4,947 nucleotides of DNA, from the IMG/VR virus record IMGVR_UViG_2547132273_000019; one strand, written 5' to 3'. Source of the DNA: a virus. Its lineage: Duplodnaviria; Heunggongvirae; Uroviricota; Caudoviricetes. The notes beneath the pieces were generated by a model, which saw only the letters and a program-made list of their open reading frames with translations, had not been told where the DNA came from and did not search any database. Positions within the stretch are counted from its first letter, which is position 1, and each line of letters begins with the position of its first letter. Shown one piece after another: positions 1-4,947 of this stretch. The position numbers and the translations under genes are program-made.

Positions 1-83
1 ATCCATGCTGACCTCATTTCCCCTTAACGCTGGGGTAGCGGAACTGTTTGCTGAGAACACCGTGCGGTGTGTTGATGCAAATA

Positions 84-112
84 AGATTAGCCATGGCTAA
101 CATATAGGTCAA
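84..112 (-). promoter_or_regulatory. Leftward sigma70-like promoter (P_L analogue) with an operator palindrome in its spacer
   Basis: Read on the minus strand: -35 TTGACC (plus 107-112), 17-nt spacer, -10 TAATCT (plus 84-89). The perfect 14-bp palindrome TTAGCCATGGCTAA (87-100) overlaps the spacer and -10. Transcription would run toward position 1. Confidence 0.45.
87..100. promoter_or_regulatory. Operator candidate (O_L-like): perfect palindrome TTAGCCATGGCTAA, form TTAGC-N4-GCTAA
   Basis: Perfect 14-bp palindrome. The same half-sites and 4-bp spacing recur at 583-596 and 633-646 on the other side of the repressor gene. Confidence 0.55.
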
Positions 113-122
113 GTGATTTTGT

Positions 123-138
123 ATGTTATGGCTAACAT
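123..138. promoter_or_regulatory. Second left-side inverted repeat ATGTTA-tggc-TAACAT (auxiliary operator candidate)
   Basis: 6-bp arms ATGTTA/TAACAT. It shares the 11-mer ATGGCTAACAT with 93-103. It lies just upstream of the predicted leftward -35. Confidence 0.35.
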
Positions 139-172
139 GATTGATGTGGTAAAAAATAACTCATTGATGATG

Positions 173-580
173 TTATCTTTTATTTGTCCGCTGACGGGCT
201 TTTAGTAATTCTTCAAAGAGTTTATTGAAGTTTTTTACTCGAGCTCGCATTTCGGCGAGCTGGGTATCCTGTTCTGATTCTGGCAGTGCATTAAACAGCT
301 CAAGGAGCTCTAGTTCTTTGGGGGATAAGGCAACTGGCTTCTCAACAGGTGGTGTTGGTTGCTTGTCTTCATCGCCAAATAGAATCCATGTTGGTGAGCA
401 TTGCAATACTTTGCTGAGGGCAAAAAGGTTCTTCCCTGTAGGTTCACTATCATCCCGTTCCCATTGTGATACAGACACATGGGAGATTTTCAGGGCTTTA
501 GCAAGAGACCTTTGGGTGTGTTTGAGGTTTTTCCGACGATACCTAATGCGTTCGCCGATAGTTAAATTTTTTGTTTCCAT
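173..580 (-). CDS. Phage repressor, XRE-family HTH (CI-like), short form without a LexA/S24-type autocleavage domain
   Basis: 135-aa ORF. N-terminal HTH signature TQRSLAKALKISHVSVSQWERDDSEPTGKNLFALSKVLQCSPTWILFG, then a Pro-rich linker and a ~45-aa helical tail. It is divergent from a cro-like gene and flanked on both sides by palindromic operators. ATG at 580-578, stop TAA at 175-173. Confidence 0.85.
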   Translation of the reverse strand: METKNLTIGERIRYRRKNLKHTQRSLAKALKISHVSVSQWERDDSEPTGKNLFALSKVLQCSPTWILFGDEDKQPTPPVEKPVALSPKELELLELFNALPESEQDTQLAEMRARVKNFNKLFEELLKARQRTNKR

Positions 581-582
581 AG

Positions 583-596
583 TTAGCTAATGCTAA
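583..596. promoter_or_regulatory. Operator candidate (O_R-like): TTAGC-taat-GCTAA
   Basis: 14-bp inverted repeat with the same half-sites and 4-bp spacer as 87-100. It abuts the repressor start codon, so it could serve autoregulation or a P_RM-like promoter. Confidence 0.5.
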
Positions 597-602
597 ATCG
601 TA

Positions 603-631
603 TTGACTATGTTTTTGTTAACATCTATTTT
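603..631 (+). promoter_or_regulatory. Rightward sigma70-like promoter (P_R analogue) for the cro-like operon
   Basis: -35 TTGACT (603-608), 17-nt spacer, -10 TATTTT (626-631). The operator 633-646 covers the predicted transcription start. A Shine-Dalgarno AAGGTG (652-657) sits 6 nt before the ATG at 664. Confidence 0.5.
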
Positions 632-632
632 G

Positions 633-646
633 TTAGTCATAACTAA
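633..646. promoter_or_regulatory. Operator candidate (O_R-like): TTAGT-cata-ACTAA, within the longer inverted repeat TTGTTAGT-cata-ACTAACAA (630-649)
   Basis: 8-bp arms over a 20-bp span. The core matches the TTAGY-N4-RCTAA pattern of 87-100 and 583-596. It overlaps the predicted P_R start site. Confidence 0.5.
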
Positions 647-663
647 CAATAAAGGTGTTTTAA

Positions 664-894
664 ATGCTTAAAACTGACGCTCTTTTGTATTTCGGTTCAA
701 AAACAAAACTTGCACAAGCAGCAGGTATTCGTTTGGCTTCGCTTTATAGCTGGAAAGGGGATTTAGTTCCCGAAGGTCGCGCGATGCGTCTACAGGAGGC
801 ATCTGGCGGGGAGCTTCAGTATGATCCCAAAGTTTATGATGAATATCGTAAGACGAAGCGGGCGGGGCGGTTGAACAATGAAAATCACTCCTGA
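664..894 (+). CDS. Cro/YdaS-family HTH DNA-binding protein (Cro analogue)
   Basis: 76 aa. Motif YFGSKTKLAQAAGIRLASLYSWKGDLVPEGRAMRLQEASGGELQYD is typical of Cro/YdaS-type HTH proteins. It is the first gene of the rightward operon, divergent from the repressor, with a good Shine-Dalgarno sequence. Confidence 0.8.
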   Translation: MLKTDALLYFGSKTKLAQAAGIRLASLYSWKGDLVPEGRAMRLQEASGGELQYDPKVYDEYRKTKRAGRLNNENHS

Positions 895-1399
895 ACAGGC
901 TCGTGAGGCTCTGGATGCCTGGATATGTCGACCAGGAATGACACAGGAGCAGGCGACGATATTAATCACTGAAGCATTCTGGGCTTTGAAAGAGCGCCCG
1001 AACATCGATGTTCAGCGTGTCACAGATGAAGGTGGCGCGGTTGATCAGCGAGCGCTTGGCGTTAATCGAGTGAAGATATTCGAACGCTGGAAGGCTATCG
1101 ACACCAGGGATAAGCGTGAAAAGTTCAGGGCGCTAGTGCCTGCGATTATGGAGGCTATCCGGATTAGTGATTTCAGGTTGTATCGTGAGATCAGTGATGG
1201 AAAAAGTATTACGTACATGATCGCCGGGTTAAATAAAGAATATGGCGATGTGGTGGAATCCGGACTGCTTTTTGCAGATCCTGCCGTTGTAGATCGTGAA
1301 ACTGACGAACTTATAGAAAAAGCAATTGCTTTCAAGCTTGCGTATCGACAGCAATACCAACAAAAAGCTGGATGGAATTATGAGTCTTCTTTTTGCTGA
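878..1399 (+). CDS. YdaT-like early regulatory protein (CII-position analogue); function tentative
   Basis: 173-aa ORF. Its start overlaps the cro-like stop by 17 nt (ATG 878, upstream stop 892-894), suggesting translational coupling. It occupies the position of cII/ydaT in Rac-like prophages. The family assignment is from recollection of YdaT-like features (MKI start, IFERW, ALVPAI) and was not searched. Confidence 0.55.
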   Translation: MKITPEQAREALDAWICRPGMTQEQATILITEAFWALKERPNIDVQRVTDEGGAVDQRALGVNRVKIFERWKAIDTRDKREKFRALVPAIMEAIRISDFRLYREISDGKSITYMIAGLNKEYGDVVESGLLFADPAVVDRETDELIEKAIAFKLAYRQQYQQKAGWNYESSFC

Positions 1400-2345
1400 A
1401 CGCCCACTGGTTATAAACACGCAGCTGGCAATGAAAATTGGCTTAAACGAAGCCATTGTTTTGCAACAACTGCACTACTGGTTGAGAGATACCAACTCCG
1501 GCATGGAATGTGATGGTGTTCGCTGGATTTACAACACAACGGAACAATGGCTGGAACAGTTCCCATTCTGGTCAGAGTCAACGTTAAAGCGCGCGTTTGC
1601 AAGTCTGAAAACGCTGGGGCTTTTGCGTTGTGAAAAGCTCAATAAATCAAAGCGCGATATGACCAATTTCTACACGATTAACTATGGGAGCGAGCTTTTA
1701 GATGATGGCAAATTGAGCGAATCCATCGGTTCAAAATGCGCCGCTCCATCAGGTCAAAATGACACGATGGAAGAGGTCAAAATGAAACGCTCCATTGGTT
1801 CAAAACGACCCAATGTCATCGGGTCAAAATGGCCCGATGATCCTACAGAGAATACAACAGAGATTACTACAGAGAATAAAAACACTTTTCGTCCGGAAGC
1901 TTCGCAACCGGACCCGCAGACGGCTGAACAGGATTTTTTAATCCGGCACCCTGGCGCAGTTGTGTTTAGTGCGAAAAAACGCCAGTGGGGTAGCCAGGAG
2001 GATCTGGCGTGTGCGCAGTGGATATGGGGGCGGATCGTGGGTCTCTACGAACAGGCCGCCAGTGATGATGGCGAGATCATGCGACCAAAAGAGCCTAACT
2101 GGACTGTCTGGGCCAATGATGTGCGCACAATGCGGATGCTGGATGGCAGAAGCCACAGACAAATTTGCGAAATGTTTGGTCGGGTACAGCGGGATCCATT
2201 CTGGGTAAAAAACATCATGAGCCCGTCAAAACTCCGCGAAAAATGGGACGAACTGGTCATCCGCCTGGGACGTTCACCTGTACAGCGTTGTGTGAATCAT
2301 ATTTCTGAACCGGATACAGAAATTCCGCCTGGTTTCAGAGGATAA
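1380..2345 (+). CDS. Phage replication initiation protein (O-like replisome organiser) containing the origin iterons
   Basis: Long ORF. The N-terminal region (LVINTQLAMKIGLNEAIVLQQLHYWLRD...STLKRAFASLKTLGLLR) looks like a winged-helix origin-binding domain. Five DNA iterons lie in the middle of the gene and a conserved C-terminal domain follows. The ATG at 1380 overlaps the upstream stop (1397-1399). The ORF track extends to a TTG at 1326; the true start is uncertain. Confidence 0.8.
   Translation: MSLLFAERPLVINTQLAMKIGLNEAIVLQQLHYWLRDTNSGMECDGVRWIYNTTEQWLEQFPFWSESTLKRAFASLKTLGLLRCEKLNKSKRDMTNFYTINYGSELLDDGKLSESIGSKCAAPSGQNDTMEEVKMKRSIGSKRPNVIGSKWPDDPTENTTEITTENKNTFRPEASQPDPQTAEQDFLIRHPGAVVFSAKKRQWGSQEDLACAQWIWGRIVGLYEQAASDDGEIMRPKEPNWTVWANDVRTMRMLDGRSHRQICEMFGRVQRDPFWVKNIMSPSKLREKWDELVIRLGRSPVQRCVNHISEPDTEIPPGFRG
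1722..1831. repeat. Origin iterons: five direct repeats, consensus TCCATYGGTYCAAAATG, 23-24 bp period
   Basis: Copies begin at about 1722, 1745, 1768, 1791 and 1815, each with core GGT(T)CAAAA(T/C)G at 1728-1738, 1752-1761, 1775-1784, 1797-1807 and 1822-1831. The period is not a multiple of 3, so each copy is read in a different frame (GSKC, GQND, EVKMK, GSKR, GSKW). That indicates selection at the DNA level. Confidence 0.8.
1840..1890. other. AT-rich tract with short direct repeats (ACAGAGAATA twice) downstream of the iterons; candidate DNA-unwinding element
   Basis: The sequence gatcctacagagaatacaacagagattactacagagaataaaaacacttttc is clearly A+T-richer than the surrounding gene. ACAGAGAATA occurs at 1845-1854 and 1870-1879. 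Confidence 0.5.
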
Positions 2346-2385
2346 GTTTTGATTTCAGGTCATGAGGTAATTTTAAGGGGGACTT

Positions 2386-2787
2386 GTGGCAAAAGTTTTT
2401 ACACAAGAAGAGCGGGAAAAAATTAAAGGGCAGGTGGTGGAACTCGTGCGCCAGAGCGGTCGTGAGACGTTACGGCAACTGGAAGCTAAAACAGGTGCGA
2501 CTAGATATCTGATGAGCGTTCTTGCTAGAGAGCTGGTAGCCAGTGGCGATGTATACAACTCCGGCTACGGGTTATTCCCGTCTGAACAGGCGCGTAAGGA
2601 CTGGCAAAACGCCCGCAAAAAACTCTCGAGGGCAAAGGTGAAGAAACCTGCTGTGGTTGATCCGGACCTTATCTGGTCATTACCTGACGGAGAAATACGC
2701 CGCTACGACAGTCGTCTAAACATAATCTGCCGCGAGTGCCGGAAGAGTGAAGTTATGCAGCGCATACTGGCATTTTATCAGGGATAA
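2386..2787 (+). CDS. Hypothetical phage protein (133 aa), basic, possible winged-helix fold
   Basis: GTG start at 2386 with a strong Shine-Dalgarno AAGGGGG (2375-2381). It lies 40 nt after the replication gene stop and is probably co-transcribed. No recognisable catalytic motif. Stop TAA at 2785-2787. Confidence 0.6.
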   Translation: MAKVFTQEEREKIKGQVVELVRQSGRETLRQLEAKTGATRYLMSVLARELVASGDVYNSGYGLFPSEQARKDWQNARKKLSRAKVKKPAVVDPDLIWSLPDGEIRRYDSRLNIICRECRKSEVMQRILAFYQG

Positions 2788-2884
2788 TGTTAGGTATTTT
2801 AGACGTTACTAGATTAAAAAGCATTAGTTCAGGAGTGAATTGACATTCTCATTTTTCATGGCACAGGGTAGATCTGGCGTGGTT

Positions 2885-2908
2885 GTCCGCTTTGTGCCAA
2901 CAGCGGAC
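2885..2908. repeat. Inverted repeat GTCCGCT-N10-AGCGGAC (hairpin or protein-binding site), copy 1
   Basis: 7-bp perfect arms with a 10-nt spacer (ttgtgccaac). No U-tract follows, so it is not a canonical intrinsic terminator. The same arms and spacing recur at 4587-4609. Confidence 0.5.
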
Positions 2909-3074
2909 GTTACTAACGAAACTGTGAGTTAAAAACGGGAGCTGGTCACCTCCATCCCGCGAAATGGAATTCAAAAATGCCCTCATGTACGGTACTTCTA
3001 CTCTGATGTGAGCATTTTCGTGGATTTTTTCGAGCCACTCCAACGAATGATTACATTCAGTTTCGGGCACTAAA

Positions 3075-3090
3075 ACGTCATAACGTCATA
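3075..3090. repeat. Tandem direct repeat ACGTCATA x2
   Basis: Sequence aacgtcataacgtcata in the 540-bp spacer. Function unknown. Confidence 0.4.
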
Positions 3091-3276
3091 AATCCGCAAG
3101 TTGAGGAGTAGCGATCAGCCAATTGGTTAAAAAACAGCTTTAATTCCCTTTTTCAAGCAGGCTCCTTGTCGCACGTCTGGTGCATCCAATTCATTTCAGT
3201 TACCCTGATGCCATACTGGCACGGACTAGCTCTCTTAATTGGCGCTGGTTTGTTAACCTTGTCCGCTGTCGGGTCT

Positions 3277-3307
3277 TTGTAAGTTGTAATTCCTAAACTA
3301 GCATAAT
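3277..3307 (+). promoter_or_regulatory. Candidate own promoter for the RelA/SpoT-domain gene
   Basis: -35-like TTGTAA (3277-3282), about 19 nt spacer, -10-like CATAAT (3302-3307), then Shine-Dalgarno TAAGG (3315-3319) and ATG 3329. The spacer is slightly long; this is a weak call. Confidence 0.3.
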
Positions 3308-3328
3308 TTTATTATAAGGCCTCTTACT

Positions 3329-4354
3329 ATGCACATTTTATCTGTTTCAAAAAAGGAAGTTGGAAGAGCTGGGGATAGATTAGTTTCTCAGTTTGGTACA
3401 GGTGAAAAATATAAAGAGGAAGATGTACAAATTCTTCATGAGTGGAGGATGTTGCATTTATATCCTTTAAGTAAAATACAATTTTATATGGAAAGAGAGG
3501 CTATTTCCTTAAACAAAAATGCGTTACTATCCTCTAGAATTAAGAGGATGCCTTCCATTGTTACTAAGCTTTCTAGATTTCCTGATATGAAGTTAAATAA
3601 GATGCAGGATCTTGGTGGGTGCCGGGCTATTTTAAATAATCTGGATCAAGTGTATGATTTAGTTAATAAAATAAAATCATCTAAATTCTCACATGAACTA
3701 GTTAGAATGGATGATTACATGATAGACGTGAAAGATTCTGGTTATAGAAGCTTTCATATGGTCTATTCATTCCAAAATAAAAAATTTCCATCTTTAAATG
3801 GGTTGCGCATTGAAATGCAAATAAGAACAGCTATTCAACATAGCTGGGCTACAGCAGTTGAAATGGTTGGTTTGTTTCGAAAGGAATCATTGAAATCTGG
3901 TTTTGGTGATGCAAGATGGCTTAGGTTTTTTGAATTGGTATCAGAGCTTTTTTATAAACTTGAGTATGAAAAAGAACCATCTGGGAGTTATATAAAAATA
4001 TCAGAAGAATTAAGTTATTTATCCGTCGAGTTGAATGTTTTCGATATATTAGCTGCTTACAATGCCGTTGTTAGCCATATTGAGGGTAGCAAAAAATATG
4101 ATAAAGGACTTTGCATAATTGTTGTTGATACCATAAAGCGGAATATAAATATAAAGAGCTTCGAAAATCACAATCATGCGAAGGCGGCAGAAGCTTATGT
4201 CGAGTCTGAAAAATACTGCGCGGAAAATAAAGGCTGTGAAGTGGCTATGGTTTCTGTTAGTTCAATTAGTGAATTAAAAAATGCATATCCTGCTTACTTT
4301 TTAGATACGAAAACTTTTTTAAATTATCTCAGTAGGTATGTTTTTATAAAATAA
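3329..4354 (+). CDS. RelA/SpoT-domain nucleotide pyrophosphokinase (small alarmone synthetase-like) with a C-terminal extension; candidate toxSAS or fused toxin-antitoxin (CapRel-like) defence protein
   Basis: 341 aa. Synthetase-fold motifs in order: RIKRMPSIVTKLSR (R-x-K-x3-S-I-x2-K), QDLGGCRAIL, DDYMIDVKDSGYRSFHMVY (compare NGYQSIHTVV in RelA) and EMQIRTAIQHSWA (compare EIQIRT...H). About 115-150 residues follow the SAS core. Hand counts of sample 60-nt lines give about 23-30% G+C inside the gene against about 53% in the replication gene. Confidence 0.85.
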   Translation: MHILSVSKKEVGRAGDRLVSQFGTGEKYKEEDVQILHEWRMLHLYPLSKIQFYMEREAISLNKNALLSSRIKRMPSIVTKLSRFPDMKLNKMQDLGGCRAILNNLDQVYDLVNKIKSSKFSHELVRMDDYMIDVKDSGYRSFHMVYSFQNKKFPSLNGLRIEMQIRTAIQHSWATAVEMVGLFRKESLKSGFGDARWLRFFELVSELFYKLEYEKEPSGSYIKISEELSYLSVELNVFDILAAYNAVVSHIEGSKKYDKGLCIIVVDTIKRNINIKSFENHNHAKAAEAYVESEKYCAENKGCEVAMVSVSSISELKNAYPAYFLDTKTFLNYLSRYVFIK

Positions 4355-4586
4355 AAAATGTTTTCTGGAGTGGTCTGAATTCTACTAACTTAGTTTTTTC
4401 AGACCGCTTCTGACCACAATGGCCTGTGAGGTTCTGCTGCTAGTCAACATAAAATAACAAAGCCGGCAGGTGGTGGTTGTTGTAAAGTTATTCAATGACA
4501 TTCATGGAGGCTTAAGCGAATTATTTGTCCCTGGTCGGTATGGTGGCAACAGCTTGTTGCGAGAATTTGGCTAATTTGGACTGACT

Positions 4587-4609
4587 TCCGCTCCTTGCTC
4601 AAAGCGGAC
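4587..4609. repeat. Inverted repeat TCCGCT-N10-AGCGGAC, copy 2
   Basis: 6-bp arms plus a trailing C, 10-nt spacer (ccttgctcaa). Same arm sequence and spacing as 2885-2908. The two copies bracket the RelA/SpoT-domain gene. Confidence 0.5.
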
Positions 4610-4721
4610 TAGAAGGTTAGCTTGTGTCGGACTTTGCGTATTAAAAGAAGTGCTGGTGGTGACTAGTGGTTGAGCCCCATTTCCACAGAAAAAATCAGAG
4701 AAACTATACCCAATAGTTGTA

Positions 4722-4750
4722 TTGAATCACTGACGAGACAGCCTCATATT
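4722..4750 (+). promoter_or_regulatory. Candidate sigma70-like promoter upstream of the small ORF
   Basis: -35 TTGAAT (4722-4727), 17-nt spacer, -10 CATATT (4745-4750). A strong Shine-Dalgarno AGGAGG (4776-4781) follows. Confidence 0.3.
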
Positions 4751-4787
4751 CATCAGGACTGGTGTACGTCCAATACAGGAGGTTGTG

Positions 4788-4877
4788 GTGCTGGTTCTCA
4801 AATGTGCGCTGGCTATTACGGCTGTAATGGCGATTTATTGTCTTGCTATTGTTCTTATGGATCGCCTTTCTGACTGA
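4788..4877 (+). CDS. Candidate small hydrophobic membrane peptide (29 aa)
   Basis: GTG at 4788 lies 6 nt after AGGAGG (4776-4781). Hand translation gives (M)LVLKCALAITAVMAIYCLAIVLMDRLSD, a single predicted transmembrane helix with a charged tail; stop TGA at 4875-4877. It overlaps the track's 67-aa ORF (4670-4873) in another frame; which frame is expressed is unresolved. Confidence 0.3.
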   Translation: MLVLKCALAITAVMAIYCLAIVLMDRLSD

Positions 4878-4947
4878 TTTCATATTGGCGAGGTAAAGGT
4901 AGTTAAGTAGAATGGCTGCGGGTGCTTGAGGCTATCTGCCTCGGGCA

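Follow-up and report, generated by a model that had tools for sequence, protein, structure and literature searches.

Gene Content of the Locus

The viral DNA analyzed here (4,947 nucleotides, hereafter the window) carries near its left end two divergent genes, with boundaries at positions 580 and 664, separated by an intergenic region of approximately 83 bp. The leftward gene, dicA (173-580, minus strand), encodes a repressor of 135 amino acids with an N-terminal HTH like that of P22 c2. The rightward gene, dicC (664-894, plus strand), encodes a Cro-like regulator of 76 amino acids and has a ribosome-binding site, AAAGGTG, upstream at 651-657. The repressor was identified as DicA by the NCBIfam model NF007257 (235.6 bits; cut-off 101) and is 99% identical to DicA of K-12. 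It also matches HTH_3 and Phage_CI_repr in Pfam, and its N-terminus matches the DNA-binding domain of P22 c2 (PDB 1adr, 2r1j, and 3jxb; E values of 8e-20 to 2e-19). When Peptidase_S24, the LexA-like autocleavage domain, was sought by Pfam in the 135-residue protein, no match was obtained, and according to the literature the Ala-Gly cleavage site is absent from DicA. The Cro-like protein was identified as DicC (NF007282, 159.5 bits; cut-off 130), exceeds the threshold of the Pfam family P22_Cro with 44.1 bits and is 100% identical to DicC of K-12. A terminator-like hairpin at 186-199 (plus strand) was set aside: its stem is 5 bp long, and it falls within the coding region of dicA on a strand that is the wrong one for that gene.

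At the left edge, ydfA, with which the dicB operon (ydfABC-dicF-dicB-ydfD) begins, is truncated by the window edge and is represented by its start codon and first codons (positions 1-6, minus strand). Positions 1-900 correspond to the dicA/dicC/ydfA-leader region, and they are 100% identical to Escherichia coli SCU-152, in which dicA, dicC, and ydfA are annotated in RefSeq. There, ydfA ends at locus position 6006 (window position 6), and dicB and ydfD are found further to the left of ydfA. The same 900 positions are approximately 98% identical to K-12 MG1655, whose cryptic Qin (Kim) prophage carries the same locus, with ydfA likewise following dicA (Yun et al., 2012, PMC3441716; Ragunathan et al., 2023, PMC10448788); approximately 14 of 700 positions differ between the two. 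To the right of dicC, the window carries intact YdaT-family, O-like and DUF977 genes and a RelA/SpoT-domain gene, whereas K-12 retains only the ydfX/ydfW remnants. The order of repressor, cro, cII-like gene and O-like gene with iterons is that of lambdoid phages.

The Pfam names YdaS_toxin and YdaT_toxin raise the question of whether the locus could be a YdaS/YdaT-type toxin-antitoxin cassette, with palindromes serving as autoregulatory antitoxin sites and not as immunity operators. DicC does match YdaS_toxin weakly in Pfam (18.3 bits; cut-off 30), and the downstream protein of 173 amino acids matches YdaT_toxin with 27.5 bits. However, DicC is above threshold for both P22_Cro and its own NCBIfam model, the gene order is lambdoid, the operator layout aligns with P22 O_R and DicC-dependent bistability has been demonstrated in K-12 (PMC10448788). 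We thus consider a toxin-antitoxin cassette very improbable, and the genes are treated below as parts of an immunity region.

Right Operators and the Divergent Promoters

An earlier note, made from the sequence alone, had proposed a complete O_L/O_R-type immunity switch at this locus, with three sites of the form TTAGY-N4-RCTAA. These sites are present exactly as claimed, at 87-100 (TTAGCCATGGCTAA, a perfect palindrome), 583-596 (TTAGCTAATGCTAA) and 633-646 (TTAGTCATAACTAA). The pattern was found nowhere else in the 4,947 bases and in none of 200 dinucleotide-preserving shuffles. When it was extended to 18 bp (TGTTAGY-N4-RCTAACA) and scored out of 14, three sites reached at least 12/14 against 0.076 expected, all of them within 85-648. 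The right-hand sites, one of them missed by the earlier note, are centered at 589.5, 614.5 and 639.5, and we refer to them as Oa, Om, and Oc, the names given in PMC3441716.

Oc (630-649, TTGTTAGTCATAACTAACAA; core 633-646) is a strong, O_R1-like operator that scores 14/14 and covers the -10 end and the +1 of the dicC promoter. Window positions 630-649 are exactly the 20-mer that was cloned as Oc in K-12, where DicA was shown to bind it both in vivo and in a crude-extract EMSA, and where a single A-to-C change abolished DicA binding and DicA-dependent repression (PMC3441716). In the same study, DicA at Oc repressed dicC, and transcription of dicA needed Oc. By annotation, the DicA site extends from -8 to +12 of dicCp, so the +1 of this promoter would fall at approximately position 638 of the window. 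At first sight the 20-mer published as Oc does not match K-12, but this is a strand effect only: the K-12 site equals the 20-mer in the dicA direction, and in the window the published 20-mer reads in the dicC direction. The asymmetric central 4 bp are inverted, being CATA in the window and TATG in K-12 in the same orientation, and Oc differs from K-12 at two central bases.

The dicC promoter itself, dicCp (603-631, plus strand), is P_R-like and consists of a -35 TTGACT (603-608), a spacer of 17 nucleotides and a -10 TATTTT (626-631; TATCTT in K-12, a difference of one base). The rightward promoter that had been proposed to drive the cro-like gene is thereby borne out, as both hexamers are present, a promoter scan matched them, and the dicC promoter and its start site have been mapped by 5'RACE in K-12 (PMC3441716). 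The scan gave one promoter-like match in 900 bases compared with 1.6 expected, which alone is not above chance, and the support for the promoters therefore comes from their position, their conservation and the published mapping. The -35 hexamer is identical in K-12 and invariant in all relatives and in P22.

The repressor promoter, dicAp (583-618, minus strand), is P_RM-like, with its +1 at 583, a leader of 3 nucleotides, the -10 TAGCAT (595 to 590) and a poor -35, ACAAAA (618 to 613). The start site of dicA in K-12 was reported 3 nucleotides 5' of the ATG (PMC4681348, Table S3). It corresponds to window position 583 and puts TAGCAT (ATGCTA at plus 590-595) at exactly -12 to -7, so the near-leaderless promoter suggested from the sequence is in agreement with experiment. 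This stretch is identical in the window and K-12, no Shine-Dalgarno sequence was found 5' of the dicA ATG, and the -10 aligns with the annotated P_RM -10 of P22, TAAGAT. The start sites of dicAp and dicCp are approximately 55 bp apart.

Oa (581-598, AGTTAGCTAATGCTAAAT; core 583-596) is O_R3-like and covers the +1 and -10 of dicAp. It abuts the repressor start as had been noted, the ATG occupying 580-578 with a gap of 2 nucleotides. It lacks the outer TG/CA bases (AGTTAG...CTAAAT) and scores 11/14; the core is unchanged across five diverged immunity types, in all of which it adjoins the repressor ATG. Om (606-623, ACTATGTTTTTGTTAACA), named so by Yun et al. (PMC3441716), is a weak, O_R2-like site in the dicCp spacer, exactly midway between the other two (25 bp from each). 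It belongs to the repeat family D1 and aligns with O_R2 of P22, and its score of 9/14 is by sequence no better than chance. Both sites are identical in K-12, where, according to an observation mentioned as "data not shown" (PMC3441716), DicA did not bind either of them when it was cloned singly and assayed with a reporter in vivo. DicA may thus need cooperativity to occupy 583-596, or may not occupy it. The proposal that the operators form one family holds at the sequence level, but since DicA failed to bind isolated Oa and Om, it need not extend to equal occupancy by DicA.

These data also allow for an asymmetric or partly decayed switch, in which only Oc, and perhaps the left sites, would be true DicA operators, Oa would be DicC-only or a relic and Om would be non-functional; if so, the "three sites of one family" would not be functionally equivalent. 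Apart from the reporter result, the incomplete scores of Oa (11/14, outer TG/CA missing) and Om (9/14) agree with such an arrangement, as does the strong repression of dicA by DicC, given that Oa covers the +1 and -10 of dicAp. However, the invariance of the Oa core in five immunity types argues for selection, by either protein, and the negative result comes from a single-site reporter assay. Moreover, O_R3-type sites in lambda and P22 are typically weak and depend on high repressor levels or on cooperativity. Overall, an asymmetric switch appears to us possible but rather unlikely, and we retain a tripartite right operator, with divergent P_R-like and P_RM-like promoters and a weak middle site, as the preferred reading.

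Predicted Left Operators, dicBp, and the Predicted Leader

The P_L-like promoter of the dicB operon, dicBp, was found at 84-112 (minus strand), with a -35 TTGACC (112 to 107), a spacer of 17 nucleotides and a -10 TAATCT (89 to 84). The earlier description of a leftward promoter with the site 87-100 in its spacer is therefore accurate, the hexamers reading GGTCAA (107-112) and AGATTA (84-89) on the plus strand. dicBp falls below the threshold of the promoter scan because its -10 matches at only three of six positions. The arrangement TTGnnn-N17/18-TAnnnT is nevertheless kept in Citrobacter, Serratia, E. coli 104, phage PPompW, and a Klebsiella phage. In K-12, DicA represses dicBp 22-fold, as seen from derepression in a dicA deletion (PMC10448788).

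Two predicted operators lie on this side. Left operator 1 (85-102, GATTAGCCATGGCTAACA; core 87-100; 12/14) is located in the dicBp spacer and overlaps the -10; it is a perfect palindrome in the window and has one mismatch in K-12, and its TTAG/CTAA core is identical in the diverged E. coli 104 cassette. Left operator 2 (120-137, TGTATGTTATGGCTAACA; 12/14) lies 35 bp from operator 1, upstream of the dicBp -35. Its right half-site is kept in all relatives, and the E. coli 104 site aligned to it is a full TGTTAGATTGATCTAACA. In K-12, a DicC ChIP peak is found on the left-operator side of dicA (PMC11430063). In Reg-Seq, the place where DicA binds at dicB is entered as unknown or low-evidence, so the left sites rest on sequence, conservation and the resolution of the ChIP peak, and 85-102 and 120-137 are best described as predicted DicA sites at dicBp. 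The earlier account of the switch was incomplete, as it overlooked Om and left operator 2. No third left site scoring at least 10/14 was detected in the window, and none was detected in any relative. According to later literature, three operators on each side were reported by Bejar in 1988.

Judging from the -10 hexamer at 84-89, transcription from dicBp would start at approximately 76-77, and a search of a dRNA-seq supplement for a published start site yielded nothing. The predicted 5' leader of the dicB operon (7-77, minus strand) contains two small conserved hairpins and the motif GTTCCGC. It is conserved across diverged relatives with weak covariation, and positions 1-900 gave no match in Rfam.

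Conservation of the Operators Across Diverged Cassettes

A scan of contigs with DicA returned six loci, from which those of Christensenella and Stenotrophomonas were left out as too distant. In E. coli 104, the cassette corresponding to positions ~75 to 775 is only approximately 58% identical to the window. Still, the TTAG/CTAA cores of the three sites are unchanged there at all 24 positions, compared with 52% of other non-coding positions (Fisher p = 8e-7). Furthermore, in Citrobacter, Serratia, phage PPompW, and the Klebsiella phage, sites and promoter hexamers occur at the same positions.

This pattern bears on whether the palindromes could be chance occurrences in AT-rich intergenic DNA or sites of nucleoid proteins such as H-NS/Cnu. 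The region is indeed AT-rich, DicA binding responds to H-NS/Cnu, and crude extract contains an unidentified protein that shifts the promoter fragment. However, neither the shuffling result nor the retention of the cores in so diverged a cassette fits with chance, and for Oc the idea is refuted by the single base change that abolishes DicA-dependent repression. We therefore give it practically no credence.

The core TTAG-N6-CTAA appears common to DicA-family repressors of several immunity types, which differ only at positions 5/10 and in the outer flank: the half-site is TGTTAGY in the window, TGTTAGR in E. coli 104 and CCTTAGG in phage PPompW and the Klebsiella phage. The immunity types also differ in HTH residues (SHVSV vs. 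AHVTI; TQR vs. SQA). Such natural cassette swaps, in which the cores are kept and neighboring bases are changed, constitute a ready-made series for studies of operator specificity in the DicA repressor family.

Comparison With P22, Lambda, and Other Prophages

The closest parallel outside Qin is the immC region of P22. The N-terminal domain of P22 c2 is approximately 59% identical to DicA residues 8-70, and the repressor ATG, O_R3/O_R2/O_R1, the P_R -35 TTGACT and the P_RM -10 align column for column with the window. Both systems have an 18-bp operator with an uncontacted 4-bp center, a Cro of the P22_Cro family and a near-leaderless repressor mRNA (leader of 4 nucleotides in P22 and 3 in the window). 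They differ in the half-site, which is TGTTAG in the window and ATTTAAG in P22, in the C-terminal part of the repressor, which is short, unrelated and devoid of an S24 peptidase domain in the 135-residue DicA, and in the number of left sites, two being detected in the window as opposed to three (O_L1-3) in P22. A MAFFT alignment of the left region to O_L of P22 contained long gaps and was uninformative.

With lambda, the window shares the logic of CI/Cro: a repressor gene between two outward early promoters, each with operators of one family, a weak, activated, leaderless repressor promoter divergent from the cro promoter, counter-repression by Cro, and bistability. There is no homology of operator sequence, the divergent promoters of the window are more compact, and its O_R3-like site covers the +1 and -10, whereas that of lambda lies in the -10/-35 spacer. 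Unlike lambda, the window has no SOS-cleavable repressor. In this regard it resembles, by description, Gifsy (GfoR and GfhR) and the racR-ydaS-ydaT region of Rac, which likewise have short, non-cleavable HTH repressors relieved by antirepressors. The racR mRNA is also leaderless, and the layout downstream is likewise a Cro-like gene and then YdaT/CII-like genes. The Gifsy and Rac repressors, again by description, belong to other families than DicA and have other operators.

The DicA/DicC Switch

Taken together, the region very probably represents the immunity module of a Qin-type lambdoid prophage of E. coli, forming a bistable switch in the manner of P22 and lambda. Each element of the proposed O_L/O_R-type arrangement matches the characterized dicA-dicC locus by sequence identity and published K-12 experiments; the deduction is correct and the switch real, yet already published. 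Reportedly, dicA/dicC/dicB have been described as a lambdoid immunity locus since the work of Bejar and colleagues in 1986-1988, and later experiments have tested the main operator, the bistability and the two start sites that lie between dicA and dicC. Therefore, little weight is attached to the finding as a discovery. It shows that a genuine switch could be recognized from sequence alone, with the -10 of its leaderless repressor promoter correctly placed, and it assigns coordinates to five operator sites and three promoters in the variant found in the window.

Based on the K-12 data, which for the allele of the window are carried over by similarity, the regulation by DicA and DicC very probably proceeds as follows. 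DicA dimers would bind 18-bp operators of the form TGTTAGY-N4-RCTAACA. As Oc covers the -10 end and +1 of dicCp, DicA bound there would shut off dicC and the early-right operon, including the YdaT/CII-like gene and the O-like replication gene, and it would also be required for transcription of dicA from its promoter of good -10 and poor -35. Through the two left sites, which lie in and just upstream of dicBp, DicA would silence ydfABC-dicF-dicB-ydfD. Since DicA has no S24 domain, it is not RecA-cleavable, and its inactivation would proceed through the Rem antirepressor, which acts in the DicA/DicC switch (PMC10448788), or by stochastic loss. DicC would then be made, bind the same operator regions, repress dicA and lock the "on" state. 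Its preferred site is probably Oa, given the position of this operator over the -10 and +1 of dicAp; the roles of both Oa and Om are predicted ones.

The part assigned to DicC is consistent with data from K-12, where it represses dicA 48- to 84-fold, where its strongest ChIP-seq binding is on either side of dicA, and where its ChIP-seq motif is the palindromic TT(A/C/T)G...C(G/A/T)AA (PMC11430063). A gSELEX paper gives the targets of DicA and DicC as lists only, and binding data are absent from a paper on DicC of O157:H7.

Single E. coli genomes contain up to seven related places, so that Qin-like prophages sharing a host might show partial cross-repression, also in the control of the toxic dicB/dicF operon, with a few bases and HTH residues setting heteroimmunity; we put this forward as a speculative idea that is, on balance, doubtful. 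Finally, DicA might loop the DNA from the left to the right operators, across a distance of approximately 545 bp.

Identity of the locus

The O_L/O_R-type immunity switch that an earlier note had read from the sequence matches the dicA-dicC-dicBp locus, both by identity and by published experiments in K-12. It is thus supported that the feature is the known immunity switch of Qin-type prophages and not a new one. Positions 1-900 are 100% identical to the chromosome of E. coli SCU-152, where dicA, dicC, a YdaT-family gene and ydfA (the first gene of the dicB operon) are annotated, and, of 5426 complete E. coli genomes, 3693 contain related sequence. Approximately 14 of the first 700 positions are different in Qin, the cryptic prophage of K-12 MG1655. 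The repressor DicA scored 235.6 bits against the NCBIfam DicA model (cut-off 101), while the cro-like DicC scored 159.5 bits against its own model (cut-off 130) and also exceeded the Pfam P22_Cro threshold. Among solved structures, DicA comes closest to the N-terminal domain of P22 c2 and to the complexes of this domain with its operators (E 8e-20), and the Pfam search of DicA returned HTH-type matches only, with no S24 peptidase domain. In a phage record, PhiR42_1 (48.7 kb), a 99.3% identical repressor is accompanied by cro, cII-like and O-like genes. A toxin-antitoxin cassette, a reading derived from the Pfam names YdaS/YdaT, is not supported, given the P22_Cro and DicC models, the alignment with P22 O_R and the bistability of the switch. 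A DicA 100% identical to that of the window is also encoded on a 2.5-kb contig labeled 'MAG: Collinsella sp.' (JAIIUG010000151.1), a contig that almost certainly stems from an E. coli prophage and was mis-binned into an actinobacterial MAG.

Operators and promoters

As claimed previously, the pattern TTAGYNNNNRCTAA matches exactly three times in the whole window, at 87-100 (TTAGCCATGGCTAA, a palindrome without mismatch), 583-596 (TTAGCTAATGCTAA) and 633-646 (TTAGTCATAACTAA). No match appeared in any of 200 dinucleotide-preserving shuffles, which together with the core conservation in E. coli strain 104 excludes a chance origin of the palindromes. Repeat analysis placed 122-138 and 608-624 in the same family, both absent from the original list. 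Scanning with an 18-bp form, TGTTAGY-N4-RCTAACA (scored out of 14), ranked the right-hand operators as Oc (631-648, 14/14), Oa (581-598, 11/14) and Om (606-623, 9/14), and gave 12/14 to both left operator 1 (85-102) and left operator 2 (120-137); Om and left operator 2 had not been listed before. Three sites reached at least 12/14 against 0.076 expected from shuffles, and every site of at least 11/14 falls within 85-648. The right-hand sites are spaced by 25 and 25 bp from centre to centre and the left-hand pair by 35 bp.

The promoters proposed earlier were also located. The leftward one, TTGACC-N17-TAATCT, lies on the minus strand from 112 to 84, with left operator 2 situated 10 bp upstream of this dicBp -35. 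The rightward one, TTGACT-N17-TATTTT (603-631, plus strand), is the sole promoter-like match of a consensus scan of 1-900, a single match not above chance by itself; downstream of it lies the 76-aa ORF of dicC (664-894, plus strand). The repressor -10, TAGCAT, was found on the minus strand from 595 to 590, and site 583-596 does adjoin the repressor start, the 135-aa ORF of dicA (173-580, minus strand) beginning 2 nt away.

Experimental evidence from K-12

Oc was cloned as the 20-mer TTGTTAGTCATAACTAACAA (Yun et al., 2012; PMC3441716), which corresponds letter for letter to window 630-649. In that study, DicA repressed a reporter in vivo via the cloned Oc, a crude DicA extract shifted a 90-bp promoter fragment, and a single A-to-C change in Oc abolished the DicA effect. 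Survivors carrying the promoter on high-copy clones were obtained only with Oc mutations. Furthermore, the dicC start was mapped with 5'RACE, dicA transcription was found to require DicA, and dicC to be repressed by it. A Reg-Seq preprint (2025/26) observed the same titration toxicity and annotated the DicA site at -8 to +12 of dicCp, the dicC promoter, which puts its +1 at approximately window 638. In an earlier Reg-Seq paper, the site of DicA was recovered at dicC but listed as unknown at dicB, and no start site was seen within its dicA window. The dicA mRNA leader is 3 nt (Romero et al., Table S3; PMC4681348) and this stretch is identical in the window and K-12, so that dicA starts at window 583. 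TAGCAT is thereby placed at exactly -12 to -7, in agreement with the near-leaderless repressor promoter suggested before.

Yun et al. (2012) also predicted Om and Oa from sequence, but DicA did not bind either when cloned alone (data not shown). It could be argued that Oc is the only DicA site, the more so as Oa and Om are the weakest matches to the 18-bp pattern. However, the cores and positions of both are kept across immunity types, and we consider this reading rather unlikely. An O_R3/O_R2-like role of Oa and Om that needs cooperativity, or a preference of these sites for DicC, fits all data.

Regarding the switch itself, deletion of dicA raises dicBp activity 22-fold, and dicBp switches on spontaneously in approximately 1% of cells in a DicC-dependent, RecA-independent manner (Ragunathan et al., 2023; PMC10448788). 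The same study reports that Rem, a Qin protein, is an antirepressor, and states, after Bejar 1988, that the locus has operators like those of lambda P_R and P_L. A DicC ChIP-seq study found the palindromic motif TT(A/C/T)G...C(G/A/T)AA and a 48- to 84-fold repression of dicA upon DicC induction (PMC11430063). It has been shown in K-12 that DicC occupies both sides of dicA and that the switch is bistable (PMC11430063; PMC10448788).

The window allele and K-12 differ at two bases in the centre of Oc, one in the -10 and four in the left sites; the K-12 behavior presumably transfers to it. The central 4 bp of Oc (638-641) are asymmetric; read in one and the same direction, they are CATA in the window and TATG in K-12. 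These two transitions turn Oc into its own reverse complement, and the published 20-mer, which is the K-12 site on the dicA strand, equals the window site on the dicC strand.

Proposed mechanism

DicA dimers, like c2, recognise 18-bp operators whose central 4 bp are not contacted. Oc covers -7 to +11 of dicCp, so that DicA there blocks dicC and the early-right operon; its occupancy is also required for dicAp, the dicA promoter, with its good -10 and poor -35 (ACAAAA). Om lies across the spacer of dicCp and the -35 region of dicAp. Oa covers +1 and -10 of dicAp, where DicC or excess DicA would switch off dicA. Left operator 1 is located within the dicBp spacer and -10, and left operator 2 upstream of the -35. 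We infer these functions of Om and Oa, the exact DicA and DicC sites at dicBp, and a dicBp start at approximately 76-77. Since DicA lacks a cleavable domain, induction proceeds via Rem or stochastic loss, after which DicC locks the on-state.

Comparison with P22 and related prophages

The P22 c2-cro intergenic region was aligned with window 560-680, using an annotated P22 record in which O_R1-3, P_R, P_RM, the first nucleotide of the RM transcript and O_L/P_L are marked. The dicA ATG aligns with the c2 ATG, Oa with O_R3, Om with O_R2 and Oc with O_R1, while TTGACT is identical to the P_R -35 and TAGCAT aligns with the P_RM -10, TAAGAT. The annotated RM transcript of P22 begins 4 nt before the c2 ATG. 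In function the locus resembles P22 immC, with which it shares homology of the DNA-binding domain and of the O_R layout. As its repressor has no S24 domain, the switch falls outside the RecA-cleavable c2/CI class.

E. coli strain 104 (L009 1575-2270 against window 75-775) is 96-99% identical left of approximately 75 and right of approximately 775, and only about 58% identical in between (DicA 57%). The right joint lies inside dicC, the two DicC proteins differing in the N-terminal HTH half and being identical from approximately residue 37. This is a natural mosaic swap of the immunity cassette with sharp joints. Within the non-coding parts of the cassette, the TTAG/CTAA cores of the three originally listed sites are the same at 24 of 24 positions, compared with 52% of other positions (Fisher p = 8e-7), and the counterpart of 120-137 is a full TGTTAGATTGATCTAACA.

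The layout is shared by Citrobacter, Serratia, phage PPompW and a Klebsiella phage, whose DicA identities are 74%, 65%, 63% and 53%, respectively. In all four, one site adjoins the repressor ATG, the -35 TTGACT is unchanged, a single strong palindrome lies directly past the -10, and the repressor gene is followed by two sites, of which the first is within the spacer of a TTGnnn-N17/18-TAnnnT promoter directed away from the repressor. The core-flanking bases vary by type (TGTTAGY in the window, TGTTAGR in strain 104, CCTTAGG in PPompW and the Klebsiella phage) and HTH residues vary in parallel (SHVSV vs AHVTI; TQR vs SQA), a parallel which suggests possible specificity determinants.

Neighboring elements

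The dicB-operon leader (7-77, minus strand) contains a conserved CATCAA and two hairpins, ACACC-GCAC-GGTGT (4-5 bp) and the invariant GTTCCGC...GCG, the latter with TTAAGGGG after it. All of this is kept in relatives with diverged surroundings, and a few of the changes are compensatory (2 of 8 pairs). No Rfam match was found for the leader, which could be an antitermination element of nut or put type, or a processing element.

The early-right operon is closely packed, with overlapping genes: the YdaT-family (CII-like) gene (878-1399) shares 17 nt (878-894) with the end of dicC, and the O-like gene, with its ATG at 1380, shares 20 nt with the end of the YdaT-family gene. The 321-aa O-like replication protein (1380-2345) had no match in Pfam, NCBIfam or PADLOC. 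Its gene contains five 23-nt direct repeats (1724-1839, consensus approximately CATCrGkTCAAAATGnnnCGmTs, spacing 23-24 nt), followed by three 12-nt repeats (1843-1881). From its repeat structure, 1724-1881 looks like an iteron-type origin within the initiator gene, as in lambda.

Further downstream, 3329-4354 (plus strand) encodes a 341-aa RelA/SpoT-domain protein (PF04607, E 4e-18) with a match to PDC-S33, a candidate defence family of PADLOC (E 5e-119). Its gene lies within an AT-rich insert between a DUF977 gene and hokD, a position where SCU-152 has a gene for an FRG-domain protein in the opposite orientation, and which resembles a variable slot for defence or 'moron' genes. Finally, 4920-4947 (plus strand) matches the 5' part of a sok-type antitoxin RNA, cut at the window edge, with a score that does not reach the gathering threshold (23.5 bits, E 0.029), in agreement with the location of hokD approximately 140 nt past the window end in related genomes.

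Follow-up and report, generated by a model that had tools for sequence, protein, structure and literature searches.

Organisation of the locus

The window, a 4,947-nt stretch of viral DNA analysed here at its full length, carries a RelA/SpoT-domain gene bracketed by two matching inverted repeats in untranslated DNA on either side of it. To the left lies a DUF977 gene (2386-2787, plus strand; Pfam DUF977, 5e-28), which is annotated in related prophages and is the last conserved backbone gene before the variable slot. To the right, the window ends within the start of the hokD/sok locus (4920-4947, plus strand), a conserved backbone element recognised by a partial Rfam sok match cut by the window end and by hokD annotated downstream in ERP001. 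The segment between the repeats (2909-4585, plus strand) consists of a conserved 420-nt leader, the RelA/SpoT-domain gene at 3329-4354 (Pfam RelA_SpoT, 4e-18; PADLOC candidate defence family PDC-S33, 5e-119) and a 231-nt tail, and its GC content is low (0.36 in the near-identical copy at locus L053). This cargo is present in 43 of 5426 complete E. coli genomes.

The original prediction of two inverted repeats sharing arms and a 10-nt spacing is confirmed. The left repeat (2885-2908) pairs GTCCGCT with AGCGGAC across ttgtgccaac in a 7-bp stem, whereas the right one, placed at 4587-4609, pairs TCCGCT with AGCGGA across ccttgctcaa in a 6-bp stem, because the base at 4586 is T rather than G; the full 24-bp element is therefore 4586-4609. 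The pattern TCCGCT-N(4-16)-AGCGGA occurs exactly twice in the window, while 0 of 200 dinucleotide-preserving shuffles gave two matches, and the elements are conserved at the same two positions in more than 100 related loci. Although short hairpins are common in 5 kb of DNA, a coincidence of arms and spacing can thus be regarded as refuted. GTCCGCT occurs five times against 0.28 expected, three of these copies belonging to the two elements. The remaining copies, at 186 (inside the repressor gene) and at 3261 (not conserved in a second copy of the cargo), were considered as further half-sites but look like chance.

Site architecture and cargo exchange

Logos of 45 distinct left (L) and 71 distinct right (R) sites show conserved arms at positions 1-7 and 18-24, a conserved asymmetric centre at 10-15, and weakly conserved, y/r-biased positions at 8-9 and 16-17. 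Each element therefore reads as a 9-bp arm (GTCCGCTyy), a 6-bp centre and a 9-bp inverted arm (rrAGCGGAC), which is the layout of a tyrosine-recombinase core site, with two inverted arms around a 6-8-bp asymmetric central region. In contrast to the earlier view that the arms are conserved while the centres differ, the centres are not free to differ: the L centre is GTGCCA and the R centre T(C/T)GCTC. The family consensus of the latter, TCGCTC, has the reverse complement GAGCGA, which resembles the L centre, so that R is inverted relative to L. The window sites fit the consensus at 14/14 and 13/14 arm positions, the R site reading TTCCGCTcc, TTGCTC and aaAGCGGAC.

The elements are not tied to the RelA/SpoT gene. 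In 136 related prophage loci the same left flank is followed by 25 different cargos, with homology each time breaking inside the left element and resuming inside the right one. In 128 of 131 loci GTCCGCTttGTGCCA is invariant, while the two following bases and the right arm vary with cargo (AGCGGAC, AGCAGAC, AGCGGAA, AGCTGTC, GGCGGAC and others) and are constant within a cargo type. In the L site of the window, the left arm and centre accordingly go with the prophage backbone, and ‘ac’ plus the right arm with the cargo. On the other side, the right flank of 13 cargo types starts at TCGCTCAAAGCGGAC while the left arm changes with cargo; here the left arm and ‘cc’ go with the cargo and ‘aa’ and the right arm with the backbone, an assignment that leaves out the centre, whose T at the second position is private to this lineage.

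Three cargos are each found in two contexts. The RelA/SpoT cargo recurs, 94.5% identical, in an unrelated backbone (locus L230), where homology covers only window positions 2883-4609: the L230 copy shares ‘acAGCGGAC’ and what follows on the left, and on the right it shares ttggactgacTTCCGCTcc and differs after the centre. The other two are PD-T7-1 (loci L001 and L006) and a 379-aa cargo (loci L065 and L030). In the two informative cases the L centre goes with the backbone (GTGCCA versus GTGCAA, and GTGCCA versus GTGCCT) and the bases after it go with the cargo, which places the exchange point at the centre/arm border. Whether the motif travels with the cargo gene had been proposed in advance as a test, and the outcome was positive, although the elements are generic to a cassette system rather than specific to this gene.

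Traces of further sites may flank the slot. The 16 nt at 4610-4625 (tagaaggttagcttgt) resemble the 15-18-nt spacers (..ggttagctt..) that separate R and L sites in cassette arrays, as seen in an alignment of 22 distinct junction modules. Beyond this spacer, 4626-4649 (GTCGGAC, tttgcgtatt, AAAAGAA) may tentatively be a decayed L site, its position matching that of L in R-spacer-L modules, but only five of seven left-arm bases are kept. Likewise, 2843-2866 (ACATTCT, catttttcat, GGCACAG), 18 nt upstream of the L site, aligns with R sites of junction modules and may be a decayed R site, yet only 13 of 24 bases match the consensus, with many C-to-T differences. Both are weak matches. K-12 relBE was considered as the cassette of this slot and rejected, as K-12 Qin is rearranged: only window positions 1-1157 align, and the only L and R sites there flank flxA in inverted order.

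The possibility that the repeats act as RNA stem-loops stabilising, processing or terminating transcripts, or as operators for a regulator of the cargo gene, is very unlikely, and neither is supported. Both repeats fold better than most shuffles (z = -3.15 and -1.96), but as single-stranded DNA the stems are weak (-8.4 and -5.2 kcal/mol), no T-run follows them, a terminator scan does not call them, and Rfam returned no match at either site. Compensatory covariation is absent between the arms, and one-sided changes far outnumber compensated ones (for example C.A 16 times against T.A once at one R pair), as expected for half-sites read by a protein, although the site detector required similarity to the arm consensus, which slightly disfavours doubly changed pairs. 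Cargo genes lie on either strand, the same elements flank 25 unrelated cargos, and they also occur in chromosomal and plasmid arrays without homology to this prophage backbone. Nor do they behave as REP/BIME-like dispersed repeats: a junction query finds 1-3 places per genome in 809 of 5426 genomes, there are two sites in 26 kb of ERP001, and every site examined in related loci lay between cargo segments.

A small tyrosine recombinase and the proposed cassette system

Some cargo arrays, and hundreds of genomes, carry a roughly 200-aa tyrosine recombinase, although no such gene lies in the window. The 202-aa Phage_integrase-family protein, with HxxR and GH..Y motifs visible in its sequence, occurs in 924 of 5426 complete E. 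coli genomes (about 17%), and its Pfam catalytic domain spans residues 37-186, leaving no room for a separate N-terminal DNA-binding domain. An R-type site lies about 56 nt upstream of its start, and a GC hairpin plus the L half-site TGTGCCA-rr-AGCGGAC follows its stop. This half-site motif was found after the stop in 22 of 80 loci fetched by protein similarity alone, against 2 of about 400 control segments. R-spacer-L pairs separate successive cargos and recur 2-4 times per 12 kb in Buttiauxella, Pectobacterium, Pantoea, Phytobacter, Klebsiella, Erwinia and E. coli CFT073; 173 kb contain 56 strict sites against 0 in shuffles, and 49 of the 56 are co-oriented with the recombinase gene. The protein, an example of which is WP_001305361.1 of E. 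coli CFT073, carries only generic names in databases, and a sequence search against solved structures found no match.

Taken together, the repeats are most likely double-stranded recombination sites of a system that inserts, deletes and exchanges gene cassettes, a reading that can be held with reasonable though not full confidence. The original interpretation is thus partly supported: of its suggestions, recombination boundaries of a mobile cassette and a layout suited to a dimeric protein-binding site are supported, whereas operators and RNA stems are not. In this view the slot between the DUF977 gene and hokD of a Qin-like prophage holds one cassette, the RelA/SpoT-domain candidate defence gene, and the two sites are related but not interchangeable. 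The small recombinase would recombine L with L and R with R: an L x L event would insert or delete a unit of cargo, R site, spacer and L site, and a following R x R event would remove the old cargo, together replacing one cargo by another. Sequence comparison demonstrates the site architecture, the breakpoints inside the sites, the presence of the same cargo in different backbones and the association with the recombinase; that this enzyme binds the arms, cuts at the borders of the centre and catalyses the exchange, and that exchange is site-specific rather than homology-driven, is inferred, the link between enzyme and sites being by association alone, without biochemical or genetic evidence. 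It should also be noted that arms of 7-9 bp are short for a tyrosine recombinase.

An alternative, unlikely but not negligible, is that the sites are merely short conserved anchors at which cargo is exchanged by homologous or phage-encoded (Red/RecT-like) recombination without a dedicated enzyme. Junctions do lie within identical stretches of up to about 17 nt, the same cargo is linked to three different left-flank haplotypes, which ordinary homologous recombination in the flank would also produce, and the window has no recombinase gene. This reading, however, does not explain the 9-6-9 inverted-arm layout with two distinct centres, the oriented pairing of R and L with a 15-18-nt spacer, the position of a tyrosine recombinase gene between an R site and an L half-site across distant taxa, or the co-orientation of sites with that gene. 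Less likely still is recognition of folded single strands, as in integron attC sites, either of each hairpin alone or of an R-spacer-L junction folded into one long imperfect hairpin. The self-complementary arms, the closeness of R to the reverse complement of L, the arrays beside a tyrosine recombinase, and the retention of the centre by the backbone in the informative cases, as would happen with a single-strand exchange resolved by replication, are compatible with it. Against it stand the lack of compensatory covariation within sites or across junctions, the strongly conserved loop sequences, the low score of the recombinase against integron-integrase models, and cargo genes on both strands.

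If the cassette reading holds, it provides a concrete mechanism by which defence and other accessory genes are swapped at a prophage hotspot usually described only as a ‘variable region’. It also defines cassette boundaries to the base, making unknown cargos in this slot candidate defence genes by position; 25 cargo types are seen here, and most of the cargo proteins scanned match no known family. It would add a third natural cassette system beside integrons and dif modules, present in E. coli pathogens, and a small recombinase with two 24-bp heterospecific sites would be a compact tool for cassette exchange. It is possible, though somewhat less likely than not, that the repeats are the visible edge of an undescribed platform widespread in Proteobacteria, which would build arrays of 1-6-kb cassettes and move them among prophages, plasmids and genomic islands, examples including the defence slot of Qin-like E. 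coli prophages and an iron-uptake cluster in the CFT073 pathogenicity island. Full-text searches, including searches for the site sequences themselves, found no description of these sites or of this recombinase as a cassette enzyme, within a literature that excluded most subscription journals and hence without proof of novelty.

Relation to known cassette and recombination systems

The proposed system resembles integrons and Acinetobacter dif modules but is a member of neither. In Acinetobacter pdif/dif modules (PMC6449649, PMC13141974), discrete accessory modules on plasmids, including toxin-antitoxin and resistance genes, are likewise bounded by short XerC/XerD-type tyrosine-recombinase core sites (arm, 6-bp centre, arm) in inverted relative orientation, lack a transposase, carry genes in either orientation and are found in different backbones with homology ending at the sites. 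The sites described here are 24 bp rather than 28 bp, their arms (GTCCGCT/AGCGGAC) have no evident resemblance to the E. coli dif sequence, and adjacent cargos are separated by two sites plus a 15-18-nt spacer rather than by one shared site. A dedicated recombinase is encoded in the arrays, so that the system need not rely on host XerC/XerD, and the hosts are Enterobacterales prophages, islands and plasmids, with relatives in other Proteobacteria.

Integrons, including sedentary integrons that store defence cassettes (bioRxiv 10.1101/2024.07.02.601686), similarly combine a tyrosine recombinase gene, a special site adjoining it and an array of cassettes bounded by imperfect palindromes; arrays also exist without the recombinase, like CALINs, and the cargo is rich in anti-phage genes. 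However, the 202-aa recombinase scores only 17 bits against NCBIfam integron-integrase models with cut-offs of 265 and 435 and is not an IntI-type integrase with its characteristic extra domain. No GTTRRRY consensus follows the sites, and sequence is conserved without the structural covariation expected of folded attC. Cassettes are 1-6 kb with genes on either strand, the RelA/SpoT cassette carries a conserved 420-nt leader of its own, and the recombinase gene is co-oriented with the sites.

The enzyme is similar in size, at about 200 aa, to FimB/FimE-type tyrosine recombinases (tyrosine-type DNA invertases), which likewise leave no room for a separate N-terminal core-binding domain and also have short DNA half-sites, and shows weak NCBIfam similarity to them (2e-6), but its scores are far below the family cut-offs (27 against 222 bits), and the Fim enzymes invert one promoter segment between 9-bp repeats, whereas the present sites bound exchangeable cargo in arrays. 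T4-type PeSL elements (promoter-early stem-loops), short repeated motifs that bracket novel ORFs in hyperplastic regions of phage genomes, are also thought to promote shuffling; they are regulatory motifs (terminator plus promoter) that act through homologous recombination, are not known to be associated with a recombinase, and differ in sequence and layout. Recombinase-mediated cassette exchange with heterospecific lox/FRT sites shares the arrangement of two related but incompatible sites around a cargo, in which paired like-with-like recombination swaps the cargo and leaves the flanks intact; that method is an engineered use of Cre or Flp, while the arrangement described here is natural and inferred from comparative data only.

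Genomic context and the inverted repeats

The window represents the early-right region of a Qin/CP-933O-like E. coli prophage and contains, in order, a repressor gene (173-580, minus strand), a cro-like gene (664-894), a YdaT/cII-like gene (878-1399), an O-like replication gene, a DUF977 gene (2386-2787; Pfam 5e-28), a low-GC RelA/SpoT-domain gene (3329-4354; Pfam 4e-18; PADLOC candidate family PDC-S33, 5e-119) and the start of the hokD/sok locus at 4920. Five tandem 23-nt repeats (CATCrGGTCAAAATG...) at 1724-1839 lie inside the O-like gene and are typical origin iterons of lambdoid phages. The sok assignment rests on a partial match on the plus strand (4920-4947) to positions 1-28 of the Rfam model RF01794, cut off by the window end, while hokD is annotated just downstream in the identical locus of E. 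coli ERP001. Between the right inverted repeat described below and the hokD/sok start, a conserved small ORF of 29 aa (4788-4877, plus strand; 30 aa from the upstream GTG at 4785), VLVLKCALAITAVMAIYCLAIVLMDRLSD, encodes a very hydrophobic peptide and is preceded by an AGGAGG ribosome-binding site at 4777-4782. Ten peptide variants of this ORF in related loci differ mostly by conservative changes, which suggests a real small membrane protein.

The original prediction described two inverted repeats with the same arms and spacing, at 2885-2908 and 4587-4609, and this observation was confirmed, although the right element is better described as the 24-mer 4586-4609, whose first base is T rather than G. 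The pattern TCCGCT-N(4-16)-AGCGGA occurs twice in the window and in none of 200 shuffles. Two further stretches, 184-203 (TTGTCCGCTGACGGGCTTTT) and 3259-3279 (TTGTCCGCTGTCGGGTCTTT), match at 17 of 20 positions and contain the arm heptamer GTCCGCT, but the first lies inside the repressor gene and the second is not conserved in another copy of the RelA/SpoT cargo (GCTCGCT there), so that these are probably due to chance. As single-stranded DNA the stems of the two repeats are weak, at -8.4 and -5.2 kcal/mol, no T-run follows either repeat, a terminator scan does not call them, and Rfam has no match at either site.

Cargo exchange at the prophage slot

The repeats sit exactly at the edges of a variable slot. 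Phage mEp460_ev081 is homologous to the window up to just after the left repeat, and homology resumes exactly at the right repeat, with a different gene on the other strand in between. A scan of viral contigs for the left repeat returned 92 loci, in which at least 17 different sequences follow within 0-3 nt after AGCGGAC, and in most of which the right flank is found 1.0-5.8 kb downstream. The conserved right flank begins inside the right repeat, at TCGCTCAA-AGCGGAC, whereas the left arm of that repeat changes with the cargo but stays GTCCGCT-like. In a second scan, anchored only in the left flank and thus not biased by the repeat, 128 of 131 loci keep GTCCGCTttGTGCCA invariant, while the next two bases and the right arm vary with the cargo (AGCGGAC, AGCAGAC, AGCGGAA, AGCTGTC, GGCGGAC and others). 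In all, 136 loci with this left flank carry 25 distinct cargo starts, and within a cargo type the two variable bases and the right arm are constant, even when the left-flank haplotype differs. Each repeat is therefore half backbone and half cargo, with the join at the 6-bp centre.

Whether the motif travels with the cargo gene had been proposed as a test, and it does. Locus L230 carries the same RelA/SpoT cargo at 94.5% identity in an unrelated backbone, and its homology to the window covers 2883-4583 and 4566-4609 only, that is, from repeat to repeat. The shared sequences are 'acAGCGGAC gttactaacg...' and '...ttggactgac TTCCGCTcc', whereas the outer arm and centre of the left site (caGTGCCT versus ttGTGCCA) and the part of the right site from its centre outward (TCGCTC at AGCAGAC versus TTGCTC aa AGCGGAC) are different. 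The 420-nt leader between the left site and the RelA/SpoT start codon (2909-3328) is about 94-95% identical in L230 and holds no convincing ORF; it may carry the promoter or a regulatory or antitoxin RNA for this toxin-like enzyme. The L230 copy also holds an extra 1.5 kb with a 290-aa gene on the other strand, bracketed by an 18-bp direct repeat (L230 3965-3982 and 5495-5512; window 4566-4583), so either L230 gained an insertion or the window lost a segment between the repeats. Two other cargos behave in the same way as the RelA/SpoT cargo: PD-T7-1 follows the prophage left site directly in locus L001 but an internal site in locus L006, and a 379-aa cargo follows the prophage left site in locus L065 but a recombinase-adjacent half-site in locus L030.

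Site architecture and an associated small recombinase

Alignment of 45 distinct left-type (L) and 71 distinct right-type (R) 24-mers, collected with a detector that uses the consensus, shows that positions 1-7 and 18-24 (the arms) and 10-15 (the centre) are conserved. Positions 8-9 are mostly pyrimidines and weakly conserved, and positions 16-17 are mostly purines in L sites, while in R sites position 16 is mostly A and position 17 is free. The L centre is GTGCCA, and the R centre is TCGCTC, whose reverse complement GAGCGA resembles the L centre; R is thus an inverted, related but distinct version of L. This 9+6+9 layout is that of a tyrosine-recombinase core site, and two different centres would make L and R heterospecific. 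Across distinct sites, one-sided arm changes far outnumber compensated ones: for R pair 4-21, for example, there are C.A 16, T.G 9 and T.A 1. Fisher tests show no consistent excess of double changes, as 12 of 14 pairs are non-significant and two are nominal (p = 0.02-0.03 before correction), and the same holds for a hypothetical long hairpin in which R pairs with the neighbouring L, tested on 22 junctions. The arms are therefore conserved as sequence, as expected for protein half-sites on duplex DNA, which argues against RNA stems and against attC-like folded substrates.

Some cargo arrays in this same prophage slot (loci L006, L044, L058, L066 and L030, with a remnant in L065) contain a 202-aa Phage_integrase-family protein with visible HxxR and GH..Y motifs. 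Its Pfam catalytic domain spans residues 37-186, leaving no room for a separate core-binding domain, and it scores far below the Xer, integron-integrase and Fim-type models; databases give it only generic names. The sites around its gene follow a fixed pattern, in which an R-type site with a degenerate outer arm lies about 56 nt upstream of the start, and a GC hairpin and the L half-site TGTGCCArrAGCGGAC come right after the stop, followed by cargo. In most of the recombinase loci L097-L176 this hairpin lies in the first 30-70 nt after the stop codon, directly preceding the L half-site, and differs in sequence between taxa while the pairing is kept (for example AGGGCTGC..GCAGCCCT and GCGACGG..CCGTCGC); it could be a terminator or part of the site.

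A genome scan with the protein alone returned at least 600 stretches, of which at least 547 encode a relative, and 80 loci were kept. The half-site motif follows the stop codon in 22 of these 80 loci, including loci with roughly 60% identical proteins from Pseudomonas, Stutzerimonas and Vreelandella, and appears in 2 of about 400 control segments. In the 15 enterobacterial loci, R-(15-18 nt)-L pairs recur 2-4 times per 12 kb and separate 0.7-4-kb cargo segments; these loci hold 56 strict sites in 173 kb, against none in shuffles, and 49 of the 56 are co-oriented with the recombinase gene. The gene is present in 924 of 5426 complete E. coli genomes. A junction query finds 1-3 places per genome in 809 genomes, none of them annotated, which makes this a low-copy element and not a REP-like repeat.

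The cassettes are not limited to defence genes, nor the sites to one slot. In the E. coli CFT073 island (locus L225, 14765-20508) a TonB-dependent receptor plus ABC-transporter cluster of about 5.7 kb lies between an L site and an R site, in the same array as the small recombinase. In E. coli K-12 MG1655 Qin (locus L226, about 4005 and 4996) flxA is flanked by an L-type and an R-type site in inverted order relative to the window's backbone, while the rest of the slot is rearranged and relBE lies next to hokD. A different phage region, near tail-fibre and LexA-like genes (locus L067, around 1265-2010), has a decayed R site, a spacer and an L site with arms GTCTGCT/AGCAGAC, followed by a 134-aa ORF and a perfect R-type site, so that the cassette sites also occur in another prophage slot.

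Proposed mechanism and relation to known cassette systems

In the window, the right site is followed by a 16-nt spacer (tagaaggttagcttgt) that resembles array spacers and then by an L-like remnant at 4626-4649, and an R-like remnant at 2843-2866 lies eighteen nt before the left site. Although both remnants are weak, the slot thus looks like one cassette between two old junction modules, and L006 shows the same slot holding three cassettes plus the recombinase. The mechanism proposed here is inferred: L x L recombination would insert or delete a unit made of cargo, R site, spacer and L site, R x R recombination would remove a neighbouring cargo, and the pair of events would exchange cargos while leaving the flanks intact. 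This model reproduces the R-spacer-L periodicity of the arrays, the hybrid make-up of both sites in the prophage, and the L030/L065 and L006/L001 relationships. In the two informative comparisons the L centre stays with the backbone, which places the exchange point between positions 15 and 16-17. The window itself has no recombinase, so any activity here would need one supplied in trans.

While the site layout, the breakpoints and the proximity of the recombinase gene emerge directly from sequence comparison, the action of this enzyme on these sites is inferred from their association alone. Junctions lie in short identical stretches, so homology-driven exchange cannot be excluded for individual events. 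No description of the system was found in the literature searched, which was incomplete, and the site-specific recombination reading is held here with fair confidence. The interpretation offered in the original prediction is supported in part: a recombination boundary or dimeric binding site is supported, whereas an operator and an RNA stem are not. Cassette exchange as such is already known from integrons and dif modules, and the system described here works, as inferred, like the exchange in either of them, but it fails the criteria for membership of both.

Follow-up and report, generated by a model that had tools for sequence, protein, structure and literature searches.

The window analysed here, a 4,947-nt stretch of viral DNA (Caudoviricetes; IMG/VR record IMGVR_UViG_2547132273_000019), holds one gene of low G+C among ordinary phage genes, which raises the question of what this gene does and how it came to lie there. 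With a probability of roughly 0.78, this gene is by itself an anti-phage system of the fused CapRel type and sits as exchangeable cargo at a defence hotspot within a Qin-type lambdoid prophage.

Extent of the low-G+C block

The block was delimited by two-boundary maximum-likelihood segmentation of the window (lnL -3343.8, against -3379.2 unsegmented).

3276 to 4399, unstranded: low-G+C block (about 32% G+C; the ORF and about 50 bp on either side), from segmentation, 60-nt lines and sliding windows

The preliminary description had reported a low-G+C island with abrupt borders restricted to one ORF, and this was borne out. G+C dropped from 45% in line 3241-3300 to 28% in line 3301-3360 on the left, and rose from 25% in line 4321-4380 to 47% in line 4381-4440 on the right. 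The ORF (3329-4354) had 32.6% G+C and the range 3285-4360 had 32.2%, compared with 45.9% in the remainder of the window; the sliding windows showed the deviation as well. The contrast had been overestimated, with 23-30% given for the inside, where the 60-nt lines actually span 23-43%, and about 53% for the O-like replication gene, which has 48.0% and reaches 55-57% in only two 200-nt sliding windows; the implied difference of about 25 points is in fact about 13-15. GC3, which served as the measure of codon bias in place of the codon adaptation index, was 0.27 in the ORF and 0.38-0.51 in five neighbouring genes.

Over 22.7 kb of this prophage as it occurs in strain 104 of E. coli, the CapRel-like gene was the kilobase of lowest G+C (32.4%), with a mean of 45.8% (sd 5.2%) in the other windows. 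A second low block (33.9% G+C) lies near gnsB in strain 104, so such islands are not unique within the prophage.

Identity and domains of the gene product

The following features were assigned to the ORF.

3329 to 4354, plus strand: 341-aa fused CapRel-family toxin-antitoxin gene (RelA/SpoT-domain protein), from Pfam, PADLOC, PDB and AF2/Foldseek
3521 to 3883, plus strand: toxSYNTH catalytic core, residues 65-185 (R70, R99, G-loop Y139), mapped onto CapRelSJ46
4073 to 4261, plus strand: predicted pseudo-zinc-finger (antitoxin/sensor) domain, residues 249-311, from AF2 secondary structure and conservation
4286 to 4297, plus strand: YXXY autoinhibition motif Y320-P-A-Y323, aligned to CapRelSJ46 Y352/Y355

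Sequence comparison and the modelled fold place the product, over its full length, in the family of CapRelSJ46 from Salmonella phage SJ46 (PDB 7ZTB/9ERV; Zhang et al. 2022, PMC9712102; 2024, PMC11578894). It matched Pfam RelA_SpoT (PF04607) at 4e-18 (66 bits, cut-off 27) and the PADLOC model PDC-S33 over its full length at 5e-119, with CapRelSJ46 scoring 7e-87 on the same model, likewise from end to end; a literature search on the name PDC-S33 and on the palindrome sequences described below returned nothing relevant. The best PDB sequence matches were 7ZTB and 9ERV (residues 6-338 against 15-370 of 7ZTB, E 2.6e-34), and BLASTP against the phage SJ46 CapRel gave E 5e-40 with 28% identity (28-32% across alignments). 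The AF2 model had a pLDDT of 88.4 and a pTM of 0.86. CapRelSJ46 was its best structural match in Foldseek (E 4e-19, TM 0.69 over about 350 columns), and RelP and RelQ matched the N-terminal half only (TMq 0.40). The product is annotated as WP_000547812.1 in a copy with 99.9% DNA identity, and a Shine-Dalgarno-like AAGG (3316-3319) lies upstream of the ATG at 3329.

The polypeptide is thereby predicted to combine an N-terminal RelA/SpoT-type pyrophosphokinase (toxSYNTH) with a C-terminal pseudo-zinc-finger domain (pseudo-ZFD) that ends in YXXY. Full-length alignment, AF2 and Foldseek place the pseudo-ZFD and helical anchors in the same ORF as the enzyme, with a predicted series of sensor-domain elements (E250-252, E260-267, E272-278, H283-299 and E303-310) and a C-terminal helix following the beta sheet and connecting helix. 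R79, R116, Y155, Y352 and Y355 of CapRelSJ46 map to R70, R99, Y139, Y320 and Y323, and Y320-P-A-Y323 aligns to Y352-P-N-Y355. In 70 homologues R70, R99 and Y139 were invariant, as was P321, and the positions of Y320 and Y323 held Y or F in all 70.

Mean identity among homologues was 56% in the catalytic core, 30% in the sensor and 50% in the C-terminal motif, which agrees with the pattern published for CapRel (PMC9712102). Conservation is lowest in the sensor domain, with 21% identity among distant homologues, and nt 628-900 of the gene had no DNA match to an E. coli homologue of 65% identity.

No separate antitoxin gene was found around the gene, where the small ORFs encode 20-38 aa and carry no annotation in the RefSeq copy. 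A 73-aa ORF on the minus strand (2849-3070) straddles the border of the cassette described below and is therefore not a conserved gene.

Transcription signals

A promoter of its own had been proposed for the gene, which the consensus scans did not support: neither a sigma-70 promoter upstream of 3329 nor a terminator after 4354 was found. The AT-rich 50 bp before the ATG contain the -10-like hexamers CATAAT (3302-3307) and TATTAT (3310-3315) without a -35, and an 8-bp inverted repeat (4372-4379/4398-4405) has no trailing T-run. The gene has odd composition and variable presence between conserved neighbours, as is typical of a phage 'moron'.

Proposed function

By analogy with its characterised relative, the CapRel-type fused toxin-antitoxin that the gene encodes most likely kills phage-infected cells. 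In the CapRelSJ46 experiments, the toxic N-terminal domain was neutralised by the C-terminal domain, phages were warded off, a phage protein activated the enzyme and tRNA CCA ends were pyrophosphorylated (PMC9712102). From 28-32% identity to this one characterised protein we infer toxicity, autoinhibition, protection, trigger and tRNA substrate here. In the lysogen, the C-terminal domain would fold back and its YXXY element would block the ATP site, leaving the protein harmless. When another phage infects, its major capsid protein or another abundant phage protein could bind the variable C-terminal domain and keep the enzyme open. The opened enzyme would then pyrophosphorylate tRNA 3' CCA ends, by which translation would halt and the infection abort, and the clonal lysogen population and the prophage would be protected.

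With conservation of only about 20-30% in the sensor domain, the trigger is expected to be another one than in CapRelSJ46. Counting against the proposed function, four interface residues of importance in CapRelSJ46 are changed (A77 to S68, V338 to A306, L339 to M307 and A341 to S309). The gene represents an uncharacterised CapRel branch that shares about 30% identity with the studied protein and differs from it in the sensor domain, and the identity of its trigger would test how general the direct sensing of phage structural proteins is.

Like CapRelSJ46, the window protein is encoded by a single ORF with toxSYNTH, helical anchors, a C-terminal pseudo-ZFD (predicted here), YXXY and the same catalytic Arg/Arg/Tyr, and it varies most in the sensor domain. 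Both genes belong to a temperate phage or prophage and are richer in AT than the phage around them. Unlike CapRelSJ46, the window protein is shorter by 32 residues and shows deletions in the loops of the anchor and the pseudo-ZFD, and it lies in a lambdoid Qin-type prophage slot and not in a P1-like phage-plasmid. Its catalytic domain is also homologous to that of the toxSAS PhRel/ATphRel of mycobacteriophage Phrann (gp29/gp30; tblastn 26.5% over residues 67-259). PhRel is prophage-encoded and acts against superinfecting phages (Jimmy et al. 2020, PMC7229694). In such two-gene toxSAS toxin and antitoxin are separate genes, whereas the window protein is fused.

The protein might instead be a small alarmone synthetase, toxic or regulatory, whose product is (p)ppGpp or (pp)pApp and which poisons or reprogrammes the cell by way of its nucleotide pools, in the manner of FaRel-type toxSAS, as the catalytic domain has the generic RelA/SpoT synthetase fold, also matches RelQ, RelP and YjbM, and its choice of substrate is unreadable from sequence. 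This is unlikely, given that CapRelSJ46, a tRNA pyrophosphokinase by its PDB annotation, is the nearest full-length relative whether sequence, profile or fold is compared, and that NCBIfam GTP-diphosphokinase models gave 57.6 bits, far under their 320-bit cut-off. An ordinary alarmone synthetase of the RelQ/RelP/YjbM kind was rejected, as small alarmone synthetases match residues 67-177 only.

The slot between lygF and hokD

The gene lies in a Qin-type lambdoid prophage, with an O-like replication gene and lygF/DUF977 on the left and hokD-rem-Q on the right. Three features define its setting.

2386 to 2787, plus strand: lygF/DUF977, last conserved backbone gene left of the slot (Pfam DUF977 5e-28; LygF in related phages)
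2900 to 4596, unstranded: exchangeable cassette, DNA present only with the CapRel-like gene, from homology breakpoints in four cargo variants
4885 to 4947, plus strand: start of the hokD/sok type I toxin-antitoxin locus, right backbone, from promoter scan, Rfam and strain 104 annotation

The start of the hokD/sok locus has a promoter-like TTGGCG-17-TAGAAT and matches Rfam sok in part (4920-4947); hokD itself starts about 140 bp beyond the window.

Some part of the window matched 4,707 E. coli genomes, and the gene itself was present in 42 of 5,426 complete ones, with all copies at least 99% identical; its carriers include avian-pathogenic and human E. coli lineages. In the phages PhiR42_1, mEp460_ev081 and HannyBb, as in several E. 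coli prophages, unrelated cargo fills the slot between the same two flanks. The claim that a cargo gene lies between the replication module and downstream genes was thus supported, and alignment to related prophages, the check suggested for it, showed other cargo at the same site. Homology broke off at 2908-2913 and 4584-4597 in four independent cargo variants, the cassette ends border sequence shared with prophages of other cargo on both sides, and the left flank (2788-3328) was complete only in 41 gene-holding genomes. The exchanged unit is therefore about 1.7 kb, in which the low-G+C gene is accompanied by DNA of ordinary G+C (430 bp on its upstream side and 240 bp on its downstream side), and so is wider than the gene that was thought to have been inserted.

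Neither the 5,426 complete E. coli genomes nor the viral contigs contained an empty site or an excision product, so the history of the site is one of replacement rather than simple insertion. The compact arrangement in BL21(DE3) was considered as a clean empty site and rejected, being a deletion equivalent to window 2683-4764.

Other cargo with the same breakpoints comprised PD-T7-1 (4e-157), PDC-S39/DUF4209 (8e-103), a 340-aa unknown, a 195-aa unknown, and a methyltransferase with QueH. In viral contigs, about 23 distinct cassettes (60 loci) lay between the same borders, including AbiH, SIR2, GmrSD_N, Mrr and AAA_13, and their proteins matched the models LmuA/LmuB, ThsA, PD-T7-5, PD-T4-2_A, PDC-S06 and PDC-S25, while slot occupants of 340, 195, 269, 484 and 417 aa matched no known family. 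The slot between lygF and hokD is a defence hotspot, for which the literature search found no describing paper, and it offers many candidate defence genes of lambdoid prophages within a small space. It resembles the P2/P4 hotspots (PMC9122126, PMC13586616) in its fixed position between conserved phage genes and its large, fast-exchanged defence repertoire, and differs from them in being lambdoid (Qin/Rac type), flanked by lygF and hokD and bordered by a specific pair of palindromes; the P2/P4 hotspot paper makes no mention of hairpins, terminators or inverted repeats.

The company of hok/sok, together with relBE directly upstream of hokD in the Qin prophage of K-12, could also suggest that the gene mainly serves addiction or stabilisation, or is a selfish toxin-antitoxin that keeps its prophage segment without an anti-phage role, since selfish persistence is possible for such modules. 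Differential decay of toxin and antitoxin is impossible in one fused polypeptide, though, the characterised family members defend against phages (PMC9712102), and the other slot occupants are mostly defence or defence-candidate genes, which makes this explanation very improbable.

Origin of the low G+C

A recent transfer from a low-G+C donor lineage could have left such an island, as the abrupt contrast with the neighbours, the GC3 of 27% and the rarity and near identity of the E. coli copies might suggest. However, homologues of 47-71% protein identity in E. coli, Serratia and Pectobacterium have 32-37% G+C against 45-55% in their flanks, and CapRelSJ46, at 28% identity, is likewise AT-rich (37%, with 55% for its phage). 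The low G+C is maintained by homologues in hosts of 50-55% G+C and therefore characterises the gene family as a whole, rather than being a donor fingerprint, an unameliorated relic or a sign of recent arrival. In addition, the closest relatives of the gene are themselves enterobacterial, and AT-richness is common to other slot occupants (PD-T7-1 36% G+C, the 340-aa protein 32%). A recent transfer from such a donor is accordingly improbable, and the composition that had been read as the signature of horizontal acquisition is better taken as a family trait. A plasmid-borne homologue had 38% G+C in surroundings of 41%.

Homologues were located in other mobile or defence contexts, namely a Q-holin moron slot, a Rop plasmid, a Serratia island and a Pectobacterium island with AbiEii. 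The nearest relatives match the gene at 79-80% in DNA, and this homology ends exactly at the ORF ends. The idea that the cassette flanks travel with the gene family was discarded, as none of the flanking DNA recurs beside homologues elsewhere, and the palindromes are absent there.

Palindromes at the cassette borders

Both borders of the cassette lie inside copies of a 24-bp palindrome, GTCCGCT-N10-AGCGGAC.

2885 to 2908, plus strand: left junction palindrome, L type, GTCCGCT-TTGTGCCAAC-AGCGGAC; DNA hairpin -8.4 kcal/mol
4586 to 4609, plus strand: right junction palindrome, R type, TTCCGCT-CCTTGCTCAA-AGCGGAC; DNA hairpin -5.2 kcal/mol

The spacer is TTGTGCCANN in the L type and YYTCGCTCAA in the R type, and the L spacer TTGTGCCAAN includes the Rci crossover core GTGCCAA. 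No published description of this palindrome was found in the literature search. Among the matches listed, 78 L sites link 8 upstream to 26 downstream contexts and 92 R sites link 29 upstream to 7 downstream contexts. The palindrome marks the junctions of about 23 cassettes at the slot and also cassette arrays elsewhere in E. coli. The R+L double palindrome occurred in 635 of 5,426 E. coli genomes; the median number of places per genome was one and the maximum three.

Known elements were compared and rejected. Dispersed palindromes of the REP/BIME type do not fit the low copy number (at most three places per E. coli genome), intrinsic terminators do not fit palindromes without a T-run, and no Rfam RNA matched at the palindromes. 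The arms and order of integron attC and shufflon sfx do not fit either, with two site types per cassette in the first case and only the 7-bp core GTGCCAA in common in the second. Simple circle integration at one site was also rejected, as L and R agree at only 2 of the 5 would-be overlap bases and thus are not hybrids of the same two parental sites.

The palindromes may be passive, for example as RNA stem-loops that end the lygF transcript and precede hok, while the swaps occur by homologous recombination in the long flanks and the breakpoints fall at the palindromes in appearance only. Relatives share 95-99% identity in these flanks, more than enough for recombination of the RecA or RecET type, a large exonuclease gene is present in the prophage (its product annotated as exodeoxyribonuclease VIII in a related phage), most palindrome sites have no linked recombinase, and the hairpins are only moderately stable. 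Such passivity has a real chance of being correct, somewhat short of an even one. It accounts poorly for one and the same cassette following upstream sequences that are unrelated to each other, its end lying at an identical point within the palindrome spacer, and for backbone alleles that reassort with cassettes down to 5-10 nt from the palindrome. Further against it, long slots consist of several cassettes in a row, with an R palindrome, 18 nt and an L palindrome between one cassette and the next; cassettes in a non-phage UPEC island are bounded by these palindromes as well; complete 24-bp palindromes also occur in other, distant phyla (among the matches listed); and the L or R type is set by the backbone side, not by the direction of the cargo gene.

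We tentatively propose, although the odds are against it, that the L and R palindromes are sites of a cassette-exchange system for which no prior description was found, in which genes bracketed by L and R would be moved or swapped as units with exchange inside the spacers. Such exchange could operate at the defence hotspots of lambdoid prophages as well as in chromosomal islands and the cassette arrays of distant phyla, and its agent could be a tyrosine recombinase of about 200 aa, an enzyme supplied in trans or a hairpin-dependent mechanism. A 202-aa tyrosine recombinase (Phage_integrase family) lies between the R and L sites in some arrays only; it was the only linked recombinase, no IntI-like integrase being linked. 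As a universal enzyme it was rejected, since it was absent from the 8-kb neighbourhoods of the 80 palindrome loci listed in other species. Compensatory changes between the cassette-borne half-sites were present in two cassettes (L036 and L062) and contradicted in others (L003, L099 and L072).

If the proposed exchange is true, the CapRel-like island would be one cassette of a new integron-like or 'dif-module'-like shuffling system, which would help to explain how defence genes reach phage hotspots. How defence systems enter hotspots in phages and islands is still treated as an open question (PMC13586616, discussion). The exchange borders map to a defined, widely conserved, low-copy element, so this question is directly testable at the lygF-hokD locus.

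Comparison with other cassette systems

On Acinetobacter plasmids, pdif modules are gene cassettes bounded by XerCD sites. Like pdif modules, integron attC cassettes, the sfx sites of the R64 shufflon (core GTGCCAA; PMC4176322) and the T4-type PeSL promoter/stem-loop cassettes (PMC2839356, PMC4122927), the window system has unrelated genes bracketed by copies of a short conserved palindrome, with the same cassette in different contexts and in tandem arrays. Unlike them, each cassette has two site types, not one, and the window sites do not fit the arms of attC (RYYYAAC...GTTRRRY), dif or sfx. Integrons further differ by their integron integrase, in place of which only the 202-aa recombinase of some arrays was seen, and PeSL by a promoter, which the window element does not include.

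The cryptic prophage Qin of K-12 belongs to the same prophage family and likewise has toxin-antitoxin cargo directly upstream of hokD. Unlike the window, it has lost the replication genes and lygF, and its relBE lies between one palindrome of the same family and hokD, not between L and R.

Composition and extent of the exchangeable segment

The low-G+C island that the preliminary description confined to one gene is real: sliding windows and direct counts agreed, and the block coincided with the ORF at 3329-4354 (+), which encodes a CapRel-like protein of 341 aa. G+C was 32.6% in this ORF against 45.9% in the remainder of the window, a deviation that was also present in the sliding-window check, and 32.2% across the range first proposed (3285-4360). 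With two boundaries fitted, the best edges were 3276 and 4399, which gained 35 log-likelihood units relative to an unsegmented window. Transitions were as abrupt as described, from 45% to 28% at the left and from 25% to 47% at the right, each inside one 60-nt line. The hand counts of 23-30% inside and about 53% in the replication gene were too strong, with 23 to 43% measured in the 60-nt lines of the island and 48% in the replication gene. GC3 was 27%, compared with 38-51% for five neighbouring genes. Across the whole prophage in E. coli strain 104, no kilobase had lower G+C than this gene (z ~ -2.6), although a second AT-rich block near gnsB (33.9%) was almost as low.

The position proposed for the cargo gene, between the replication module and downstream genes, was right, and alignment to related prophages revealed the same flanks with other cargo at the same site. 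The low-G+C gene itself was not the inserted unit, since the DNA occurring only together with it was wider than the island (2900-4596). The 541-bp left spacer was complete in only the 41 genomes holding the gene, its first ~120 bp being common to many other genomes. Homology broke at 2908-2913 and 4584-4597 in four independent cargo variants, and both breaks fell within a 24-bp palindrome. These cassette borders, outside the range first described, are the most interesting result.

Features of the locus
2885-2908, L palindrome at the left border, GTCCGCT-TTGTGCCAAC-AGCGGAC
4586-4609, R palindrome at the right border, TTCCGCT-CCTTGCTCAA-AGCGGAC
4785-4877, +, hydrophobic ORF of 30 aa (MVLVLKCALAITAVMAIYCLAIVLMDRLSD) in a conserved stretch upstream of hok
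4885-4947, 5' part of hok/sok; TTGGCG-17-TAGAAT resembles a promoter, and 4920-4947 partly matches Rfam sok

The motif CCGCT-N10-AGCGG occurred at two places only in the window, both of them borders, and in 0 of 200 shuffles.

Other cargo in the same slot

The slot between lygF (DUF977) and hokD held different genes in related phages. PhiR42_1 shared 1-2791 and 4900-4947 with the window and carried a methyltransferase with small ORFs; mEp460_ev081 shared 766-2911 and 4587-4947 and carried PD-T7-1 on the opposite strand (PADLOC 4e-157); HannyBb shared 766-2783 and 4745-4947 and carried a methyltransferase fragment with QueH. In E. coli prophages with near-identical backbones the occupant was a 340-aa unknown, a DUF7380/DUF4209 protein matching PADLOC PDC-S39 (8e-103), or a 195-aa unknown, and relBE lies directly upstream of hokD in K-12 Qin. 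PD-T7-1 (36% G+C) and the 340-aa gene (32%) were AT-rich as well; other occupants were not.

When 28 further cassette proteins were scanned with PADLOC, matches were obtained to PDC-S06, PD-T7-1, PD-T7-5, ThsA, AbiH, LmuA/LmuB, NsnA, PD-T4-2_A and PDC-S25, and Pfam matches among cassette proteins were AbiH, SIR2_2, GmrSD_N, Mrr_cat and AAA_13. Judged by eye from their sequences, other cassettes resemble transporters, regulators, IS elements or no-match proteins. Occupants of 340/356, 195, 269, 484 and 417 aa had no match in Pfam and/or PADLOC, and their position in the slot makes them candidates for new defence genes.

Occupants with no match
L006, 4200-5222
L036, 3773-4360
L049, L046 and L078, cassettes

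Many cassettes are interchangeable in this lambdoid prophage hotspot, the CapRel-like gene being one of them. Losses were also seen. In strain DAX4 (L005) the gene was reduced to its last 164 bp beside an IS3, which also removed immunity and replication genes. BL21(DE3) (L038) had a deletion equivalent to 2683-4764 of the window, with one end within lygF and the other shortly before hokD; it joins truncated lygF to the hokD upstream region, with the whole slot and both palindromes lost.

Palindromes at cassette junctions

Viral contigs were scanned for exact matches to the right flank, giving at least 120 stretches, 80 of which were made into loci. Among the matches listed, both borders were present in 60 loci with about 23 different cassettes of 0.84-6.7 kb, all of which began NN-AGCGGAC and ended GTCCGCT-YYT with occasional mismatches. 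The shared backbone contributed GTCCGCT-TTGTGCCA at the left and (C)GCTCAA-AGCGGAC at the right. Also among the matches listed, the L-type sites (n=78) combined 8 upstream with 26 downstream contexts, and the R-type sites (n=92) combined 29 upstream with 7 downstream contexts. A cassette found behind unrelated upstream DNA kept an identical end in the spacer, for example the PD-T7-1 cassette (L003/L090 versus L041) and that of a 326-aa protein (L041 versus L077). When two backbone alleles carried the same cassette, the last backbone difference lay 5-10 nt before the L palindrome and the first one 15 nt after the R palindrome. Long slots were arrays whose cassettes had between them an R palindrome, 18 nt and an L palindrome, or else an R and an L with a gene for a 202-aa tyrosine recombinase in the middle. 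Cargo genes lay on either strand, while the order of palindrome types was fixed. Loci carrying the palindromes were L003, L006, L035, L036, L039-L118, L159 and L161-L240.

The palindromes are low-copy conserved 7-N10-7 elements exactly at cassette junctions, and cassette-specific sequence starts and ends inside their spacers. Their geometry resembles that of tyrosine recombinase core sites, and the L spacer shares the crossover core GTGCCAA with shufflon sfx sites (PMC4176322), whose arms differ. L and R were considered as hybrids of one integration event and rejected, as their central bases are too different; exchange would therefore call for crossovers of L with L and of R with R (cassette exchange), or for recombination at the short shared palindromes. 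No empty site was found in complete E. coli genomes or viral contigs, which fits replacement. On a conservative view the palindromes might instead be passive structured elements, with cassettes swapped by homologous recombination in the long flanks, an explanation to which we give somewhat less than even odds. Integron attC arrays and pdif modules are known parallels to palindrome-bounded cassettes, and neither fits in detail. T4 PeSL cassettes (PMC2839356) are a further parallel of this kind, again without a fit in detail. No description printing the palindrome sequences was found in the searchable literature, and for P2/P4 hotspots a 2026 analysis still listed the transfer mechanism as unresolved (PMC13586616).

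Palindromes and recombinase beyond this prophage

Of 5,426 E. coli genomes, 912 had the 202-aa recombinase gene with flanking palindromes; its chromosomal position varied, and plasmids carried it too. In UPEC ABU 83972 and ATCC 25922 it lay in a non-phage island.

Recombinase and UPEC island
L041 and L078 (inside the slot) and L159 (9056-9664), 202-aa recombinase between R and L, Phage_integrase family, 'site-specific integrase', WP_001305361.1
UPEC island, one strand, first part: L, 366-aa gene, R, recombinase, L, ETEC_3214-family gene, R
UPEC island, rest: 269-aa gene, R-18 nt-L, TonB receptor with ABC iron-uptake operon, R

The R+L double palindrome was found in 635 E. coli genomes at a median of one place per genome; being low-copy, it was rejected as a REP-like repeat. 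A scan with CCGCTYTGTGCCANNRGCGGA, one genome per species, gave among the matches listed many Enterobacterales, and also Xanthobacteraceae, Pseudolabrys, Hyphomicrobiales, Nitrosomonadaceae, one Pseudomonas isolate and binned contigs assigned to Acidobacteriota and Actinomycetota. The three unspecified bases completing the 7-bp arms were present in 69 of 89 sites among the matches listed (chance 1 in 64). Alphaproteobacterial loci had up to 15 sites per 8 kb, where L-type sites alternated with sites of a second type, 45 nt away, whose spacer is TTGGGTCAAA. The small recombinase had no homologue inside the 8-kb palindrome loci of other species. Contexts and cassettes are reassorted, there are arrays, and distant phyla have the element too.

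In K-12 Qin (L007), palindromes of the same family at 5482-5505 and 6475-6494 bracket the ydfV-flxA segment, with relBE between one palindrome and hokD. Their opposite orientation relative to hokD suggests that this segment is an inverted cassette.

The CapRel-like protein

A RelA/SpoT synthetase domain covered residues 69-175 (Pfam 4e-18), and PADLOC PDC-S33, a candidate single-gene defence family, matched the full length (5e-119). CapRelSJ46, the characterised fused defence protein of Salmonella phage SJ46, matched the same model (7e-87), and its structures 7ZTB and 9ERV were the top matches among all PDB sequences (residues 6 to 338, E 2.6e-34), whereas housekeeping small alarmone synthetases aligned to residues 67-177 only. 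Identity to CapRelSJ46 was 28% (BLASTP), or 32% over 327 HMMER-aligned columns. An AlphaFold2 model built from 70 homologues was confident (pLDDT 88.4, pTM 0.86). The structures closest to it were CapRelSJ46 chains (E ~4e-19, TM 0.69, ~350 aligned columns), with RelP/RelQ covering its N-terminal half only. The rmsd to the CapRelSJ46 crystal structures was large (10-11 Å), which would be expected if the model is closed, because the crystals show the open state (PMC9712102).

Residues mapped in 7ZTB numbering, which reproduced those named in PMC9712102
R79 and R116 of CapRelSJ46 (ATP-coordinating): R70 and R99
Y155 (G-loop): Y139
Y352/Y355 (autoinhibitory): Y320/Y323

R70, R99, Y139 and P321 were invariant in the 70 homologues (34-86% identical), and positions 320 and 323 were Y or F in all 70. 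The catalytic core (56%) was the best-conserved part, followed by the C-terminal YXXY segment (50%), and the predicted pseudo-zinc-finger domain was the least conserved (30%, falling to 21% for distant members), the pattern from which Zhang et al. assigned phage specificity to that domain of CapRel (PMC9712102). Four interface residues differed conservatively from CapRelSJ46. No separate antitoxin ORF was found around the gene. On these similarities it is assigned to the CapRel-family fused toxin-antitoxins and is most likely an abortive-infection defence gene. The family is large, with 1,248 clusters at 50% identity (full-length matches at E <= 1e-30), and to this known kind the gene adds a new member that is uncharacterised.

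The gene's own promoter remains a proposal of the preliminary description; a consensus scan gave no sigma-70 promoter from 2700 to 3329, nor an intrinsic terminator downstream of 4354. The AT-rich 50 bp before the ATG contained -10-like CATAAT (3302-3307) and TATTAT (3310-3315) with no acceptable -35, and AAGG could be read 9 nt upstream of the ATG. The early-right operon is repressed in the lysogen, yet a defence gene has to be expressed there, so a promoter is expected within the 430 bp travelling with the gene.

Homologues in other settings

Homologues with 47-71% protein identity occurred in four other settings.

L008-L011 (E. coli), Q-holin moron slot of another lambdoid prophage
L012-L014 (Serratia), chromosomal island with three dCTP-deaminase-like genes and an HxsD/radical-SAM pair
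L015 (plasmid-like contig), small Rop-type plasmid
L283 (Pectobacterium), integrase-bounded island with AbiEii and DUF6119

Where the surroundings were of ordinary composition, homologues had 32-34% G+C against 45-52%; the CapRelSJ46 gene had 37% against 55%. Surroundings were AT-rich and contrast was little for the Rop-plasmid homologue (38% against 41%) and likewise for two short metagenome contigs. AT-richness is thus kept in every host and marks a mobile defence gene, not a particular donor; it may be kept up, for one, by selection that favours silencing a toxic gene. DNA similarity to the nearest relatives (79-80%) ran from the start codon to 5-9 bp before the ORF end, so the gene alone is the unit of descent. 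No junction palindromes flanked the homologues in these contexts, so the palindromes belong to the slot and not to the gene.

Prophage neighbourhood

A sequencing run had yielded the window as one complete contig of 4,947 bp, and its genomic context was taken from other assemblies. Strain 104 had the order integrase, xis, exonuclease, ydfD, dicB, cI-like repressor, cro-like, ydaT-like, O-like replication gene, lygF (DUF977), RelA/SpoT gene, hokD, rem, ydfU, Q-like antiterminator, lysis genes, terminase and portal, and its prophage adjoined rspAB, the site of cryptic prophage Qin in K-12. In all 31 contigs that were displayed or counted as similar, the identical protein had this same context. 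The gene was found in 42 of 5,426 complete E. coli genomes, one copy each, always chromosomal and at least 99% identical, with numerous poultry isolates among the hosts. Deposited phage genomes held no close relative, the best being CapRelSJ46 (28.5%).

The immunity region (85-765, with cI-like repressor at 173-580, operator region and cro-like start) was an allele different from that of most carriers' prophages and matched phage PhiR42_1 and locus L017, which shows that the immunity module is exchanged as a mosaic independently of the cargo slot. The replication ORF was called mechanically at 1326-2345 (TTG start at 1326, 339 aa), overlapping the ydaT-like gene; gene calls on the window contig (L034) and related loci gave 321 aa from 1380. 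Its product had no Pfam or NCBIfam match and is labelled O-like replication protein or primosomal protein I in phage records. The 30-aa ORF at 4785-4877 could be a small membrane peptide or chance, and hokD starts ~140 bp past the window end in related genomes. Strain 104 was nearly identical to the window from ~position 800 onward, apart from the 8-mer AACGTCAT, which is tandemly duplicated at 3074-3089 in the window and single-copy in strain 104.

Follow-up and report, generated by a model that had tools for sequence, protein, structure and literature searches.

What purpose is served by a solitary gene for a RelA/SpoT-domain protein on a temperate phage genome, and does the long C-terminal extension of that protein make it an immune protein that carries its own antitoxin? 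The question arises from a 4,947-nucleotide stretch of viral DNA (the window, meaning this stretch at its full length), in which a first-pass annotation had singled out one open reading frame (ORF) of 341 amino acids (aa). RefSeq labels the protein only as 'RelA/SpoT domain-containing protein' (WP_000547812), and one source labels a homologue 'GTP pyrophosphokinase yjbM'. The analysis described here makes it very probable that the ORF encodes a fused CapRel (toxSAS) protein that acts on its own against phages, by abortive infection.

An intact gene without a partner

The ORF is intact, running from an ATG start through 341 codons to a stop codon, and its translation contains all of the motifs that the first-pass annotation had quoted as ordered hallmarks of the RelA/SpoT fold: RIKRMPSIVTKLSR at residues 70–83, QDLGGCRAIL at 93–102, DSGYRSFHMVY at 136–146 and EMQIRTAIQHSWA at 162–174. 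The GC content of the ORF is 32.6%, compared with 46.3% in the left flank (1–2910) and 45.9% in the right flank (4584–4947). The AT-rich insertion described earlier is therefore best separated into two parts: the AT-rich block is real and consists of the ORF alone, whereas the inserted unit is larger (approximately 2911–4583) and adds 418 bp on the 5′ side of the ORF and 229 bp on its 3′ side, both with ordinary GC content (42–43%). The coordinates of the gene and of the features discussed below are collected in Table 1.

Table 1. Positions of the gene, its domains and the neighbouring elements in the window
Feature	Position	Strand	Basis or remark
Left 24-nt palindromic unit, GTCCGCT-TTGTGCCAAC-AGCGGAC	2885..2908	.	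Conserved sequence ends with this unit; variable cargo follows
Cassette-specific upstream region, 42.8% GC	2911..3328	+	Presumed site of a promoter for the gene; also present with it in the plasmid copy
Putative Shine–Dalgarno sequence, AAGG	3316-3319	+	9 nt 5′ of the ATG, read from the sequence; weak
CapRel-family fused toxin–antitoxin gene	3329..4354	+	ORF, PDC-S33, phrog_4773, sequence and fold match to 7ZTB/9ERV
toxSYNTH (toxin) domain, residues 1–190	3329..3898	+	Pfam RelA_SpoT at 69–175, conserved residues
Key toxSYNTH codons: R70; R99; G-loop Y139	3536-3538; 3623-3625; 3743-3745	+	
Antitoxin/sensor domain, residues 191–341	3899..4351	+	AF2 model, PDB fold match
Pseudo-zinc-finger sheet, residues 260–310	4106-4258	+	Between the anchor helices and the C-terminal helix
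Autoinhibitory motif A319-Y320-P321-A322-Y323	4283..4297	+	Aligns with A351 and Y352-x-x-Y355 of CapRel(SJ46)
Stem-loop past the stop codon (inverted repeat I4)	stem 4359-4418, T-run 4358-4345	-	
Right 24-nt palindromic unit, TTCCGCT-CCTTGCTCAA-AGCGGAC	4585..4608	.	Inverted copy of the left unit; conserved backbone restarts

Signals for expression of the gene are sparse. The Shine–Dalgarno sequence that had been assigned to it is plausible but weak, comprising only four bases. A consensus promoter scan (score of at least 9/12, spacer of 16–18 nt) returned no promoter on the plus strand ahead of the ORF, and the sole candidate in a lenient scan was a weak one scoring 9/12, TTGTAA at 3277–3282 and CATAAT at 3302–3307 with a 19-nt spacer. 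Folding of the 5′ leader (3230–3335) gave no structure beyond that of shuffled sequences (z +0.5), and the terminator scan returned no plus-strand terminator directly after the ORF. On the minus strand, the stem-loop past the stop codon folds as RNA with −27.5 kcal/mol (z −4.1; 0/200 shuffles equally stable) and, together with its T-run, looks like a terminator that would halt antisense transcription into the gene. A minus-strand small RNA reaching from a promoter-like site at 4549–4520 to this hairpin was considered and discarded, its folding lying within the range of shuffles (z −1.0). An Rfam scan of the whole window (E ≤ 1) detected nothing in or around the gene; its one match, at the window end, was sok-like and truncated.

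No candidate for a separate antitoxin gene withstood scrutiny. Two possibilities in the window were rejected: a 73-aa ORF on the minus strand (2849–3070), which has no family match, is unannotated and straddles the cassette breakpoint at 2910, and 38-aa ORFs at 3166–3296, which also lack a family match and annotation. Among the examined genomes carrying the gene, no small ORF of at least 20 aa is annotated around it, and no conserved flanking gene is common to five different genomic contexts. These results agree with the first-pass annotation, which had noted no abutting antitoxin ORF, and place toxin and antitoxin in one ORF.

Full-length homology to CapRel

The Pfam RelA_SpoT profile (PF04607) matches residues 69–175 of the protein with high significance (E 4e-18; 66.2 bits versus a gathering score of 27), which secures the domain assignment made earlier by eye. 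Nearly the whole protein is covered by the PADLOC model PDC-S33 (PDLC04999; E 5.3e-119, 395.7 bits, residues 4–338 on profile positions 6–342 of 349). CapRel(SJ46), from Salmonella phage SJ46, matches the same model over its full length (286.6 bits, 8e-86), and PDC-S33 is the sole PADLOC match for each of the two proteins. The protein also matches phrog_4773 (4.8e-134). In a direct comparison with the sequence of CapRel(SJ46) (PDB 7ZTB and 9ERV), residues 6–338 align with 15–370 at 32% identity (E 2.6e-34), and tblastn gives an identity of 28.5%. The AF2 model of the full-length protein (pLDDT 88.6, pTM 0.87) finds 7ZTB/9ERV as its best PDB matches in Foldseek (E 3e-20, TM 0.69), whereas RelQ and RelP align to its N-terminal half only. 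FaRel2, PhRel2 and GRel-type structures are absent from the PDB sequence matches at E ≤ 1.

The protein thus belongs over its full length to the fused CapRel toxSAS family, as a divergent member with a canonical architecture. The earlier reading as a toxSAS of CapRel type gains support from the RelA_SpoT match, the full-length homology to CapRel(SJ46), the fold of the C-terminal domain and the YxxY motif, the last two of which are described below. The accompanying suggestion of a divergent or new variant was too strong, as the family is a described one and is already modelled by PADLOC. Literature searches on 'PDC-S33' and on WP_000547812 found no paper.

CapRel(Ebc) of Enterobacter chengduensis and CapRel(Kp) of Klebsiella pneumoniae share the family and the architecture of the window protein; CapRel(Ebc) is 70% identical to CapRel(SJ46) (PMC9712102) and is therefore also distant from the protein studied here. 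The bicistronic toxSAS (PhRel, FaRel, FaRel2 and PhRel2) differ in having a separate antitoxin gene and are far more distant in sequence. Of these, PhRel/ATphRel (gp29/gp30) of mycobacteriophage Phrann resembles the present case in placing a toxin with the RelA/SpoT fold on a prophage, and PMC9712102, citing earlier work, describes that module as one that excludes superinfecting phages; by tblastn, Phrann gene 29 matches residues 67–259 (E 5e-6, 26.5% identity).

A predicted toxin domain joined to a CapRel antitoxin fold

In an alignment with CapRel(SJ46), R70, R99 and Y139 of the N-terminal domain correspond to R79, R116 and Y155, the ATP adenine-coordinating arginines and the G-loop tyrosine, and all three are invariant across 75 homologues. 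The pI of the N-terminal domain is 9.7, compared with 9.6 for that of CapRel(SJ46), and such a basic domain would be compatible with RNA binding.

The C-terminal extension proposed by the first-pass annotation was confirmed: beyond the SAS core, which ends near residue 185, approximately 155 further residues fold into helices and a sheet in the AF2 model. The predicted elements are helices at 195–213, 220–234 and 237–246, strands at 260–267 and 272–278, a helix at 283–299, a strand at 303–310 and helices at 313–319 and 328–338. In fused CapRel proteins, the pseudo-zinc-finger domain (pseudo-ZFD) is an antiparallel sheet of three strands, the second and third of which are joined by a helix (Zhang et al. 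2022). The layout predicted here agrees with the description of the fused form in that study, comprising three linking or anchor helices, the pseudo-ZFD and a C-terminal helical extension. By sequence alone, the C-terminal half matches the PDB only marginally (E 0.003, last 70 residues only), and its fold was therefore compared instead. The C-terminal 157 residues modelled on their own (AF2, pLDDT 83.5) match only 7ZTB/9ERV (E ~7e-6, TMq 0.59–0.70; next match E 0.4), so that among PDB entries the predicted fold matches the CapRel antitoxin domain alone. The domain alone has 1332 relatives and, among the matches listed, most form the C-terminus of proteins of 340–400 aa.

The autoinhibitory motif of CapRel(SJ46), A351 followed by Y352-x-x-Y355, is retained as A319-Y320-P321-A322-Y323. 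Across the 75 homologues, A319 is conserved in 70, Y320 in 72 (F in the other 3), P321 in all 75 and Y323 in 67 (F in 8), and the AF2 model has a short helix at 321–324. Some scaffold and interface residues that stabilise the closed state of CapRel(SJ46), and were shown to matter there (A77, V338, L339 and A341), are substituted: S68, A306, M307 and S309 align with them and resemble them in size and hydrophobicity without being identical.

In the homologue alignment, the pseudo-ZFD segment (residues 251–311) is the most variable of the family, with a mean pairwise identity of 0.29 versus 0.53 for the toxSYNTH core; within the close clade, the values are 0.51 and 0.71. Peak variability in the sensor domain is the pattern reported for the CapRel family (PMC9712102, PMC11578894). 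In the pseudo-ZFD region, the window protein is 25% identical to CapRel(SJ46); it is 32 residues shorter overall, lacks the β1/β2 insert 'PSLDGGATNNAIA' and has an alignment gap in the region of the anchor-1 helix α9, L280 included, which binds Gp54 in CapRel(SJ46). Its C-terminal domain is acidic (pI 5.7, net charge −3), whereas that of CapRel(SJ46) is basic (+7), and sensing could therefore differ. Among CapRel homologues, the phages defended against differ with the C-terminal domain, and triggers other than the capsid can be sensed, for example T7 Gp0.4 in complex with FtsZ (PMC9712102, PMC13423816). The CapRel clade with an acidic, shortened sensor may recognise a class of trigger other than the capsid, Gp54 or Gp0.4–FtsZ.

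For the gene itself, the gain from these results is incremental. CapRel is a leading model for the direct sensing of phage proteins by bacterial immune proteins, however, and few of its homologues have known triggers. The window protein represents a distant branch, marked by 32% identity, an acidic short sensor and carriage on a lambdoid prophage, and it is unchanged in many E. coli isolates, avian and human strains included. It is therefore a sensible next homologue in which to study the extent to which the pseudo-zinc-finger sensor can diversify and the ligands that it recognises.

Proposed mode of action

By homology to CapRel(SJ46), the protein is predicted to be toxic yet autoinhibited, to act on tRNA and to cause abortive infection in response to a phage trigger. 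Its basic N-terminal toxSYNTH domain would act as an ATP-dependent pyrophosphokinase. In the uninfected cell, the C-terminal domain would fold back and the A-YPAY motif (319–323) would insert between R70 and R99 and plug the adenine pocket there. Binding of a phage protein, or of a complex of phage and host proteins, to the hypervariable pseudo-zinc-finger and anchor region during infection would keep the enzyme open, and the open enzyme would place pyrophosphate on the 3′ CCA of tRNA, with the consequence that aminoacylation and translation would be blocked and no phage would emerge from the infected cell. The gene would be expressed as an autonomous 'moron' cargo of its prophage, to the benefit of both lysogen and prophage.

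An alternative concerns the chemistry of the effector. The protein could be a fused toxSAS that makes toxic alarmones ((pp)pApp or (p)ppGpp), as do FaRel and the GRel-type Pag1B of PANGU, rather than one that pyrophosphorylates tRNA. The catalytic core is common to all RSH synthetases, toxSAS of both chemistries exist (PMC9712102, PMC11782079, bioRxiv 10.64898/2026.04.06.716658), and the sequence features used here do not separate tRNA-modifying from nucleotide-synthesising members. However, tRNA is the substrate of CapRel(SJ46), by far the nearest relative here to have been characterised, and inhibition of translation is the activity ascribed to the CapRel subfamily (PMC9712102); the PDB sequence matches at E ≤ 1 lack the FaRel2, PhRel2 and GRel types, as stated above. 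The strongly basic N-terminal domain, like that of CapRel(SJ46), also argues against alarmone synthesis, Pag1B being reported to be without a positive tRNA pocket (bioRxiv 10.64898/2026.04.06.716658). PANGU type I, moreover, is a two-gene operon of Pag1B and the NAP Pag1A with a DNA-mimicking C-terminal domain (bioRxiv 10.64898/2026.04.06.716658). Identity with that system was rejected: no NAP partner gene adjoins the ORF, and the predicted fold of its C-terminal domain matches the CapRel antitoxin. We consider an alarmone-producing effector unlikely and retain the fused CapRel with a tRNA-modifying toxin as the preferred reading.

Location in a hypervariable prophage slot

The host element is a Qin/DicA-type lambdoid prophage of E. 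coli that is integrated next to rspB, and the gene occupies a slot between a DUF977/ren-like gene and hokD of such prophages. Homology to prophages with other cargo stops at 2910–2912 and resumes at 4584–4597. The slot is hypervariable: among 113 viral contigs, the cargo starts in at least 40 different ways. In other genomes the slot holds PD-T7-1, AbiH, PDC-S15, PDC-S39, PDC-S06 and many unannotated genes, a frequent example of the last being a 269-aa Cys-rich protein (cluster 0). PD-T7-1 and AbiH have named defence-system models; PDC-S33 (that is, CapRel), PDC-S15, PDC-S39 and PDC-S06 are PADLOC candidate systems. At least 14 predicted cargo proteins have no PADLOC match, and 8 of the 10 of these that were scanned against Pfam have no Pfam match either. 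A lambdoid prophage slot that holds known defence genes elsewhere supplies circumstantial support for the earlier view that the gene is a phage-carried defence or exclusion gene. A search of the literature found no description of the slot.

Arrangements of a similar kind exist in other phages. T4-type phages have cassettes bounded by stem-loops, the 'PeSL' elements, in which alternative anti-phage cargos occupy a fixed position. The P2/P4 hotspots likewise offer a fixed position in the phage genome between conserved genes to many, mostly single-gene, anti-phage cargos (PMC9122126). The slot described here differs from both in its borders, which are formed by a specific pair of 24-nt palindromes in inverted orientation. 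CapRel(SJ46), for its part, shares with the window protein a location on a temperate phage of enterobacteria, in its case a P1-like phage-plasmid instead of a lambdoid prophage.

The cassette is found in 41/5426 complete E. coli genomes and is 99–100% identical between strains, and 3683 indexed blocks of an assembly collection contain the identical protein of 341 aa. The gene also occurs alone in a different lambdoid prophage, where it separates Q from the holin gene, and on an IncFII plasmid, where it adjoins pifC. A Klebsiella homologue lies in an integrase island, adjoining a gene with a DndB domain; the Klebsiella homologue P0025 is 59% identical. A Vibrio homologue lies among small genes of the same orientation, an arrangement that resembles an integron cassette array.

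These data bear on the possibility that the gene is a selfish or decaying element without a present defence role, either a module that stabilises the prophage or an inactive relic. Qin-type prophages are often defective, the equivalent region of K-12 Qin holds a classical relBE toxin–antitoxin pair, and no promoter was identified in the scans described above. However, the catalytic and regulatory residues are all intact, the cassette and the protein are preserved among strains to the degree just described, and the same slot holds recognised defence genes in other genomes. A fused toxin–antitoxin has no separately degradable antitoxin, and classical post-segregational killing is therefore unavailable to the gene. 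A selfish or relic state is accordingly very unlikely. Least credible, to the point of being negligible, is a housekeeping SAS of the RelQ/RelP/YjbM kind whose ordinary regulatory C-terminus tunes the stringent response of the lysogen, an alternative that the first-pass annotation had allowed for and that the RelA_SpoT domain and the database labels might suggest: RelQ/YjbM and RelP/YwaC, tetramers that make (p)ppGpp, have the synthetase fold in common with the protein (residues ~65–185, E ~4e-10) but no C-terminal antitoxin domain, a domain whose fold is found only in CapRel and in which YxxY is kept, the NCBIfam YjbM equivalog (NF053588) gives a domain-only match of 57.6 bits versus a cut-off of 320 and the NCBIfam RelA model 21.9 bits versus 728, and the gene is sporadic, every context examined being a prophage, an integrase-bounded island, a cassette-like array or a plasmid.

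Palindromes at the borders of the insertion

The surroundings may matter more than the gene, as they comprise a hypervariable slot that mixes named defence systems, PADLOC candidates and unannotated genes and that is bounded by a repeated palindrome. The left and right palindromic units form an inverted repeat (I1) of 26 nt with 81% complementarity, and the pattern occurs twice in the window versus 0 expected from shuffles. Homology to a plasmid copy in Raoultella starts at 2884, and the right unit terminates 20 unrelated cargo types. Literature searches with the palindrome sequences found no paper.

Two explanations for the units were considered, and the first, an integron cassette, was rejected. 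Integron cassettes are defined by attC sites with RYYYAAC/GTTRRRY core sites and by an IntI integrase with attI. The units here are 24 nt long (GTCCGCT-N10-AGCGGAC), the R-T-T/C and variable bases that follow them fit GTTRRRY only occasionally, and no integron integrase was found in the 21-kb prophage loci. As for strand-specific RNA hairpins, variants of the left unit are G·U-compatible on the minus strand only and those of the right unit on the plus strand only. The stability of the isolated units does not exceed that of shuffles (z −1.3 and −0.7), and the explanation is not supported.

A further explanation is that the insertion is one cassette of an undescribed exchange system, in which inverted pairs of palindromes (L and R types) would serve as recombination sites for swapping, stacking and moving defence genes between lambdoid prophages and F-like plasmids. 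We regard this as speculative and, on balance, doubtful. A scan of one genome per species found the motif in abundance next to ordinary accessory genes, both in MAGs of Xanthobacteraceae and Hyphomicrobiales and in other Enterobacterales. As the motif thus also occurs outside prophage hotspots, a REP/BIME-like repeat has to be taken seriously as an alternative to a dedicated site for cassettes. If the cassette-exchange explanation were true, the cargos of the slot that have no database match would constitute a ready list of new anti-phage genes.

Family identity of the query protein

The query protein, the 341-aa product of the ORF at window 3329-4354, is a member of the fused CapRel family by four independent lines: sequence, family model, residues and fold. 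The ORF, its length and the four RelA/SpoT motifs quoted in the first-pass annotation were all borne out, and the Pfam RelA_SpoT profile matched residues 69-175 well over threshold. In a phmmer search of all PDB chains, the best match was CapRel(SJ46), the characterised fused toxin-antitoxin of Salmonella phage SJ46 (PDB 7ZTB, 9ERV; E 2.6e-34), in a single alignment of query residues 6-338 with chain residues 15-370; the next matches, RelQ/RelP-type SAS at about 1e-10, were confined to residues 67-177. As a whole, the query protein shares 32% identity with CapRel(SJ46), a figure that rises to 35% in the N-terminal domain and falls to 25% around the pseudo-ZFD. The sole PADLOC match of the query protein was PDC-S33 (5e-119, full length), which was also the sole match of CapRel(SJ46) (8e-86); PDC-S33 is therefore the PADLOC name for the CapRel family.

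The importance of R79, R116, Y155 and A351-Y352-x-x-Y355 of CapRel(SJ46) has been demonstrated experimentally (PMC9712102). The first three correspond to R70, R99 and Y139 of the query protein, which are invariant in 75 homologues, and the last motif corresponds to A319-Y320-P-A-Y323. A full-length AlphaFold2 model built from the 75-sequence alignment (pLDDT 88.6, pTM 0.87) had 7ZTB and 9ERV as its top PDB matches (E 3e-20, TM 0.69, about 350 aligned columns), with a high rmsd of about 10 Å that would fit crystal structures representing the open state.

Because the first-pass annotation had left the C-terminal region unexplained, residues 185-341 were also modelled alone (pLDDT 83.5). The only significant PDB matches of this model were CapRel chains (E 7e-6 to 1e-5, TMq 0.59-0.70; next match, E 0.4). 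The predicted fold runs through three helices, two strands, a long helix, a third strand, a short helix that coincides with the YPAY motif and a terminal helix, an order that agrees with the published CapRel anchors, pseudo-ZFD and C-terminal extension. Searched by itself against representatives clustered at 50% identity, the C-terminal domain has 1332 relatives; in the matches listed, it mostly lies at positions of about 185-345 in proteins of 340-400 residues, as in the fused architecture. The earlier reading of a toxSAS, possibly of CapRel type, was thus essentially right and the finding is real: the query protein is a divergent, uncharacterised member of a family that is itself already described and mechanistically understood.

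Other identities were rejected. The housekeeping YjbM equivalog gave 57.6 against a cut-off of 320, no PANGU-type NAP partner gene is present, and a bicistronic toxSAS would have its own antitoxin gene, with no such separate gene present; the neighbouring small ORFs are neither annotated nor conserved.

Proposed mode of action

Judged by homology, the query protein most likely acts as do CapRel(SJ46) and CapRel(Ebc), from which the mechanism is taken (PMC9712102, PMC11578894, PMC13423816). The resting protein would be closed, with the C-terminal YPAY segment blocking the ATP site. In the course of infection, the variable sensor surface would be occupied by a phage protein or phage-host complex that locks the protein open, and the toxSYNTH domain would then pyrophosphorylate tRNA 3′ ends; this modification would stop translation and abort the infection. 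Four observations support such action: the catalytic and autoinhibitory residues are conserved; variability peaks in the pseudo-ZFD (pairwise identity of 0.29, versus 0.53 in the catalytic core); as in SJ46, the N-domain has a basic pI (9.7); and the query-type gene occurs as an autonomous unit in each of five unrelated genomic contexts. By contrast, the sensor domain is acidic (net -3) where that of CapRel(SJ46) has a charge of +7, the anchor-1/alpha-9 region carries deletions relative to CapRel(SJ46) and some interface residues are conservatively substituted; these differences could alter specificity.

A palindrome-bracketed defence hotspot

The CapRel gene was a less surprising result than its setting, a slot that is a defence hotspot of cassette-like organisation in Qin/DicA-type lambdoid prophages. 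In otherwise near-identical prophages, homology to the window stops at 2910-2912 and resumes at 4584-4597, and unrelated genes lie between these breakpoints; phage PhiR42_1, for example, holds a methyltransferase in the slot. A 26-nt inverted repeat (2885-2910 and 4584-4609) lies right at the breakpoints, and each of its arms is itself palindromic, a 10-nt loop closed by a 7-bp stem. This 24-nt unit, GTCCGCT-N10-AGCGGAC, lies at 2885-2908 and, inverted, at 4585-4608; as a pattern it occurs twice in the window and 0 times in shuffles.

The left unit was found in 120 IMG/VR contigs (loci L014-L133), in 60 of which the right boundary follows 0.8-5.9 kb past it; the DNA between the units in those 60 falls into 20 unrelated clusters. 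When cargo starts only were compared, 40 unrelated clusters followed the left unit in 113 viral contigs. PADLOC matches among the cargo were PD-T7-1, PDC-S15, PDC-S39, AbiH and PDC-S06, along with query-type CapRel in 3 IMG/VR contigs; 14 of the 20 cargo proteins scanned had no PADLOC match, and 8 of the 10 also scanned against Pfam had no Pfam match. Within longer or stacked arrays, units also form internal pairs, the right unit first and the left unit about 19 nt after it.

The palindrome extends well beyond the slot. With one genome per species, the pattern (21 specified bases) was found at more than 120 loci (L140-L259). It is abundant in other Enterobacterales (Pantoea, Phytobacter, Leclercia, Citrobacter, Mixta and Shimwellia) and far more frequent in Xanthobacteraceae, Hyphomicrobiales and Pseudolabrys MAGs, where dense pairs with units 21 nt apart recur every 0.4-2.7 kb. 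In both the Enterobacterales and the MAGs, the palindromes adjoin ordinary accessory genes. Because the motif is so abundant outside the slot and near such genes, it may be a widespread REP/BIME-like repeat that marks module edges by chance, rather than a dedicated recombination site. No published description of the unit or its sequence was found in the literature searched.

In K-12 Qin (L134, NC_000913.3 1641000-1650500), the equivalent dicC-hokD interval holds flxA, ydfV and relBE, a classical toxin-antitoxin pair, with degenerate palindrome copies in the flxA-ydfW interval and within ydfV. The relBE pair may represent a further cargo of the same slot.

Distribution and genomic contexts

Of 5426 complete E. 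coli genomes, 41 carry the cassette (window about 2911-4583), and 41 likewise have at least 80% of the whole window in one place; all five loci examined in detail have the rspB-adjacent prophage location. In the assembly collection, 3683 indexed blocks contain the identical protein. Deposited phage genomes held no close relatives, the best full-length match being SJ46 at 28.5%. Homologues of 57-97% identity occur in Enterobacterales (including Serratia, Yersinia, Pectobacterium and Klebsiella) and Aeromonas, those of about 45% in Vibrio and those of 35-40% in many phyla.

A different lambdoid prophage carries a 65%-identical E. coli homologue (L010-L013, 8001-9017) on the opposite strand and in a different moron position; the Q antiterminator and holin genes flank it, and in Stx phages this interval is occupied by the Stx toxins. 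One Klebsiella homologue is in an integrase-bounded island next to a gene with a DndB domain, and one Vibrio homologue is within a run of small co-oriented genes that, by its gene layout, looks like an integron cassette array. A 98%-identical copy is carried by the Raoultella terrigena IncFII conjugative plasmid NZ_CP062917.1 (L139, 4547-6246), where its neighbours are pifC and, in the pifA position, a P-loop NTPase gene. The plasmid matches window 2884-4571 at 92.6%, so that the left palindrome is the exact point where homology sets in, and a further right/left palindrome pair lies at 7998-8063.

Host prophage and flanking signals

The whole window is the immunity-replication region of an E. 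coli lambdoid prophage. Complete genomes show the same gene arrangement within the rspB-adjacent prophage, where it is flanked on one side by genes for an integrase, xis, exonuclease VIII, ydfD and dicB, and on the opposite side by hokD, rem, ydfU, the Q antiterminator and lysis genes. The element is therefore a relative of K-12 Qin.

Features of the window
Feature	Coordinates	Strand	Remarks
cI/DicA-like repressor	173-580	minus	HTH_3, Phage_CI_repr
P22 Cro/DicC-like gene	664-894		
YdaT/cII-like gene	878-1399		
O-like replication initiator	about 1380-2345		phrog_391
DUF977/'Ren-like' gene	2386-2787		
Query ORF	3329-4354	plus	begins 540 bp past DUF977/'Ren-like' gene
Stem-loop	4345-4418		stem-loop proper at 4359-4418, begins 5 nt past query ORF stop codon; very stable, -27.5 kcal/mol, z -4.1; minus-strand T-run at 4358-4345
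Promoter-like site	4549-4520	minus	10/12
Promoter-like site	4885-4913		

The longest reading of the O-like gene starts at TTG 1326 and overlaps the YdaT/cII-like gene by 74 bp (1326-1399); the RefSeq start lies 54 bp downstream and gives 321 aa, and the start of the mechanical 339-aa ORF is probably too early. The immunity module (window 1-750) is mosaic. The repressor/cro region is 53-75% identical to that of the strain 104 prophage, which elsewhere is 98% identical, and window 1-2791, including repressor/cro, is 97.5% identical to PhiR42_1, which has no CapRel cassette; one cargo is therefore associated with more than one immunity type. At 3074-3081, in its upstream region, the cassette has an 8-bp tandem duplication (AACGTCAT x2) that sets it apart from that of strain 104, to which it is identical in other respects.

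The AT-richness first remarked on was confirmed, at 32.6% GC in the query ORF against about 46% in the flanks. The gene does have a Shine-Dalgarno sequence of its own, AAGG 9 nt 5′ of the ATG, but a weak one. The stem-loop at its 3′ end resembles a terminator, because a T-run follows the stem on the minus strand, and looks like one that would shield the 3′ end of the gene from convergent transcription. At the right-hand end of the window, the Rfam sok antitoxin RNA has a partial match (4920-4947, 23.5 bits, E 0.029) that is truncated by the edge of the window; about 130 bp beyond that edge, complete genomes have hokD, a type I toxin gene.

Follow-up and report, generated by a model that had tools for sequence, protein, structure and literature searches.

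A 29-codon frame directly ahead of hokD in Escherichia prophages is very probably a true gene that most annotations omit

TisB (29 aa), IbsC (19 aa), ShoB (26 aa), DinQ (27 aa) and ZorO (29 aa) each consist of one hydrophobic helix, and all are similar in length to the peptide that we describe here. A phage moron is defined by a promoter of its own inside the prophage, independent of the early operon. The closest described relative of our peptide lies within XECs145, a novel gene of E. coli O157:H7 Sakai that is supported by ribosome profiling (Hücker et al. 2017, PMC5597208). The values reported for XECs145 in LB are a translatome RPKM of 346, a ribosome coverage value of 4.35 and a coverage of 0.99 (PMC5597208), and the supplements of that paper give its product as a predicted inner-membrane protein.

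The part of XECs145 that concerns us is a 34-aa peptide, MSDD…YCLVVFLMDRLGN, which we call F2. It is present in RefSeq as WP_001278450.1, a hypothetical protein, and in O157:H7 prophages it takes the position held by the gene F1 of the present work. We read the Sakai footprints as those of F2, but some of the reads may be multi-mapped ones that belong to several prophage copies, or may stem from F3, a small ORF next to F2, or from cells with spontaneous induction. A full-text search of the literature with peptide fragments and accessions gave no match besides the supplements of PMC5597208.

The DNA analysed here (the window) is a stretch of 4,947 nucleotides. Its right-hand end carries the following features.

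4586..4609, plus strand: hairpin TTCCGCT-N10-AGCGGAC (GTCCGCT in most loci), where the conserved block begins on the left and the cargo slot ends on the right
4610..4721, plus strand: 'type A' spacer, conserved and non-coding, from the hairpin to the F1 promoter
4670..4873, plus strand: alternative-frame ORF of 67 codons with a TTG start and a TGA at 4871-4873, judged not to be a gene
4722..4750, plus strand: predicted sigma-70-type F1 promoter, with -35 TTGAAT (4722-4727), a 17-nt spacer and -10 CATATT (4745-4750)
4777..4782, plus strand: Shine-Dalgarno sequence AGGAGG, 5 nt ahead of GTG 4788
4788..4877, plus strand: the 29-codon gene F1, with a GTG start, a TGA stop at 4875-4877 and the product MLVLKCALAITAVMAIYCLAIVLMDRLSD
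4885..4913, plus strand: hokD promoter from a promoter scan, TTGGCG, 17 nt, TAGAAT (L001 6526-6554)
4920..4947, plus strand: first 28 nt (5' stem-loop) of the hok mRNA leader, the remainder of mok/sok/hokD lying beyond the window end

A preliminary description of this DNA, made from the sequence alone, had proposed a frame of 29 codons from GTG 4788, encoding a hydrophobic single-helix peptide behind a strong Shine-Dalgarno sequence. We find the same. With GTG 4788 read as M, the translation is (M)LVLKCALAITAVMAIYCLAIVLMDRLSD. The AGGAGG motif is indeed present, although it had been placed at 4776-4781 instead of 4777-4782, and its distance to the start codon is 5 nt, not 6. A mechanical list of ORFs begins this frame three nucleotides earlier, at GTG 4785 (30 aa); that start was rejected because its codon is not conserved but varies among homologues, while GTG 4788 is kept. 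The peptide has a GRAVY of 1.74, and its best 19-aa Kyte-Doolittle window reaches 2.58. It has a lysine at position 5, a conserved spacing of small residues (A-x-A-x-x-A-x-x-A/G) and a tail of the form Y-C-L…L-M-D-R-L. A few RefSeq genomes annotate it as WP_000960667.1, and almost all others leave it unannotated. Pairs of AGGAGG with an ATG or GTG 4-9 nt later occur twice in the window, against 0.29 expected, and 10 of 200 shuffles reach two as well. With so weak an excess, the window sequence by itself is just suggestive, and it is the comparative data that decide.

For the comparison we used about 200 related prophage loci. Among loci that were found by the ORF pattern, about 120 of 124 retain the GTG start, the 29 codons and the stop; in a sample that was found through the hok promoter, F1 is intact in all 118 alignable loci. 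The ORF-pattern sample includes two frameshifted copies. In L103 a 2-nt frameshifting deletion is seen directly in the alignment, and the -10 hexamer and the Shine-Dalgarno sequence have decayed; L069 is presumably the second copy. Since the deletion is seen directly in L103 only, we infer, rather than observe, that frame, -10 and Shine-Dalgarno sequence decayed together in both. Within F1, pN/pS is 0.39, or 0.47 in the codons free of ascertainment bias, on the basis of 15 synonymous and 17 non-synonymous variants, and the variants fall on codon positions 1, 2 and 3 in numbers of 9, 7 and 16, a modest bias. Between F1 and F2, 50 of 75 nucleotides and 13 of 25 amino acids are identical in the aligned stretch, the differences are mostly synonymous and conservative changes, and omega is 0.28-0.41. 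A column-shuffle BLOSUM test of this pair, made like the other F1-F2 selection tests on 25 aligned codons with few sites, gave p = 0.0004-0.0012 in the 29-codon frame and 0.2-0.9 in the other two. The preliminary description had left the choice between its two overlapping frames to the substitution patterns of homologues, and these favour the frame of 29 codons, not that of 67.

The longer frame had been presented as a Gly/Cys/Ser-rich ORF starting at TTG 4670, with GGTGGTGA upstream of it (4655-4662), and loosely likened to glycine-rich bacteriocin-like peptides. The ORF certainly exists. Its frame is uninterrupted in the window and in relatives of type A, and many deposited genomes list it as a hypothetical protein, with a cluster of 29 members. 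Its status as a gene is another matter, for neither its start nor its N-terminus is kept: frameshifting indels make the start and the first 20-25 residues differ between relatives, and the length varies from 23 to 74 aa, with 23-44 in types B and C and in BL21. Its pN/pS is 1.03-1.08, its omega against F2 is 1.36 and its shuffle p is 0.46-0.87. The conserved F1 promoter sits within it, its product has neither a family match nor a double-glycine leader, and the ORF has RelA/SpoT, hokD and rem for neighbours but no gene for a transporter or for immunity close by. The open 67 codons are a by-product of the true 29-codon frame, and we regard a genuine bacteriocin-like product of it as very improbable.

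A third frame, an antisense ORF of 59 aa (4704-4883), was also considered, and we rejected it. Relatives do not keep the ATG, having TAT or CAC where the window has CAT, and a stop interrupts the frame in the F2 homologue; a low omega is to be expected here as a mirror effect of the sense frame. As a separate observation, part of the conservation in the 3' codons of F1 could reflect the zone upstream of the hokD promoter.

The promoter that had been suggested at 4722-4750 fares well in the comparison, its predicted hexamers being conserved as a unit with the Shine-Dalgarno sequence, the GTG start and the frame. CATATT is the same in all F1 loci except BL21, where it is deleted, and the decayed L069 and L103. 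The -35 hexamer is kept as TTGAAT or TTGAAG in types A, B and C, where the spacer and the upstream sequence diverge. A GGAG core appears in every background as AGGAGG, AGGAGA or GGGAGG, with AGAAAG only in the two decayed copies. These three elements are retained over at least four unrelated upstream backgrounds: the type A spacer, which is 89-99% identical in many genomes with indels of 1 nt and 19 nt, gives way to unrelated sequence in types B, C and D. Transcription would start at about 4757 and leave a 5' UTR of about 30 nt. The centroid structure predicted for the F1 mRNA leaves the Shine-Dalgarno sequence unpaired, and the fold is unremarkable, with a z-score of -0.99. We found no terminator in the 8 nt between the F1 stop and the hokD promoter, and the F1 transcript is therefore expected to read on into mok/hokD. 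F1 would be transcribed from its own sigma-70 promoter and translated from a strong, unsequestered Shine-Dalgarno sequence.

This architecture bears on the possibility that F1 is the toxin of an unrecognized type I pair, a membrane-depolarizing peptide silenced by an antisense or trans-acting RNA beside hok/sok. In its favour, the size, the single hydrophobic helix and the polar tail recall TisB-, Ibs-, Ldr- and Hok-type toxins, and the gene lies in a prophage beside an established type I system. However, a short leader with an open Shine-Dalgarno sequence is not what a translation-blocked mRNA looks like. A consensus scan, which a weak promoter could escape, found no promoter-like site on the minus strand and no terminator between 4700 and 4950, Rfam recognizes sok at the locus and no other family, and no toxin family of Pfam, NCBIfam, PADLOC or PHROGs matches F1. 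Further, the reported coverage value of F2 indicates efficient translation in exponentially growing Sakai cells, which would be atypical for a silenced toxin. We disfavour this reading and consider it unlikely.

What F1 shares with F2 and XECs145, and what it does not, also helps to decide whether the region is coding at all. Both are the last small gene ahead of the hokD promoter in a lambdoid prophage, both have a strong Shine-Dalgarno sequence and a product predicted to lie in the inner membrane, and the two peptides are homologous over helix and tail, ALA(I/V)xAV(M/V)(A/G)(I/V)YCL(A/V)(I/V)(V/F)LMDRL. F2 differs in starting with ATG instead of GTG, in its acidic N-terminal extension MSDDISLAME, and in being preceded by the small ORF F3, with no promoter of its own directly upstream. 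An insert of about 30 nt containing a palindrome separates F2 from the hok promoter, whereas F1 ends 8 nt from the hok -35. By homology, and by its position before hokD, F1 can be placed in the family of XECs145 and WP_001278450.1. A phmmer search alone gave no link between F1 and F2, because the peptides are so short.

One could argue that these regions are non-coding and owe their conservation to a regulatory role, as DNA or RNA, upstream of hokD (as a second promoter, a zone with an UP element or an extension of the hok mRNA at its 5' end), with the frame being incidental. Relative to the hok promoter, the 3' end of the ORF spans about -36 to -60, many hokD loci still carry truncated remnants of F1 (its last 6-13 codons), and there is less variation in the ORF region than on either side of it. 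Yet it is the protein that is conserved between F1 and F2, with synonymous and conservative changes dominating and a p≈0.001 in one frame only. The C-terminus of F2 is maintained in spite of the insert that lies between its stop and the hok promoter, and, although their 5' regions are unrelated, each gene has its start codon behind a strong Shine-Dalgarno sequence. Ribosome footprints have, moreover, been reported on F2. In our opinion it is quite improbable that the frame is incidental.

Gene structure, conservation, a constrained frame, linkage to hokD and translation of the homologue F2 in Sakai are all in place for F1, and this 29-codon frame is very probably a true gene, left out of most annotations, directly before hokD. 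The frame from GTG 4788 to TGA 4877 would encode a single-pass inner-membrane micro-protein of 29 residues.

The adjacency to hokD is absent from the preliminary description. The hokD promoter lies just upstream of the Rfam sok/hok-leader match (RF01794, 117 bits at L001 6561-6735, which is window 4920-5094), and the hokD coding sequence follows at L001 6730-6885, just outside the window. A hok promoter or leader is found at most 80 nt downstream in 123 of 127 F1 loci, and all F2 loci found precede hokD. It is therefore worth asking whether F1 is a third component of the prophage hokD locus, co-transcribed with it and acting as a membrane antidote, chaperone or enhancer of Hok. The near-absolute linkage would fit, as would the missing terminator and the fact that both products are single-pass membrane peptides. 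On the other hand, linkage over 8 nt needs no functional explanation, and many hokD loci, some with an intact leader, have no F1 or only its last 6-13 codons; F1 is dispensable for hokD. The F1 mRNA is no more complementary to the hok mRNA, or to the antisense of the hok leader, than shuffled sequences are. We also know of no such peptide gene at plasmid or other chromosomal hok loci, which we count against this reading. We give the third-component idea a rather small chance, and the same small chance to its stricter form, in which F1 and F2 are dedicated proteins of hokD loci that serve as antidote, gatekeeper or enhancer of Hok in the inner membrane. If it were true, the widespread 'type I' hokD loci would be three-part systems of peptide, toxin and antisense RNA guarding the border of a defence hotspot.

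F1 is also part of a larger arrangement. Hairpin, F1, hokD and rem form a fixed block, at which a hypervariable cargo slot of the Qin-like lambdoid prophages in Escherichia ends on the right. There are 38 distinct left junctions in 88 loci, all abutting at the hairpin, and the megablast matches of about 1600 E. coli genomes start at window positions 4584-4597. The cargo of the window is a candidate defence gene for a RelA/SpoT-domain protein. Elsewhere F1 follows DUF4145, DUF5677, PDC-S06, NsnA-like and many other genes, in at least 30 other contexts, and in BL21 a DUF977 gene stands directly ahead of it.

This variety speaks to the reading of F1 as an antitoxin or partner of the upstream (toxSAS-like) RelA/SpoT-domain protein, a partnership having been suggested earlier; the reading draws on the order and common strand of the two genes in the window. 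The flank with the RelA/SpoT gene occurs in 42 genomes, whereas F1 occurs in 1664 and has dozens of other cargo neighbours. The RelA/SpoT protein is itself a full-length match (E = 5e-119) to PDC-S33, a PADLOC candidate that consists of a single gene, and F1 is about 430 nt away from it, with a separate promoter in between. We see next to no chance of such a partnership. A role as a holin, likewise proposed before, does not agree with the position of the gene: the lysis cassette essD-ydfR-rrrQ-rzpQ is about 4.3 kb downstream in the full record (F1 stop at L001 6518, essD at L001 11160-11375), and F1 lies in the early-right or nin region.

The 1664 genomes with F1 come from 5426 complete E. coli genomes (about 31%), and the F2 form is present in another 12%. 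Against 1.84 billion representatives, phmmer with the 30-aa window peptide returned nine matches, all of them F1 variants with differing called starts. A degenerate YCL…LMDRL pattern, run over 185,579 species representatives, was found only in E. albertii, E. ruysiae and one 'Collinsella' contig. That contig carries prophage sequence of the E. coli type. Judging from these searches, F1 is restricted to Escherichia prophages. Scans of Pfam, NCBIfam, PHROGs and PADLOC with F1, F2, F3 and the product of the 67 codons stayed at noise level, and F1 had no match at E ≤ 10 in Pfam and NCBIfam, Hok/Gef PF01848 included. Four phage records cover at least 80% of window positions 4700-4947, among them mEp460_ev081 and Tritos, in which the ORF is not annotated; HannyBb and Evi are the phage records that have the wider window in common.

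With regard to function, we tentatively propose that F1 is a non-lethal 'moron' micro-protein, expressed in the lysogen, that acts on a host or phage membrane protein through helix-helix packing and is not a pore-forming toxin. The packing may use the A-x-A-x-x-A-x-x-A/G spacing together with the Y-C-L…L-M-D-R-L tail, and the outcome could be exclusion or modulation of the target. As regards the moron character, the -35 and -10 hexamers are kept over unrelated upstream sequence, the gene has no terminator of its own, and the promoter is missing in F2-type phages. The function is the more speculative part of our account, and we hold it to be somewhat less likely than not; that F1 is coding, has its own promoter and belongs to the hokD block we regard as probable.

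In our opinion the finding is useful more than surprising. F1 is a well-supported addition to the catalogue of small proteins of E. coli prophages and fills an annotation gap, and the calls of the 67-aa ORF in many older annotations should be retired. F1 is also a previously unnoticed neighbour, lying right at the promoter of a classic type I toxin, and since the F1 transcript should read into the hok mRNA, it may bear on the expression of prophage hok. Given that the cargo slot holds PDC-S33, PDC-S06 and NsnA-like genes, which are known defence candidates, and many unknown genes, the block of hairpin, F1 and hokD is also a handy anchor for mining defence genes.

Compared with known systems, F1 resembles Hok/Gef (PF01848), including HokD, in being small, prophage-borne and single-pass, in having cysteines in or near the helix, and in sharing locus and strand. 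It differs in showing no sequence match, in having half the length and no periplasmic C-terminal domain, and in lacking a mok-like overlapping frame, a fold-back mRNA architecture and, as far as the consensus scan and Rfam show, a Sok-like antisense RNA. From TisB, IbsC, ShoB, DinQ and ZorO it is set apart by the absence of homology, of a long structured 5' UTR and of an antisense RNA candidate, and by the translation of its homologue F2, reported to be good in growing cells. AcrZ, MgtS, CydX and the moron or exclusion micro-proteins of phages are not homologous to F1 either, and F1, unlike them, is confined to Escherichia prophages; it is similar to them in its single helix, its length of about 30 residues and its small-residue packing motifs. 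With morons it would further share a promoter of its own inside the prophage, here a predicted one, independent of the early operon. F1 is a catalogued but uncharacterized micro-protein, and the kind of object to which it belongs, the small membrane peptide of a prophage, is a familiar one.

The window corresponds to the early-right part of a lambdoid, Qin-like E. coli prophage and contains the following features.

173-580, minus strand: cI/DicA-like repressor gene
664-894: Cro/DicC gene
878-1399: YdaT gene
ending at 2345: gene of an O-like replication protein
2386-2787: DUF977/LygF gene
3329-4354: RelA/SpoT-domain gene, of low GC
4885-4913: hokD promoter, TTGGCG-17-TAGAAT

The RelA/SpoT-domain gene is followed by about 590 nt without RefSeq annotation. 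In the full record (NZ_CP029164, our locus L001, where position minus 1641 gives the window position) the next gene is hokD, which starts about 140 nt past the window end and precedes rem, ydfU and then a Q-like antiterminator. The Rfam sok/hok-leader model matches L001 6561-6735, or window 4920-5094, with 117 bits. Given this match, the hokD promoter and the identity of the next gene, the segment 4670-4877 lies directly upstream of the hokD promoter. An isrK-like Rfam match at the hokD 3' end/terminator (L001 6894-6975, approximately 5253-5334 in window numbering and thus outside the window) is sub-threshold, with 25.7 bits where the gathering score is 50, and probably reflects the terminator hairpin only.

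Two overlapping frames had been proposed for this segment, and a mechanical ORF list contains both: 4785-4877 (30 aa, GTG) and 4670-4873 (67 aa, TTG). Our analysis shows that the shorter one, F1 (GTG 4788 to TGA 4877), and its diverged homologue F2 represent a conserved small gene, translated in the F2 form, whose peptide is almost wholly one hydrophobic helix (F1: GRAVY 1.74, best 19-residue Kyte-Doolittle window 2.58; conserved core ALA(I/V)xAV(M/V)(A/G)(I/V)YCL…LMDRL). The AGGAGG reported before GTG 4788 is indeed present; its coordinates are 4777-4782, one base to the right of those first given, and the spacer is 5 nt. Within the promoter that the preliminary description placed at 4722-4750, the hexamers are TTGAAT (4722-4727) and CATATT (4745-4750), separated by 17 nt. 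AGGAGG with ATG or GTG 4-9 nt later occurs twice in the window against 0.29 expected, and at least twice in 10 of 200 shuffles. GTG 4788 is invariant among relatives. We rejected GTG 4785 as a start, since relatives have GTC, GCC, TAT, ATC or GTT at this codon, and also an antisense 59-codon ORF (4704-4883), which contains a stop in F2 and whose ATG is not conserved.

Conservation was judged from two samples: 120 IMG/VR loci found with a degenerate pattern covering codons 14-25 of the shorter frame, and 120 loci, 89 of them new, found independently of the ORF with the hokD promoter/leader sequence. The 29-codon frame with its GTG start is intact in about 120 of the 124 copies in the first sample, and the ORF in all 118 gap-free aligned loci of the pooled hok-anchored set, including 7 unseen by the pattern owing to amino-acid changes. 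Within the F1 family 23 of the last 30 sites of the 5' UTR vary, as do 29/90 in the ORF and 12/24 in the 3' flank. The variants in the 29-codon frame (15 synonymous, 17 non-synonymous; 9, 7 and 16 at codon positions 1, 2 and 3) create no stop, while three do so in the third frame. It had been suggested that substitution patterns would tell the frames apart, and they do: pN/pS is 0.39 in the 29-codon frame, or 0.47 when limited to codons outside the ascertainment pattern, versus 1.03-1.08 in the 67-codon frame.

The hok-anchored sample also contained F2 (MSDDISLAMEGALAVIAVVGVYCLVVFLMDRLGN), which is 34 aa long, starts with ATG behind the Shine-Dalgarno sequence AAGGAGG, and occupies the position of F1 in other prophages, including those of O157:H7. 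The N-termini of the two forms are unrelated; their 25 C-terminal codons share 50/75 nt and 13/25 residues. At seven of the 13 identical positions the codons differ (TAT/TAC, TGT/TGC, CTT/CTG, CTT/TTG, CGC/CGA, CTT/CTA, GTA/GTT), and the replacements are mostly conservative (I/V, A/G, A/V, M/V). Nei-Gojobori omega between F1 and F2 is 0.28-0.41 in the 29-codon frame. A column-shuffle test, which preserves nucleotide divergence and breaks codon structure, gave p = 0.0004-0.0012 for this frame and 0.2-0.87 for the other two. That the region is conserved purely as cis-regulatory DNA is, in our opinion, very unlikely.

We do not retain the 67-aa Gly/Cys-rich ORF as a gene. Its start codon and N-terminal sequence are altered by 1-nt indels (the window's LSPISTEKIRE… is replaced by VLVVTGCCVPFLQNKITE… in relatives), it is cut to 23-44 codons in other backgrounds, the conserved promoter of the peptide gene lies within it, and to its pN/pS near one is added an F1/F2 omega of 1.36. 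It is the open +2 frame of a GC-balanced hydrophobic gene.

The sequence ahead of F1 differs between backgrounds, at least four of which are unrelated to one another: type A (present in the window), type B, type C (in which F1 follows a further small ORF and a hairpin) and the E. albertii context. Types A-C become homologous from the -35 region onward, the E. albertii context from about the -10 region. Across these backgrounds TTGAAT/TTGAAG, CATATT, a short ACGTC motif and GGAG are retained and the intervening bases have diverged, which supports the promoter proposed at 4722-4750. Two loci of the ORF-pattern sample are frameshifted; a 2-nt deletion is directly observed in L103, and we infer that L069 is the other. 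Both have TGTATT as -10 box and AGAAAG as Shine-Dalgarno sequence; if L069 is indeed the second frameshifted locus, the signals decay together, as expected for a jointly working unit. The stop codon (4877) and the hok -35 box (4885) have no terminator between them, hence the F1 transcript would be expected to read through into mok/hokD.

Several variants of this region deserve mention. In BL21 (NZ_CP060121; 1204-1683 of locus L004) a deletion places the peptide gene's 5' UTR immediately behind the 3' part of DUF977; the Shine-Dalgarno sequence and the ORF survive, promoter, cargo and hairpin are absent, and the shortened DUF977 CDS ends within the peptide-gene region. About 14 loci (e.g. L025, L026, L042) have TCTCAT instead of the -35 TTGAAT in their relatives of 4720-4738, so that a perfect inverted repeat of 8 bp, TCTCATCA-A-TGATGAGA, spans the -35 box and spacer; judged by sequence, it looks operator-like. 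In hokD loci with F2 or without the ORF (for example L139, L210, L211, L136) the stretch from the ORF stop to the hok -35 box contains a perfect palindrome of 20 nt, GATATGGGAATTCCCATATC; absent from window-type loci, it might act as an operator or form a hairpin in read-through RNA.

A full-text literature search found neither peptide in the main text of any paper. XECs145 (Sakai 1550761-1550922) is listed in the supplementary files of the O157:H7 Sakai RIBOseq study by Hücker et al. 2017 (PMC5597208), and its sequence ends with the complete F2 peptide. The values below, from S2 Table, describe F2, not F1; Sakai has several copies, and the called ORF overlaps the end of a neighbouring small ORF, F3.

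Expression of XECs145 (PMC5597208, S2 Table)
LB, 37 °C: transcriptome RPKM 79.1, translatome RPKM 346.1, ribosome coverage value 4.35, coverage 0.99
BHI control: transcriptome RPKM 121.3, translatome RPKM 150.1, ribosome coverage value 1.14, coverage 0.84
BHI, cold/osmotic stress: transcriptome RPKM 73.3, translatome RPKM 1.1, ribosome coverage value 0.01, coverage 0.37

The hydrophobic peptide might be an unrecognised type I-like toxin, which we consider unlikely: a silenced toxin agrees poorly with high ribosome coverage of F2 in growing cells, with an open Shine-Dalgarno sequence (the inferred F1 mRNA, starting near 4757, has an unremarkable fold, z = -0.99) and with our finding no antisense candidate. 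Our preferred reading, tentative and somewhat short of even confidence, is that F1 is a moron encoding a non-lethal single-pass inner-membrane micro-protein; it would be transcribed in lysogens from its own promoter, and the peptide would contact a membrane partner helix-to-helix.

The preliminary description had offered the RelA/SpoT-domain protein as a partner. This we abandon, because the hairpin-peptide-hokD block also follows DUF4145, DUF5677, a PDC-S06 ABC-ATPase, an NsnA/PD-T4-2-like DUF262 protein, a HAD-like protein and many unknowns, with 38 distinct junction sequences and at least 30 cargo contexts to its left in 88 loci, and because the protein (341 aa) matches over its full length a PADLOC phage-defence candidate of the single-gene kind, PDC-S33 (E = 5e-119). 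Pfam finds in it only the RelA_SpoT domain, residues 69-175; by homology, it may be a single-gene defence of the toxic small alarmone synthetase type. Downstream of the DUF977/LygF gene, a hypervariable cargo slot (2788-4585 here; also L003, L005 and L006-L158) ends on its right exactly at the hairpin GTCCGCT-N10-AGCGGAC (4586-4609). Changes in the hairpin arms are mostly G-U-compatible on the plus strand, with no clean compensatory pairs. Many cargo proteins have no PADLOC match, the PDC-S33 cargo being that of this window; the slot looks like a hotspot for defence genes whose recombination boundary is fixed. The RelA/SpoT stop codon is immediately followed by an imperfect inverted repeat of 21 nt (4359-4418; 76% complementary, 18 nt apart, no T-run), which is confined to the 42 genomes with this cargo and may be a 3' hairpin of the cargo itself.

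Among 5426 complete E. coli genomes, 1664 contain the F1 region (4745-4880, at least 80% covered), 673 the F2/F3 block (median two copies), 42 the RelA/SpoT-adjacent flank, and 3523 any part of 4360-4947, mostly the hok promoter/leader; O157:H7 genomes match only from 4849 onward. RefSeq has no feature beneath the F1 match in 30/30 sampled rows; a few genomes annotate F1 as WP_000960667.1 (29 aa), and PGAP annotates F2 as WP_001278450.1. An exhaustive phmmer search of 1.84 billion representatives returned nine matches, all F1 variants, and the conserved motif pattern, run against 185,579 species representatives, matches only E. albertii, E. ruysiae and one 'Collinsella' contig. The latter (JAIHTM010000277.1, 'MAG: Collinsella sp.', 3.3 kb) carries the same peptide-gene-hokD module as Escherichia prophages and is almost certainly a binning contaminant.

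The hok promoter or leader lies at most 80 nt downstream in 123/127 F1 loci, and some hokD loci lack the peptide gene or keep only its last 6-13 codons joined to other sequence (for example L213, L160, L205). Thus the peptide gene travels with hokD, and hokD does not need it. A functional link of F1 to Hok is, we think, quite improbable. In 15 loci (L213 and, on the plus strand, L126 among them) recombination has put a different ORF, of 57 to 66 codons, in front of the final six peptide-gene codons (…FMDHLSD*), so that the hokD module brings a remnant of the peptide gene into new contexts. F3 (MTWPEAFTTVGIAMAVALVVYSICRWG), a third small hydrophobic ORF of 27 aa with a good Shine-Dalgarno sequence, stands directly before hokD or before F1/F2 (L214 and L138, minus; L013, plus; L139/L210, minus). 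In Shigella and some E. coli its sequence clusters with the C-terminal end of DUF551 proteins of 121 aa; most records leave it without annotation.

F1 belongs to no Hok/Gef, Pfam, NCBIfam, PHROGs or PADLOC family. As a small prophage-encoded membrane peptide it is of a familiar class; it merits annotation and testing and will not surprise specialists. The closest known object is XECs145/WP_001278450, an entry in a high-throughput list, from which F1 differs as the promoter-bearing paralogue.
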